A stretch of DNA of 64,000 nt from Dehalococcoidia bacterium (lineage in GTDB: Bacteria > Chloroflexota > Dehalococcoidia > UBA6926), in contig VXMO01000043.1 in the NCBI GenBank assembly GCA_009841045.1, positions 58,670 through 122,669 on the forward strand, written 5' to 3'. Below the pieces are notes generated by a model that was not told where the DNA came from, ran no database searches, and was given only the letters and a program-made list of their open reading frames with translations. Positions 1-64,000 of this stretch are shown one piece after another; the stretch's first letter is position 1; every line of letters starts with the position of its first letter. Position numbers and translations under genes: made by a program.

Positions 1-8
1 GGGAAACA

Positions 9-599
9 ATGTCCATCATCGCCTTGTCACATGGTTTGCGTGACTTTCTCAATCGCGGAGGCGCCGCTCACGTGCAGAACGGCTACCCCTCCGGCGATGC
101 CCTCGCAGGTGTTTTTCAGGCCTGCCAGCGCACGCTAACGCAAGCCGTCGAGACCATGTCCGAAGAGGACATGGCGTGGCGGCCGTTCCCGGAGACGCCC
201 TCCGCGGGTTACTACCTCTGGCACGTCGCCCGCGTGCAGGACGCCCTGCTCCACAAGCAGATCCTCAACCGCCCTGAGATCAATGAGACACACGGCTATG
301 CCCGGGAATTCGGCCTGCCCCTTGAAGACACGGGGCAGGCATACACCTCAACACAGCGCGCCCACTTCCAGGAGCCGCCCAAGAAGGCACTGCTTGAGTA
401 CCTGGGGCTCACGTTCCAGGCCGTTCTCCGCACAATAGAGGAACTCGGGCCGGAGGGTCTGGACATTGAGACGGACAGCGGAATGCGGCGCATCCGCTAC
501 CTCATCACGCTTACCACGCACGCCAACCTCCACGCCGGCGCAATCAACCACATCAGGGAAGTCCTCACAGCCTCGAGAGAGGTTCCCGCTGAAAGCTGA
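9..599 (+). CDS. DinB/YfiT-like (DinB_2 superfamily) metal-dependent hydrolase-like protein
   Basis: 196-aa ORF starting near the window edge. Spaced His motifs (WHVARVQDALL, THANLHAGAINH) are typical of the DinB_2 four-helix family. Confidence 0.45.
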   Translation: MSIIALSHGLRDFLNRGGAAHVQNGYPSGDALAGVFQACQRTLTQAVETMSEEDMAWRPFPETPSAGYYLWHVARVQDALLHKQILNRPEINETHGYAREFGLPLEDTGQAYTSTQRAHFQEPPKKALLEYLGLTFQAVLRTIEELGPEGLDIETDSGMRRIRYLITLTTHANLHAGAINHIREVLTASREVPAES

Positions 600-1272
600 T
601 TCCCCGGTAGGCGGAGCTTCTCCCTCACGCCGCCCCATCGTCCCCCCCGTCACGCGCCCCGGCCTCTCATACGAGCGTGAACTGCTCCTTAGGGGCGCCC
701 GCCTCATCGCGGGCATCGACGAAGCCGGACGTGGCGCGCTCGCAGGCCCCGTCGCCGCAGCCGCGGTCATCCTCCCTGCTCAACCGCTGGCATGGTTTGA
801 TGACGTTGACGATTCCAAGAAACTCAGTGCCCCTGAACGGGAACGTCTGGCCAAAATGATCCTTACCGATGCAGCCGTTGGCCTCGCCATGACACCCGCA
901 AGCCGCATCGACTCCGCAGGCATCGCCACAGCAACCCGTGAAGCCATGCTGGCCGCCCTTAACACACTTGGAAGTCGCGTGGACGGCATCCTCGTGGACG
1001 GCTCGCCGCTCCCTATAGCCGACAGTATTCACCAGTTGGCCCTTACCCGCGGCGACCAGGTCTCTATCTCAGTATCAGCGGCCTCCATCATCGCGAAAGT
1101 CGCCCGTGATGAGGTCATGCGCCGTCTGGACGCCCAACATCCCGGCTACGGACTGGCAGCTAACAAGGGGTACGGGACCGCTAAACATCTTGAGGCGCTG
1201 CGAGAAATCGGCCCCTCCGCTACCCACCGCCGCACATTTCGCAATGTGGAACATACCGTCACGGCATCTTGA
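466..1272 (+). CDS. rnhB: Ribonuclease HII
   Basis: Canonical RNase HII motifs: IAGIDEAGRGALAGPV, DDSKKLS, ILVDG, ASIIAK. The start is uncertain: no ATG/GTG/TTG lies between 600 and the catalytic motif, and the ATG at 466 overlaps the upstream ORF by ~130 nt. Confidence 0.8.
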   Translation: MRRTAECGASATSSRLPRTPTSTPAQSTTSGKSSQPRERFPLKADSPVGGASPSRRPIVPPVTRPGLSYERELLLRGARLIAGIDEAGRGALAGPVAAAAVILPAQPLAWFDDVDDSKKLSAPERERLAKMILTDAAVGLAMTPASRIDSAGIATATREAMLAALNTLGSRVDGILVDGSPLPIADSIHQLALTRGDQVSISVSAASIIAKVARDEVMRRLDAQHPGYGLAANKGYGTAKHLEALREIGPSATHRRTFRNVEHTVTAS

Positions 1273-1402
1273 CACGGAACGCCCACGCCGCCTAGCATGG
1301 CGTCGTTCAGATATGTCAACCGATTTAGAGCCCCCAAGTACGGGGCACACACAAATTGCGCCGGGTCGACGCATGACTAACGTCACCGGGGCATAGACGC
1401 CA

Positions 1403-2713
1403 GTGTCCGCCCTTTTGTTGCCGGCATATCCGCTGGCCTTGATCTTGTTGACGCTGGTGGTCGCTTTGGAAGACGCGTTCTTCAAGACACGCGGAGAGCG
1501 TCTGGAACGCCTTGTGCAGCGACGCAGGCCGGGCGCGCGCCGCCTCGCCCAACTCCAGGAATCTCACGATTCACTGACCATGGCCGCTCTCATGATCCGT
1601 TCCACCGCGACGGTTCTCTTCGCCATCATCAGCTTTGGCCTCGTCTTGGAGTACAGCCCCTGGCCCTCGTTGGAGGTTCTCCTCGGAATCATCCTCACCA
1701 TTGCGGGCGTCATACTTGCCCAGGCCGCCGGGCGCGTGTGGGGCGGCCATGACGCCGATCGCCTCGCCCTCGTGTCTGCCCCCCTTGTCGCATTCGTGAA
1801 CGCCGTCCTCTCAGTACCGGCGTCAGCCCTACATACCCTGTTCCGCCCGCTCGCCCGAGCCTTGGGACAGAAAAGGTCGGATAACCTCGCCGTGGAACGC
1901 TCTGATCAGCGCAGCGCCAACGGCGACCACCTGAACGGCACGGACGACGCCGTGACAGTTGATGAGGAATGGGAGCGCAACGTCATGCGCGGCCTCGTTC
2001 GGCTGGAGTCCCTTGCCGTCCGCGAAGTCATGGTGCCGCGACCGGACATTGTTGGCATTGAGGCTGGCTCGTCATTGGAAGATGCCGTTCAGATCGTCAT
2101 GCAGGAGGGCTTCAGCCGCCTGCCCCTCTACCGTGGCAATCTCGACGATACAGTCGGCATCGTTTACGCCAAAGACCTGCTCGCTGCATTCCAGAATAAG
2201 AACGAAGACTCAACTCTGGAATCTATCGTCCGCGCTCCCTTGCACGTTCCGGAGACCAAGCGCGTCGGCGACCTCTTGCGTGAGTTCCAGTCGCGGCGTG
2301 TTCACATCGCCCTCGTTGTTGACGAATACGGCAGTCTCGTCGGTCTGGTCACGAACGAAGACCTGCTTGAGGAGATCGTTGGAGACATCGACGATGAGTT
2401 CACCGCCAGCGAGCCTCTGGTCCGCCGGGTCAGCGAGCAGGAAGCCGTCGTCGACGCCCGTGCGCCCCTCAAGTACATCAATGAGATGTTCAACGTGGAG
2501 CTGCACGCGGAGGGCGTGGACACGGTCGGTGGCCTCATCCTATACGCCCTCGGCCGCATCCCCCACCCCGGCGAGACCGTCAGCGACAACGGCTTGACCA
2601 TGACCATCCTGTCGACAACAGGCCGCCGCGTCCGTCAGGTCCGTCTCCTCCACGGAGAGTCTCCCACCGGCACCGACGCCGAAGACCACACCCCCACCGC
2701 CGCCTCCGCCTAA
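1403..2713 (+). CDS. CorC/HlyC (CNNM) family transporter: DUF21 TM domain + CBS pair + CorC_HlyC C-terminal domain
   Basis: N-terminal TM helices; a CBS pair (VMVPRPDIVGIE...HIALVVDEYGSLVGLVT); a transporter-associated C-terminal domain (TVGGLILYALGRIPHPGE). Confidence 0.8.
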   Translation: MSALLLPAYPLALILLTLVVALEDAFFKTRGERLERLVQRRRPGARRLAQLQESHDSLTMAALMIRSTATVLFAIISFGLVLEYSPWPSLEVLLGIILTIAGVILAQAAGRVWGGHDADRLALVSAPLVAFVNAVLSVPASALHTLFRPLARALGQKRSDNLAVERSDQRSANGDHLNGTDDAVTVDEEWERNVMRGLVRLESLAVREVMVPRPDIVGIEAGSSLEDAVQIVMQEGFSRLPLYRGNLDDTVGIVYAKDLLAAFQNKNEDSTLESIVRAPLHVPETKRVGDLLREFQSRRVHIALVVDEYGSLVGLVTNEDLLEEIVGDIDDEFTASEPLVRRVSEQEAVVDARAPLKYINEMFNVELHAEGVDTVGGLILYALGRIPHPGETVSDNGLTMTILSTTGRRVRQVRLLHGESPTGTDAEDHTPTAASA

Positions 2714-2717
2714 TCTC

Positions 2718-2743
2718 CGTTCGCCCTGAGCCTGTCGAAGAGC
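2718..2743. repeat. L-type unit of the dispersed palindromic repeat family (cgccctgagcctgtcgaag)
   Basis: Same 20-mer recurs at 7561-7588, 23321-23350 and 23557-23585. Confidence 0.5.
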
Positions 2744-2776
2744 ATAAGCGGGAGGACAATCGGCCAAAAATAGCTT

Positions 2777-2798
2777 GGGGGCGCCAATTGGCGCCCCC
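2777..2798. terminator. Perfect 9-bp stem / 4-nt loop hairpin (GGGGGCGCC-AATT-GGCGCCCCC) between convergent genes
   Basis: Lies between the 3' ends of the CorC gene (+) and the collagen-like gene (-). No U-tract, so it is a bidirectional terminator candidate only. Confidence 0.35.
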
Positions 2799-2829
2799 AT
2801 CAATCGTGGCTATTGTGGTCAGGCTTGGT

Positions 2830-3402
2830 CTATTTCACCCCCAGCGCCGGAGCCTCGCCCGGGCCATACACGCGGATTGCTGTGCTCGCGACCGCCGGTC
2901 CGGACGCCCCTTCCGGGGTCCTGCTTCCCACTGCGATCACTGTCCATACCCCGGGCGGCAGATCCTCCGGTATGGCGGGCAACAGATCGGAGCCAACGAC
3001 CATCTCAAGCGCGCCGGATGAATTCACCTGGGCGGTCCCCATCTCGTAATCGGTGGCAGCGCCACCTGCTTCACGAATGTACAGTGTCACGTCATCCCGT
3101 CGCGGGAAACCGGACAGCCTGAAAGTCACCCGTGTCGTTCCCGGAACAAGAATGACATTTGCATCAAGGGTATTGATATTGGCTTCGGGGTTGATGGCGC
3201 CCGGTCCTGCCTCGCCGGCCGCTCCCGCCTCGCCTGGTGTTCCGGGCTCTCCTGCCTGGCCGGGCGGCCCCGGCTGACCGTCAACGCCGTCAGAGCCGGG
3301 CGCTCCCGCAGGGCCTGCGGGTCCTCGCTCACCCTGTTCACCTTGCGGGCCTGTGCATGCGGCCAAAACAAGAATAAAGGCAGTAATCAGAACAAGGGGC
3401 AT
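2830..3402 (-). CDS. Collagen-like (GXY-repeat) secreted lipoprotein
   Basis: Start set to the ATG at 3402 (MPLVLITAFILVLAAC), giving a signal peptide plus lipobox Cys. About 17 uninterrupted Gly-X-Y triplets (GPQGEQGERGPAGPAGAPGSDGVDGQPGPPGQAGEPGTPGEAGAAGEAG) precede a C-terminal globular region. The track ORF extends to 3513 but its extra 37 residues look non-coding. Confidence 0.6.
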   Translation of the reverse strand: MPLVLITAFILVLAACTGPQGEQGERGPAGPAGAPGSDGVDGQPGPPGQAGEPGTPGEAGAAGEAGPGAINPEANINTLDANVILVPGTTRVTFRLSGFPRRDDVTLYIREAGGAATDYEMGTAQVNSSGALEMVVGSDLLPAIPEDLPPGVWTVIAVGSRTPEGASGPAVASTAIRVYGPGEAPALGVK

Positions 3403-3593
3403 CCAAAATGCTTTCCCTGTAAACACGCGCTGCTCCCTCCTGCCTAACCCCGCTCGACGCTGTGTAAATTGGCCGAAATACGCGCGCCAAACGGCTGAAA
3501 GACACTTAATCATATTGGCGCAGGTAGGGAACTGTCAAGAAGAAACGCCCTCAGACAGCCCAATCACCCAACACAGTTTTTCCCTGTCCCGCG

Positions 3594-3599
3594 TATAAT
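3594..3599 (+). promoter_or_regulatory. Perfect TATAAT -10 hexamer upstream of the tRNA-Ser pair
   Basis: TATAAT lies 21 nt upstream of tRNA-Ser(CGA). The -35 is weak. Confidence 0.3.
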
Positions 3600-3620
3600 G
3601 ACCATCGGAGAGGCCCCAAC

Positions 3621-3710
<90 letters not shown>

Positions 3711-3721
3711 TCACGCAAGAC

Positions 3722-3813
3722 GGAGAGGTGCTGGAGTGGCCGAACAGGCACGCCTGGAAAGCGTGTAGGGTCTTACCGGGCCCTCGCGGGTTCGAATCCC
3801 GCTCTCTCCGCCA
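3722..3813 (+). tRNA. tRNA-Ser (anticodon GGA), long variable arm, CCA encoded
   Basis: Acceptor GGAGAGG; anticodon stem CACGC/GCGTG with loop CTGGAAA; long variable arm; T-arm GCGGG-TTCGAAT-CCCGC. Confidence 0.85.
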
Positions 3814-3850
3814 CTTCTTTTCAACGCCCGCTCGTCCTATACACCCCCCT

Positions 3851-3890
3851 GTCATTCTGGGCGCAGCGAAGAATCCAAAGACTCCATTGC
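3851..3890. repeat. S-type palindromic repeat unit (gtcattctgggcgcagcgaagaatccaaagactcc)
   Basis: Near-identical copies at 7493-7525, 22912-22950, 23087-23120, 23199-23232 and 23408-23443. Reverse-orientation copies at 45800-45834 and 52705-52742. Confidence 0.55.
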
Positions 3891-3997
3891 ATCATGCATG
3901 CAGGAACGCGCATCGCAAGCCCCACAGACCAACCAACCTAAATCGCGAACCGGGAAAAATCTTGACCACTCACACTGAAATCGATAGCGTTGGAATC

Positions 3998-5176
3998 GTG
4001 AATGACGATCTACCATATTGGATTGCGTTCCAGCGCGTCAGTAGGCTCGGCCGGGTCAGATTTGGACATCTCGAGTCGCATTTTCCAACTCTGAAAGACG
4101 CGTGGCACGCATCAGAGTCTGACTTGCGAGCCACTCGCCTTGACGGGCGGACGGTGGACGAAATCCTCAAAACGCGCGCCGACCTCGACCCTGATGACGA
4201 GCTTGAGAGACTGCACCGTCATCGCGTCAGCGCCTACACCTGGCACGATGAGCGCTACCCTGCGCGCCTCCGCCAGATCCATGACATGCCCCCCGTCCTC
4301 TACGTCAAGGGAGAACTCAAACCGGAGGATGAACTCTCACTGGCCGTCGTTGGAACCCGCAAGGCCACGCCATACGGCCGCGAGGTCACCCGTGAATTCG
4401 TCAGAGACCTCGTGCAGGCAGGGCTCACCATTGCCAGCGGACTTGCCACCGGCATAGACTCAACGGCTCATTACGCCACCCTGCAGAATCGGGGCAGAAC
4501 GATCGCCGTCCTCGGCAGCGGTGTTGACATCATCTATCCCGCGCAGAATCGCAAGATGGCGGCGGAGATCGTGGAGAACGGCGCTCTCATCAGCGACTAC
4601 CCAATCGGCACGCCACCCATGAAAGAGAACTTCCCTCGCCGCAACCGCATCATGAGCGGCATCAGCCTTGGTTGCCTCGTCATTGAGGGGAATGAGAAGA
4701 GCGGCGCGCTGATCACTGCCCGCCAGGCTCTAGAACAGAATCGGGAGGTCTTTGCCGTCCCCGGCAGCGCCCTCAGTGAGCGCAGTCGCGGCCCCAACCT
4801 CCTCATTCAGGGCGGCGAGGCCAAGCTGGTGCTGACCTCGGAGGACATCCTGCAGGAACTCAACCTGTCCCAGGAGGATCGGCAGCTAAATTTGCCCTCG
4901 ACCTCCGAGCCTGTCGACGAAGAACAGGCCGCCGTCCTCCGTGTCCTCAGCCGTTCCCCTATCCATATTGATGAGATTTATCGCGCTTCCGGAATGTCCA
5001 TGCCGGAAGTGTCCAGTACCCTTACAATGCTTGAACTGAACGATCTCGTAAGACAGGTAGGCGGGATGCACTACGTCTTGACACGAGAGGCACATGCGAT
5101 TTACGAATCTCACAGAGGAAACAACGCTGGCGGAGAACAGCCCGAGACCAAAGCGGCCGAGAATCAGATCACTTAA
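3998..5176 (+). CDS. dprA: DNA processing protein A (Smf/DprA)
   Basis: Rossmann-like DprA core (LAVVGTRKATPYGRE...GLATGIDSTAHYATL...AVLGSGVDIIYP...FPRRNRIMSGISLGCLVIEGNEKSGALITA). GTG start at 3998, after the tRNA genes. The track ORF from 3683 runs through the tRNA. Confidence 0.8.
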   Translation: MNDDLPYWIAFQRVSRLGRVRFGHLESHFPTLKDAWHASESDLRATRLDGRTVDEILKTRADLDPDDELERLHRHRVSAYTWHDERYPARLRQIHDMPPVLYVKGELKPEDELSLAVVGTRKATPYGREVTREFVRDLVQAGLTIASGLATGIDSTAHYATLQNRGRTIAVLGSGVDIIYPAQNRKMAAEIVENGALISDYPIGTPPMKENFPRRNRIMSGISLGCLVIEGNEKSGALITARQALEQNREVFAVPGSALSERSRGPNLLIQGGEAKLVLTSEDILQELNLSQEDRQLNLPSTSEPVDEEQAAVLRVLSRSPIHIDEIYRASGMSMPEVSSTLTMLELNDLVRQVGGMHYVLTREAHAIYESHRGNNAGGEQPETKAAENQIT

Positions 5177-5191
5177 AGAGGCAATCACCGT

Positions 5192-7483
5192 ATGACAACC
5201 GGACGAAAGAAGACGACGACCACGCGCAAGACAAAGAAGGCCGCTGCATCAAGCACTGGCCGCGCAAATGGTCGCTCGTCAACGGCCCGGAGAACGAGCG
5301 CAGCATCCCGGTCTACTGTGGTTCCCGGCGCTGATGTCGTCATCGTTGAGTCTCCCGCAAAGGCCCGAACACTCTCTCGCATCCTCGGCAACCGCTACAA
5401 CGTCCTTGCCTCAATCGGCCACGTCCGCGATCTCCCCAAGAGCAAGATGGCCATCGACGTCGAGAATGATTTTGCGCCGGACTATATCGTGCCCCGTGAC
5501 AAGTCCGCTGTCGTTAAGGAAATAAAGGCCGCAACGAACGCCGCGGGCACCGTCTACCTCGCAACAGACCCCGACCGTGAAGGCGAGGCCATCTCATGGC
5601 ACCTGATGGAGGCCGCCGGCATCCCGGAAGATCGGATGCGCCGCGTCGTCTTTCATGAGGTAACGGAGAACGCCGTCCGCCGCGCCTTTGACGAGCCACG
5701 CGGCATCGACGTCGATCTCGTCAACGCCTATCAGGCCAGACGCGTCCTTGACCGCCTCGTCGGATACCGCCTCAGCCCCGTCCTCTGGAGCAAGGTGCGC
5801 AAGGGGCTGTCGGCTGGCCGCGTCCAATCCGCCGCCCTCCGCCTCGTCGTTGAGCGCGAAGCTGAAATCGACGCGTTCGTTCCTCAAGAGTACTGGGAAA
5901 TCGACGCCGATCTCCTCACGCAGGCCACACAGGCAGAAGAATTCTCGGCGCGATACCGCTCAGAGTTGGGCGCAAGCCGGCAAGCCACCATCCCGAATGA
6001 GGAGACGACCAACAGGATTCTGACAGACCTCCGCGCGAGTTCCTATCAGGTCGCGTCCGTCCGCCGCCGTGAGACAACGCGTCGTCCCGGCCCGCCATTC
6101 ATCACCTCCACGCTCCAGCAGGAGGCATTTCGCAAACTGCGGTTCACCGCCCGCCGGACCATGACCGTCGCCCAGCAGCTCTATGAAGGCCTGCCCATCG
6201 GCAATGAAGGCCCCATCGGACTCATCACGTACATGCGGACCGACTCAACCAACATGGCAAATGAGGCCGTGCAAGAAGCGCGAGCCGTCATCGGCAACCG
6301 CTACGGCAAGGACCATGTCCCCGCCTCTCCCCGCTCCTTCTCGCGTCGCGTCAAGGGAGCGCAGGAGGCCCATGAGGCCATCCGACCCACATCCTTCATG
6401 CGTGACCCTGAGTCGCTGCGAAACTCTCTGAACCGCGAGCAATTCAACCTCTACCAGCTCATCTGGCAGCGCGCCCTCGCGTCCCAGATGGCCGACGCGA
6501 AGTTCGACCAGACTACGGTGGACATCACAGCATCCGGCGCGCCTTCCGGCGTCAGCCACACCCTTCGCGTCACTGGCTCAATCATGACCTTTGCGGGCTA
6601 CCTCGCAGTCTATAGAGAGGGGATCGATGAGCCGGACATCGACTCTGATGAAGGGCGTGTCCTGCCTGATCTGCGTGAGGGACAGCCAGTCGACCTCCGA
6701 AACGTCGCGGGAACGCAGCGCTTCACACAACCCCCGCCCCGCTTTACGGAAGCCACGTTGATTAGGGCTCTGGAAGAGCGAGGCATCGGACGCCCCAGCA
6801 CCTACGCCGCCATCCTCAGCACAATCCAGGACCGCGGCTATGTTGACAAGGCGGACAACCGCTTTCGACCTCTCAAACTCGGTACGGCGGTGTCCGGTCT
6901 CCTCTCCGAGTATTTCCCACAGGTGTCCAGCCTGGATTTCACCTCGCGCATTGAGGAGGAGCTGGACGACGTTGCGCGTGGCGAGCGTGAGTGGGTGCCC
7001 GTCTTGCGTGATTTCTACGGGCCGTTCAACGAACGCATCGACACCGCGCAGGAAAAGATTGAGCGCGTCAGCAACATTGACGAAGAGACAGACGAAGTCT
7101 GCCCGGAGTGCGACGCGAACATGGTCATCAAGCGCGGCCGCTACGGTCCGTTCCTCTCCTGCTCGCGGTTCCCGGAATGTCGCGGCATGAAGCGCATCCA
7201 GAAGGGCACCGGCGCCAACTGCCCCGAGTGCGGCGGCGAACTCGTCCAGCGATCATCCCGCAAGTCCCGACGCCCCTTCTACGGCTGCTCCAACTATCCC
7301 AACTGCAACTTCCTCACCAACCAGGAGCCGCTCCCACAGCCCTGCCCTGACTGCGGCGGCCTCGTCGTTGCCACCAGCCGAACCGATGCCGCATGCAATG
7401 ACAAGGAATGCGGCTGGCAAGGCTCCCGCGAGGAACTCACTGCCGAGCAGCCACAACCGGAACCTCAACTCGTCGAAGTCTAG
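5192..7483 (+). CDS. topA: DNA topoisomerase I
   Basis: Toprim and topo IA domains (VIVESPAKARTL...YLATDPDREGEAISWHL...). Three C-terminal C4 zinc ribbons. Lys/Arg-rich N-terminal extension. RBS AAAGAGG lies 9 nt upstream. Confidence 0.95.
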   Translation: MTTGRKKTTTTRKTKKAAASSTGRANGRSSTARRTSAASRSTVVPGADVVIVESPAKARTLSRILGNRYNVLASIGHVRDLPKSKMAIDVENDFAPDYIVPRDKSAVVKEIKAATNAAGTVYLATDPDREGEAISWHLMEAAGIPEDRMRRVVFHEVTENAVRRAFDEPRGIDVDLVNAYQARRVLDRLVGYRLSPVLWSKVRKGLSAGRVQSAALRLVVEREAEIDAFVPQEYWEIDADLLTQATQAEEFSARYRSELGASRQATIPNEETTNRILTDLRASSYQVASVRRRETTRRPGPPFITSTLQQEAFRKLRFTARRTMTVAQQLYEGLPIGNEGPIGLITYMRTDSTNMANEAVQEARAVIGNRYGKDHVPASPRSFSRRVKGAQEAHEAIRPTSFMRDPESLRNSLNREQFNLYQLIWQRALASQMADAKFDQTTVDITASGAPSGVSHTLRVTGSIMTFAGYLAVYREGIDEPDIDSDEGRVLPDLREGQPVDLRNVAGTQRFTQPPPRFTEATLIRALEERGIGRPSTYAAILSTIQDRGYVDKADNRFRPLKLGTAVSGLLSEYFPQVSSLDFTSRIEEELDDVARGEREWVPVLRDFYGPFNERIDTAQEKIERVSNIDEETDEVCPECDANMVIKRGRYGPFLSCSRFPECRGMKRIQKGTGANCPECGGELVQRSSRKSRRPFYGCSNYPNCNFLTNQEPLPQPCPDCGGLVVATSRTDAACNDKECGWQGSREELTAEQPQPEPQLVEV

Positions 7484-7492
7484 CCCACTCTT

Positions 7493-7588
7493 GTCATTCC
7501 TAGCGCAGCCGAGGAATCTAGAGCCTCACTTGCGCCGCCCAACCCGGTAACGCCACTCCCCGCTCACCCTGAGCCTGCCGAAGGGTGT
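7493..7588. repeat. Composite S + P-fragment + L palindromic repeat units
   Basis: gtcattcctagcgcagccgaggaatc ... ccggtaacgccactcccc ... gctcaccctgagcctgccgaaggg. Same family as the array at 22903-23700. Confidence 0.5.
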
Positions 7589-7619
7589 CTCTTTTTCAAA
7601 CCTGGTCTAAAATAGTGGT

Positions 7620-8669
7620 ATGGCACTCAAACCAGCCCTCGCTCCCGACCAACCCGCGGACGCCACGACAATCCCACAGGAATGGACGGCCCGCCTGCAA
7701 GACTTCGCCGCGTTCCTCGAATACGAACGCGGCGCGTCTCGCTACACCCTCCGTAACTACATGGGCGACATCGGCCTCTTCCTCCAATTCCTGGCGGATG
7801 AGGGCGTCAAACAACTGCCGGACGCCACCCGCGACCACGCGCAGCGATGGGTCTATGACCTGACGATGGACGGCTCGGCCCGTTCCTCCATCGCCCGCCG
7901 TCTCTCAGCGCTCCGCTCCTTCTGGCGCTTTCTCGCCCGAGAGGGCGTCATTGAAAACCCCGAAGTAATCACAAAGACCCCCTCACCCAAGATCGGCCGT
8001 CGCCTGCCGGATCTCCTCTCCGAACGAGATGCCGAGCGACTCGTCCACGCGCCGCTCCGGTTCGCGGAGAGCATTGATGCATCAACCGTAGACAAGCAGC
8101 AGGCTCTCCAACGTGCCCTCGCACTGCGAGACTACGCCGTCCTGGAACTCGCATATGGCGCGGGACTGCGTGTGGCGGAAATCGCCTCCCTGAATCTGGC
8201 CGGCCTTGATCTCCGCAACCGTGTCGCGCGGGTGTGGGGTAAACGCTCAAAGCAGCGCGAGACGCTCTTTGGAGAACCGTGCCGGGGGGCCCTGTCCATG
8301 TATCTCAACGATGCCCGCCCCCTGCTCGCCCGTGGCATCAGGACACGCGCCGCAGTCTTTCTCAACAGCCGCGGCGGACGCCTGACCACGCGCGGCATTG
8401 AACTCTCCCTCAAGAAATGGGCTCGCGCCGAAAACCTGCCGGAAGACATCCATCCCCACACCCTTCGTCACTCTTTCGCGACGCATATGCTGGACGGCGG
8501 CGCTGATCTAAGGCTCGTGCAGGAAATGCTCGGGCACGCCTCCGTCGCCACCACGGAGATCTACACGCACGTCTCACAAGCGCAGATGGCGCAGGCCTAC
8601 GCCCGCGCCCACCCCGGCATGAACCGCGACGATGATAGTGAATCTCAACGAAACAACGTTGCTGACTGA
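7620..8669 (+). CDS. xerC: Tyrosine recombinase XerC/XerD family
   Basis: Catalytic box RHSFATHMLDGGADLRLVQEMLGHASVATTEIYTHV. N-terminal SAM-like core-binding domain. Confidence 0.85.
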   Translation: MALKPALAPDQPADATTIPQEWTARLQDFAAFLEYERGASRYTLRNYMGDIGLFLQFLADEGVKQLPDATRDHAQRWVYDLTMDGSARSSIARRLSALRSFWRFLAREGVIENPEVITKTPSPKIGRRLPDLLSERDAERLVHAPLRFAESIDASTVDKQQALQRALALRDYAVLELAYGAGLRVAEIASLNLAGLDLRNRVARVWGKRSKQRETLFGEPCRGALSMYLNDARPLLARGIRTRAAVFLNSRGGRLTTRGIELSLKKWARAENLPEDIHPHTLRHSFATHMLDGGADLRLVQEMLGHASVATTEIYTHVSQAQMAQAYARAHPGMNRDDDSESQRNNVAD

Positions 8670-8681
8670 TAAAATGGCCGC

Positions 8682-9122
8682 ATGAGAGTACTACTCATCA
8701 ACGGCCCGAACCTGAATCGCCTCGGCCACCGGGATCCCGCTGTCTATGGAACAACTACCCTCGCCGAGATCGAGGTGGCATTCTCCGCGCGCGTGAAAGA
8801 GCGCGGTGCAGAATGCGTTTGCTTCCAGTCGAACCACGAGGGGGCCATCGTCGATTTTCTCCAATCGCAGATTCCCAACGGCATCGACGGTATCGTCATC
8901 AACCCCGGCGCTCTCACACACTACGGCCTCAGTCTCCGTGACGCCCTGCAGGACGTCGGCGCGCCCACTATCGAAGTCCACCTCTCAAACATCCACGCTC
9001 GGGAAGAGTTTCGACGCCACAGCGTCATCGCCCCCATTGCCCGTGGCCAAATGACCGGTTTCGGTTGGCGCGCCTACCTTTGGGCGCTGGATTATCTCAT
9101 CGACGAGATAGATAAGGACTAG
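8682..9122 (+). CDS. aroQ: 3-dehydroquinate dehydratase, type II
   Basis: MRVLLINGPNLNRLGHRDPAVYG ... HLSNIHAREEFRRHS. 146 aa. Confidence 0.9.
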   Translation: MRVLLINGPNLNRLGHRDPAVYGTTTLAEIEVAFSARVKERGAECVCFQSNHEGAIVDFLQSQIPNGIDGIVINPGALTHYGLSLRDALQDVGAPTIEVHLSNIHAREEFRRHSVIAPIARGQMTGFGWRAYLWALDYLIDEIDKD

Positions 9123-9130
9123 GGACAGAA

Positions 9131-10219
9131 ATGAGCATCACGAACCGTCTAACCAAACTGCGCGAGACAATGGAACCCTCCGGCGTCGATGCCGTGTGGG
9201 TTTCCCAGCCGGAGAACCGCCGCTACATGAGTGGCTTCACCGGCTCCGCCGGCTCCCTCTTTATCACTGCGGAAAGCGCAATGCTCGCCACTGACTCCCG
9301 ATACACGGAGCAGGCGGGCGACCAGTCGCCTGAGTACCAAATCGTCCACATGGCCGGGCCGGGAAGTGACTGGTTCAAGGAGATGCTTGCATCCATGGGC
9401 AATGCCAAGCGCGTCGGTTTTGAGGAAACATACGTCACCGTCGCAACCCACCGGCGGCTCGTCGAACTCTGCGGCGAGGCCGGCAAAGAACTCGTCCCCA
9501 TGAGCGACACCATCGAGATGATCCGTTCCGTCAAGGACGAAGCCGAGCGCGAAGCCCTCATAACCGCCATCCGCATCACTGATGAGGCGTTTGTGGAGGT
9601 CCGGGACGGACTTGAGCCCGGCGTGTCCGAGAAGGATGTCGCGTGGCGCATCGAGAAGGCTATGCGCGAGCGCGGCGCGGAGGCGCTGGCTTTTGAGTCC
9701 ATTGTCGCCTCAGGCCCACACGGAGCGCGCGCGCATCACCGCCCCTCTGACGAACCAATCGCAGTGGGGGCCCCCATCGTCATGGACATCGGCGCCCGCT
9801 TTGACGGGTACCACGCGGACATGACACGCACCATCTGCATTGGCGACTATGACGACCAATTCCGCCGCATCTATGACATCGTCCTGACTGCCCAGGAAAC
9901 CGCCATCGCCACAATCGAAGAGGGTATGACGGGTGATCAGGCGGACGCTCTCGCGCGGGACATCATCGAGAAGGCTGGCCACGGCCCGGAATTCGGCCAC
10001 TCGCTCGGCCACGGTGTCGGACTAGCCATCCATGAATACCCGCGTGTCGCCAAGCGCGCCCCGGATGTGCTGACGAAGGGTATGATCTTCACTGTAGAAC
10101 CCGGCATCTACATCACTGGCTGGGGTGGAGTCCGTATTGAGGACATCGTTGAGTTCAGAGACGGTCGCTGCCAGTCGTTGAGCAAGGCCCCGAAGATCAA
10201 CGTGAAGAATGGGAGTTAG
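9131..10219 (+). CDS. pepP: Xaa-Pro aminopeptidase (M24 family)
   Basis: M24 pita-bread fold motifs (DMTRTI..., HGPEFGHSLGHGVGLAIHEYPRV, VEPGIY). Conserved aroQ-pepP-efp synteny. Confidence 0.85.
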   Translation: MSITNRLTKLRETMEPSGVDAVWVSQPENRRYMSGFTGSAGSLFITAESAMLATDSRYTEQAGDQSPEYQIVHMAGPGSDWFKEMLASMGNAKRVGFEETYVTVATHRRLVELCGEAGKELVPMSDTIEMIRSVKDEAEREALITAIRITDEAFVEVRDGLEPGVSEKDVAWRIEKAMRERGAEALAFESIVASGPHGARAHHRPSDEPIAVGAPIVMDIGARFDGYHADMTRTICIGDYDDQFRRIYDIVLTAQETAIATIEEGMTGDQADALARDIIEKAGHGPEFGHSLGHGVGLAIHEYPRVAKRAPDVLTKGMIFTVEPGIYITGWGGVRIEDIVEFRDGRCQSLSKAPKINVKNGS

Positions 10220-10225
10220 CGCGGA

Positions 10226-10783
10226 ATGATTGAGACGGGCGACCTAAGGCGTGGCGTAACCATTGAGATCGGCGGCACGCTTTACCAACTACTTGACTTT
10301 CACCACCTCAAGATTGGACGCGGCTCCGCCCAGGTCCGCATGAAGCTGCGCGACATCAAGGGTGGGCACACCATCGAGCGCACCGTACAGGCGGGTGAAC
10401 GCTTCACCCGAGCCACGCTTGAGACCCGCTCAGTTCAGTTCCTCTACAGCGAGGACGGCCTCTATCACTTCATGGACACGGAATCCTTTGAGCAGTTCCC
10501 CGTAGACCGGGACCAGATCGAAGATTCTCTGCCCTACATGATTGAGAACATGAACCTGGACATGGTCTTCTACCAGGACGCGCCCATCGGCGTTGAACTC
10601 CCGACCACCGTCACGCTGAAAATCGTAGAAACGCCCCCTGCGTTCAAGGGCGACACCGCCAACGCCGGCACCAAACCCGCCACGTTGGAAACCGGGCTCG
10701 TCATCACCGTCCCCATGTTCGTCGAGAACGGCATCGCCGTCGTCGTCGACACCCGCACCGGCGACTACGTGGAGCGCGCCTAA
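10226..10783 (+). CDS. efp: Elongation factor P
   Basis: 185 aa with a KOW-like N-terminus carrying the conserved lysine (HHLKIGRGSAQVRMKLRDIKGG) and two OB domains. Confidence 0.95.
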   Translation: MIETGDLRRGVTIEIGGTLYQLLDFHHLKIGRGSAQVRMKLRDIKGGHTIERTVQAGERFTRATLETRSVQFLYSEDGLYHFMDTESFEQFPVDRDQIEDSLPYMIENMNLDMVFYQDAPIGVELPTTVTLKIVETPPAFKGDTANAGTKPATLETGLVITVPMFVENGIAVVVDTRTGDYVERA

Positions 10784-10798
10784 CCTTCTCATGGAGCA

Positions 10799-11467
10799 AT
10801 GCGCGCAGACTTCCACATCCACACTCGCGTCTCTCCCGACTCCCAGCTAACCCCGGAAGCCCTCATCCGCGCCTGCCAACGCAAGGGCATCGATATTATC
10901 GCCGTCACGGATCACCACGCCATCCGCGGCGCGCTTGAAGTCCGGGAGATAGCCCCGTTCCCTATCATCATCGGCGCAGATCTCAGAACGGCGGACGGTG
11001 AGATTGTCGGCCTGTTCCTTGAAAAGGACATCCCCTGCGGTCTCTCCGCCAAAGAGTCCGTCAAGCGCATCAAGGACCAGGGCGGCATCGTGCAGGTGCC
11101 CCACCCGTTTGACAGATTCCGTCGCAAACGCATCACCCTGCCCGCCCTGATGGATATTCTCCCGGACGTAGACCTCATCGAGGCGTTCAACGCTCGCACG
11201 ACCCTCAGAAGGGATACCATGCTCGGCGTGGAGTTCATTCGTGAGCACAGGGAAAAACACAACATCCGGCCCGTTGGCGTTTCGGACGCGCATACCGCCC
11301 GCGAGATTGGCAACGCCTACACGGATATCCCCGCGTTCGAGGGCCGCGAGGACTTCATGGACGCTCTACGCCACGCATCCATCCACGGCAAGCGCACAAC
11401 CCCACTTATCCACCTCACCACCCACTGGACGGTACTCAGCAAGAAAATAGGTTTGGCGCGCTCCTAA
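10799..11467 (+). CDS. PHP-domain (polymerase/histidinol-phosphatase-like) metal-dependent phosphoesterase
   Basis: MRADFHIHTRVSPDS ... IDIIAVTDHH ... GIVQVPHP. PHP motifs. Confidence 0.7.
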   Translation: MRADFHIHTRVSPDSQLTPEALIRACQRKGIDIIAVTDHHAIRGALEVREIAPFPIIIGADLRTADGEIVGLFLEKDIPCGLSAKESVKRIKDQGGIVQVPHPFDRFRRKRITLPALMDILPDVDLIEAFNARTTLRRDTMLGVEFIREHREKHNIRPVGVSDAHTAREIGNAYTDIPAFEGREDFMDALRHASIHGKRTTPLIHLTTHWTVLSKKIGLARS

Positions 11468-11475
11468 CGCGCCCC

Positions 11476-12636
11476 CTACGCCAGGTTCCGCACTGCGGCC
11501 GCCAGCTGATCCACTTCCTCCTCCGTGTTGAAGAAGTGAAGCGACGCTCGCACGCCCTCCGGATGTTCGATGTGACGCACAACAATGTGGTTGTGTTCCC
11601 AGAGATAATCATCAAGCGCCTCAGGCTCCCAGCCCTCAACGGCGAATGAAACAAGGCCGGACGCCAACGGCCCATCCTCCGGCGACAGTACCGTGACGCG
11701 CGGTGATTCCCTCAGTTGGGCCTTGAGTCGAGATGCCAACTGGAGGTTGCGCGTCTCAATCTCCCTGACACCTATGGCCTCAATAAAGCGGGTCGCCTCC
11801 AGAAACGCCGCCTGTAGCGGAATGCTGCCTGACCCTCCGTAGAACTTATCCACCGTGGCATGATTCGGAACAAGGTGGCCTGCCGTGACCGGCGATTCCA
11901 TGTGCCGCCCGCCCGTGTGCGCAGGGTGAACTGCGGGGATCAGTTCTTTCCGTATGTACAGCGCCCCGGTGCCCTCGAACCCCAGCATCCACTTCTGGCC
12001 CGGAATCGAGTAGTAGTCATAGTCACCAGCGACCATATCCAGGTCGATATGCCCACCGGTCTGCGCGCCGTCCAGCAGGATCTCCGCGCCATTCTCATGC
12101 GCCATCCGTGCCAGCTCGGGAGCGGGCATCCGTAGCCCGGTCGAGTACTGGATATGGCTGATGAAAATGAGGCGTGTCCTGGTTGACATGACCGCTTGAA
12201 ACTTCTCAAGGATGACGTCGGCGGGATCGTGAGGGTCCAGCATGACAATGTGGACGTTAACCCCGTAGCGCAGGCCAATCATCCATGCAGGCGCAAGCAC
12301 GGACGGATGCTCCAGGCTGCACGTGACAATCTCATCGCCCGGCTGCCAATCCAGCCCGCTCATCACGATATTCAGCCCTTCGGTCGTATTGCGCGTCAGA
12401 ACCAACTCCTCTTCCGAGACATTCATCAGCCTGCCGACGGCCTGTAGGGCCTGTCCGCGGATCTCCCGTGCCGTCTCGATCACTCGCATGCTGGCCGGTG
12501 GCTCCATCGCCTCCATGTCGATGCGGTCCTTCAAGGCGTCTATCACCGACCGCGGCGAGGGCCCGGACCATCCCGTATTCATCCACACCTGCCGGCCCAC
12601 CGCCGGTATCTGGGATCGAAGTTGTGCTACATCCAT
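11476..12636 (-). CDS. Class V aminotransferase / cysteine desulfurase-like PLP enzyme
   Basis: Fold-type I class V signature (DGAQTGGHIDLDMVAGDYDYYSIPGQKWMLGFEGTGALYIRKE). Start set to the ATG at 12636, which has a GGAGGGAG RBS. Confidence 0.75.
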   Translation of the reverse strand: MDVAQLRSQIPAVGRQVWMNTGWSGPSPRSVIDALKDRIDMEAMEPPASMRVIETAREIRGQALQAVGRLMNVSEEELVLTRNTTEGLNIVMSGLDWQPGDEIVTCSLEHPSVLAPAWMIGLRYGVNVHIVMLDPHDPADVILEKFQAVMSTRTRLIFISHIQYSTGLRMPAPELARMAHENGAEILLDGAQTGGHIDLDMVAGDYDYYSIPGQKWMLGFEGTGALYIRKELIPAVHPAHTGGRHMESPVTAGHLVPNHATVDKFYGGSGSIPLQAAFLEATRFIEAIGVREIETRNLQLASRLKAQLRESPRVTVLSPEDGPLASGLVSFAVEGWEPEALDDYLWEHNHIVVRHIEHPEGVRASLHFFNTEEEVDQLAAAVRNLA

Positions 12637-12688
12637 GAGAAACTCCCTCCGGCCACTATCGTACACGTCCCGATGCTACGCTTACCCA

Positions 12689-13519
12689 ATGACGACTGAC
12701 GACGAAACAGCATCGCGCCCGCCCCTCCGCCTCGGCTGGCTGTCCACTGGACGCGGCCCCGGCTCCCGTGGACTACTCGAAGCGGCGCACAAGGCAATCT
12801 CCGGCGGCACACTTAACGCATCCATCAACTACGTCCTCTGCACTCGCGAGCGCGGCGAGGCAGAAGGCAGCGACTTGTTCCTCGACCAAGCGGAGAGCTA
12901 TGGCCTGACCACCGTCTCGGTTTCGCTCCGTGACTACCGCCAACATCAAGCCGATGACCCTGCGTGGCGAGACCGCTACAACGCCGATCTCTTATCCGCC
13001 GTTCAGCGCAGACCCGTCGACGCCCTCGTCTTCGCGGGACTCATGCTCATCGTCAGTGAGGACATCGTCAATGCAGTTCCTGCCCTCAACCTCCACCCCG
13101 CTCTCCCCGGAGGCCCTGTCGGCGCGTGGCAAGATGTCATTTGGGAACTCATCGGGCAGGGCGCATTGGAGACGGGCGTCATGGTGCAGCTATCGACGGC
13201 GGAGGTTGATAAAGGCCCCGTGATCGCCTGGTGCCGATTCCCTATTCGCGGGCCGGAGTTCGACGCCCTCTGGAATGCAATCGCAGGGCAGTCCATCGAC
13301 GCCTTGCAGAAAGAACACGGAGAGAATCATCCCCTCTTCGCCAAAATCCGGCAAGAGGGGTTGCGACGGGAGGCGCATACGCTAGTCGAGGCGCTGCGCC
13401 AACTCGCTGACGGCAACGTGAAAATTGACGGCGGCGTTCTCCATGACGCCAACGGTCAGCCGCTCGAAAACGGCCTCGATATCACAGGCAAAATCGAGGC
13501 GGCAATCAGAGACGCCTAG
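12689..13519 (+). CDS. Formyltransferase-family protein (PurN-like N-terminal domain)
   Basis: Formyl-transferase signature [10 protein letters not shown] and a Rossmann-like N-terminus. ATG at 12689. The preceding 122 codons of the track ORF are antisense to the aminotransferase gene. Confidence 0.5.
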
Positions 13520-14853
13520 GCGCTCTCTTCCTCAGGCTGCAAGGTCACCGTCGCGCCCTGCGCGTTGAACAGCAACGGCGGAACCTTGTTGTGAATGGTG
13601 TCGGCGGTGATCAGGCAGCGCGTGATGCCCTCCATGCTCGGCAGCTCATACATCACATCCAGCAGGACTTCCTCCACAACCGTCCGAAGACCGCGCGCGC
13701 CCGTCTTCTGTGACAGCGCCCGATCGGCCACCGCCTCCAGCGCCTCGTCCGTGAACTCCAGCGTCACGCCATCCTGTCCCAGAAGGCTCGCATACTGCTT
13801 CACCAACGCGTTCCTGGGCTTCGTCAGCACCTCAAGCAGATCGGACTTCTGCAGTGGGTCAAGAGCAACTGCCAGCGGCATCCGCCCCACAAACTCCGGA
13901 ATCATCCCGTACGCGAGAATATCGTCGTGGCTCAACTGCGCCATCACGCGGCTGCGCTCTGCCGGATCATCTTTCATGCGCTCAGAACCGAACCCGATGC
14001 TGCGTTTGTCCTTGTTGACGCGGGCGGCAATGATCTCATCCATTCCTTCAAACGCCCCGCCGCAGATGAACAGGATGCCGTGGGTGTCAATCTGGATGAA
14101 TTCCTGCTGAGGATGCTTGCGCCCACCCTGTGGCGGCACGTTCGCCTTGCATCCCTCAACAATCTTCAACAGCGCCTGCTGCACGCCCTCCCCGGAAACG
14201 TCCCGAGTCACGGACGGATTCGCGTTCTTGCGCGCTGTCTTGTCTATCTCGTCGATGTAGATGATGCCCCGCTCCGCCCGCGAAACGTCATAGTCTGCCG
14301 CCTGGATCAAACGGAGGAGGATGTTCTCCACGTCCTCACCCACGTACCCCGCCTCCGTCAGCGATGTTGCATCAGCGATGGCGAACGGCACGTTCAGGAT
14401 GCGCGCCAGCGTCTGTGCAAGGAGTGTCTTGCCGCTCCCTGTGGGTCCGACGAGCAGGATATTCGTCTTGTCCAGCTCGACATCCGGCTCCTCTTCGTTC
14501 TTGACGGAACTGCGCTTGTAGTGGTTGTAGACGCCGACGCTGAGCACGCGCTTTGCGCGCTCCTGTCCGATAACGAAATCGCTCAGTTCGTTATAGATCT
14601 CTCTCGGAGTGCGGTTCAGTTGAGGCTCTTCCTGCTGCTCCTGTTCCTCATCCGTCGGCTCCTCACGGCCTTTCCCACGCGGCCGTCCCTCAAGGATGCG
14701 CAGGCAAACCCGAACGCACTCGTCGCAGATGTAGGCCTTGTGGTCCGGCCCGGCCAACAGCCTGACCGTCCCCTCGGGCTTGCCGCAGAAAGAGCACCGA
14801 TGCGGCCCCTCACCCTGGCCTCCGTTTCGTCGGCCGTTAGTCTCGTCAACCAT
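13516..14853 (-). CDS. clpX: ATP-dependent Clp protease ATP-binding subunit ClpX
   Basis: N-terminal C4 zinc finger (CSFCGK...CDEC), Walker A GPTGSGKT, sensor motifs. Start ATG at 14853 with a GGAGGAG RBS. Confidence 0.95.
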
Positions 14854-14933
14854 GCCCGTGCCCTTACTCCTCCCCAATAGCCGAGTTTCAGGCAATCCCC
14901 GGCCCGTCCCGTACGGGCCTCTATCACTGGCCG

Positions 14934-15605
14934 TTATGCGGCGCTGGCGTCGCTCTCGCCCTCCGGCCCCGCGAGAACCTCATCAACGATGCCGTACTCC
15001 TTCGCCTGGTCCGCAGTGAGATAGTAGTCGCGATCCATGTCGCGCGCCACCTTCTCCACGGGCTGTCCGGAATGCCGCGACAGAATACCACGAATGATCT
15101 CCTGCAGCCGCAGGATCTCACGCGCGGCGATCTCAATATCCGCCGCCTGCCCTTGCGCGCCGCCCATGGCCTGGTGCATGTGAATCGTCGAGTTCGGCAG
15201 GGCGTACCGCTTGCCTGCCGCGCCCGCGCACAGCAGAACTGTCGCCATGCTCGCTGCCATCCCCACGCAAATCGTAGACACGTCCGCGCGAATCAACTGG
15301 ATGGTGTCATAGATGGCCAGCCCGGATGTAATGACGCCGCCCGGGCTGCTGATATACAGCGAAATGTCCTTGTCAGGGTCCTCTCTGTCCAGGTACAGAA
15401 GCTGAGCCACCACAAGATTGGCAATCTGGTCGTTGATCGGCGTGCCGAGAAAGATGATCCGCTCCTTGAGCAGGAGGGAGTAGATGTCGAAAGCCCGCTC
15501 GCCTCGCGCCCCGGTCTCAATAACCATCGGCACAATGCCCTGCGGCCCCGCCGGCACGATACCCTGCGGCACTCCTTCGCCGGTTCCGCCTGTCCACGTT
15601 GTCAT
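14934..15605 (-). CDS. clpP: ATP-dependent Clp protease proteolytic subunit ClpP
   Basis: Catalytic triad context ([11 protein letters not shown]..., [12 protein letters not shown]). Start at 15605 with a GGAGAA RBS. Confidence 0.95.
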
Positions 15606-15652
15606 ATCGCTAATTCTCCCCTGACCTTTTGTGGGACTTGCGTCCATTCGCG

Positions 15653-17170
15653 CTACTCGTCCCCGTTATCTGTATCCTCGTCGGCGTCCGCTTCCGTCTC
15701 AGTCTCGGCGGCATCCTCAGACCCGTCGCGCTCTCCTCTCGCGATTTCTACCAGCATATCCATTGTCTTGCGCGCGACAATCCTGCGCTCCACGCTCTCT
15801 CGCGCCGCCTCGCTCTCAAAGACCTGCCGCGCCTGCTCCTGCGTCGCCTCATCCTGCTGTGCCCCAACGACCTGAGCGATGTCGTCGTCGATTTCCTCGT
15901 CTGAGGCCTCAATGTCTTGCGACTCAGCCAGGTTTGTTATCAACAGCCCGCGCAGGATCCGCTGCTCCGCCTGTGGCCGCACGGAGTCGCGCAGTTGCTC
16001 GACGTCCTGCCCTGTCGTCTGCACGTACGCGGCTAGGGACATTCCCATTCCCCGCATCTGCTCATCTTGTTCTTGCAGGATACGGTCAATCTCTAGCTCC
16101 ACGACGATGGGCGGATATGTCACCGTAGCGACCTCTGCGAACCTGTCGAGGACATTCTCCTCGTACTCCGCTCGCGCCTGTGCTTCCGTTCGTTCCGTCA
16201 GATCAGACAGAATTCTCTCCCGCAAAGCCTCCACCGTCTCGAACTCATCGTCGCCGAAACCCTCAATGCCCTGCGCCCATTCATCATCCAACTCCGGCAG
16301 ATCCTGTTCCTTGACCTCCCGCACCGTCACGGTGAAATGCGCATCCTTCCCGTTCAGATCACGAATCGTGAAATCGTCCGGCACGGAAATCGTGAACTCC
16401 TTGGTCTCCTCCGCGTTCATGCCAACAAGCTGCTCAGGCACCCCGGGCGCAGGGTACGTCACGCCCTCTTGCACCATGTAGCTGATGCCTGTCTCCTCCA
16501 CGAAAGTCCGCCGACCCGGCGCCTCCGGCTCGCCTACAGAGTCGTCACTCTCGTTGGATTCAGTCTCAGAATCAGTTTCCTCCGTTGGCGCCGGCTGCTC
16601 ATCGGACTCCGCCTCGGCACCGTCCTCGGATTCCGCCGCGTCCTCAGGGTCCTCGTCCACATAGCCGTGCATATCGACCGTCAGCAGATCGCCCAACTGC
16701 ACTGGGCGCTCCACCGGCTCCCACGGCGAGCCTTGCCGACGCAGGTTGTTCAGCACATCCTCAATCTGCTCGTCCGTGACCTCCGGCTCCTCCCAGTCGA
16801 CGCGAATCGACTCATAATCACCAAGCTCCACCTCAGGGCGCAGCGAGACCGTTGCCCGAAACGTAATGGGATTAAGAGATTCAATGTCCGTCACTTGCGG
16901 CTGCGCGATGGGCTCGAGCTCTTGCTGTTGCACCGCGTCCACCACGGACCGCTCCAGCAGACCCTCGATATCGTCTTGCATCAGCGTTTCCGTTCCGATG
17001 TGCCGCTCAAGGATCGCGCGCGGCGTCTTGCCCTTACGGAATCCCGGAATCACGTACTGCTGGACAAGCCGCCGGTACGCTCGCTGCTTGTGGTCCTCAA
17101 TCTCCGCCTCTTCCAACTCAATAAGCAGCCCAATTTGGCGGTCAGGCATATCTTCAGTCGTTATCTTCAC
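15653..17170 (-). CDS. tig: Trigger factor, with a long acidic C-terminal tail
   Basis: Ribosome-binding signature [12 protein letters not shown]-type PPIase domain, and an unusually Asp/Glu-rich C-terminal ~40 aa. tig-clpP-clpX order is conserved. Confidence 0.9.
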
Positions 17171-17238
17171 GCGCGGAAACTCCGTCTCAAGATTGGCTTG
17201 GAGGCAGGAACAACATTATACATCGGGGCGCAGAACGC

Positions 17239-19059
<1,821 letters not shown>

Positions 19060-19161
19060 TGGATACGTGAATCAGGTGATGCCCATGTGGCGTTTACGGC
19101 AGAACAAGCAGGGAAACTCCAGTCTCCCAGACCCATCACCAATCATAGCACCCACCCCTTC

Positions 19162-19245
19162 GTCATTCCCGTGCGTGACACGGGAATCCAGTGCGGCGCA
19201 CAGCGCCGCCTCTCCCTTGATGGGGGAGGGTTAGCGCGTCGTGGA
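19162..19245. repeat. V-type palindromic repeat unit plus adjacent hairpin
   Basis: gtcattcccgtgcgtgacacgggaatccagtgcggcgcacagcgccgcctc, followed by CTCCC-TTGATGG-GGGAG. Same family as the 22903-23700 array. Confidence 0.5.
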
Positions 19246-19252
19246 TCCTGGC

Positions 19253-21064
19253 CTACTCGGAGACGTCGGACAGGTCGTCGTAGTAGCGCGACGTGAAGAG
19301 CAGCCCGTCGTATCGAATCGCCCACACGTGAGCGTAAAGTGTCTCCGAAGACCTGGTGTTGGGGAAGACGAAGTTGACCCAGATACCCTCTTCCGTGGCC
19401 GCCGCCATCTCTTCGCCCACGTTCCGAACGCTGCCCGCGCCAACGGTCTTTAGGTCCGTCCCGATGAGGTGTGGTGAGAGTATGGCTACTCGCACGATAT
19501 CGTTCTCATCGGCCATTGTCAGATTCCACTGGCCGTCAACACTGTCCGCAGTGTTGTAATGAGCAATCGTAGCGTCCAGGCCGTTGGCTACGTAGTAGTC
19601 GATGGCCATCTGCACGTATGCCCTGGTCTCGGCCGCAGGGTCGTCTACGCGGACGTAGTAGCCCGAAGCGAAAAGCAGCCCGTCGTGGCGCACCGCGTAC
19701 CCCACCTTCGGAACTTCCTTGAGCGTCACCGGGTGCGGCCACAGGTACTCCACCCAGACTCCTTCACCGCCGTCGACGGCCTTGGCCAGTTCATTGCCCA
19801 ATTCGTAGCCGTCCGAACCCACCACATCCTTGATATCCGTGCCTATCAGATCGGGAATCAGCGGATGGACGTGATAGATGTCATTTTCATCTGTGGCGAA
19901 CAGGTACCATTCACCCTCGAAGCTCGCGACGCTGTTGTAATAGTTGAGCATGGATTGCAGCCCGTCGCGCTCATAACGCGCTATCGCCTGCTCCACATAA
20001 GTCACCGTGTATTCCCTCGGATCGACACCCTGCCAGGCCGGAGTGCCGGACTCAACACCACCGGTGTAGTAGCCGGAGGCGAAAATCAGCCCGTCATGGC
20101 GGACGGCCCACGTAACCTTTTGCTGTTCCTTGCGGGATGTGGGATGAGGCCACAGGTATTCCACCCAGATGCCGCCTTCGGTGGCCTCCGCTATCTCCCT
20201 GCCCAGCTCGTGGCCATCTGAACCCACCACGTCCTTGATGTCCGTGCCGATCAGGTGCGGGAAGATGGGATGGGCCAGATAGTTGTCATCGTCGCCGATG
20301 AGGAACAGGTAGAACTGGCCGTTCAGGCTCTCCTGGCTGTTGTAGTAAGCGATAGTGGCGTCCAGGCCGTCCTCTTCATACTTGGCGATGGCCCTGTCAA
20401 CGTACTCCTTGGTTGAGCTCGCCACGTCTTCCGTTAGGGCCGAGTGAGTGGCGGCGAAAAGCAGGCCGTTGTGAAGGATGGCATAGAGTCTCCGCGGCTC
20501 TACCAGCTTGGTGACCGGGTTAAGGCCTCGGGTCGTTACCCAGTAGCCCTCTTCAGTGGCGACGGTTGTAAGCCACTGAAGCCCGGACAACGTTGAGCCG
20601 GGGCCGACGTTTTGGCCCTCCAGGGAGGGGAGGGCGCTGTAGACCAGCAATTCGTTCTCTTCGATGTCTATGATCGTCAGCGGTCGACCGTTTTGGAGAC
20701 CGGCCTCGGATCGGTAGTGCGTCAGGGTGGCCTCCAGCCCGTTCGCGTCGTAATAGGCCACGGCCTCCTCCACGAAGGCCAGGGTGAGCGCATCGTCTTG
20801 ACTGGCAAGCTCGGGCGTCGAAGGCTCGGGCGTCACAATCGCGACTCGCTCAGGGGTCCGGGTCGCGGTGGGTTCGGGCGCCTCAGTGGGTGCGGGCTCG
20901 GGAACAGGGGTTGCCGTCGGCTCGGGCGCGGAGACTGAGGGTGCTTCGGTCGCCGCGGGCACAGGGGTGGCGGTGGGGTCATCCTCGGCGCAGGCAACGG
21001 CAAAAATCGCGAAGGAAGAAACAACAAGAAGCAAGAAGAGGACGACTGGGATTCTCTTGAACAT
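19253..21064 (-). CDS. Secreted lipoprotein made of four tandem single-Cache (sCache_2-like) domains
   Basis: Signal peptide with Cys lipobox (FAVAC) and a Pro/Thr/Ala/Glu-rich linker. Four ~115-aa repeats each carry the sCache_2 pattern: YY..GL.A....Y......G..YLF.......Y..HP..P.LIGTDIKDV....G.E.G.E.A.A...GIWVEYLWPHP.....K..YAV.HDGLIFASGYY. Confidence 0.6.
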   Translation of the reverse strand: MFKRIPVVLFLLLVVSSFAIFAVACAEDDPTATPVPAATEAPSVSAPEPTATPVPEPAPTEAPEPTATRTPERVAIVTPEPSTPELASQDDALTLAFVEEAVAYYDANGLEATLTHYRSEAGLQNGRPLTIIDIEENELLVYSALPSLEGQNVGPGSTLSGLQWLTTVATEEGYWVTTRGLNPVTKLVEPRRLYAILHNGLLFAATHSALTEDVASSTKEYVDRAIAKYEEDGLDATIAYYNSQESLNGQFYLFLIGDDDNYLAHPIFPHLIGTDIKDVVGSDGHELGREIAEATEGGIWVEYLWPHPTSRKEQQKVTWAVRHDGLIFASGYYTGGVESGTPAWQGVDPREYTVTYVEQAIARYERDGLQSMLNYYNSVASFEGEWYLFATDENDIYHVHPLIPDLIGTDIKDVVGSDGYELGNELAKAVDGGEGVWVEYLWPHPVTLKEVPKVGYAVRHDGLLFASGYYVRVDDPAAETRAYVQMAIDYYVANGLDATIAHYNTADSVDGQWNLTMADENDIVRVAILSPHLIGTDLKTVGAGSVRNVGEEMAAATEEGIWVNFVFPNTRSSETLYAHVWAIRYDGLLFTSRYYDDLSDVSE

Positions 21065-21149
21065 CAGGGGGGCTCGGTTCGTCTTGTTCTCTTGCTTGTT
21101 TCTCATTAGAATCTGCACCTCTTTCTTCTGTTCATAGTATCATCCGATA

Positions 21150-22901
21150 TTGAGTGCAGGCTGCATGAGTCAAATTCGCTACGAACCTGAAGAAAACTGC
21201 CCGCCGTTAACAGCGGTAACCGCAGCTTTACAGATACTCATACCCAACACTATCAGCCTCGTTCTGCTGACGGCGCTGGTAGTGCGCGCAGCCGGCGAAT
21301 CCGATGCCTACCTCTCTTGGGTCACCTTTACCGCCCTCGTCGTCACCGGCGCCGGCATGATCCTGCAGACGCTGCGATTGCGTCATCTGGGCGCTGGCCG
21401 GCTTGTTGTCGCGAACTTCAATGTGCCTTTCCTGGCCGTGTGCGCTCTGGCGCTCTCCGTGGGCGGACCCGGATTGCTGGCCAGTCTGGTGGTGGCGTCA
21501 ACCCTCATTCAGGCCGTCCTGACTTTTCGTCTCGCCTCTCTCCGCCTCATCTTCACACAGACAGTGAGCGGAATCGTCGTCATGCTCGTGGCGATATCGG
21601 CCATGCCATTCATCATCGGCAGAGTGGTCACACCGCCGGAAGGCGAGTCAACCCTGGTGTTCCTTGCGCCGGGCCTGGCCGCCCTGGCTGTCGGCGTTCT
21701 CATCGCCCTGCAGGACAGGCCCGTGTGGCGCATGTGGATCCTCACAATCACCGTCGCAGTCGGAATGCTGGTCGCCGTGCCTCTGGGCTTCTATGACACG
21801 AACCCCATCGCCGAGGCCCCCTGGGTGAGCCTGCCTCTCTACCCATGGCCTGCCCTGGATATCGCCTTCAACGCCGATTTCTGGACCCTCCTGCCGGTCT
21901 TCGTACTCGTGAATCTCACCGGATTTATGAAGGTAGTGGGCGACCTGTCTGTCATCTATCGCGCCTCCTACCGCCGGCAATCCGCCGTTGACTTTCGCGC
22001 GGTTCAGGGAGGCCTGAATGTCTACGGCATCGGCACCTTTGTGTCCGGCCTCCTGGGGACCCTGCCTGTCGCCGCTCCATGGTCGTCCACTGCCGTGTAT
22101 ATCGGCTTCATCGGCGTTGCGGCCAGAAATGTTGGACTGTACCTGGGTGTGCTGACCATCATCGCCGCCTTCTTTTCCAAGTTCCTTGCCGTCATTGTCG
22201 CCATTCCCAGCCCCGTCGTCAGCGCGGTATACATCATCATCTTTGCCATGCTCTTTGTGGAAGGGGCCAAAACCGTCTTCACCGGACAGATTGACCAGAA
22301 AAAGGCCGCCATCACCGGCGTCTCTATGGTGATGGGCTTGTCTGCGGTGGCATTGAGCCGCCTCTTCGAGGGCAACGTCGGCCATCTTGTCAGCAACCCT
22401 ATTGTCGTCGGCGGCGCGGTTGCCATCGCCATGACACTGATCGCCCAGATGCCGCGTCTACGCGCGAGCACACTGCGGATCGACTTGTCTCCGGCCTCCC
22501 CGGCCGCTGTCGATGAATTCCTCGGCAGGTTCGCGGACAAACAGTCGTGGACAGAGGAGGGGGCGAACCGGCTGCGTCTTGTCGGAGAAGAAGCCATCCT
22601 CAGCCTGCTCGAATCCGGAAAGGAAGGCGCCTCCCCACAGAAGCGTTCGCTGGTCGCTACAATCAGCCCCGACGGCGCTTCCGCCGAGCTTGAGATTATC
22701 GTCGCCTCCAACGACGCCATCCAGGGCAACATTGAGGATCGCATGGCCTATCTCGGGCAGGATCAGGCGCTGGAAGACGAGCAGGAACTGTCCGTCCGCA
22801 TCCTGCGCCACTACGCCTCATCCGTGCAGCACCGCCAGTACTACGGCATCGACATCGTCAACTGCCGCGTCACAGATAACCAGCGAGAACGCGTCCGCTA
22901 A
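21150..22901 (+). CDS. NCS2 (xanthine/uracil permease) family transporter with ~150-aa C-terminal cytoplasmic extension
   Basis: Resembles XanQ/UraA (YGIGTFVSGLLGTLP...AARNVGLY, IPSPVVSAVYIIIFAMLFVEGAKTV). About 12 predicted TM segments. Confidence 0.65.
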   Translation: MSAGCMSQIRYEPEENCPPLTAVTAALQILIPNTISLVLLTALVVRAAGESDAYLSWVTFTALVVTGAGMILQTLRLRHLGAGRLVVANFNVPFLAVCALALSVGGPGLLASLVVASTLIQAVLTFRLASLRLIFTQTVSGIVVMLVAISAMPFIIGRVVTPPEGESTLVFLAPGLAALAVGVLIALQDRPVWRMWILTITVAVGMLVAVPLGFYDTNPIAEAPWVSLPLYPWPALDIAFNADFWTLLPVFVLVNLTGFMKVVGDLSVIYRASYRRQSAVDFRAVQGGLNVYGIGTFVSGLLGTLPVAAPWSSTAVYIGFIGVAARNVGLYLGVLTIIAAFFSKFLAVIVAIPSPVVSAVYIIIFAMLFVEGAKTVFTGQIDQKKAAITGVSMVMGLSAVALSRLFEGNVGHLVSNPIVVGGAVAIAMTLIAQMPRLRASTLRIDLSPASPAAVDEFLGRFADKQSWTEEGANRLRLVGEEAILSLLESGKEGASPQKRSLVATISPDGASAELEIIVASNDAIQGNIEDRMAYLGQDQALEDEQELSVRILRHYASSVQHRQYYGIDIVNCRVTDNQRERVR

Positions 22902-22902
22902 T

Positions 22903-23700
22903 CCTCCCATGTCATTCCGAGCGGAGCGCAGCGGAGTCGAGGAATCCAAAGACTCAATTGCGCCACTCAACCCCGTAACCGCACTCCCCTCATTCCTGCG
23001 AAAGCAGGAATCCATCGGGACTCCTCACCGTCATTCCCGTGAACGCGGGAATCCAGTGCTGCGCGCAACGCCTCTCATGTCATTCCGAGCGCAGCCGAGG
23101 AATCCAAAGACCCACGTACGCCACTCTACTCCGTAACCACACTCCCCTCATTCCTGCGAAAGCGGGAATCCAGTGCGGCGCGCCAGCGCCGTCTCTCATG
23201 TCATTCTGAGCGCAACGAAGAATCCAAAAACTCCAATCCTCCGCCGAAGCCGGAACGCGGCTGCCAAACTGCACTGGCCAGACAATCTGGAACACGAACC
23301 GAGAGCCGTAACGCAGTTACCCGCTCGCCCTGAGCCTGTCGAAGGGTGAGCACCCCCCTCCGTCATTCCCGTGAACGCGGGAATCCAGTGCTGCGCGCAA
23401 CGCCTCTCATGTCATTCTGAGCGCAGCGAAGAATCCAAAGCCTCAATTGCGCCCCCCAACCCCGTAACCGCACTCCCCTCATTCCTGCGAATGCAGGAAT
23501 CCATCGGGACTACCTCACCTTTGGTGGGGGAGGAGTAAGGTGGGGCAACACAACCCCCGCTCGCCCTGAGCCTGTCGAAGGGTGAACCCCAATCCGTCAT
23601 TCCCGCGAAAGCATGCCCCGTACCCCGATACGGGGCGGGAACCCAGTGCGGCGCGCAGCGCCGCCTCTCATGTCATTCTGAGCGCAGCCGAGGAATCAGT
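22903..23700. repeat. ~800-bp mosaic array of small palindromic repeat units (REP/BIME-like), four unit types
   Basis: Interleaved unit types: S (gtcattcYgagcgcagcgaRgaatccaaagac), P (ccgtaaccgcactcccctcattcctgcgaaagcaggaatcc), V (gtcattcccgtgaacgcgggaatccagtgcKgcgcgcaacgcctc) and L (cgctcgccctgagcctgtcgaagggtga). Each carries an internal hairpin. Spacing is irregular with two unique inserts of ~90 nt and ~50 nt. No coding potential. Confidence 0.8.
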
Positions 23701-24130
23701 GCATTCTGCAATCGGCAAGCAGTTTATCTGCTCTACGAGACATAGGGCAAAGCATGTCGATTCTACTCGGCTGTCGGAAAGCGCTTACTTGTCTCCTCTA
23801 TAACATCCGGTAGGGTACATCCGTGATTACACGACGCTACTCTGGGTGGCTTGATTGGATACCGCTCTCGGATATCTCGCAATGATCCCGGTGTGAGTGG
23901 AATTCTGAACTCGACCCATGTTCCGTATCGGCGGACTGTGATTATGTGCCCCTTAAGGTTCCGCCTGTCTTCATTCTGATGGAGACGTGGGGTCTCTACA
24001 TGTGACCGGTGTCGTTCTCGCAGAAGAATCGATGGTCGACCATGGTGCCAACAGAAGACCTTTGGGTGCTTTCCGCTAATCACAACATTCCGCAAATCAT
24101 CCGCAGCAATGGGAGCGAGGGTCTGCCCTA

Positions 24131-25000
24131 CTACACTGCAAGATCAAATGGCAGATCACTGATGTCACGCAGTCGGTTCCCTGCAACCATGGCTTCCAAC
24201 ATCTCGGACTGATCTGCGAGGCTTGGTTCGGATGCACAGACTTTCCGTAGCTCACCGAGTGCAAAATGATATACGCAGTCCAAATCCCCTGTTCCAAGCG
24301 CTAGAGATGCTATTCGCATCGGCAAGGGTTCTGCAGTGACAGCAACAATGTGGGGCAAATTACCTTTCCGATTGCGAATCAGATTCAGGGCCTCAGTTCG
24401 AGTGTTCTGTGATCGGTCGCTCCGGATTGTCCACTTGCATGAAATGCTGGCATGCAATAAAGGGGTTTCAGGGCTCATGTTTCCCTGTATGAAAGGGGTA
24501 AGCGTGGCCACCTCGTCTTGGGAAAGGAAATCTCCTCCAGAGTCTACTTCTCCCTTAGCAACAGGTTGCCGCGCTACGACGATATCAGGAGTGACTACGT
24601 AGCCATGGCCTAGGGCTGAGGCCAGCGCGTGGTTCTCGTTGACCAAGCTCTCTATCGCCTCAAGGTGGGCGTACTGGACGAAATTGGATATTTTTGTCTG
24701 GCCAACCTTATAAGTCCATTGGCCGGGGCGTAAGTGTGCGAGCGAATCAAATGCAGTTCGGATGAATTCGCAGGTCAGGCCTTCAAATCGTGACCCCGCA
24801 GTCTGTCCAGAGATCTGCTGTGCGCCACGTTGTTGTCGAAGCCCAAGTTCTTCTACAAGGCCGTTTCCAATACGGATGCTCGACTGACTACTGCCATCAG
24901 CGAAGTTGGGGAACCGTCTGTTGTTGCGTACTGAGAACCGCAGAATTTGAGAGCCAACCATGCGGTGGTAATCTCGCCGCATAGACACCAATCTTGTCAT
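24131..25000 (-). CDS. Type II restriction endonuclease, NgoMIV/Cfr10I-like
   Basis: Immediately downstream of the methyltransferase in the same operon, inside a low-GC island. Atypical active-site arrangement: PD139 (TPDIVV), S-C-K189 (HASISCKWTIRSDR), E203. By recollection this matches the Cfr10I/NgoMIV/Bse634I variant of the PD-(D/E)XK fold. Confidence 0.6.
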   Translation of the reverse strand: MTRLVSMRRDYHRMVGSQILRFSVRNNRRFPNFADGSSQSSIRIGNGLVEELGLRQQRGAQQISGQTAGSRFEGLTCEFIRTAFDSLAHLRPGQWTYKVGQTKISNFVQYAHLEAIESLVNENHALASALGHGYVVTPDIVVARQPVAKGEVDSGGDFLSQDEVATLTPFIQGNMSPETPLLHASISCKWTIRSDRSQNTRTEALNLIRNRKGNLPHIVAVTAEPLPMRIASLALGTGDLDCVYHFALGELRKVCASEPSLADQSEMLEAMVAGNRLRDISDLPFDLAV

Positions 25001-25011
25001 TTCGCTACGGC

Positions 25012-25902
25012 CTATCCACTCCTGACTAAGCGAGCAAGCGTCGAAGTTTCGAGCCGACTCTGTGCCAACTCAACATAGTCGGGATTAATTTCCATCAGGA
25101 TTGCACTTCGGTCTAGTTCTGCCGCCGCAACACCGGTAGTTCCAGAACCGGCAAATGGGTCGAGTATTATATCCCCAGGTCGACTACCCAGCAGAATGCA
25201 ACGCTTCGCGAGTTCTCTCGGAAACGCGGCAGGGTGTCCTCCTGACGTAGTGTCGGGACCAAGAATCCAATAGTTTCTAAGGTTGGCTCCACTCTCCTCA
25301 CGAAATCCACTGTTGTCGTAGTAGTAATGAGCTGACTTCGCAAAGAGGAATACATCCTCAGTGGCATTTGACGGTCGGTTCTTCACGCTCTCTGGCATAG
25401 GTGCCCTCTTCACCCACGTAATTCTGGATCGCAGTATCCAGCCATCTTCTTGAAGGGCAAAGGCTACACGCCATGGAATCCCCATCAGGTCTCTGTCTTT
25501 CAATCCCCATGTGGAGGGCACTCGCAAGTTTCTTTTCTGGATATCTTTCTTAGTATTGGCCACCTGAGCGTTAGGACCGTGCCGCCCAACGCCTCCGTTA
25601 CGTGCATATCCGTCACCGATGTTGAGCCAGAGAGTTCCGTCATCAGACAAGGCGCGCCGAACTTTTCGAAAAAGATGAACGAGATCGTCCACGTACTGTT
25701 GAGGAGAGCTTTCAGCTCCGAATTGCTCGTCGTGCCCGTAGTCCCTTAGTCCCCAGTAAGGTGGGGACGTAACACAGGATTGAACGGATGCGGGTGCCAA
25801 ATCGTCAAGCAAGTGTTGGGCGTCGCCAAGGAGAATCTCCACCGTCTTCGGTACAGGGAGGCGACCTGCTTTGAGGTCATCCCTAATCATCTCTTTCCCC
25901 AC
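25012..25902 (-). CDS. DNA amino-methyltransferase (N4-cytosine or N6-adenine), beta class
   Basis: Motif IV TSPPYW near the N-terminus and motif I LDPFAGSGTTGVAA near the C-terminus (beta-class order). An SPPY motif favours m4C-type enzymes. Confidence 0.85.
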   Translation of the reverse strand: MGKEMIRDDLKAGRLPVPKTVEILLGDAQHLLDDLAPASVQSCVTSPPYWGLRDYGHDEQFGAESSPQQYVDDLVHLFRKVRRALSDDGTLWLNIGDGYARNGGVGRHGPNAQVANTKKDIQKRNLRVPSTWGLKDRDLMGIPWRVAFALQEDGWILRSRITWVKRAPMPESVKNRPSNATEDVFLFAKSAHYYYDNSGFREESGANLRNYWILGPDTTSGGHPAAFPRELAKRCILLGSRPGDIILDPFAGSGTTGVAAAELDRSAILMEINPDYVELAQSRLETSTLARLVRSG

Positions 25903-26124
25903 TTTCCCGCGCCGTCACCCAACAATTGAGAATCCTGTAGTGACCCCAATAGATATAGTGGCACAACAGCGCCGCTGATTCGCGGACGGCATAGTCTTCT
26001 GGGCTAAAAGGATTCTCGGTCATCAAAGTCTAGCCTAACATCCCCGATGCTCTAAATGTCTTTAGGCCTGCCACTATCATTCCCACGCAGACCGGAATCC
26101 ATCCTTCTACCCCCAAAACCCTAA

Positions 26125-26160
26125 CGGGGCGACCTCAGAAAGGCCGCCCCGCTCTCTTGC
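26125..26160 (-). terminator. GC-rich hairpin downstream of rpoD (candidate terminator, no U-tract)
   Basis: GGGGCGaCC-tcagaaa-GGcCGCCCC, located ~60 nt past the rpoD stop. Confidence 0.25.
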
Positions 26161-26216
26161 CGGAACGTGGAACGCCAACTCCATTGGCCGAACCACACCG
26201 ATCGCGAACTTTACAA

Positions 26217-27320
26217 TCAATCCTCGATGTAGCTCTCCAACCGCTCGCGATTCCGCTGCAGCCGCAGGTTCTTCATCGCGCCGGCCTGGATCTGCCGCAC
26301 ACGCTCCCGCGTCAGGCTCAGCATGTCACCGATCTCACGCAGCGTGTACTCCTTGCCGTCCATGATCCCGAACCGCAGCTCCAGCACCAGGCGCTCACGC
26401 GGCGACAGCGACGCCAGCACCGCCGCGATGCGCTCCCGCAGCATCGTCTGCGCCACCATGTCGATGGGCGACTCCGCCTCATCCTGAGCCACGAAGTCCG
26501 CCAGCGTCGCGCCGTCTTCGCCCACGGGCGCGTCGATGGACGCGGGTTGCTGCGCCAGGGAGATCAGTTGCTCCACCTTCTCCAGCGGAATCTCCGTCTC
26601 CTTCGCCAGCTCCTCAGGCGTCGCCTCACGGCCGAACTGCTGGAGCAGCCGATGCCGCGCGCGATCCACCTTCGCGGACAACTCGCCCACGTGTACCGGC
26701 AGGCGGATGCTGCTCCCCTGCTCAGACACGCCGCGGGCGATGGCCTGGCGGATCCACCACGTCGCGTACGTCGAGAACCGGAACCCGCGCCGATGGTCGA
26801 ACCGGTCCACCGCCTTCAGCAGGCCGATGTTGCCCTCCTGGATCAGATCGAACAGGGTCAATCCCCTGCCCTGGTACCGCTTGGCGATGCTGACCACAAG
26901 GCGGAGATTCGCCTCCGTCATGGACTTGCGGGCCTCTTCGCCCGCCTTGACCGTCTTCAGCAATTCACGACGCTCGGCGGCGCTCATCGTGTCCGCGCCG
27001 GCAAGGCGCATGGACGCGCGGCGTCCCTCATCCATGAGCATGCCGAGCTCAGTCTCCTGCTGCGGCGTCAACAGCTTGCGGCGGCCGATGTCCTGCAGGT
27101 AACCCCGTAGAGGATCATTCAGGTTCTCCGTGGAGCCGCTGTCGAACTCGTCAACCTCTGCCGCGCCCGCGGAAGTCGCCGACTCATCCTGCGCATCGTC
27201 GAGGCCGAGGACATCCACGGAGGTCTCATCCGCCTCCATAGGGACGTCTGCGGAACCCGACTTGCGCCGGGCCTCGTCCTCCGCGATCACGGCTCTCGCT
27301 TCGTCCGTTATCGCCTTCAT
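26217..27320 (-). CDS. sigA: RNA polymerase sigma factor, primary-type (sigma-70 family)
   Basis: Regions 1.2-4 present. Hallmarks TYATWWIRQAI (region 2.4), IADYLG-like region 3, and a region 4 HTH (LTLREIGDMLSLTRERVRQI). Confidence 0.95.
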   Translation of the reverse strand: MKAITDEARAVIAEDEARRKSGSADVPMEADETSVDVLGLDDAQDESATSAGAAEVDEFDSGSTENLNDPLRGYLQDIGRRKLLTPQQETELGMLMDEGRRASMRLAGADTMSAAERRELLKTVKAGEEARKSMTEANLRLVVSIAKRYQGRGLTLFDLIQEGNIGLLKAVDRFDHRRGFRFSTYATWWIRQAIARGVSEQGSSIRLPVHVGELSAKVDRARHRLLQQFGREATPEELAKETEIPLEKVEQLISLAQQPASIDAPVGEDGATLADFVAQDEAESPIDMVAQTMLRERIAAVLASLSPRERLVLELRFGIMDGKEYTLREIGDMLSLTRERVRQIQAGAMKNLRLQRNRERLESYIED

Positions 27321-27641
27321 CTGCGCACCTCCTTGTGTTGGTTCCGACCGATCACGCGCCTGTCAAACCCAACACACCCCTCCCGGTTTCCGCAAAGGGA
27401 TTGGCTAACAGCATAGACCTGCTGCCACGCTTGTCAATCTCTCGGTATCCGATGGTGTTTGCGTCTCGCATTATTTCTTGCTGCTGTTCGTACACTTGAT
27501 GCCCTCACTTGCTATAACGCTTTTGTCACTAACCAGGAAAGCACCCGACCGCTCGTTTCGAGGGAGCAGGCTATATGCGACAATTGTTTCTGCGCCTATG
27601 GCACGCCGCTAAACCGAATTGGAACACGGAGGATCTCACCA

Positions 27642-28781
27642 ATGCAGGATAACCCCCGTGCGCTGGAAATACTGGAGACGCTCTGCAGACAGCCCGCCAC
27701 GTCGTACTTCGAGGACAACGTCTCCCGCGAAGTTGAGCGTATGCTCACAGATGCCTCAATCCCCTGGGAGCAGGACGACTACGGCAACATCATCGCCCGC
27801 CTAACACGACGGAACGAATCGGACCCAATGCCGTCGCGACCCGTCGCCCTCGTCGCCCATATGGACCACCCGGGATTCGATGTTATCAATGTCGATGGAC
27901 GTCGGCTGACCCTCAAGATGCTCGGCCGGGTCTCCGATGTCATCTACGAACAGCAGGTGGATCTCGTCGTCCACTGCGCCGACGGCTCATCATGCGCAGC
28001 CCGCACAACCGGGCAGGACGGCGACATGGAATCGCGCGTCCTCTATGCAGATTTAACCCAGCAAAACGACCTTGTTTTGCCCGCTTTTGCCGTCTTTGAC
28101 CTCGTAGATTGTGAATTCCGTGACAATACCGTTTTTGCGCGTGCCCTGGACGATCTCGCCGGTTGCGCCGCCACTTTAAGTGTTATGGAAACTCTCGCCG
28201 AGGAAAATGGACCGGTTGACGTAATCGGCGTATTCACTCGTGCAGAGGAGATTGGCCTCATTGGAGCGCGCCTATTGGCCGCCACTGGCTCTCTTCCAAA
28301 GGAAACGCTCGTCATCTCCATAGAATCCTCCAGAACGCTCCCCGGCGCAGAACAGGGCAACGGCCCCGTCATCCGCGTCGGCGACGCGCTTTCCACCTTT
28401 TCACAATCCGCAGAAGAAATCCTCCAAACCGCCCGAGTGACGCTACAACGCAGAGATCCACCTATTCCGGTTCAAAGGCAGCTCATGTCCGGCGGTGTCT
28501 GTGAAGCATCAGTCTTTCTCGCGCACGGCTATGACTCCACCGGCGTCGCATTCCCACTAGCTCACTATCACAATGGATTCGGCGAAGACTCCATTCAAGC
28601 TGAAAACATCACGGTCAGTGACTTCCTGGGAGGTGTGGAACTCCTCCTGGAGGCGTCCCGCCCCATACACGTTCCAGATCAAGAGACGCCCGGCGGCGCC
28701 CAATCTCTCTATGAGCGACTCCGCCAGGCGCCGGAGGAAGAAGGAAGCCGGCTTCGTTCAATCGCCCAAAGGGCCGGATGA
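27642..28781 (+). CDS. M42-family (FrvX/deblocking aminopeptidase-like) metallopeptidase
   Basis: AHMDHPGF and RAEEIGLIGAR motifs correspond to M42 metal-binding motifs. ATG at 27642 with a GGAGG RBS. The upstream part of the track ORF lacks homology. Confidence 0.65.
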   Translation: MQDNPRALEILETLCRQPATSYFEDNVSREVERMLTDASIPWEQDDYGNIIARLTRRNESDPMPSRPVALVAHMDHPGFDVINVDGRRLTLKMLGRVSDVIYEQQVDLVVHCADGSSCAARTTGQDGDMESRVLYADLTQQNDLVLPAFAVFDLVDCEFRDNTVFARALDDLAGCAATLSVMETLAEENGPVDVIGVFTRAEEIGLIGARLLAATGSLPKETLVISIESSRTLPGAEQGNGPVIRVGDALSTFSQSAEEILQTARVTLQRRDPPIPVQRQLMSGGVCEASVFLAHGYDSTGVAFPLAHYHNGFGEDSIQAENITVSDFLGGVELLLEASRPIHVPDQETPGGAQSLYERLRQAPEEEGSRLRSIAQRAG

Positions 28782-28864
28782 TAAGCAGCCAACAAGTGCA
28801 ATCCTGTCGCAGTCACTATGTCACATTGTGATTTCGTAGACTACGATAAGGGCAGGAACCAAGC

Positions 28865-29905
28865 ATGCTAAGGCAAGTCTGGCTTTATGGGCGAATCCTC
28901 ATTGGCGTAGCCCTTGGAGTGGGGGTTGCCTTCATTATTGTTCGTGAGGTTCAGTGGACCGAGTTGCTGAATCAACTCGCAGCGTTCAATTGGTTCCTGA
29001 TGATTCCAGTTATGGGCGTCGTCGTTGCCAGTAACACCGTTCGAGCGCTTAGGTGGAGAATGCTCTTCCATGGCCGAGCGCCCACTGCAACACTCCTCTT
29101 CTTTGTAGAGAACACCGGCCAGGGCTTGAACAACCTTTCGCCAATTCGTGTCGTCGCAGAACCCATTCAATTTGGTTACATCGCGCTGAGGGAAGGATAT
29201 GAAAGGGGAGCCGTGCTCGCGTCAATCGTCCTCGGGCGTGTGTCGGACCTCGCGATCACACTCGGAAGCCTTGCACTCGGTTTCGCGATATTCGCACCGG
29301 AGGGGGCAGGGTACCTTAGCGTAATCATTCTTGTGCTGGTCGGAATCCTTGTTAGTGTTGCGGTATTGTCCTTGTTTACACACAGGATCACGTGGTTTGA
29401 ACGGTTCCCTGTCGTGCGAACGTATTCAGCGGCGTGGCAGGAGCTCATCGCTCAGCCGGGAAAACTGGCCTCAGTCATGGGTGTAACGCTCGCAACGTGG
29501 ATGACACTAGGACTGGCAGCATATCTGGTGGCGCTGTCAAAGGGGCTAGAGCCGAACAATTCACAGAACCCTGTTGAAATCTACGTCATCATCTATGTAG
29601 TGGTGCTTGGCACGATGACGTTGGGGGCAGTCTTGCCGGGCCTGCCATCCGCCATAGGTCCGTTTGAGGCAGCTGCGGTCGCTTTCCTGGGTTTCTACGG
29701 TGTAGACAAAGAGGTTGCGTTGGCCTTTGGCCTCATCATCCATGCGGCTTTCTTCATTCCACCGATCATTATCGCCCTTGGCACCCTAATCATGTTTGGT
29801 CCTCCGTGGTCGACGACGCATCGGGTGCGGCGTCTCCGCCGCGAGCGGCGCGAAGCTCGAAGATCTTCCGCAGCCAGAAGGGTAGCGCAAGAAGGAGACC
29901 TATAA
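28865..29905 (+). CDS. UPF0104 / lysylphosphatidylglycerol-synthase-TM-like (flippase-like) membrane protein
   Basis: Eight predicted TM helices. The N-terminal pattern (RILIGVALGVGVAFIIVREVQW...RALRWRML) matches the LPG_synthase_TM family. Arg-rich C-terminal tail. Confidence 0.5.
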   Translation: MLRQVWLYGRILIGVALGVGVAFIIVREVQWTELLNQLAAFNWFLMIPVMGVVVASNTVRALRWRMLFHGRAPTATLLFFVENTGQGLNNLSPIRVVAEPIQFGYIALREGYERGAVLASIVLGRVSDLAITLGSLALGFAIFAPEGAGYLSVIILVLVGILVSVAVLSLFTHRITWFERFPVVRTYSAAWQELIAQPGKLASVMGVTLATWMTLGLAAYLVALSKGLEPNNSQNPVEIYVIIYVVVLGTMTLGAVLPGLPSAIGPFEAAAVAFLGFYGVDKEVALAFGLIIHAAFFIPPIIIALGTLIMFGPPWSTTHRVRRLRRERREARRSSAARRVAQEGDL

Positions 29906-30464
29906 GCACGCCTCCATACAGATACCCGGCATCCTCGATAGCTATCAGGTCGGGCATCTGAATGTCCGTGAAAACTGAAATCGCGGTAATGCCAAATGCA
30001 ATGGCGATTGTAATCCCGCCTGTCCACCCCATGTTCTTCGTCATGAGCAGCATTGGAAGACCAACGAATCCGGCCACAACAGTCGGCCCAAGCATCATTC
30101 CGGCAACCCCGCCGAAAGCAGACGCCAGGCCTGCGCCCCCTCTGAATTTCAGAAACACTGAATACTGATGCCCCCAAAGAGCGCCGGCCGCTGCAATCAC
30201 CGCTCCGGTTGGGCCAAGATCAAAGAACCTGTCGGCAACCAGAACTGGCAAGAGCCCTTTGAGAATATCTACGATGGCGACGAAGACCCCTACACGGCGA
30301 TCAACCTCCCGGAACACATTGGCTGCCCCGGCATTTCCTGTTCCCAGATCACGAACATCAACCCCTGCGACAAGCCGTGACATGATAACTGCCGTTGGAA
30401 GGGAACCAGCCAAGTAAGCCGCAACAAGGATGCCCGCCAGTCCCATCACTTCACCCATCGTCAT
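29790..30464 (-). CDS. plsY: Glycerol-3-phosphate acyltransferase PlsY
   Basis: PlsY signature GTGNAGAANV and 5-6 TM helices. The 3' end overlaps the convergent UPF0104 gene by 116 nt. Confidence 0.8.
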   Translation of the reverse strand: MTMGEVMGLAGILVAAYLAGSLPTAVIMSRLVAGVDVRDLGTGNAGAANVFREVDRRVGVFVAIVDILKGLLPVLVADRFFDLGPTGAVIAAAGALWGHQYSVFLKFRGGAGLASAFGGVAGMMLGPTVVAGFVGLPMLLMTKNMGWTGGITIAIAFGITAISVFTDIQMPDLIAIEDAGYLYGGVLIGLLLALPFWLRKIFELRAARGGDAAPDASSTTEDQT

Positions 30465-30674
30465 TTATTCTCCTCCGGAAATGTCAGTTGCAGAGATTCA
30501 TGCGCTTGTAGATCCCACCACTAAGCGTAGCGCACAGGCTTATTGGACGAATGGAGTAAGATTGCTACTGAAGTGGCGAAGGCTCAAATACCAACCCACT
30601 GCGGCAGCTTTGTCCTGCCGCCGAACCGGAAGCGAGCAGGGTAAGGCTGCGATCACTCGGAATCGGGGCGAAGG

Positions 30675-31943
30675 ATGGGCAACAGCCTCTTGGGATCGGT
30701 TGGTCTGCGGCTAGCCATTGCCGTTGTCGCGCTGGCCGCTGGTGTCTACCTCATTCAGGGCATATCCGACCTGTTCAGTGTCCTATTTGATGTCCTGATC
30801 CTCATATTTCTCGCATGGATACTGTCTGCCGCGGTGCGTCGTCTGGCAAACTTTGTTGAGATTTACGTTCCGAACCCGGCATGGGCGGCAGTCCCGCTCG
30901 CCTACCTCATCATATTGCTTCCTGTTGTCGCACTGATCGGACTCCTGGTTCCGCTTACCATATCCCAGACTGTCACCCTCTCCGAAGACCTGCCTGATTT
31001 TGCCGTCAGGCTTTCGGGTTTCATGTCGTCAATCAATGAGTTCTTTGATTCGCTCCGGGCAGCCGGCGGCGGTGAAGAAACCGCCACAACCGATCCACTT
31101 CTTGCCTTTAGCTCCACTGCGAGTGCGTGGGTGCAAGACAACGCGCTGGGAATCGTAGGCAGTACAACCAACATCTTTATTCAGACCATCTTCTGCATCT
31201 CGTTGTCGTTCTATATGACCATTGAGCGGGAGCAACTCGGAAGGTTGTTTTACAGGCTCTTGCCGGTCGAATACCACGAACGCGCCTCCGTGGTTGTAGC
31301 TCATCTCGACAGAACATTTTTCTCGTACCTGAAGGGCATCTCTATCGTTGTTGTGCTTTATTCAGCAGCTATCACGATAACCATGTTGGCTGCGGGACTG
31401 CCCTTTGCCTTGCCGATTGGAATCACAGCAGGCCTTATTCAGCTGGTCCCAATCATCGGCGAAGTCGCCGCTATCGGGATACCGACAACTATTGCATTGC
31501 TAACGGGGTCGGTTACGACGGCAATTATGGTGGCAGTTGCCCTGATTTCATGGAGCCTCTTCATGAATAACTTTGTTCTTCCACGTGTCTACGGCAGGGC
31601 TGTTCGTATGCCCGGCTTCTTTGTGTTGCTTGCCGTGGTTGTCGGTACGCGATTCGGAGGGCCCTGGGGAGCCATGCTCGCCGTACCCGTGGCCGGTTTC
31701 ATCTACTCCTTAATCTTTGCGTGGGGAGAGTTGAGACAAGACCACGATGCTGAACCAGGCGAGCCTTCAACGGAGGGGGAAACGGCGACCAACGAAAAAA
31801 CCACTCCCGAAGAAGAGGCACTTGAATCCTCAGATGCGCCCGACGAGACCGGCAACGGCCGCGTCCGTGTAAACGGCGACGGGACAAGTCCGGGAACGAC
31901 GGAGCGAATCCTGGCCAGTATTCGCAGCATCATTTCTCGCTAG
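30675..31943 (+). CDS. AI-2E family transporter (PerM/UPF0118)
   Basis: Typical AI-2E architecture (FSYLKGISIVVVLYSAAITI...GLIQLVPIIGEVAA...). Eight TM segments plus a hydrophilic C-terminal tail. Confidence 0.7.
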   Translation: MGNSLLGSVGLRLAIAVVALAAGVYLIQGISDLFSVLFDVLILIFLAWILSAAVRRLANFVEIYVPNPAWAAVPLAYLIILLPVVALIGLLVPLTISQTVTLSEDLPDFAVRLSGFMSSINEFFDSLRAAGGGEETATTDPLLAFSSTASAWVQDNALGIVGSTTNIFIQTIFCISLSFYMTIEREQLGRLFYRLLPVEYHERASVVVAHLDRTFFSYLKGISIVVVLYSAAITITMLAAGLPFALPIGITAGLIQLVPIIGEVAAIGIPTTIALLTGSVTTAIMVAVALISWSLFMNNFVLPRVYGRAVRMPGFFVLLAVVVGTRFGGPWGAMLAVPVAGFIYSLIFAWGELRQDHDAEPGEPSTEGETATNEKTTPEEEALESSDAPDETGNGRVRVNGDGTSPGTTERILASIRSIISR

Positions 31944-31989
31944 TCCCTCAACATCTCCCGCTACAGCGCCAGAGATGGAGTCTACCCGC

Positions 31990-32733
31990 TTAGTAGTCGA
32001 ACCCCAGCCCCTTCTCTTTCATGCTGACAACACGATTTCCCTCGTTGTGGGCAACAACGATATGGTCGAGCACTTTGATATCCAGCGCCTTGCCCGCCTC
32101 AACAAGATGACGCGTGGTCCGCTCGTCATCTGCGCTCGGAGTGGGGTCTCCTGACGGGTGGTTATGAACGACAATGATGCTGGGCTGATTTCGCCGCACG
32201 GCCTCACGGAACACCTCTGCAGTCCTCACGTGAGATGAATTGACGGTTCCTCGATACAGGCTCTCTACATGGATCACCTGATTCTTCGTGTCCAACACAA
32301 GAACGCGCAGTTCTTCATGGTCCAGGAACACCATGTCCGAGCCCACCACGTTATAGACATCCTCCGGCCCAGAGATAACGGGGCGCTGCTCCGGCGACAC
32401 ATCTAGCAGTCGCCGCCCGAGTTCCAGAGCAGCCTTGATTTGCGCGGTCTTGGCGACGGCCATGCCGGGCTGGCGGGCAAGCTCGTCAAATGTTGCCTGG
32501 TGTAGCCCTTTGAGCCCACCGAGGTCACGGAGCAACCGCGTTGACATGGTGAGAACGCTCTCATTTCGCCTGCCGACGCGGAGGAGGATTGCGAGAAGCT
32601 CGGAGTGGCTCAGAGCCTGTGCGCCCCGATCTCTCAGACGCTCGCGCGGCCTTTCATCCTGTGGCACATCCCGTATTAGTAGGCTCGCGGAGTATTCCAG
32701 ACGCCCCGCGTATTCCTGCTCGTCCCCAATCAT
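31990..32733 (-). CDS. radC: RadC-like JAB/MPN domain protein
   Basis: HhH N-terminal region and JAMM motif HNHPSGDPTPSADD. Start ATG at 32733. Confidence 0.85.
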   Translation of the reverse strand: MIGDEQEYAGRLEYSASLLIRDVPQDERPRERLRDRGAQALSHSELLAILLRVGRRNESVLTMSTRLLRDLGGLKGLHQATFDELARQPGMAVAKTAQIKAALELGRRLLDVSPEQRPVISGPEDVYNVVGSDMVFLDHEELRVLVLDTKNQVIHVESLYRGTVNSSHVRTAEVFREAVRRNQPSIIVVHNHPSGDPTPSADDERTTRHLVEAGKALDIKVLDHIVVAHNEGNRVVSMKEKGLGFDY

Positions 32734-32831
32734 GGTCCGACCCCCGACACGCCGGCCTCGACCGGCCAAGAGACAAGAAAACGGTGGCCTGTCGTCGTAA
32801 CAGGCCACCGGATCTGTTCGACTTCAGTTTG

Positions 32832-32852
32832 GCCCGGTCACGTGAACCGGGC
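32832..32852 (-). terminator. Near-perfect palindrome hairpin downstream of rplL
   Basis: GCCCGGT-CACGTGA-ACCGGGC, located ~15 nt after the rplL stop. Confidence 0.35.
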
Positions 32853-32863
32853 TTAGACGATTC

Positions 32864-33259
32864 CTAGGTGATGTCGACGGCTGCACCGACGCCCTCAAGC
32901 TTGGACCTGATCGTGTCAGACTCGTCTTTGGCGACGTTCTCCTTGATGGCCGCAGGGGCGGACTCCACCAGTTCCTTTGCTTCCTTGAGACCAAGGCCGG
33001 GAACCAGTTCTCGGACGGCCTTGATGACCTCAATCTTGTTGGGGCCAATGTCCTTCAAGGTCACGGTGAACTCGAACTGCTCTTCCTCAGCGGGGGCCGC
33101 GGCGGCATCCCCACCACCACCTGCCGCCGGGGCAGCCGCAACGGCGACAGGCGCGGCGGCCGTCACACCAAGCCGCTCCTCAAGCTCCTTGACCAAGTCG
33201 GCAAGATCAAGGACTGACATGCCCTCGATCGCCGCAACAATCTCATCCTTTGTCGCCAT
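32864..33259 (-). CDS. rplL: 50S ribosomal protein L7/L12
   Basis: [32 protein letters not shown]..., Ala/Gly hinge, and C-terminal domain [19 protein letters not shown] at 33259 with a GGAGAGGAG RBS. Confidence 0.95.
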
Positions 33260-33263
33260 CTTG

Positions 33264-33794
33264 CTAGCTCCTCTCCTCCAACTGTCTACGTCTCTGGTCC
33301 AGGACATTCACGATACTGCTCAAATGAGTATGTAATACACTGACAAGCCGCTGGCTGACGCCGTTCATCGCGCCCATCACCTGAGCCAGCAGCACTTCTC
33401 GTGAAGGGAGTGTCGCCAGCCGCTCAAGCTGCTGCGGCGCGATAACCCGGTTCTCCAACACCGCGTTCGTTATCCGCAGCTGCATCCGATTTGTTCGGAC
33501 ATATGTGGTGAGAGCCTGGATGACGGGAATCGGATCCTCTCGCGTCACAATCAGGCCCACGGAACCGTCCAGCAGACTGCCAATCTCATCCCCCTGCCCA
33601 AGCGACTCGGCCGCCCTTAGGGCTAGGCGATTCTTGACGATGCGATAGCGTGTGTCATTGATACGCAGGGCCCCGCGCAGTCCTTCCATCTCCTGCACGG
33701 AGAGCCCGGAATGGCCCGCACCGATAATAAGAGAGGCCCCGTCAAGGAACTCTGTGAGTTCTTGCACCTGCTCGATCTTCTTTGCTGCTGGCAT
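33264..33794 (-). CDS. rplJ: 50S ribosomal protein L10
   Basis: L10 family sequence. Sits between rplA and rplL in canonical order. Confidence 0.9.
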
Positions 33795-33816
33795 GGCGTC
33801 GTCTTTCGCTTACGTG

Positions 33817-34533
33817 TTAATCAACGGGTTGGAGGGCGCTTGCAGAAATGGGATCAATGCGGACACCAGGCCCCATGGAGCTGGAAACGCTGACACTACG
33901 GATAAACTGGCCGCGAACCGCCTCCGGTCGTGCCTGCGTGATGGCGCTCACGAGAGCGGCCATATTACCCATCAGGTTTTCCGGCTCAAAGCTCGCCTTC
34001 CCGATGGGGCTGTGGATAATGCCCGTTCGGTCAAGCCGGAACTCAACGCGCCCCTTGCGCGCCTCTTCAATGGCGCGTGGCAAATCCTGCGGCTGCACCA
34101 CCGTGTTTCCTCGTGGGCTTGGCATGAGCCCCCGCCGTCCGAGGACGCGTCCGAGCCGCCCGATGCGGCCCATGATGACCGGCGTTGCAAGCGCGACATC
34201 AAAATCTGTCCAACCGCCCTCAATCCGCTCCATGAGGTCGTCGGACCCAACATAGTCAGCACCGGCTTCAGTGGCTAGTCGCTCACCCTCTCCCTGTGCA
34301 AACACGAGCACGCGAACCGCCTTGCCAAGCCCGTGCGGGAGCAGGGCCACACCGCGGACCTGCTGGTCTGCCTGCCGGGGATCAACGTTCAGCCGTATGT
34401 GCAGCTCCACCGTCTCGTCGAATTTTGCGGTGGCAGAGTCCTTGACGAGGCTTATCGCGGCATCCGGTTCGTAGAACGTCAGGTGTTCTATGCTGTCGGC
34501 GGCCTGATCGTATCGCCTGCTGTGCTTTGGCAT
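33817..34533 (-). CDS. rplA: 50S ribosomal protein L1
   Basis: [27 protein letters not shown] and [12 protein letters not shown]. Typical L1. Confidence 0.95.
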
Positions 34534-34551
34534 CTGTCGATTATCCGTGGC

Positions 34552-34977
34552 TTAGTCACTAATGTCGATGCCCATGCTACGGGCGGAGCCCATCACCATT
34601 TGCATCGCAGCTTCAACATTATCTGTGTTGAGATCCTCCAACTTCAGCTGGGCAATCTCTCGCACCTGGTCTCGGGTGACCGTCGCGACACGCTCCGTCC
34701 GCACGTCTGAACTGCCCTTTTCGATACCGGCGGCCTTGCGCAGGAGGTCGGACGCAGGCGGGGTCTTTGTGACAAACGTGAATGATCGATCCTCATAGAT
34801 GGTGATGTCAACGGGAATGATATTGCCGGTCTGATCCGCAGTCCGCGCGTTGTACTCCTTAACGAATCCCATGATGTTCACGCCATGGGGGCCAAGAGCC
34901 GTGCCGACAGGCGGCGCGGGCGTGGCCTTGCCTGCCTGGATTTGCAGGCGCACTACCGACCGTACTTTGCGTGCCAT
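34552..34977 (-). CDS. rplK: 50S ribosomal protein L11
   Basis: [34 protein letters not shown]. Typical L11. Confidence 0.95.
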
Positions 34978-35035
34978 TCTTTCGTATTACTCCGTTGGGT
35001 GGTGTCTAAAATCAGGCGACAAATGGTTGAAGCCG

Positions 35036-35596
35036 TTACAGTTTCTCAATCTGCAGGAAGTCCAGTTCTACGGGCGTTTCACGGCCGAAGAACGAAACCA
35101 TCACAACAACCTTGCCGCGATCCGGGCTGACTTCCTCAACCGTGCCGATGAAGTCAAGGAACGGGCCATCTGTGATGCGGACGCTCTGACCCTTCTGATA
35201 CCCCACACGAACGCGCGGTGCTTCCTGCTCCATCTGATCCAGGATGGATCGTACTTCATTCTCATCCAGTGGAACCGGCCGCGGCGGGTCGCCACTGCTC
35301 ACGAAACCGGTGACGCCGGGGGTTTCCCGAACCACACGCCACGTTTCGTCGTCCATCATCATCTCAACGAGGATGTAGCCGGGGAATACCTTGCGGGTCA
35401 CGGTGCGCTTCTGCCCCGATCGGATTTCAATCTCATCCTCAGTTGGCACAATGACCCGATAGACTCGGTCCCTGACGTCCAGTGAATCGATTCGGTTCTC
35501 CAGGTTGCGTTGGACGCGATCCTCTTGCCCTGAGTACGTATGCACCACGTACCAATGGCTCTGTTCTTCCAGAACTTCACTCTGCTGAGAAGTCAT
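35036..35596 (-). CDS. nusG: Transcription termination/antitermination factor NusG
   Basis: NGN domain ([11 protein letters not shown]) and KOW domain ([21 protein letters not shown]). Confidence 0.95.
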
Positions 35597-35619
35597 TGCT
35601 TACCTGTCTGAATCTGCGT

Positions 35620-35862
35620 CTAGACGCCCAGGATGAACTCAGTCATCAGGAAATTGAAGACGTAGTCCACACCACCGAGGAATAGTCCAACAACTGTAGA
35701 CACGACGAGGACCATAATTGTAAGGCGGACGGCCTCCTCCCGAGACGGCCACGTCACTCGTCGGAGCTCGGTGATGACCTCACGAGGCAGTCGCGTCGCA
35801 GAACCCGCGCCTGCGCGCCGTGTGCTGGTGGTCGGGGTGCGTGTGCTCATTGAATCGACCAA
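35620..35862 (-). CDS. secE: Preprotein translocase subunit SecE
   Basis: Single TM helix preceded by the conserved ELRRVTWPSREE segment. Lies upstream of nusG. Confidence 0.8.
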   Translation of the reverse strand: MVDSMSTRTPTTSTRRAGAGSATRLPREVITELRRVTWPSREEAVRLTIMVLVVSTVVGLFLGGVDYVFNFLMTEFILGV

Positions 35863-35870
35863 ACCACCAG

Positions 35871-36039
35871 CCTACCGGACTTCCCGGTGCAGACGGCGGC
35901 CGTGACACCGCGGGCAGAACTTATTAAGTTCCATCCGCTGGGTATCATTGCGGCGGTTCTTCATGGAGGAATAATTGCGCTCACGGCATTCCGTGCATGC
36001 CATGGTGATAACAATGCGGTTTCCCTGTTTCTTTGCCAT
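35871..36039 (-). pseudogene. rpmG: 50S ribosomal protein L33 (rpmG) with +1 frameshift in a GGG run
   Basis: Frame A reads MAKKQGNRIVITM then hits a stop. Frame B reads CTECRERNYSSMKNRRNDTQRMELNKFCPRCHGRRLHREVR*. The canonical protein is restored by deleting one G at 36001-36003 (ccatgggcatgc). Confidence 0.6.
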
Positions 36040-36083
36040 GGTTGCCTCGTTGGTCGTGAGCGCCTCTCTCTGGTACTCGGTTT

Positions 36084-37283
36084 CTACTGGATGATGCCGG
36101 TGATCACGCCGGAGCCAACAGTTCGACCGCCTTCACGGATGGCGAACCTGAGCCCCTCCTCCATCGCTACGGGCGTAATCAATTCGATGCGCATTTCGAC
36201 GTTATCCCCGGGCATCACCATTTCCGTGCCCTCAGGAAGGTGCGCGGAGCCTGTGACGTCCGTGGTGCGGATGTAGAACTGCGGCTTGTAGCCATCAAAG
36301 AACGGGGTATGACGCCCGCCCTCATCTCGTGTGAGCACGTACACTTGAGCCGCCGCCTGGGTATGCGGCGTGATGGAACTCGGCAGGGAGACCACCTGGC
36401 CTCGCTCAACGTCATCGCGCTCGATGCCCCGCAGCAACAGGCCGACGGCGTCGCCGGGTTCCGTCTCATCAACGGTCTTGTGGAACATCTCAATTCCCGT
36501 GACGACGGTCTTGCGCTGCTCGCCGAAGCCGACAATCTCAACCTCTTCGCCGACCTTCATGACGCCGCGCTCAACACGACCGGTCACGACCGTGCCACGG
36601 CCCTTGATGCCAAAGACGTCCTCAATCGGCATCAGGAAGGACTGATCACGCGGGCGCTCCGGCTCCGGGATATAGGAGTCAACGGCTTCCATCAGTTCAA
36701 GAATGGAGGCGTACTCCGCCGCGCTCGCATCGGTCGATTCGCTCTCCAGCGCCTGAAGGGCGCTTCCGCGAACGAACGGGATGTCATCGCCGGGGAAGTC
36801 GTATCGCGAAAGGAGCTCACGCACTTCCATCTCGACCAACTCAAGTAGCTCCTCGTCATCCATCATGTCGACCTTGTTGAGGTAGACGACGATTCGGGGA
36901 ACTTCCACTTGCCGGGCGAGAAGAATGTGCTCTCGCGTCTGCGGCATAGGGCCGTCAGGAGCGCTCACAACGAGGATCGCGCCATCCATCTGTGCCGCGC
37001 CGGTAATCATGTTCTTGATGTAGTCGGCGTGACCGGGACAATCGACGTGCGCGTAATGGCGACCCGCCGTTTCATACTCGACGTGAGCGATGTTGATCGT
37101 CACGCCGCGGGCCCGCTCCTCTGGAGCGTTGTCAATGGAGTCAAAGGGCCGAAAGTCGCTTGTGCCGGCGAGATTCAGCACCTTGGTAATCGCTGCGGTG
37201 AGCGAGGTCTTGCCATGGTCAACGTGACCAATGGTTCCAACGTTGAGATGCGGCTTGTTCCGCACGAACTTCTGCTTCGCCAT
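36084..37283 (-). CDS. tuf: Elongation factor Tu
   Basis: [20 protein letters not shown] and the full three-domain EF-Tu sequence. Confidence 0.98.
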
Positions 37284-37305
37284 TCCCTCCCGTCCTCCTT
37301 CGAGC

Positions 37306-37381
37306 TGGAGCCCACAACCAGATTCGAACTGGTGACCTCGTTCTTACCAAGAACGTGCTCTACCTCCTGAGCTATGTGGGC
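37306..37381 (-). tRNA. tRNA-Thr (anticodon GGU)
   Basis: Reverse complement folds as GCCCACA..TAGCTCAGGAGGTAGAGC..CGTTC-TTGGTAA-GAACG..ACCAG-TTCGAAT-CTGGT..TGTGGGC-T-CCA. Confidence 0.85.
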
Positions 37382-37455
37382 TTCTATCTCTCCTTTCCGA
37401 TTTTTCTGCTTCCAATTCGCCATTTCATCGTGCCCACGGGCGGCATACATGTGAT

Positions 37456-37531
37456 GCTGGAGCCCGAGAGGGGATTCGAACCCGCTAACCTGCCGATTAC
37501 AAATCGGCTGCGCTACCCTTGCGCCACTCGG
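37456..37531 (-). tRNA. tRNA-Thr (anticodon UGU)
   Basis: Reverse complement folds as GCCCGAG..GCGC-AAGGGTA-GCGC..GCCGA-TTTGTAA-TCGGC..T-loop TTCGAAT..CTCGGGC-T-CCA, with one T-stem mismatch. Confidence 0.75.
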
Positions 37532-37632
37532 GCCGGGCCCTTCTCCTTGACGGCACAACAAAAGGAGCTAGCTGTTGCTAGCCCAGTTCAGTATGAATTG
37601 CAGGCTATCAATCGTCAAGTAGACGGCATACG

Positions 37633-38847
37633 TCAGCGAAGCGAATCCTCCGCAGCCCGCCGCACGATGTCATAGACACGACTCAGCGGCACGGATGACT
37701 GTTTAGCTAATTGACGACAGTCTTCATATTCAGGAGAAATGCCGATTATCTCCCCTCCTTCAACAAGTCGCTTAATCTTGACGCTCGCCGGACCGAGCGG
37801 AGTTTGAACGATGACCGACTCTCTGACCGCCTCATAACGTGTCATGGGGGTGACGCGAACCCCAAGCGTGGTTGTTTCTCGGAGTAGCTCGCGGACGATT
37901 GCATCCTTCACAGATTCCGGCGCGATTGCAGACACGATTACGCCGGGGCGGCCCTTCTTCATCTGGACATTCTCAAGCCACACATCTCGCGCTCCCGTGG
38001 CCATTAGACGTTCACGAACATAGTCATAGACTTCAGGGTTCATATCGTCGATGGTCGTTTCAATCATGGCCATCGCCCGAGTTTGCGTAGGTTCAGCGGC
38101 CGCCTCTCCAACGACCAAAGTGACGATGTTTGCCCTGCCTTTCGGGTCTTTCGTGCCTGCGCCGTAGCCGACGGCGTCAACCGTGTTCATTACAGGGGGA
38201 GGGTCAAAGGAGGCAAGCGTTGTAACAATTGCCGCGCCGGTAGGAGTTACCAATTCGCCCGTTTGCTGACCTTCGGCATTCGCGGGCGGCGGCAGTGCGG
38301 GTGCTCCAGCCAGTCGCATGATTTCCAGCGCGCCGGGGGCCGGTACAGGCAGCGTTCCGTGCTGAGTCGTCACGCGGCCGGTTGCCAACGGGAGGCCGGT
38401 GGAATAAAGAGTTTCAATACCTAATTCACCCAGGCCAACGAGCGTTCCAACAATGTCAACAAGTGTATCGGCTGATCCGAGTTCCGCGAGTTCTACAGAC
38501 TCAGCGCTGCCGCCGTGGACACGTGCTTCCGCCTCACCAATACGGCGCAGGATGGCAATTGCTCGTTGAATAACACTTGCCGGGAGATTGGCTTTCTCAA
38601 CCCGATCAATCAGATCTCTCAGCGATGTATGGCCGTGTTCAGCGGTATCGCCACCCTGCACAGCGATGTGTGTTGCGCGGATTCCAGCCCGCGAAGTCTC
38701 CACTGGCGTAAGCCGAATCGGCTCGTCCGGAAAGACGCAATCAATCGCTTCATTCATCGCGTCCATGGGAGCGCCGGCATCCACAAGCGCACCCAGAAGC
38801 ATGTCACCGCTGACGCCGTTCGCGCATTGCAGCCACGCGATTCGCAT
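37633..38847 (-). CDS. larC: LarC-like nickel-insertion protein (DUF111) for the nickel-pincer (NPN) cofactor
   Basis: MRIAWLQCANGVSGDMLLGALVDAG N-terminus. Both DUF111 domains are present. Confidence 0.75.
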   Translation of the reverse strand: MRIAWLQCANGVSGDMLLGALVDAGAPMDAMNEAIDCVFPDEPIRLTPVETSRAGIRATHIAVQGGDTAEHGHTSLRDLIDRVEKANLPASVIQRAIAILRRIGEAEARVHGGSAESVELAELGSADTLVDIVGTLVGLGELGIETLYSTGLPLATGRVTTQHGTLPVPAPGALEIMRLAGAPALPPPANAEGQQTGELVTPTGAAIVTTLASFDPPPVMNTVDAVGYGAGTKDPKGRANIVTLVVGEAAAEPTQTRAMAMIETTIDDMNPEVYDYVRERLMATGARDVWLENVQMKKGRPGVIVSAIAPESVKDAIVRELLRETTTLGVRVTPMTRYEAVRESVIVQTPLGPASVKIKRLVEGGEIIGISPEYEDCRQLAKQSSVPLSRVYDIVRRAAEDSLR

Positions 38848-38855
38848 GTGGCGTC

Positions 38856-39737
38856 CTACCCGCTCCGTTTGATCAATTCCGCCGAGCCGCTCTGGCTTGA
38901 GGAGATTGCAGCCTTTCGTGTGTTTAGGCTGCCGGTCTTGTATCCGGAAAGATCCAGTGTCACAAAGAGGTAGCCCAGATCACGAATGTGGTTGATCAAG
39001 TCCTCGCGCAGGTCCTCAGCAATCAGGCGGTGCATATCCTCGGGCGGGACTTCAATCCTGGCAATAGCACCGTGATGACGCACACGAACATGCCTGAAGT
39101 CGTGTTCATGAAGATATTTCTCCGCGCGGGCAATCTTGTCCAGAAGCTCGAATGAGACGGGCGTGCCCAATGGAATACGGGAGGCAAGGCACGACTCAGC
39201 AGGCTTATCCCAGTTAGGCAGACCTCGCTCACGAGCCAATTGGCGTACCTCGCCCTTGCTGAGGCCGACCTCTACAAATGGGCTGCGAACACCTTGCTCG
39301 TCCTTTGCCTTAAGTCCCGGGCGCACATCTCCCAGGTCATCGGTGAGAGTACCGTCAAGCACCCACGGAATCCCGCGCTCCTCGGCAATCGTACGCAACT
39401 GCGAGAATAAGTCGACGCGACAGAAATAACAGCGACGACCGTCGTTGGCCGCAAAGCCCTCCATATCCAGTTGGTCGGTGTAGAGAAACTCGTGGCGAGC
39501 ATTCAGGAATGCGGCAATGTCCCGCGCGTCTTCGGCCTCGGAATCAGCGAACGTTGGCGAGAGAGCGGTTACCGCAAGGGCATCATGCCCCAGAACATCA
39601 ACCGACTCGGCGAGAAGGAGGCTGGAATCAACCCCTCCCGAAAACGAAACGACAATTGAACCCATCTCTCGCAACAGAGAGCGCAGTCTCTCCCGTTTTT
39701 CTGCAATCTCAGGAGTCACAGCGAAATTGGCGTTCAT
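38856..39737 (-). CDS. larE: LarE-like PP-loop ATP pyrophosphatase (sacrificial sulfur insertase family)
   Basis: PP-loop SFSGGVDSS and C-terminal Cys-containing region. Stop overlaps the radA start. Confidence 0.75.
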   Translation of the reverse strand: MNANFAVTPEIAEKRERLRSLLREMGSIVVSFSGGVDSSLLLAESVDVLGHDALAVTALSPTFADSEAEDARDIAAFLNARHEFLYTDQLDMEGFAANDGRRCYFCRVDLFSQLRTIAEERGIPWVLDGTLTDDLGDVRPGLKAKDEQGVRSPFVEVGLSKGEVRQLARERGLPNWDKPAESCLASRIPLGTPVSFELLDKIARAEKYLHEHDFRHVRVRHHGAIARIEVPPEDMHRLIAEDLREDLINHIRDLGYLFVTLDLSGYKTGSLNTRKAAISSSQSGSAELIKRSG

Positions 39738-41149
39738 GGTGATCTCCCACCAGGAGAGGAGACTTCAAGGTCGCTGGGCTGTGGGTATTCGGAAAGAGCC
39801 AGCTCAACTGCCTCATGAAGGGTTGCGACAGGAACGACCGTGATGACTGTTTCGAGGGCAGGAACGGCATCGGGAGGCGCGATAATGCGTCGGTAGCCGC
39901 GGCGAGCAGCCTCATTGATGCGGCGTTGGAGTTGGGGAACCCGCCGGATATCACCCGTAAGGCCAATCTCCCCGACTGCCGCCAGATCAGGCGCGGCAGG
40001 AACATCACGAAGGCTTGAAACGATGGCGAGCGCGAGCGCAAGATCCGCAGACGGGCTCGTAACGCGCAGCCCGCCGATGGCATTGACGATAACGTCGTGC
40101 TTTCCGAGCGGCAGCCGCAGGCGTCGTGAGAGAACGGCGCATATGAGGAGCAGCCGATTGAAATCAATGCCCGTCGCCATGCGCCGCGGGTCTGCCCCGC
40201 CGGACGGAGCAACGAGAGCCTGTATCTCAACCAGCAGGGGGCGCGTTCCCTCCACGATGGGCGTGACGATGGAACCCGGCGCAGTGGACGTTCGTTCCTG
40301 CGTAAGGGCAGCGGAGGGATCACCCACCTCGCGCAGGCCACTGTCAGTCATTTCGAGGACGGCAATCTCATCCGTGGAGCCGAAACGATTCTTGACGCAC
40401 CGGGCAACACGATAAGGTCCAAGACCCTCGCCCTCCAGGTAAAGAACAACGTCAACTGCATGCTCAAGCACGCGCGGACCTGCAATCGCGCCGTCCTTGG
40501 TCACGTGGCCCGTCATGATGATGGAAACGCCGCGCCGACGCCCCCATTCGACTAGCCGCGCCCCACACTCCCGCACCTGCGCCACAGTTCCCGCAGATGA
40601 CCCAGCATCAGTCCTGAGCGTTTGAATGGAATCAATGAGCAGCAGATTCGGCGGGCTGTCACTGAGCGCCTGCAAGAGTGCATCGATATTCGTCTCGGAC
40701 GACAACGTCACTCCGCCGCCTGCTAGCGAAAGTCGAGCGGCGCGGAGGGCGATCTGCTCAGGAGATTCCTCTCCCGCCACATACACCACACTCGCTCCCG
40801 CTTGCCCCAGCACGGAGGCAATCTGGAGCAGCAAGGTTGATTTACCAATGCCGGGTTCGCCTCCGAGCAGGACCACGCTGCCGGGTATGACACCGCCGCC
40901 AAGAACGGTCATAAGCTCCGGCATTGTTGATACTGCAATCCGTGACGGTTGCGTGGCAGCCTGTTCCATGACGGACGTCAGCGCGGCAGGCGGAGGAGCA
41001 GGCTCCAGGACGCCCGTTGCTAGATCACTGGATTCCGCGGTGACCTCAACAAGCGATCCCCACGTTTCGCACCGGGGGCAACGCCCCTCCCAACGGGACG
41101 ACCCCGCCCCACAAGCCGTACAGCTATAGGAAACGCGCGGTCGTGGCAT
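39734..41149 (-). CDS. radA: DNA repair protein RadA/Sms
   Basis: N-terminal C4 zinc finger (CTACGAGSSRWEGRCPRCETWG), RecA-like Walker A GGEPGIGKST, KNRFG motif, Lon-like C-terminal domain. Confidence 0.95.
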   Translation of the reverse strand: MPRPRVSYSCTACGAGSSRWEGRCPRCETWGSLVEVTAESSDLATGVLEPAPPPAALTSVMEQAATQPSRIAVSTMPELMTVLGGGVIPGSVVLLGGEPGIGKSTLLLQIASVLGQAGASVVYVAGEESPEQIALRAARLSLAGGGVTLSSETNIDALLQALSDSPPNLLLIDSIQTLRTDAGSSAGTVAQVRECGARLVEWGRRRGVSIIMTGHVTKDGAIAGPRVLEHAVDVVLYLEGEGLGPYRVARCVKNRFGSTDEIAVLEMTDSGLREVGDPSAALTQERTSTAPGSIVTPIVEGTRPLLVEIQALVAPSGGADPRRMATGIDFNRLLLICAVLSRRLRLPLGKHDVIVNAIGGLRVTSPSADLALALAIVSSLRDVPAAPDLAAVGEIGLTGDIRRVPQLQRRINEAARRGYRRIIAPPDAVPALETVITVVPVATLHEAVELALSEYPQPSDLEVSSPGGRSP

Positions 41150-41170
41150 CGTGCCAGACCCGGCCGTCAG

Positions 41171-43726
41171 CTAGCCCGCCACCTCGACGGTCTCAGGAGC
41201 TTCGGGGGCTTCAGGAGTCTCAGGACTGTCGACAGACACAGTTGGCTTGGCCGGACGATGCTCGGTAACTGTGACGACAACCTCTTCATCCACGTAGTCA
41301 ACGCGGACTGTGTCCCCCTCGGCAATGTCGCCGCTCAGGATGTCATCGGAGAGCCTGTCTTCAATCATGTCCTGGATAACACGGCGAAGCGGTCTCGCGC
41401 CGTAGGTCTCGTCGTAGCCCTTTTCCCCGACATAGTAGCGTAGTGCGTCGGTAGCCTCAATGCTGATCTTCTTGGCCTCCAATTGCTTCTCCACATCCTT
41501 CATCATCAGGTCAACAATCTGGCGAATGTGATCCCGATCAAGGGAGTGGAAGACGACTTGCGCGTCAATGCGGTTGAGGAACTCAGGCCGGAAGAACTGC
41601 TTGACCTCGTCCAGCACCTTGTCCTTCATGCGCTCATAACTCAACTGGCGCATGTCGGTTTCGTCGCGTGCATACGAGAAGCCGATATTCGAGTTCTTCT
41701 TGATGACCTCCGCGCCGATGTTGGACGTCATGACAATGATGGCGTTCCGGAAATCAACCCGGCGTCCTTTCGCGTCGGTCAGGTGACCGTCGTCAAAAAT
41801 CTGCAACAGGATGTTGAAGACTTCAGGGTGGGCCTTCTCGATTTCGTCGAGGAGGATGACGCAGTAGGACTTGCGACGCACAGCCTCCGTCAACTGTCCG
41901 CCTTCATCAAAGCCGACGTACCCGGGCGGCGCGCCAACGAGTCTCGCAACGGTGTGACGCTCCATGAACTCAGACATGTCGAGCCGAATGAGCGAGTCCT
42001 CTGAGCCGAACATGAACTCGGACAGCGCGCGCACAAGCTCGGTCTTGCCAACGCCTGTCGGCCCAAGGAACAGGAACGTTCCGATGGGACGGCGCGGGTC
42101 CTTGAGCCCTGCCCTCGCGCGGCGGACGGCCTTGGAGACATTGATGATGGCCTCATGCTGCCCAATGATGCGGTCGTGCATCACCTCTTCCATGTGCAGG
42201 AGGCGCTCGCTCTCTTCGGCCGCGAGCCGTGTGACCGGGATATTGGTCCACATGCTCACGACTTGCGCGATGTCGTCCTCGGTCACCTCCGGCGTCGCGC
42301 TCTGCTGCTCGTTCTGCCACTCCTGCTCAAGGCGAGCGATGCGCTCGGCGAGGCTGACCTCGCGCTCGCGCATCTCGGCAGCGAAATCAAAATTGGCGGC
42401 GGCGACAGCGTTGTCCTTTTCGGCGCGAACACGCTCAAGCGCTCTCATCGCCTCCTTCACCGACAGCGGCATGGACGAGGCCCGAATGCGGACACGGCTG
42501 GCGGCCTCATCGATGAGGTCGATGGCCTTGTCCGGCAGGAAACGATCCGCGATGTACCGAGAGGCCAACGCAGCGGCAGCTTCCACTGCCTCATCCGTGA
42601 TAGTAAGGCTGTGGTGCTCTTCGTACTGTGACCTCACACCGCGCAGGATGGCGGCCGTGTCGTCGGACGACGGCTCCTCCACCCGGACGGGCTGGAAACG
42701 CCGCTCAAGCGCGGGGTCGCGCTCAACGTAACGGCGATAATCGTCCAGGGTGGTGGCGCCTATTGTCTGGAGCTCGCCGCGGGCAAGTGACGGCTTCAGG
42801 ATGTTAGACGCGTCGACGGCGCCTTCTGCCGCGCCCGCTCCAACGAGCGTGTGCATTTCGTCAATGAAAAGAATGATGTTCTTGGCAGAGCGAATCTCGT
42901 CGACAACCTTCTTAAGACGTTCCTCAAATTCACCACGGTACTTGGTGCCGGCGACGAGTGCGCCCATATCCAACGTGACGAGCCGTGCGCCGCTGAGCCT
43001 GTCGGGGACAGGGATATCGTAGTGCTCTTTATCCTCATCAAAGACACCCGCGATGCGGCGCGCAAGCGCTTCAACGATGGCCGTTTTACCAACACCGGGC
43101 TCGCCGATGAGAACGGGATTGTTCTTGGTGCGGCGAGAGAGTATCTGCACTACACGCTCGATTTCCTGCTGCCGCCCGACCACCGGGTCAAGTTGCCCCT
43201 CACGCGCGAGATGAGTCAGGTCGACGCCTAACTGATCAAGTGTCGGGGTGCGTGTGCCGGAGCGGCTGCCGGGCTGCCCGCCGGACTGACTCAGAATGCG
43301 CTGCGTCTCCTGCCGGACTTTGTCCAGCGTGACACCTAGACTCTCAAGAACTCCGGCGGCAACGCCGTCGCCCTCGCGCAGCAAACCGATAAGCAGATGC
43401 TCGGTTCCGATGTAGTGATGTGACATTTCGCGCGCCTCGTCGACGGCGAGTTCAATGACTTTTTTGGCGCGCGGAGTGAGACCAACATCGCTCGTCGGCT
43501 GCTTCTGGCCCCGCCCGATGATAAAAGTGACGGCAGATCGAATCTTGGAGAGATCGACACCCAAAGAGACAAGAACGCGTGTGCCGACACCCTCCGGCTC
43601 ACGGGCAAGGCCAAGAAGGACGTGCTCCGTGCCGATGTAGTTGTGGTTTAGTTCGCCTGCCTCTTCCTGTGCCAGGGAGAGAACCCGCCTGGCCCGTTCC
43701 GAGAACTTCTCAAATCTGCTCGCCAT
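41171..43726 (-). CDS. clpC: ATP-dependent Clp protease ATP-binding subunit ClpC
   Basis: Two Clp_N repeats, two AAA+ modules (GEPGVGKT; GPTGVGKT), a UVR-like middle region and a ClpB_D2-small domain. Confidence 0.95.
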
Positions 43727-43777
43727 TGTTTTCTCCGCTCACCCTATGTCTGGGATTCGCGCCCGCGCATTTCTTTT

Positions 43778-44920
43778 CTATGCATCCACTTGGCGTAGGC
43801 TGAGACCCAGCCTGCGCCGCTCCGGTTCAATCCGCAGCACCTTCACCCGCCGTGTATCTCCTTCCTTGATGACCTCACGCGGATGATTGATATGGTGATC
43901 CGCCATTTCCGAGATGTGAATAAGGCCCTCTATATTACTTTGCTCCAAACGTGCAAAAGCGCCAAATACGGCCAGACGGGTCACGGTTGCCTCAACAATC
44001 TGACCCTCTTGATATGCCTCCACTTCCGCAAGCCACGGATCCGGCTGCGTGCGGCGCAGACTGAGAGAAATACGGCCCGTCTCGTGGTCAACCTTGAGGA
44101 CGTGTACCTCAAGTTCCTGCCCTGTCTGGACAATCTCTGAGGGATGTGTAACGGGTTCCCACGCAAGCTCGGACACGTGGATAAGGCCGTCCGCCCCGCC
44201 AAGATCAACAAACGCGCCGAAATCGCGCACCCCTGTCACCCGGCCCTTGCGAACTGCCCCTTCCTGCAGTTCAGCAAGCAGGGCCTGGCGCTGCTCGATT
44301 CGCATGTCCTGGGACGCGGCGCGCTCTGAGAGGATGGCGCGCTGCCGGCGACGATTAACCTCGATAACCTTGAATTGGAATTCCTCGCCAACGAGCGTAT
44401 CGAGAGCCTGCAGCTGGTCATCGCCCTCGCCGGACGCAAGTTCGCGATGCTCAGGAGACAACTGCGACAGTGGCACAAACGCCTGTACGCCTCGCGTTTC
44501 AACGAGGATGCCGCCACGATTGTGGCCGATGACCTTGCCGGTAATCAGTTCGTCGGAGTCCTTTTCCTTTTCGAGCTGACGCCACCCCCGCTCGGCCTGC
44601 GCGCGATCATACGAGAGCATGTATTGCCCGGCCTCATCGGTTCGGACAAGAGTTGCCACGATGGGATCTCCCGCCTTGAGGGCCTTTGCCTCATCCTCAG
44701 GAAGACTTCGCATTTCGCGGTACGGAATGACACCTTCGCTCTTCGCGCCGATATTTACCAAGAGTCCCTCGTCGTCAACGTGGACGATGATGCCTTCCAC
44801 GGCTTCCCCGCGGCGGAGGACGGGCATATTCTGACCTTCGGCCTCCAAAAGGCGAGCCATCTCGCTATCTTCTGGCCGTTGCGATTCCTGTTGACTACCC
44901 TCGACGGGCTCCTGGAGCAT
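43778..44920 (-). CDS. rpsA: 30S ribosomal protein S1-like, four S1 domains
   Basis: Four tandem S1/OB repeats (GEAVEGIIVHVD...; GKVIGHNRGGILVE...; GEEFQFKVIEVN...; GRVTGVRDFGAFVDL...). ATG at 44920 with an AGGGGA RBS. Confidence 0.8.
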   Translation of the reverse strand: MLQEPVEGSQQESQRPEDSEMARLLEAEGQNMPVLRRGEAVEGIIVHVDDEGLLVNIGAKSEGVIPYREMRSLPEDEAKALKAGDPIVATLVRTDEAGQYMLSYDRAQAERGWRQLEKEKDSDELITGKVIGHNRGGILVETRGVQAFVPLSQLSPEHRELASGEGDDQLQALDTLVGEEFQFKVIEVNRRRQRAILSERAASQDMRIEQRQALLAELQEGAVRKGRVTGVRDFGAFVDLGGADGLIHVSELAWEPVTHPSEIVQTGQELEVHVLKVDHETGRISLSLRRTQPDPWLAEVEAYQEGQIVEATVTRLAVFGAFARLEQSNIEGLIHISEMADHHINHPREVIKEGDTRRVKVLRIEPERRRLGLSLRQVDA

Positions 44921-45017
44921 CAAGTCCCCTGACGTTGCGCTTGAGCGCACAGTGATGGTGCAAGTATACACCGCATCGGTCACGCAACGCATTTGATTTC
45001 TTAGGTTTGACGGTATC

Positions 45018-45767
45018 GTGATGAGCATGAGTGAAGAGTGGCGTTTGCTTTTGGACGCGGGATTAACTGGGCGGGAAACTATGGCTCTGGATGAGGAGCT
45101 TGCCGCGGAAGTGGCTCAAGGAAAGTCCATCCCTGTTATACGGATCTATTCGTGGCCCTGCCCCGCGGTGTCGCTGGGGCGACATCAAAAGAGTGAGGAG
45201 CTGCTTGACGTTCAGCGCTGCGAGCAGTCGGGCATCGAGATCGTGCGACGCCCAACAGGTGGTAAGGCAATCCTGCACTCTGTTGGCGACATCACTTACA
45301 GCGTTATCGCACTCGTTGACGATGAGCCGTTCTCGCGCGATGTGCTGGCCGGCTATGCAGCCGTCAACAGAGCGTTGGTGGCCGGACTGGAGATGCTGGG
45401 CATTCGCGCTTCTGTACGGGACCCGGCACCTATCTGGCCGGAAACCGGCGTTGATTTCGGCTGTTTCGAGTCTCCCGGGCGGCATGAGGTGTATTGGGCG
45501 GGCCGAAAACTGGTGGCCAGCGCGCAGCGCCGTACGGCAGGCGTCGTTCTCCAACACGGGACGATCCCGTTAGCAGAGGCAGGATCGGGACTGGCTGACT
45601 TCCTACATCTCGACCCGGGGCGCCGTGAACGATTCCGCCGGGACCTGAATGACCGTACGGGAGCACTGGCAAATGCACTCGATAGGATTCCCGAATTTAG
45701 AGAGGTGGCCCACGCCCTGAGCGAGGGTTTCAGGGGTGCCTGGAAGTTGTCATTCCAAACGGAGTGA
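45018..45767 (+). CDS. Lipoate-protein ligase / octanoyltransferase (BPL_LplA_LipB catalytic domain)
   Basis: LDEELAAEV...PVIRIYSWPCPAVSLGRHQ...GIEIVRRPTGGKAILHS. Matches the LplA/LipM catalytic core. Confidence 0.7.
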   Translation: MMSMSEEWRLLLDAGLTGRETMALDEELAAEVAQGKSIPVIRIYSWPCPAVSLGRHQKSEELLDVQRCEQSGIEIVRRPTGGKAILHSVGDITYSVIALVDDEPFSRDVLAGYAAVNRALVAGLEMLGIRASVRDPAPIWPETGVDFGCFESPGRHEVYWAGRKLVASAQRRTAGVVLQHGTIPLAEAGSGLADFLHLDPGRRERFRRDLNDRTGALANALDRIPEFREVAHALSEGFRGAWKLSFQTE

Positions 45768-45774
45768 CGCATCC

Positions 45775-45834
45775 GGAATCTTCATTGAGTAACCAGTGGA
45801 GTCCTTGGATTCTTCGCTGCGCTTAGAGTGACGG
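45775..45834. repeat. S-type palindromic repeat unit, reverse orientation
   Basis: ggagtccttggattcttcgctgcgcttagagtgac is the reverse complement of the S unit. Confidence 0.45.
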
Positions 45835-45867
45835 ACAAGGCGGCGCGCCAGGGTATACGCTTTCTGA

Positions 45868-47418
45868 ATGACGCTCGGCCAAAGACTCCGTTCAGGCCCC
45901 CAGTACAAGTGGTTAGTGCTTGTGACGGTCGGGCTTGGCATTCTGACGAGCACCGTTGATGGCTCAATCACGAACATTGCCCTGCCTGAACTAGGCAAGG
46001 TCTTTGGCGTCGACCCCAGCGTCATCTTGTGGGTGAGCGTCGCCTACTTGCTGGCGAGCATCGGTCTCATGCTGACCCTGGGTAGCCTGGGCGACGCCAT
46101 CGGTCGCAAACAGGTCTTCCTGACAGGGTTTCTCGTCTTCGGTATCGGGTTGGTGATTACGCCGCTCAGCACAACACTGCCGATGCTGCTGTTTGGACGA
46201 GTCGTGCAGGGCATCGGGCAGGCAATGATTCTCGCCAACGGCAACGCTCTCGTGGTTGACGCGTTTCCTGATTCGGAACGCGGGCGCGCGATTGGAATGG
46301 AGAACGCTTTCGTCGGAGTGGGTCTGGCGAGCGGCCCACCCCTTGGAGGATTCCTGCTCGATCTCTGGGGTTGGCAATCGCTGTTCTGGACACGAGCCCC
46401 ATTCATGGCGGCATTCTTCGTAATGGGGCTGCTGTTCCTGAGAAATGACCGGCAGGAAGGCAACCACGTCCGATTCGACATCCTCGGTGCGGTGGCCCTG
46501 TTTGGGTTCATTTCTGCGTTCCTGCTTGCATTGAACCGCGGGCCCAAGCTGGGATGGACGGAGCCGGTCATCATTGGAATGGGAACGCTTGCCATTGTGA
46601 TGTTCATTGGATTCCTGTTCGTGGAGTCGCGCCAGCGCATGCCAATTATGGAGATTCAGATGCGGGGCATTCGGTTCTTGCGTGATCACCTGCCTGTGCT
46701 GGAACTGACCCTCTTTCGCAACCGTATGTTCTCTTTCGCGAACGCCACGAACGCGCTCCAGTTTTTGAGTCAAGGTGCAATAGTTATCCTGCTCCCCTTC
46801 TTCCTGCTTGAGGGGCGAGGATTCACCGCGACCGAAGCCGGATTGATCCTTATTACGCTGCCTGTGGTTCGGCTGGTCGTTGCTCCTGTCGCAGGTTGGG
46901 CGGCGGACAAGGCGCCGTCACGGATCGTGTCCACGTTCGGATTGCTCGTGATGACAGGCGCGTATTTTGGGTTGCGGAGCGTCGGCATAGACACCCCCGT
47001 AGCACTTCTGGTGACACTACTCCTGCTGGAGGGGACCGGCAGCTCGATCTTCGGGCCGGGCAATAACAGCGCGATCATGGGCTCCGTCCCGCCATCGCAC
47101 CTAGGTACGGCCTCCGGGATGATCGGCACGGTGCGTCAGATCAGCATGGCAACAGGCATCGCGGTGGCAGGCACGTTGTACGCCGTTATCCAAAGCAATG
47201 AAGAATCTCGGCTGTTAGAGGCAGGAGTAGCAGCCGAGGAGGCGCTCAGTCGCTCAGTCACCATGGGATTCCAGGACGTACTGACAATCATGGTCGTCAC
47301 GCTTGTGGCTGCCATCTTCGTGTCCATAGTGCGTGGTAAGGATCCGCCGCATCGCGATCTCCCGCGCGGCGGACGCGGCATGGGAGCGCCCGCGGCCCAG
47401 CGGCAGGGATCGGCATAG
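45868..47418 (+). CDS. MFS transporter, DHA2 (14-TMS) drug:H+ antiporter-like
   Basis: 14 predicted TM segments. MFS motifs (GDAIGRKQVFL, GLVITPLS). Confidence 0.8.
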   Translation: MTLGQRLRSGPQYKWLVLVTVGLGILTSTVDGSITNIALPELGKVFGVDPSVILWVSVAYLLASIGLMLTLGSLGDAIGRKQVFLTGFLVFGIGLVITPLSTTLPMLLFGRVVQGIGQAMILANGNALVVDAFPDSERGRAIGMENAFVGVGLASGPPLGGFLLDLWGWQSLFWTRAPFMAAFFVMGLLFLRNDRQEGNHVRFDILGAVALFGFISAFLLALNRGPKLGWTEPVIIGMGTLAIVMFIGFLFVESRQRMPIMEIQMRGIRFLRDHLPVLELTLFRNRMFSFANATNALQFLSQGAIVILLPFFLLEGRGFTATEAGLILITLPVVRLVVAPVAGWAADKAPSRIVSTFGLLVMTGAYFGLRSVGIDTPVALLVTLLLLEGTGSSIFGPGNNSAIMGSVPPSHLGTASGMIGTVRQISMATGIAVAGTLYAVIQSNEESRLLEAGVAAEEALSRSVTMGFQDVLTIMVVTLVAAIFVSIVRGKDPPHRDLPRGGRGMGAPAAQRQGSA

Positions 47419-47430
47419 GCCGTTCAGCTT

Positions 47431-48942
47431 TTGAGACAACTGACGGATAGGCTGCGTACGGCCGGCTACTACAAATGGCTCGTGCTTCTCACGGTTGGCG
47501 TGAGCATCCTCACAAGCGCCTTCGATGTGGGAATAACGAACATAGCGCTACCCGAGCTGGGGCGAGAGTTCGATGTCGAACCGGATGTCATCCTCTGGGT
47601 AAGCGTCATCTACCTGCTGGCAAGCCTCGGGTTGAGCTTGACGTTTGGCAGCCTGGGCGACGCGATTGGCCGGAAGCAGGTCTTCTTGAGCGGCTTCCTA
47701 GTGTTTGGTCTTGGACTGGTCATTGCCGCCCTGAGCACAACCCTTCCGATGCTGCTGGTTGCCCGCGTGATTCAGGGTATCGGGTTGGCGCTGTTCATCT
47801 CCAACAGCGACGCTATCGTCGTCGGGGCCTTTCCTGAAGCCGAACGCGCGCGAGCAATCGGGCTAGAGAACGTCTTCGTAGGAATAGGCCTTTCAATTGG
47901 CCCGCTGCTGGGAGGATTCCTACTGGACGTGCTCGGTTGGCAGGCGCTCTTCTACACGCGCATCCCCTTCATCTTGCTGTTCTTTGTAATGGGGCTCGTC
48001 ATTCTGCGAAACGACCGAACGGAGGGCCGACACGTCCGGTTCGACTTCTTTGGCGCAATCCTGCTGTTCATCTTCATGACAACATTCCTGCTCGCGCTCA
48101 ACCGCGGACCGATTCTAGGTTGGTCGGAGCCTCTCATCATTGGCTTCACGACAGCTGCGGCTGCCACGTTTGCCGTGTTCATGTACGTGCAGTCGAGACC
48201 GGACATGATAGTTCTCCAGATTCGCAGGAACGGCGTTCAATTCCTGCGCGAACGTCTACCTATCCTCGAGTTGAACCTGTTCCTAATCCGCCAGTTCTCC
48301 GCGTCAAATGCCACCAACACGCTCCAGTTCATCACGCAGGGTGCACTCATCATTCTGCTTCCGTTCTTCCTTCTGGACGGGCGCGGCCTGACAGCGACGG
48401 AAGCGGGCCTGATACTCGTCACCCTGCCAGTCGTACGGCTTTTCGTCGCTCCATCTGCCGGATGGGTAGCAGACAAGATCCCGACGCGAGTGATTGCCAC
48501 CTTTGGACTCGCTCTGATGACGGTGGCCTACTATGCGCTGACATATATCGGAATCGATACGCACATCGCCATCTTTGTGGTCGTTCTGATGTCTCTGGGA
48601 ACGGGCATCTCCATCTTTGAGCCGGGCAACAACACCGCCCTCGTCAGTTCCGTACCACCTCATCGACTCGGAACAGCCTCCGCCATGATAGCCACCGTCA
48701 GGCAGGTCAGCCAGGCAACAGGCATCGCCATAGCAGGAACACTCTTTGCCGTCATTCAGCGCGATGAAGAAGCGAGGCTCCTAGGCGCTGAAGTGGACGC
48801 GGGAACGGCAATGGCTCAGTCAGTAACCACGGGCTACCAGGACGTCATTACGTACCTGACAGTGCTGCTCGTGGTAGCGATATTCGTGTCCGCGCTCCGC
48901 GGACGGGACCCGGTGCGTGTGAGCGCTACACCCCAACCATGA
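47431..48942 (+). CDS. MFS transporter, tandem paralog of the preceding gene
   Basis: Roughly 60% identical to the upstream MFS protein over the full length, with the same topology. Confidence 0.8.
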   Translation: MRQLTDRLRTAGYYKWLVLLTVGVSILTSAFDVGITNIALPELGREFDVEPDVILWVSVIYLLASLGLSLTFGSLGDAIGRKQVFLSGFLVFGLGLVIAALSTTLPMLLVARVIQGIGLALFISNSDAIVVGAFPEAERARAIGLENVFVGIGLSIGPLLGGFLLDVLGWQALFYTRIPFILLFFVMGLVILRNDRTEGRHVRFDFFGAILLFIFMTTFLLALNRGPILGWSEPLIIGFTTAAAATFAVFMYVQSRPDMIVLQIRRNGVQFLRERLPILELNLFLIRQFSASNATNTLQFITQGALIILLPFFLLDGRGLTATEAGLILVTLPVVRLFVAPSAGWVADKIPTRVIATFGLALMTVAYYALTYIGIDTHIAIFVVVLMSLGTGISIFEPGNNTALVSSVPPHRLGTASAMIATVRQVSQATGIAIAGTLFAVIQRDEEARLLGAEVDAGTAMAQSVTTGYQDVITYLTVLLVVAIFVSALRGRDPVRVSATPQP

Positions 48943-48981
48943 CCTCCCAATTAGGAGGAGGACAAGTCATGCTGGTACTGG

Positions 48982-49446
48982 TTAGCCGGAGAGGCCCCTG
49001 ACAGCTTCCAGTGCTTCATTCGCGTGACGCTCCATGTCACCGGGATCATCGATGATATGACGGAGGATGCCCTCCTTGTCGATGACGTAGGTGACGCGGC
49101 GGATCATACTGCGCTCTTCATTCCACGCCCCGAGCGTCTTGGCCGCCTCATGGCTTGGATAACCGCTAACGAGCCTGTAGCTCAGACCACAATGCTCCGC
49201 AAACGCTGCCTGGCTCGGAATCAAATCGACGCTTGAACCCCAGACCTGGGTGTTGAGCTTTCGGAATTCCTCGTGCAAACGCTCGAATTCCCTCAGCTCA
49301 CGCTCTCAACCACCTGTAAATGCGGCGGCGTAAAACGCGATGACAAGGTTCTCCTCACCCTTGAGGTCTGCGGTACTGATCGTCTCTCGAAATCCGGATG
49401 TAAAAGTCAGATCCGGCAGTGGCTGTCCGATTTCAGGCATGGTCAT
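48982..49446 (-). CDS. Bcp/PrxQ-type peroxiredoxin with in-frame UGA (putative selenocysteine) at the peroxidatic position
   Basis: 155-codon frame MTMPEIGQPLPDLTFTSGFRETISTADLKGEENLVIAFYAAAFTGG[UGA]ERELREF...GYPSHEAAKTLGAW...VTYVIDKEGILRHIIDD aligns end to end with E. coli Bcp. The UGA (49306-49308) falls on Bcp Cys45. A 30-nt hairpin starts 13 nt 3' of the UGA. ATG at 49446 has a GGGGGA RBS. Confidence 0.6.
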
Positions 49447-49524
49447 GGTCTGTTCAATCCCCCGTTCGTCGCGGCTAATTCACTTGTGCCGCGCCATCAT
49501 CGTAGCGCGTTGATGTGCTGTCTG

Positions 49525-50004
49525 TCAGCGCAGGACGCCCCGTCTCTCCTTGGGTGCGTGGCAATACCACACCCGACCCGCAAGAGCATCGCGTGTGACC
49601 ACGCCAAATGCGCGACTGTCTCTGCTGTCACCGCGATTGTCGCCGAGCAGAACAAAATCATCCTCCCCGGTTGTCCACTCCGCGCCATCGCCGGAATTCG
49701 GCCTCGACGGAGCGCGTGAGACATACGACTCCGGCAGCGGCTGACCGTTCACGTAAATCGCTCCGTCTACCATTGCGATTTGCTCATTTGGCAGACCGCA
49801 AACCCGTTTAATGGATACCCCTCCGGATTCCGGTTCCCTGAATGCCACAACGTCACCCCTTTGCGGCACTCCACCGGGGAAACGCCGAGACACCAGAACC
49901 ATGTCGCCCTCCAGCAGATATGGTTCCATGCTATGGCCGACCACGCGGAACCGGAGGGAGCTGAACAGATCCAGCAGGCGTGGAGGATGCAGCCACCAGG
50001 GCAT
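49525..50004 (-). CDS. sodX: S26-family signal-peptidase-like protease, probable Ni-SOD maturation peptidase SodX
   Basis: S26 catalytic Ser/Lys motifs (VVGHSMEPYL, GDNRGDSRDSR), no convincing N-terminal TM anchor, divergently adjacent to sodN. Confidence 0.6.
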   Translation of the reverse strand: MPWWLHPPRLLDLFSSLRFRVVGHSMEPYLLEGDMVLVSRRFPGGVPQRGDVVAFREPESGGVSIKRVCGLPNEQIAMVDGAIYVNGQPLPESYVSRAPSRPNSGDGAEWTTGEDDFVLLGDNRGDSRDSRAFGVVTRDALAGRVWYCHAPKERRGVLR

Positions 50005-50123
50005 CAGAGGCGCCCTGCAATGCCAGCGGCATTCCTTGCCCTTTGAGTGGGGGCTACCGTACAATCTTTCACGTTTGAATCCGCTTAAGCCAACTTGAAA
50101 ACTGGGGACGATAGGAGGAAGAA

Positions 50124-50618
50124 ATGTCCGCACTCAGTATAGCCCTGCGAGCGATTGAAAGGTTCTCACCCGCCAAGCCGGCGAACGCGCACTGCGATAT
50201 CCCATGCGGTATCTATGATCCGCACGCGGCCCAAATTGCGGCGCATACGGTCGTGCGAATGGTGAACTTGATTGAGGATCTGGGCGAGGTCTCAGACGCC
50301 GAGTCGCGCAACAAACTCATACGCTACATCGCCGTCAAGGAAGAGCACGCTGAGCTCGCCAAGAAGGAACTCCGCATCCTGTGGGGTGACTATTTCCGCC
50401 CCGAGCACCTGGAGCAGCATCCGAACCTGCACAACCTGTTCTTCACTGCCATGAAGCAGGGCTCCGCCGCGCGCCAGAGCGTGAGCATGGAGAACGCGCA
50501 GGCTTTGGTAGCAACGGTGCAGGAAATCGCCGAGATTTTCTGGGCCACCAAGGGTGCGGAGACATCCCGACAGCCGTCTCGTCAGACCTCCGGCGGGGAG
50601 ATCGTCTATCCCGCGTAG
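50124..50618 (+). CDS. sodN: Nickel-containing superoxide dismutase precursor
   Basis: Ni-hook motif HCDIPCGIYDP preceded by a 22-aa N-terminal propeptide (MSALSIALRAIERFSPAKPANA). Four-helix bundle remainder (...ELAKKELRILWGDYF...). Confidence 0.9.
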   Translation: MSALSIALRAIERFSPAKPANAHCDIPCGIYDPHAAQIAAHTVVRMVNLIEDLGEVSDAESRNKLIRYIAVKEEHAELAKKELRILWGDYFRPEHLEQHPNLHNLFFTAMKQGSAARQSVSMENAQALVATVQEIAEIFWATKGAETSRQPSRQTSGGEIVYPA

Positions 50619-50637
50619 CTACCACAGGGGCGCGAGG

Positions 50638-51099
50638 TCACGGATACCCAATATCCCGATCAAAGGACGGCTCTGAATTAACCTGCCCCCCGGCGTTTAG
50701 ATACCATCCGTAGTTCCCGCTGGGCGCGTTCGTCGCGCCCACGTTGAGCGTGGTTTCGGCGGATGTGATCGCGGCCGTGGATTCCAGCCCGCCGTGCTCC
50801 GAGAGTAGCTCGAAGGCGAGCCAGGAGCAGATTTCCCCTCCGTCAGAGCCGTCGCACTGGTAGCCTGCCGCATTCCCCTCCCGTGGCGCGCCAATCTCGC
50901 CGGAGAGGGTTGGCCACTCTGGTTGGGGAAAGACTCGGCTCTCCTGATAGATAGGAATGGCGTCCTGAAGCAGAGATCGGTCGGCCTCATGAGCGCGTTC
51001 GCCGAGGATGCCGCGGATGGTCGGCGCAAGCAGGATGGCAAGTGCAACCAGAACGATGATGATGACGAGGGCGGATAGTTCCCTGGTGAACCGTCGCAC
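50638..51099 (-). CDS. Hypothetical membrane-anchored protein (N-terminal TM, Gly/Ser/Asn-rich ectodomain)
   Basis: Single N-terminal TM helix (LSALVIIIVLVALAILL). No recognisable domain. Co-directional with the small HTH gene upstream. Confidence 0.3.
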   Translation of the reverse strand: MRRFTRELSALVIIIVLVALAILLAPTIRGILGERAHEADRSLLQDAIPIYQESRVFPQPEWPTLSGEIGAPREGNAAGYQCDGSDGGEICSWLAFELLSEHGGLESTAAITSAETTLNVGATNAPSGNYGWYLNAGGQVNSEPSFDRDIGYP

Positions 51100-51126
51100 G
51101 ATGGGGCCTTAGTGGGCCGCCGCCGC

Positions 51127-51357
51127 TCAGGAGGCTTCGCGCTTGATTTCCAGGCTCTCGCCAGGGGCGAGCGCAACGCGCTTGACGGTGAGATTCATCT
51201 TGAGGAGCCAGTACCAGAGAGTCCCCTTGCTGATGCCGAGTTCCTCGGACATGCCCGGCAATCCAAGTTCGTTGTACATTTCAGGCAAAAGCCGCTCAAG
51301 GGGGCGCCCATAGCGCTCCTCAACCTGCTTCATCAACTTGGTTTTTCCGCGTGCCAT
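51127..51357 (-). CDS. Small HTH DNA-binding protein (sigma-70 region-4 / YlxM-like)
   Basis: 76 aa. HTH-like segment MSEELGISKGTLWYWLLKMN. Confidence 0.35.
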   Translation of the reverse strand: MARGKTKLMKQVEERYGRPLERLLPEMYNELGLPGMSEELGISKGTLWYWLLKMNLTVKRVALAPGESLEIKREAS

Positions 51358-51575
51358 ACTGCCTCCGGAGCGTGGCTAGTCTATTCGCGCGGGAGCGGAA
51401 ATGTCAAGTATTCTAAGACCGGTTTCAAACCTGGTCTAAAGACTTGACAGATAGATCGCAACGTCAGTAGGATTTTTGCGTGATGATTGGCGACGGCTAT
51501 GGCTATTACTACTTTAGCTACCCCCCGCGGGGTGGGTTACCGACGTCTTTCGTCTGAATTGACACGCATAGTAAA

Positions 51576-51604
51576 GAAAGAGGCAAAGCCCCCCCGCATC
51601 AGTC
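51576..51604. promoter_or_regulatory. Strong 11-bp-stem hairpin in the DAHP-synthase 5' leader
   Basis: AAGCCCCCCCG-catcagt-CGGGGGGGCTT, 70 nt upstream of the DAHP synthase ATG. A TTGACA-N18-TAGGAT promoter-like pair lies at 51440-51469. Confidence 0.3.
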
Positions 51605-51675
51605 GGGGGGGCTTTCCATATATTCAGGAGTGGTAGATAGAACAAAGGCCTCATGGCCGGAGGAAAGCGCACGCT

Positions 51676-52698
51676 ATGATTGTCGTAATGCGAAGCGACG
51701 CAACTCAGGAAAACGTGGATGGCGTCGTCGAGAAGATTCAGGAACTTGGCTATCGGGCAGACGTGGAGCCCGGCGAGTTCACCAGTGTCGTTGCCGTCAT
51801 CGGTGACACGACTGCAGGTGGCGATGACGTCCTAAGAATCCTGCCTGGTGTGGATCATGTTGTCCGCATCATGAAACCCTACAAGCATGTGAGCCGCGAT
51901 TTTCGAAAGCGGGACACCGTAATCGATTTACCCAACGGCGTGAAGATCGGGCCAAGCGCGCCTGTGGCCATGATGGTGGGACCGTGTGCGGTGGAGTCCG
52001 AGGAGCAGGTGCGGCAGGTTGCCGAAATGGACAAGAAACTCGGCTTCACTATTCTTCGTGGCGGCGCGTTCAAGCCACGTACCTCGCCCTATACATTCCA
52101 GGGGCTGGGTCTTGAGGGACTGCGCATCCTCAGAAATGTCGCAGATGAATACGGTCTGATGGTCATCACCGAGGTGATGTCTGAGATGGACGTGGAAATG
52201 TGCGAGGAGTATTCGGATATCCTCCAGATTGGTGCTCGCACCATGCACGCATTCCGGTTGCTCAAAACAGTCGGGCAGACGCGCAAGCCGGTCCTGCTGA
52301 AGCGCGGATTCCATGCCACCATCCGTGAGTGGCTCCTGAGCGCCGAGTACATCATCAGTGAGGGCAATTGGAACGTCATCATGTGTGAACGCGGCATCCG
52401 CAGCTTCGACGATGAATTCTCTCGCAACGTCCTTGATCTGACGGCCGTGCAGATTCTCAAGAAGGAGAGCCACCTCCCCGTCGTCGTTGATCCTAGTCAC
52501 GGCACGGGTGAACGTGATCTCGTTATGCCAATGGCAAAGGCTGCCATCGCAGCAGGGGCTGACGGGCTTATTATCGAAGCGCACCCAGACCCCACGACGG
52601 CGCTTTCCGATGGGGCGCAGTCACTGCCAGTGGATTGGCTGCCGGAGTTGCAGAAGCAGGTCCACGGTATTGCCAAGGCAATCGGACGGGAGGTCTAG
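51676..52698 (+). CDS. 3-deoxy-7-phosphoheptulonate (DAHP) synthase, type I-beta, with N-terminal ACT-like regulatory domain
   Basis: N-terminal ~75-aa ferredoxin-like domain followed by a KDO8PS/DAHPS-I-beta TIM barrel (IGPCAVESEEQ..., LRGGAFKPRTSPY, KRG). Architecture resembles the Thermotoga type. Confidence 0.9.
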   Translation: MIVVMRSDATQENVDGVVEKIQELGYRADVEPGEFTSVVAVIGDTTAGGDDVLRILPGVDHVVRIMKPYKHVSRDFRKRDTVIDLPNGVKIGPSAPVAMMVGPCAVESEEQVRQVAEMDKKLGFTILRGGAFKPRTSPYTFQGLGLEGLRILRNVADEYGLMVITEVMSEMDVEMCEEYSDILQIGARTMHAFRLLKTVGQTRKPVLLKRGFHATIREWLLSAEYIISEGNWNVIMCERGIRSFDDEFSRNVLDLTAVQILKKESHLPVVVDPSHGTGERDLVMPMAKAAIAAGADGLIIEAHPDPTTALSDGAQSLPVDWLPELQKQVHGIAKAIGREV

Positions 52699-52704
52699 GG
52701 CAAA

Positions 52705-52742
52705 GGAGTCTCAGCATTCTTCGCTGCGCTTGGAATGACATG
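52705..52742. repeat. S-type palindromic repeat unit, reverse orientation
   Basis: tctcagcattcttcgctgcgcttggaatgacatgg is the reverse complement of the S unit. Confidence 0.45.
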
Positions 52743-52791
52743 GCGCGGGGCATGACGTGAGAAGGCGGTGGTCAGTAGAATGCGTAGCAAC

Positions 52792-52877
52792 GGCAGGATG
52801 GCGGAGTGGACAAACGCACCAGGCTGTAAACTTGGCGCCCTAGGGCTACGGGGGTTCGAATCCCTCTCCTGCCACCA
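52792..52877 (+). tRNA. tRNA-Tyr (anticodon GUA), long variable arm
   Basis: Acceptor GGCAGGA/TCCTGCC; anticodon stem CCAGG/CTTGG with loop CTGTAAA; 14-nt variable arm; T-loop TTCGAAT; CCA encoded. Confidence 0.85.
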
Positions 52878-52914
52878 CTCCGCCCGTACCTCGTAACGCC
52901 TGTGAGGCCGTGTA

Positions 52915-54951
52915 ATGTTGTTTGAGATTTCAGGCGACCTGCTCCAGCGACACCCAACGTATGTTGTAGGCGTCGTATTCGTGCAGAACGCGACCAAGCC
53001 TTCTCCTGAAAACGTCGGCAAACTCCAACGCACGCTGCAAGAGGAAGTACAGACTGTTCCGTGGAAGCTTGGCGGAGCTGGATTGCATGGCCACTCGGCA
53101 ATTACGCGATGGGAGCAGGCGTTTGAGGCAGAAGGAATCAACCCTCGAACCTATGTGCCGTCGGTCGCCGCCCTTGCACAGCGGTGCCTCCGCGGTGACT
53201 ACATTCGTTCAATCAACCCTGCGGCCGATATCGCCAACCTCATCTCCATGAGACACCTCGTGCCGGTCGGCGCGCACGATGTAGATCGACTGCCCGGAGA
53301 TATCACCGTGCGCCTGAGCCGTGAGGGGGACGCGTTCACGGCTTCCACCGCTGACGAGAAGGAACTGCCAATCGGCGAGCCGGTATACGCGACGGGCGAC
53401 GATATTCGGACCCGTCGCTGGGTGTGGCGACAGGCTGAAACAGCCATGACAATGCCGGAGAGCCGCACGATTGTCTTTCCCGTCGATGGGTTCATGGATG
53501 CGACCGCTGACCGCGTAGAGGCGGCGACGCGGGAACTGGCCCTGTTAGCCAAGGCGACACTTGGCGGAGATGTGTCCTACGGCTATGTGAACGCCGACAA
53601 GCCTTCCCTTTCTGGGGATGATGTCTCGCTGACCCAAGTGGATGACATTGAGGCGGCCACTGCCCCGCTGCTTTCTCTGGACTCACCGGATGAAAGCGCT
53701 GAAACATACCCGTCCCCGCCGGCGGATGAGGCACTCGCCGGATGGTCATTGTCAGACCTACTCCGTCGCGGAATTCTGGACAGCGTAATCGTCGAGGAGG
53801 AATTGCAGGAAGCGCTCGACTCTGGACGGCGACTGACCATCTACGAGGGTTTTGACCCCACAAGCACAAGCCTGCATATCGGCCACTATCTTTCCTTGCG
53901 TGTGCTTCGGTGGTTCCAGCTGCAGGGGCACCGCGTGATCATGCTGTTCGGTGACTTCACCGCCCGCATCGGAGACCCCACCGGCCAGTCCGCTGAACGC
54001 TTGCAGCTAACGCAGGATCAGGTAGTCGCCAACGCGCAGACGTGGCGAAATCAGATCTCTCGCGTGCTTGACCTTGGAGGCGACAACCCCATCGAAATCA
54101 AGTGGAACGGAGAGTGGCTGGATAGTCTCACGCTGCGGGACATGATCGAGATTGCCGCAAACGTAACGGTGCAGCAACTCATTGAACGGGACATGTTCCA
54201 GGAACGCCTCTCGCAGCAACGCCCGCTCCACCTGCATGAGACCCTTTACCCGCTGCTGCAGGGCTACGACTCTGTTGCAATGAGTGTGGATGCGGAGCTT
54301 GGCGGCCGGGACCAGATGTTCAATATGATGGTCGGGCGAGACCTCGTGCGGAATTACAACGGCAAGACCAAACACGTGCTGATGACACCCCTCATCCCGG
54401 GCCTTGATGGTCGCAAGATGAGCAAGTCGTATGGGAACACCGTTGATCTCACTGAGAATCCCGTTGATATGTTCTTCAAGCTGACACAGGTCAGTGATGA
54501 ATTGCTGCCGATGTTCATGAGCGTCCTGACGGACACGCCGGACGACGAGATCGACGGGGTTCGCCTCCGCCTGTCAACGGAGTCCAATCTGCAGAACGCC
54601 CGAGAGCGCTTTGCATGGGCCGTCACAGAGCGCCTGCACGGCACCGATGAGGCGCAGCGGGCTCAGAAAGAGTTCACGCGTGTCGTGGATGAAGGCAGCA
54701 TGCGGCAGGACGTGGAGGAGGTCTTCCTGAAGCCTCGGGCAGAGCCTCTGACGATTCTTGACGTTGCGGTTGCGACGGGTCTGGCAACAAGCCGCAGCGA
54801 CGCCCGCCGCCTCATCCAGCAGGGTGGCCTTGAAATCAATGACCAGCGCCATACCGAGCCCACGCTGCAGCTCTCGCCGGAGGACGTGGAGGGTGCAATT
54901 ATCAAGATGGGCAAGCGTGGATTCGTGCGGATGAAGGTGGAGCGAGCATGA
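52915..54951 (+). CDS. tyrS: Tyrosyl-tRNA synthetase with N-terminal B3/4-domain extension (678 aa)
   Basis: Residues ~290-678 are a complete TyrRS (HIGH = HIGH at FDPTSTSLHIGHY; KMSKS = KMSKS; C-terminal S4 domain). Residues ~1-230 align to the PheT B3/4 domain (INPAADIANLISMRHLVPVGAHDVDRLPGDITVRLSREGDAFTA...). A single uninterrupted frame. Confidence 0.85.
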   Translation: MLFEISGDLLQRHPTYVVGVVFVQNATKPSPENVGKLQRTLQEEVQTVPWKLGGAGLHGHSAITRWEQAFEAEGINPRTYVPSVAALAQRCLRGDYIRSINPAADIANLISMRHLVPVGAHDVDRLPGDITVRLSREGDAFTASTADEKELPIGEPVYATGDDIRTRRWVWRQAETAMTMPESRTIVFPVDGFMDATADRVEAATRELALLAKATLGGDVSYGYVNADKPSLSGDDVSLTQVDDIEAATAPLLSLDSPDESAETYPSPPADEALAGWSLSDLLRRGILDSVIVEEELQEALDSGRRLTIYEGFDPTSTSLHIGHYLSLRVLRWFQLQGHRVIMLFGDFTARIGDPTGQSAERLQLTQDQVVANAQTWRNQISRVLDLGGDNPIEIKWNGEWLDSLTLRDMIEIAANVTVQQLIERDMFQERLSQQRPLHLHETLYPLLQGYDSVAMSVDAELGGRDQMFNMMVGRDLVRNYNGKTKHVLMTPLIPGLDGRKMSKSYGNTVDLTENPVDMFFKLTQVSDELLPMFMSVLTDTPDDEIDGVRLRLSTESNLQNARERFAWAVTERLHGTDEAQRAQKEFTRVVDEGSMRQDVEEVFLKPRAEPLTILDVAVATGLATSRSDARRLIQQGGLEINDQRHTEPTLQLSPEDVEGAIIKMGKRGFVRMKVERA

Positions 54952-55829
54952 ACTTCGACAGACCGACTGTGGGATTTCTCCAGCCGGAGGCCACCTTCAC
55001 GCACCTTGCGGCCATTGCCCACTTCGGCCGGGATGCCACTTTCGAACCGATGGAATCAGAGGCAATCTGCCAAGCCGTTCAGCAGGGTGAGATCGAATAC
55101 GGTGTGCTGCCGATTGAGAACCTGCTTGAAGGAACCGTGGGAGCGACGCTGGACTTCGTGACAGCGACAGAGGGTATCAACGTCATTGCTGAAGTCTTCT
55201 TGCCTATTCACCACCACCTCCTGACCAAGACGACACTGGAGCAGGTGACGCGCATCTACTCTCATCCGCAGGCACTTAGCCAATGCAGACGGAGTATCCA
55301 GCGCTTATCTGAGGAGTTGGGGCGTGAAATCGAGGTCATTGAAGAATCCAGCACGGCGCGTGGAGCGCAGATAGCCGCAGCGTCTGAAGACCCCGGGGCC
55401 GCGGGATTTGGGAATGTAGTTTGCGGCATTTTATAGAGTGTGTATGGTGTAAGCGTGGAAGAGGGGGGGGGCGCGGGGCATGAGGCACGGAGGTGTGTGC
55501 TGAGTAAGGACAGATTCCCCGAGACTACGGGTGGGGACAAAACGACAATCCTGTTCGACCTCGAGAATCAACCCGGCGCGTTGGTCAAGGTCCTTAGCCT
55601 GTTCTCATCACGCGGATTGAACGCAACGATGCTGCAGTCGCGGCCATCCCGCCTTGATCCGGGGGCAGGCCTGTGGGAATACACCTTCATCGCGGAGTAT
55701 TTGGGACACATACGTGACCAAGGCTTGGCGGAGGCTTACGCTGAAGTTGAGGCCGGGCTGGGCACACTCTGTAAGCGAATCCGTTTGTTGGGTTCATACC
55801 CACGGAGTTCTATGGGTGAGAACGACTAA
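54948..55829 (+). pseudogene. pheA: Prephenate dehydratase (PDT + ACT domains) interrupted by one in-frame TAG
   Basis: PDT domain at 54948-55433 and ACT domain at 55440-55829 are in the same frame, separated only by TAG at 55434-55436. Conservation continues across the stop (..CGIL*SVYGVSV..ARRCVLS.. corresponds to ..ELYGL.IL....NxTRFxVLS). A G10 homopolymer lies 25 nt downstream. Confidence 0.7.
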
Positions 55830-55844
55830 ACACGTACAATTGAA

Positions 55845-57350
55845 TTGGCCGGTCTACGGCTCCTGAATAGTGCGCGGGGGAGAATCGTGACATCATCAGT
55901 CGGCAAAGTTGTCTATGGTGGAAAGGTCTTGGAAGTCCAGGTGCCGCCTCGGTCGCTTGACCTTTTGGCTCCATTCGTCAGTAAGAAGCGCCGGTCTGCA
56001 ATTGCGGAGGCGGCGCAGACGGTCAGCCAAGCCCTTCATGGCCGGACCGTCATCAACATAAACTCCACGGCCAGGGGTGGCGGCGTAGCAGAACTCGTGC
56101 AGGGACTATGCGGTTATGCAAAGGGTGCAGGTGTCGATTCGCGCTGGCTGGTTATCGACGGTGATAGCGAGTTCTTTCGCATAACCAAGCGCATCCACAA
56201 CAATCTGCATAGAGAGGTAGGCGACGGCGGCCCGCTGGGCAAGGCAGAGCGCGCGCACTATGAGCAAGTGCTGGCTCAAAACGCAGCCGCCATAACAGCG
56301 CAGGTGCGAACGGGAGACATCGTCATCCTGCACGATCCCCAAACAGCAGGCATGACCGAGGCAATGCTTCAAGCAGGCGCACGCGTCATCTGGCGGTCCC
56401 ACATCGGTCACGAACATCATGGGGAACTTGTGACCGGAGCTTGGGAGTTTCTCCGCCCCTATGTGCAACAGGCAGATATGTGCATATTTAGCTTGGCGGA
56501 ATACGCGCCTGCATGGCTTGATTCGGCTGCTATCCGCATCATCAATCCATCCATCGATCCGGCGAGTTCAAAGAATACGGATATCAGCGATACGGCAGCG
56601 GACATTCTTGTAACTGTCGGTCTCCTCGATGCCTCAACTCCCTCCACGCCACCGCGCTTTTGGCGAGACGATGGTACGTCCGGGCCAATTCTCCATCGCG
56701 TCGGGATCGTGACAGAGGGCGTCCTTCCACGCCCGGAGGACCCGATCGTCACGCAGGTTGCCCGTTGGGACAAGCTCAAGGATATGGCGGGAGTGATGCG
56801 CTCGTTCGCACAGATGACGGACGCCCCACCCAACGCCCACCTTTGGCTCGTTGGACCGGCGGCGAGTGGCGTAGCGGACGACCCTGAGGCACATCGCGTG
56901 TTCGAGGACTGCTCTGCCGAGTGGAGGACTCTGCCGGAAGACATTCGACGACGAGTTCACTTGGTAAACGTGCCGATGGACGACCGCGAGGAAAACGCAG
57001 CGGTCATCAACGCGATTCAGAGCCACGCCACGGTCGTCGTTCAGAAGAGTCTCGCAGAAGGCTTCGGTCTGACGGTGACCGAGGCGATGTGGAAAGGGAA
57101 GCCCGTCGTAGCAAGCGCAGTCGGCGGCATCCGTCAACAGATCGTCGACGGCCAATCGGGCATCCTCTTGCCCGATCCCTCGGATGAGGCAGCGTGCGGT
57201 CAGGCGATCAGGAATCTTCTTGCTAATCCGGCGTGGGCAACCGAGTTGGGCGCCACGGCAAGGGAACGGGCCCGGGAACTATTCCTGCCAGATCGGCATC
57301 TTCTCCAATACGCAGAACTCATCCTTGACACTATGCCAGAGGCGGCATAG
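55845..57350 (+). CDS. GT4 glycosyltransferase, trehalose-synthase (TreT)-like
   Basis: N-terminal NINSTARGGGVAE...RWLVIDGDSEFFRITKRIHN and C-terminal GT-B motif (EGFGLTVTEAMWKGKPVVASAVGGI) resemble trehalose glycosyltransferring synthase. Confidence 0.6.
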   Translation: MAGLRLLNSARGRIVTSSVGKVVYGGKVLEVQVPPRSLDLLAPFVSKKRRSAIAEAAQTVSQALHGRTVININSTARGGGVAELVQGLCGYAKGAGVDSRWLVIDGDSEFFRITKRIHNNLHREVGDGGPLGKAERAHYEQVLAQNAAAITAQVRTGDIVILHDPQTAGMTEAMLQAGARVIWRSHIGHEHHGELVTGAWEFLRPYVQQADMCIFSLAEYAPAWLDSAAIRIINPSIDPASSKNTDISDTAADILVTVGLLDASTPSTPPRFWRDDGTSGPILHRVGIVTEGVLPRPEDPIVTQVARWDKLKDMAGVMRSFAQMTDAPPNAHLWLVGPAASGVADDPEAHRVFEDCSAEWRTLPEDIRRRVHLVNVPMDDREENAAVINAIQSHATVVVQKSLAEGFGLTVTEAMWKGKPVVASAVGGIRQQIVDGQSGILLPDPSDEAACGQAIRNLLANPAWATELGATARERARELFLPDRHLLQYAELILDTMPEAA

Positions 57351-57367
57351 CCAGACGCGTCATTCCT

Positions 57368-58435
57368 TCAGGTTGACAACACCCGCGCTAACTCGTCGCG
57401 GGCAAACCGCGGAACATTAACTCCCTGCGGGCGCGGCACAGCGAGACCGATCTGCGTCGCGCGTATGGACGCGCCCTCAAGGGCCGCGATAACGGCAGTT
57501 GCATCGTCGGGAGCAACTGCAAGTAACAGCCCACCCGCAGCAATCAACCCAAGCGGGTCAACACTAAGCGCCCTGCAAATCTCTGTCGCCTCAGGCGAGG
57601 TCATGGCCTCCATGGCATCCGCATCGATATCCAGTCCAACATCTGATGCGTCCGCCATCTCGTGTAGCGCCGTTGCAATGCCACCCTCAGTTGGATCATG
57701 CATGGCGTGGATGGGAACTGTCTTAAGAGCGATATGGGAATCATGGACAACACTGATACCGGGATCATGCAGAAAATCGGCTCCGTGCCGAATGGTCTCA
57801 TCGGAAACCCCAGCGGCGCGCAGCCGATCAGCAACTTCAATTGCCAGGATGGCCGTGCCCTCGATGCCGACACCCTTGGAGAGGACAATCGCATCGCCCT
57901 CCTGAACACCGGATGTTGGCGTTTGTTTGCCTCTAGCAACTTCGCCGATCATCGTGCCAATGGCGATTGGGCGGTCAATGCCGTACGTCACCTCAGTGTG
58001 CCCGCCCACAAGCGTCACCCCGATCTCCGCGCAGGCGTCCAACGTCTGCCGCATGATGTCTTTGGCAAGCTGCGGAGGCGACCCATCCGGCAGGATGACA
58101 GTCATTACCATCCATCTCGGCGTCCCGCCAGTGGCGGCGATATCGTTGGCGTTAACGTGCACTGCGTACCATCCCAGCTGTTCCGCGGCGAAAGTGATGG
58201 GATCTGAGCTAACGACGAGATAGTTCTCCCCGCCGCTATCGATCAGCGCCGCGTCCTCCCCCATGCGCGGCCCAAGTATGACGCTGGGGTCCCCGATATT
58301 GGCCTGCTCAAGCAGTTGGCCAAGGAGATCAGGCGGAAGCTTGCCAACACGAAGAGGGCCGTTCTGTGCGTCTGTCATAAAGCCATTATCCCTGCTTGGG
58401 ATGCATCGAGGAGCGCTGGATGCCCTAAGTTTCAT
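57368..58435 (-). CDS. AIR-synthase-related (PurM-like) protein, HypE/ThiL-like
   Basis: PurM N-terminal (GEDAALID...VVSSDPITF...NDIAATGGTP) and C-terminal domains. Lacks the SelD Cys/Sec motif. Confidence 0.5.
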   Translation of the reverse strand: MKLRASSAPRCIPSRDNGFMTDAQNGPLRVGKLPPDLLGQLLEQANIGDPSVILGPRMGEDAALIDSGGENYLVVSSDPITFAAEQLGWYAVHVNANDIAATGGTPRWMVMTVILPDGSPPQLAKDIMRQTLDACAEIGVTLVGGHTEVTYGIDRPIAIGTMIGEVARGKQTPTSGVQEGDAIVLSKGVGIEGTAILAIEVADRLRAAGVSDETIRHGADFLHDPGISVVHDSHIALKTVPIHAMHDPTEGGIATALHEMADASDVGLDIDADAMEAMTSPEATEICRALSVDPLGLIAAGGLLLAVAPDDATAVIAALEGASIRATQIGLAVPRPQGVNVPRFARDELARVLST

Positions 58436-59087
58436 GGGCAAATGTCAGCGCGTAAACGTTGTTCGCGCCCCCATGCCGTAGCGCCCTGGCTGCTTCAGTG
58501 AGTGTCGCGCCTGTCGTCAAAACATCGTCGATGAGGAGGACATTGGCGCGTCGGATTTGTGCTGGATTTGGGACATGGAACGCGCCGCGCACATTGGCAG
58601 CACGTTCGGCTGCACTCATGGCTCGCGCTTGAACACCCGTCTCCCGCAGTCGGACAAGGGCTGAGATAGCTACGAGACCCGTCATCTGTGAGAGTTCCCG
58701 CGCCAGGAGTCCCGACTGGTCAAATCCCCGTTCCCTAAGCCGCGCGGGATGAACAGGAACGTGAACAATTACGTCAGTGGCCGGACCCCATTCGTGCAGC
58801 ACATCCCCCATCTCCAGTGCAAGAACCGGAGCGAGCGACCTGAGACCGTTGTACTTATAGTGTCGAACAATCTCACGGACGTTGCCTTCATACGGCCAGA
58901 CCGCCCGCGCCGCCCGGATACCGTTTAGCTTTGGAATGGCATCTGGATCAAGGCGAGGCGGCAACGAACGACGGCATGACTCGCAGACAAGATCGCCCTC
59001 CCGTCCACAAAGTACGCAGCGGGGCGGAAACAGAAGTCGCAGGGCCGAATCGGCAAAGTCGCGTAGTCGCATTCTCACTAATGGCAA
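58425..59087 (-). CDS. comF: ComF family protein (zinc finger + phosphoribosyltransferase domain)
   Basis: CxxC...CxxC N-terminus and PRTase motif VLLIDDVLTTGATL. Confidence 0.8.
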   Translation of the reverse strand: MPLVRMRLRDFADSALRLLFPPRCVLCGREGDLVCESCRRSLPPRLDPDAIPKLNGIRAARAVWPYEGNVREIVRHYKYNGLRSLAPVLALEMGDVLHEWGPATDVIVHVPVHPARLRERGFDQSGLLARELSQMTGLVAISALVRLRETGVQARAMSAAERAANVRGAFHVPNPAQIRRANVLLIDDVLTTGATLTEAARALRHGGANNVYALTFAHET

Positions 59088-59169
59088 TGAGCAATCTGAA
59101 TGGAGGAGATGCTCAATAGGCCTCCAATAGGAATCATGTTGACACTCGTAGGTAGGAATGGCAAAATCG

Positions 59170-59430
59170 ACACTGCTACGAAGGGGAGTAGTAGCGCAAG
59201 TCTAGCGGACAGCGAGCCGGGGATGGTGGAAGCCCGGTCGTGATGACCCGTGAACTCGCCCCGGAGCACCCGGAACGCGGTCTCCGTCATCAGGATGGAG
59301 ACATGTGGGTTTTGGCGGGGTCGCGCCCGAATAAACGCTAATGAGAGACTCGGCCACTGTGCCGGGTAAGGAGGGTGGTACCGCGGGACCGCGAAAGCTC
59401 CCGTCCCTTCACGGGACGGGTTTTTTGTTG
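59170..59430 (+). promoter_or_regulatory. T-box riboswitch leader with intrinsic terminator upstream of ilvBNC
   Basis: Conserved T-box sequence AGGGTGGTACCGCGG at 59372-59386, followed by terminator CCCGTCCC-TTCA-GGGACGGG + T6 (59400-59426). Stem-I-like hairpin with AGTA motif at 59186-59206. A TTGACA -35 sits at 59139. Confidence 0.6.
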
Positions 59431-59540
59431 GGATTGCGCAAGCGGTTTCAAGAAAACACCCACCCTGCCCTGCGCCCGTTAGGGTGAGGACACCACAAGA
59501 GAGTGAACAACGAGCTGGTAAGAGAGTAGTGAGGAGAACG

Positions 59541-61258
<1,718 letters not shown>

Positions 61259-61262
<4 letters not shown>

Positions 61263-61810
61263 CAATGCGCCGCGTCATCTCCGCGCTGGTGCATGACCGG
61301 CCGGGAGTACTCAACCGCGTGGCGAGCATGTTCAGGCGGCGCGGATTCAATATCGCCAGCCTGACTGTGGGGCATTCGGAGAAGCCTGAGTTCTCACGAA
61401 TGACCATCGTCGTGGACAATGTCCCGGAGTCCGCGCTGTGGCAGGTGACATCGCAGTTGTGGAACGTGGTGGACGTCGTTGAAGTGATGGATATCACAGA
61501 CGAGGACTACGTGGCGCGAGAGACTGCGCTAATCAAGGTACGGGCAAACCAGGAGAACCGTGGCCACATTGTCGAGATTCTAGATCTCTTCCGCGGCGCG
61601 GAGGTTGTGAGCGTCTCACCGAGCACGGTCATCCTCGAAATCACTGGGCCGACCGAGCAGGTTGAAAGCCTCTTGGCATTGCTTGAGCCATACGGGATTC
61701 TTGAACTCATGCGCACGGGTCTCGTGGCCCTGACTAAAGACGAAGAAGTTCCGCAAGACGGCGAATTCCGCGGCCCGGCGCTCGTGGGCGCGCCGTCTCA
61801 ACGGAGGTAA
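61259..61810 (+). CDS. ilvN: Acetolactate synthase small (regulatory) subunit
   Basis: ACT domain ([35 protein letters not shown]). ATGA overlap with the ilvB stop. Confidence 0.9.
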
Positions 61811-61859
61811 GGCCGACGACGGCTGCCGCATAAGAACAACACCAAGCAGGAAGGGCACG

Positions 61860-62858
61860 ATGGCAGACATCTACTACGACAACGACGCGAATCTTGATCA
61901 CATCAAGGATGAGGTCATCGGGGTCATCGGCTACGGCAGCCAGGGCCACGCCCACGCACTGAATCTCAAGGACAGCGGCGCGAATGTCATGGTTGGCCTG
62001 TACCGCGGCAGCAAGTCGTGGGAACAGGCGGAGTCAGACGGCCTCGAAGTCGGAACCGTCGAAGAAGTCGCGCAGCGAGCAAGCATCATCATGATGCTAA
62101 TCCCGGACACACGACAGAAGCAGGTCTATGACGAGTCCATCGCCCCACATCTGGACGATGGCAAGACGCTGATGTTCGCGCACGGCTTCAATATTCACTA
62201 CAGCCAGATCGTGCCGCCCCCCGGCGTGGACGTGACCATGATCGCTCCCAAGGCCCCCGGCCATCGCGTCCGCCAACTCTTCCAGCGTGGTGTCGGCACC
62301 CCTGCCCTGATGGCGATTCACCAGGACGTGACTGAAGGCGCGCGTGCACGAGCGCTGGGTTACGCAAAAGGCATTGGCGCAACGAAGGCGGGCGTCATCG
62401 AGACAACGTTTTCCGAGGAAACCATCACCGACCTTTTCGGCGAGCAAGCCGTCCTGTGCGGCGGCATCACCAGTCTCGTCAAGGCCGGGTTTGAGACGCT
62501 GGTCAAGGCGGGCTACCAGCCTGAAATCGCATACTTCGAATGCCTCCATGAGATGAAGCTCATCGTTGACCTCATCTACCAGGGCGGGCTGGAGTACATG
62601 CGGTATTCAGTAAGCGATACCGCCGAGTACGGCGATTACGTGTCCGGACCGCGCCTCATTGACGACGGCGCAAAGGAGCGCATGCAGCAGATCCTTGAAG
62701 AGGTCCAGGATGGCACGTTCGCCCGTCAGTGGATTTTGGAAAACCAGGCGGGTCGCCCCAGCTTCAACGCGCTCAAGGCGGCGGACACCACGCACCTCAT
62801 CGAGGTCGTCGGGCGCGATCTACGCGCAATGATGCCCTGGCTCAAGGACACGGTCTAA
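61860..62858 (+). CDS. ilvC: Ketol-acid reductoisomerase
   Basis: [17 protein letters not shown] Rossmann motif plus the class I KARI C-terminal domain. Confidence 0.95.
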
Positions 62859-63051
62859 TCGGACACTACACCAATGACTGTACTGTCACATATCGATTCA
62901 TCGCGGCGCGCATTGGGCGCCGGATGCGGCGGCAACCTCTACCTTACAGGCGCGCTCATGCTGCGGGGACGCTAGCAGGTGGGCGCGCGCAAACAGGGAA
63001 GAGGCGCGGCCTGACGGGCCGCGGAACACCTACAGATAAAGGACATCAGTC

Positions 63052-64000
63052 ATGGTTGAGCAGGAACGAATAACAATCTTTGACACCACGCTCCGTGACG
63101 GAGAACAGGCAGCAGGCGCAGGCCTCAATTGGGAGGAGAAGCTGGAAATAGCCCGCCAACTTGAGCGTCTCGGCGTGGATGTTATCGAGGCGGGGTTTCC
63201 CGCCTCATCCCCGGGCAACCTGGAAACCGTGCAGCGTATAGCCCGTGAAGTGCGTGAGCCGGTCATCGCGGGACTGGCCCGCTGCGTTCCCGGTGACATC
63301 GACGCCGCATGGGAAGCCGTGCAAGTCGCGGACAAGCCGCGCATCCACGTTTTCATCTCCAGTTCAGATATTCACCTGACCCACCAACTCCGCAAGTCCC
63401 CCGAAGAAGTGATGGAGCAGGCAATCACATCTGTCGAACGGGCAAAGAGCTACTGCGACAACGTCGAGTTCTCCCCAATGGACGCCACTCGAACGGACTG
63501 GGATTTCATCTATCGGCTGGTTACGGAGGCAATCAAGGCGGGCGCAACCACGATCAACATCCCGGACACAGTCGGCTACGCCATTCCGGACGAGTTCGGG
63601 CGGCTTATCTCCAGCGTGTTTGAGAACGTCAAGAACATCAGCAATGCGACGGTCAGCGTGCATTGCCACAACGATCTTGGTCTTGCCTCCGCGAACTCCA
63701 TCGCCGCCGTCCAGAACGGCGCGCGCCAGGTTGAAGTCTGCGTCAATGGCATCGGCGAGCGCGCGGGAAACGCCTCGCTTGAAGAGGTCGTCATGGCCAT
63801 CCACACGCGCGAGGACTTGCTGGGTTTCACGACAGGTGTGGACACCACCCAGATCTACCGCGCGAGCCGCATGGTCAGCGACTACACGGGCTTCGCAGTG
63901 CAACCCAACAAGGCCATCGTTGGCCTCAACGCCTTCCGCCATGAGTCCGGCATCCACCAGGACGCCATGCTCAAGGCGCCAATCACGTTTGAGATCATAA
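63052..64000 (+). CDS. leuA: 2-isopropylmalate synthase (5' portion; runs off the window end)
   Basis: [25 protein letters not shown]...[17 protein letters not shown]...[14 protein letters not shown]. No stop before 64000. Missing from the ORF track because it is unterminated. Confidence 0.9.

Follow-up and report, generated by a model that had tools for sequence, protein, structure and literature searches.

The analysed window, a 64,000-nt stretch of contig VXMO01000043.1 from a Dehalococcoidia bacterium, carries on its forward strand genes for DAHP synthase, tRNA-Tyr, a tyrosyl-tRNA synthetase (TyrRS) with an N-terminal extension, and prephenate dehydratase (Table 1). The TGA stop codon of tyrS overlaps the ATG of pheA (ATGA). 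The single 678-codon frame reported for tyrS in the initial annotation was recovered as an uninterrupted ORF opening with an ATG. The start coordinate given for the finding, 52792, is the first position of the tRNA; the gene itself begins at 52915. The proximity of tRNA-Tyr was likewise borne out, with a gap of 37 nt, instead of 38, between the encoded CCA end and the ATG. The NCBI entry identical to the fusion protein is labeled "MAG: tyrosine--tRNA ligase [Dehalococcoidia bacterium]".

Table 1. Genes, domains and motifs at the tyrS locus, in coordinates of the 64,000-nt window
Feature	Coordinates	Strand	Remarks
DAHP synthase (first step of aromatic amino acid synthesis)	51676..52698	+	PF00793, E 7.5e-81; FXD domain
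Promoter-like site ATGACG-18-TAGAAT	52752..52781	+	Weak; consensus scan only
tRNA-Tyr (GUA), encoded CCA end	52792..52877	+	ARAGORN; Rfam RF00005, 58 bits
Fusion gene (tyrS)	52915..54951	+	678 codons plus stop; ATG start; no internal stops
CtdA-type B3/4 deacylase-like module	52915..53610	+	Residues 1-232; Pfam, PDB sequence matches, AF2, Foldseek
Module motif NPAADIANL	53215..53241	+	Contains N108
Module motif PVGAHD	53263..53280	+	
Module motif RTRRWVWRQ	53407..53433	+	
Module motif FPVDGF	53476..53493	+	
Linker	53611..53754	+	Residues 233-280; low conservation, variable length
TyrRS class I catalytic core	53755..54684	+	HIGH 53875-53886; KMSKS 54415-54429
C-terminal S4-like tRNA-binding domain of TyrRS	54736..54939	+	PF22421, E 1.5e-7; PF01479, E 2.8e-6
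Prephenate dehydratase (pheA)	54948..55829	+	PF00800 and ACT; start overlaps tyrS stop

The C-terminal part of the protein is a complete bacterial TyrRS, as had been proposed. It contains the HIGH (residues 321-324) and KMSKS (residues 501-505) motifs as well as an S4 domain; Pfam placed tRNA-synt_1b at residues 304-589 (E 1e-64) and SYY_C/S4 at residues 608-670 (PF22421, 31.6 bits vs a cut-off of 27; PF01479, 27.4 bits vs 22.8), and the tyrS equivalog model TIGR00234 matched residues 280-675 with 331.3 bits against a cut-off of 113.8. The closest solved structure to the core is the T. thermophilus TyrRS (1h3e, E 6e-76). The tyrosine-pocket motifs YEGFDPT, IGDPT, YPLLQGYD, and GGRDQ are present. 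Numbering follows a B. stearothermophilus TyrRS reference sequence that was matched to the known positions Y34, H45, H48, and D78; the tyrosine-binding residues of that enzyme (Y34, D78, Y169, Q173, D176, and Q195) do not vary among the relatives compared, 106 fused and 9 unfused. In the same set, no pocket column separates fused from unfused proteins, and this lack of pocket relaxation means that there is no visible additional need for proofreading. Given the canonical tyrosine pocket, the known error spectrum of TyrRS applies to the fused enzymes. Judging from its domains, the T-box of a fused relative described below, and the synteny with unfused tyrS, the fused gene is predicted to encode a housekeeping tyrosyl-tRNA synthetase that tyrosylates tRNA-Tyr.

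The fused gene also appears to be regulated as a genuine tyrS. Fused clades other than that of the query possess a Tyr T-box in place of the adjacent tRNA-Tyr: locus L026 carries a full-length T-box with a UAC (Tyr) specifier (67 bits, E 3e-14; found at the E-value threshold only). Elsewhere tRNA-Tyr is co-located with the gene, lying about 39 nt upstream in loci L001-L020. At the Rfam gathering score no leader was found in nine fused loci, and the window showed neither a T-box nor another Rfam leader at E <= 1. No terminator-like site lies between tRNA-Tyr and tyrS, and a transcript covering tRNA-Tyr, tyrS, and pheA might begin at the promoter-like site upstream of the tRNA. The adjacent tRNA-Tyr has no link to the fusion, given that sister lineages with an unfused tyrS have it as well, together with the DAHP synthase - tRNA-Tyr - tyrS - pheA synteny. 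The DAHP synthase neighbor in particular is common to fused (cluster 8) and unfused relatives. Fused and unfused lineages hardly differ in the sequence of their tRNA-Tyr, and no adaptation was seen in the former.

Of the approximately 280 residues preceding TyrRS that had been attributed to a B3/4 domain, residues 1-232 indeed correspond to this fold, and residues 233-280 form a linker. Pfam detected B3_4 (PF03483) at residues 66-197 (E 1e-20, 74.5 bits vs a cut-off of 29.3), and the peptides originally quoted in support of the assignment (NPAADIANL..., FPVDGF) are found in the fusion protein. The module resembles CtdA, a free-standing protein that removes canavanine, a non-protein amino acid, from tRNA-Arg (PDB 9F7E, 9MKL; Hauth 2023, PMC10018355; Maldonado 2025, PMC12449066). 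PDB sequence matches obtained with phmmer were CtdA 9f7e (E 4e-12) and 9mkl (E 1e-9), in which the alignment begins near residue 45 of both proteins. The AF2 model of the module (pLDDT 84.7, pTM 0.87) aligned by Foldseek with CtdA over 229-232 columns at TM 0.80-0.82 and E 1e-16, and all matches of this fold search at E <= 1e-3 were CtdA or PheRS beta chains. By sequence and model alike, the module spans an entire CtdA-type protein and is not a fragment.

Both proteins comprise about 230 residues, have the B3/4 fold over their entire length, and share, in the query, the equivalents of CtdA N105, G116, and Q173. N105 and G116 are essential in CtdA (PMC12449066), and their counterparts N108 and G119 are invariant in 18/18 diverse TyrRS fusions. 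Q173 is essential in CtdA as well; at its position, roughly every second fused protein has L or M. However, sequence identity is only 22-23%, and CtdA stands alone, in the size class of 180-260 residues, and serves the arginine system, whereas the module makes up the N-terminal part of a protein of 678 residues with TyrRS as its partner. C166 of CtdA, which is strictly conserved and modulates canavanine/arginine specificity (PMC12449066), is Thr166 in the query, and the pocket sequences GGEN, WNW, and (I)LES have become GAHD, WVW, and (P)VDG. With such a pocket and with TyrRS as partner, the module is unlikely to hydrolyze canavanyl-tRNA-Arg.

The motifs of the module are well maintained, since among 106 fused proteins GAHD/GCHD is present in 103, RTRRW in 104, RTRRW[VI]WR[QLM] in 103, and FP[IV]DGF in 92. 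In homologues of 40-90% identity the module is conserved above the C-terminal domain of TyrRS, and the linker decays to noise (identity down to 7-30%, and a length of 48 residues that is reduced to about 13 elsewhere, for instance in the 638-aa clade); this pattern shows the module to be under purifying selection. The linker has pLDDT values below 50 at residues 256-263. The full-length AF2 model reached a pTM of 0.56 although both domains were confident, so that it provides no usable interdomain geometry and predicts no fixed placement of the module against TyrRS.

The initial annotation regarded the architecture as unfamiliar. It is in fact widespread in Chloroflexota, the phylum of all named carriers of the TyrRS fusion, and is simply labeled "tyrosine--tRNA ligase" in public databases. 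More than 100 protein clusters at 90% identity possess it, down to 39% identity with the query. Of the 80 species-representative loci retained, 37 have the fusion, and several lie on contigs of 1.8-2.5 Mb, closed chromosomes included, a recurrence that goes far beyond chance. Examples of fused chromosomes are OZ241912.1, OY762213.1, and OZ242203.1; the unfused sister lineage is represented by CAYOHH01, GCA_964403715.1. As for the proposal to check orthologous tyrS genes for the extension, it is present in many relatives and absent from unfused sister lineages, and an orthologous locus has seen two or more gains or losses of the module. Deep nodes of the domain NJ trees, including the partner-specific grouping, had bootstrap values of 10-31%, and due to this weak support the trees were not used to define partner-specific clades or to count fusion events. 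Literature searches retrieved no published description of a TyrRS bearing such a module, and AARS Online (2024) lists no B3/4 domain as shared between synthetase families.

TyrRS is not the only partner. An exhaustive profile search, which gave roughly 700 strong family members, identified with Pfam and NCBIfam models the same module family attached to ArgRS in 6 representatives, to class I LysRS in 1, and to class II LysRS in 2. The Arg/Lys fusions have the CtdA-like signature GGE(N/D)/CRRWNWR. Position 170 is N in 9/9 of them and in both CtdA structures, in contrast to V, I, L, or A in 18/18 TyrRS fusions, and position 121 is E or D in Arg/Lys fusions and CtdA and mostly H in TyrRS fusions. 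The pocket residues thus track the fusion partner, with CtdA-like modules on ArgRS and LysRS and another signature on TyrRS, and the ArgRS fusions would fit the proven substrate of CtdA, canavanyl-tRNA-Arg.

Free-standing proteins of about 233 amino acids in Bacillota and other phyla have the same GAHD/RTRRW/FPVDGF-type signature as the module. Cultured strains with a free-standing homologue include Clostridium carboxidivorans P7 (L048), C. drakei SL1 (L071), Desulforudis sp. Tu-874 (L077), and Leucobacter salsicius M1-8 (L075). The gene neighborhoods of these proteins are heterogeneous: a YbaK/ProX-like protein is encoded close to 4 of the loci and a hisC-like aminotransferase close to 3; neither tyrS nor analogue-biosynthesis genes, nor any other tyrosine-related clue, were found there. 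The free-standing proteins have the taxonomic range of the "CtdA-2" clade (Chloroflexi, Bacillota, and archaea; Maldonado et al. 2025) and, like it, about 20% identity to CtdA-1, equivalents of N105 and G116, and no C166. By this likeness to the published description, they probably are the CtdA-2 group. The CtdA-2 study retained only proteins of 180-260 residues (PMC12449066), a filter that excluded synthetase fusions by design; the study makes no mention of them. The substrate of CtdA-2 is called undetermined in the 2025 literature (PMC12449066).

For the module, an editing or deacylase role, as suggested in the initial annotation, is the most reasonable reading. TyrRS is the classic synthetase needing no editing domain and is held to be accurate enough without one; ArgRS and LysRS, too, are counted among the synthetases that do not edit. 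Nevertheless, we are somewhat inclined to view the module as a post-transfer proofreading site on TyrRS for tRNA-Tyr that bears a tyrosine look-alike. A CtdA-family B3/4 module is joined to the N terminus of TyrRS by a flexible linker; in the proposed mechanism, after charging by TyrRS, the 3' end of tRNA-Tyr, or the released mischarged tRNA-Tyr, would sample the tethered pocket, which would hydrolyze the ester bond of the look-alike and spare Tyr-tRNA-Tyr. The most likely candidate substrates would be non-protein analogues accepted by the canonical TyrRS pocket, such as L-DOPA or ring-substituted tyrosines; phenylalanine, discriminated by a classical double sieve, would be another candidate. 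Free-standing proteins with the same pocket type, which occur in many anaerobes, would have this function in trans. Since this pocket type is common to both, the fusion can serve as a "Rosetta stone" that points to tRNA-Tyr as the client of the subfamily.

Such proofreading is physically feasible, because an engineered B3/4 domain of PheRS, once attached to the TyrRS of E. coli, has editing activity on tRNA-Tyr in cis (work of Oki et al. 2008 and of Richardson & First 2016, as summarized in PMC6540133). In the chimeras as presented there, a B3/4 domain is likewise placed on a bacterial TyrRS, but it is an archaeal PheRS domain that removes cognate L-Tyr in favor of an analogue (PMC6540133), whereas the natural module must spare Tyr. 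The repeated gain or loss of the module is what accessory editing modules with free as well as fused forms usually show, AlaX and YbaK/INS being examples. AlaX with AlaRS/ThrRS and YbaK/ProXp with the INS domain of ProRS show the same pattern of free (trans) and fused (cis) forms with subfamily specificities, on folds that differ from B3/4. To our knowledge, for B3/4 this pattern was previously known only from PheRS plus free CtdA. Several observations speak against proofreading: sister lineages with an unfused TyrRS get by in the absence of the module, the TyrRS pocket is unrelaxed in the fusions, the Q173 equivalent varies, no fixed docking was predicted, deep bootstrap values were 10-31%, and the neighbors of the free-standing homologues lack a tyrosine-related clue.

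A broader scheme, which we put forward tentatively and at slightly less than even odds, is that the CtdA-type B3/4 domain is a portable proofreading cassette that was repeatedly placed on TyrRS, ArgRS, and class I/II LysRS, with a pocket tuned to each partner; the Chloroflexota TyrRS would edit a tyrosine analogue, and tRNA-Tyr would be edited in trans by the free-standing RTRRW/GAHD proteins, a subfamily that probably equals CtdA-2. If so, post-transfer proofreading would extend to synthetase families thought to be devoid of it (TyrRS, ArgRS, and LysRS), tRNA-Tyr would provide a functional lead for the free-standing CtdA-2-like proteins, and some tyrosine look-alike or natural antimetabolite would be a real threat in anaerobic and subsurface habitats. 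The fusion would then also be a natural counterpart of the TyrRS-editing-domain chimera engineered in 2008 and may be helpful for genetic-code expansion. Both sequences needed for standard deacylation tests, those of the protein and of the tRNA, are in the window.

Among the alternatives, a non-hydrolytic appendage for RNA or tRNA binding, docking, or regulation is unlikely but deserves attention. The options for such an appendage include a tighter binding of the tRNA-Tyr acceptor end, the hand-off of charged tRNA, and a tether of TyrRS to the ribosome or a partner. B3/4 folds do occur in non-editing contexts, and human LRRC47 on the 40S subunit appeared at rank 34 of the fold search (8xp3); furthermore, the fold has no strictly defined catalytic residue, and the variable Q173 equivalent and an interdomain geometry that is not fixed in the prediction would suit a binding role. 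However, conservation in the module is highest at the residues that line the aminoacyl pocket of CtdA, and these residues change with the synthetase partner, a pattern expected of a site that recognizes an amino acid and not of a generic RNA binder. In addition, N108, the equivalent of an essential CtdA residue, does not vary, and the canavanine-type pocket is kept in the ArgRS fusions.

It is very unlikely that the module has PheRS-like specificity and backs PheRS editing by hydrolyzing Tyr-tRNA-Phe or m-Tyr-tRNA-Phe in trans, as follows from the initial classification as a PheT-type domain. The B3/4 domain of PheT catalyzes the post-transfer hydrolysis of these two species, falls like the module into Pfam PF03483, and shares with it the fold and the equivalent of Asn254, and the gene lies between genes for Phe and Tyr biosynthesis. 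However, the module is not PheT-type, and the PheT similarity is distant: TIGR00472 scored 26.4 bits, far below its cut-off of 402.65, and covered just 75 residues, PheRS beta chains in the PDB were matched at only E 1e-3, and their structural TM was about 0.5, as compared to the much closer match with CtdA. The module is not embedded in a multidomain PheT, and Pfam identified no other PheT domains in the fusion protein. Inspection of the B3/4 editing site against E. coli PheT, in an alignment that leaves G318 and E334 outside the aligned stretch, did not recover the PheT set of residues: N254 corresponds to N108 and R244, a tRNA-backbone contact (PMC12449066), to R98 in the query clade but not in other fused clades, whereas the module has G119 where PheT has H265 and H121 where it has F267. 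Read together with PMC12449066, these replacements make Tyr-tRNA-Phe hydrolysis improbable. Moreover, CtdA and even CtdA mutants mimicking the PheRS pocket failed to replace PheRS editing in vivo (PMC12449066), and a Tyr-recognizing hydrolase on a tether to TyrRS would break down the cognate product, Tyr-tRNA-Tyr, as the engineered chimera does.

There is also a slim chance that the module strips tRNA-Tyr of D-tyrosine and so does the work of a D-aminoacyl-tRNA deacylase. Among the natural errors of TyrRS, D-Tyr is the one documented best (Soutourina et al. 2004, listed among the references of PMC13149037), and a tether to TyrRS would place the activity where the error arises. However, the pocket tracks the side-chain class of the partner, indicating recognition of side chain and not of chirality, and free-standing homologues occur in Bacillota, which usually have dtd.

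An artefactual merger of two neighboring genes by assembly or sequencing error, which might be suspected from a locally corrupted stretch of pheA about 450 nt downstream and from a split gene on one homologous contig, is effectively refuted, as the ORF of the window is free of stops and frameshifts between module and TyrRS, the fused ORF is intact in dozens of independent assemblies, closed chromosomes among them, and the split copy comes from a frameshifted contig of 6x coverage. This copy, the close and apparently unfused homologue P0049, shows frame jumps 2>1>2, and its pieces jointly cover residues 1-678, which identifies the split as an assembly artefact. The corrupted patch of pheA in the window contains a stop codon; in 20 relatives pheA encodes an intact protein of 293 amino acids.

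The N-terminal module and the TyrRS are encoded by a single uninterrupted ORF of 678 aa, and the preceding tRNA-Tyr(GUA) gene ends, with its encoded CCA, 37 nt before the ATG of this ORF. The initial annotation had claimed a 678-codon frame that joins a B3/4 domain to a TyrRS with HIGH, KMSKS and S4 features, located after tRNA-Tyr, and all these elements are present, including a Pfam B3_4 match in the N-terminal part (see table). The TIGR00234 (tyrS) model scores 331 bits on the fusion protein, against a cut-off of 113.8, and NCBI holds an identical protein titled 'MAG: tyrosine--tRNA ligase [Dehalococcoidia bacterium]'.

Features of the fusion gene, its protein and neighbouring genes in the window
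Feature	Position	Strand	Basis or remark
tRNA-Tyr(GUA)	52792..52877		precedes fusion ORF
Fusion ORF (B3/4-TyrRS)	52915..54951	+	678 aa
B3_4 domain	residues 66-197		Pfam, E 1e-20, 74.5 bits (threshold 29.3)
Class I W/Y catalytic domain	residues 304-589		Pfam, E 1e-64
HIGH	residues 321-324		literal match
KMSKS	residues 501-505		literal match
TyrRS C-terminal/S4 domain	residues 608-670		Pfam
pheA	54948-55829
Divergent patch in pheA	55404-55496		93 nt
In-frame TAG in patch	55434-55436
Nickel superoxide dismutase gene	50124-50618	+	PF09055
S26 signal-peptidase-like gene	49525-50133	-	divergent
LarC-like nickel-insertion protein	37633-38847
Tandem MFS transporters	45868-47418, 47431-48942	+	paralogous, ~500 aa each

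The TyrRS fusion is real. Its architecture is common to more than 100 protein clusters (90% identity), down to 39% identity. One genome per species was scanned for the N-terminal domain, which yielded 215 relatives and 80 retained loci; 37 of these loci carry domain and TyrRS in one ORF, in several cases within contigs of 1.8-2.5 Mb or closed chromosomes. Only one close homologue, P0049 (88% identical), is seemingly devoid of the domain; on its contig, which has 6x coverage, the frame shifts from 2 to 1 and back to 2 and the pieces jointly span residues 1-678, so that the split is an assembly artefact. A stop or frameshift parting the two domains in other genomes, as the initial annotation had considered, was thus not found, and this recurrence leaves practically no room for the view that the fusion ORF is an artefact. 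In every named case the fused form belongs to Chloroflexota (Dehalococcoidia, Chloroflexia, Ca. Chlorohelix and others).

The module had been described as a PheT-type B3/4 domain; the fold is borne out by Pfam, but the likeness to PheT, the PheRS beta subunit, is not. The PheRS beta model reaches 26 bits on the fusion protein (cut-off 402), and PheRS beta chains in the PDB match the N-terminal part only at E 1e-3. Its closest solved relatives are structures of CtdA, a free-standing canavanyl-tRNA-Arg deacylase (9f7e, E 4e-12; 9mkl, E 1e-9). The structure that AF2 predicts for residues 1-232 (pLDDT 84.7, pTM 0.87) can be superimposed on CtdA from end to end (TM 0.80-0.82, 229-232 columns, E 1e-16), whereas the TM with PheRS beta is only ~0.5. 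This whole-length match suggests that a complete, predicted deacylase module of the stand-alone type is joined to TyrRS. Its residues were compared with those studied in CtdA, where N105 and G116 are essential and C166 modulates canavanine/arginine specificity (Maldonado et al. 2025, PMC12449066). The former two are retained as N108 and G119, whereas C166 is replaced by Thr and the GGEN, WNW and (I)LES motifs by GAHD, WVW and (P)VDG.

In the fused homologues, conservation of the module exceeds that of the TyrRS C-terminal domain (e.g. 44% vs 34%; 40% vs 28%). The identity of the linker drops to 7-30% and its length from 48 down to ~13 residues, which shows that selection acts on the module and not on the linker. 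GAHD or GCHD is found in 103 of 106 fused proteins, RTRRW[VI]WR[QLM] likewise in 103/106, and FP[IV]DGF in 92/106. When AF2 models the full-length protein, the domains are predicted with confidence (mean pLDDT 83.7), and the pTM of 0.56 together with disorder at residues 256-263 points to a flexible tether.

The motif set of the module (IN..VD..N, P.GAHD, GE.VY, RTRRW.WRQ and FPIDGF) also occurs in free-standing proteins of ~233 aa from Bacillota (Clostridia, Moorellales, Desulforudis), Thermomicrobia, Acidobacteriota, Armatimonadota and Leucobacter, so that the module seems to represent a distinct subfamily existing both free and fused. This subfamily matches the description of the uncharacterised 'CtdA-2' clade (Chloroflexi and Bacillota, ~20% identity to CtdA-1, no C166) and is probably the same group; according to the authors who described that clade, its substrate is yet to be determined (Maldonado et al. 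2025, PMC12449066). That study covered only proteins of 180-260 residues and for this reason contains no synthetase fusions. At four loci with free-standing RTRRW-type B3/4 proteins of Bacillota type (L024, L028, L036, L080), a protein of 105-159 aa, read by eye as YbaK/ProX-like, is encoded within ~1.5 kb; as YbaK/ProX is another trans-editing family, these neighbours may form a small tRNA quality-control gene cluster.

When 1.84 billion representative proteins were searched exhaustively with a profile, 5011 relatives emerged, of which 708 have E <= 1e-30. The best 150 of the 5011 are mostly free-standing and include ~15 TyrRS fusions. Other partners, all above NCBIfam cut-offs, are ArgRS in six cases (P0130, P0194, P0204, P0223, P0235, P0245), class I LysRS in one (P0181) and class II LysRS in two (P0197, P0242), with the module N-terminal in one of the latter and C-terminal in the other. 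One ArgRS fusion has two tandem modules, and one ArgRS-fusion cluster comprises five full-length members on separate contigs. The pocket varies with the partner: Arg/LysRS fusions and CtdA share the canavanine-type motifs GGE(N/D) and CRRWNWR(Q/E), whereas TyrRS fusions have G(A)HD and RTRRW(V/I)WR. Position 170 is N in 9/9 Arg/LysRS fusions and both CtdA structures, but V/I/L/A in 18/18 TyrRS fusions; position 121 is E or D in the former group and mostly H in the latter, and position 189 is I, V or Y as opposed to mostly P. The ArgRS fusions would fit the proven substrate of CtdA. Among the computational arguments, this tuning to the partner speaks most strongly for recognition, by the module, of an aminoacyl side chain related to its synthetase, and in its light a non-catalytic appendage for tRNA binding or docking appears unlikely, although it is the rival to be taken most seriously. 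In a further relative from outside the window, P0156 (2002 aa), the N-domain profile matches short stretches at 37 separate places; the protein may thus be repetitive, with a piece of the B3/4 C-terminal region as its building block.

The TyrRS half is ordinary and canonical. Among solved structures it is closest to T. thermophilus TyrRS (1h3e, E 6e-76). The 106 fused proteins and 9 unfused relatives share all tyrosine-pocket and catalytic residues without variation (in B. stearothermophilus numbering Y34, D78, Y169, Q173, D176 and Q195, and the lysines and histidines of HIGH and KMSKS), and no column tells the two groups apart. The fusion enzyme also seems to be regulated as a real tyrS. Upstream of the fused gene at L026 (9662-9929) lies a full-length T-box match with a UAC (Tyr) specifier (67 bits, below the Rfam gathering score of 93; E 3e-14), and a T-box-core motif precedes tyrS in five further loci (90-155 nt upstream in L031, L049, L054 and L061). 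Default annotation would miss such divergent Chloroflexota Tyr T-boxes, which fall below the gathering threshold. In every locus of the query's clade (L001-L020), tRNA-Tyr lies ~39 nt upstream.

DAHP synthase is followed by tRNA-Tyr, tyrS and prephenate dehydratase (pheA), whose start overlaps the tyrS stop. A sister Dehalococcoidia lineage has identical synteny including a nearly identical tRNA-Tyr, yet its TyrRS is unfused (414-417 aa); the tRNA adjacency that had been drawn into the fusion story is therefore unrelated to it, and the module is an accessory. In the TyrRS-core tree one clade is entirely fused (19/19, 100% bootstrap), and in another (81%) eight unfused sequences lie at the base with the query's 13 fused ones nested inside, which implies at least two events of module gain or loss. 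Trees of the B3/4 domain itself are poorly supported at depth. A second module subtype on TyrRS (P0111, P0160, P0172), with GGDD/GADD, (L/M)CR(C/A)W.W and N.D..PP, groups with free-standing proteins (P0153-P0155, P0170, P0173); the nesting of free-standing P0154 between fused P0111 and P0160 (81% bootstrap) hints at independent fusions, or fissions.

Our inference is that the module proofreads tRNA-Tyr after transfer: its target would be the bound 3' end, in cis, or mischarged tRNA-Tyr that has been released, while Tyr-tRNA-Tyr would be left intact. L-DOPA, ring-substituted tyrosines and azatyrosine are TyrRS substrates, and such a non-protein tyrosine analogue would be the more economical guess, since free-standing relatives with the same pocket must spare cognate aminoacyl-tRNAs; Phe-tRNA-Tyr, removed by a double sieve, is the alternative for the fused form. 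An engineered precedent speaks for the feasibility of such editing: E. coli TyrRS that bears a grafted PheRS B3/4 domain edits tRNA-Tyr (Oki 2008; Richardson & First 2016; both as cited in PMC6540133). The function put forward in the initial annotation, editing of Tyr-tRNA-Phe in trans, is quite improbable: the editing residues H265 and F267 of E. coli PheT are not kept and correspond to G119 and H121. We give equally little credence to a removal of D-Tyr. Synthetases that bear an added deacylase-type module from a family with free-standing members are a known type, to which the fusion belongs. The fusion proteins are already public under the plain name tyrosine--tRNA ligase, and a full-text literature search of incomplete coverage returned no description of a TyrRS-B3/4, ArgRS-B3/4 or LysRS-B3/4 architecture; the curated AARS Online catalogue lists Edit-LIV and Edit-AT as the only editing domains shared between synthetase families.

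Several further observations concern the window. Compared with orthologues that share ~88% DNA identity elsewhere, a patch of pheA has 46 differing positions; it is transversion-rich and C-poor (A18 C8 G44 T23), has a nine-G run and no indel, and its in-frame TAG breaks the gene into two called ORFs. In 20 relatives pheA is intact (293 aa). Local corruption of the sequence or hypermutation would fit the appearance of the patch. The nickel superoxide dismutase gene adjoins the S26 signal-peptidase-like gene, as is usual for a sodN-sodX maturation pair, and a LarC-like nickel-insertion protein is also encoded. In most close relatives the two MFS transporters are conserved, at a distance of ~4-6 kb upstream of the fusion gene.
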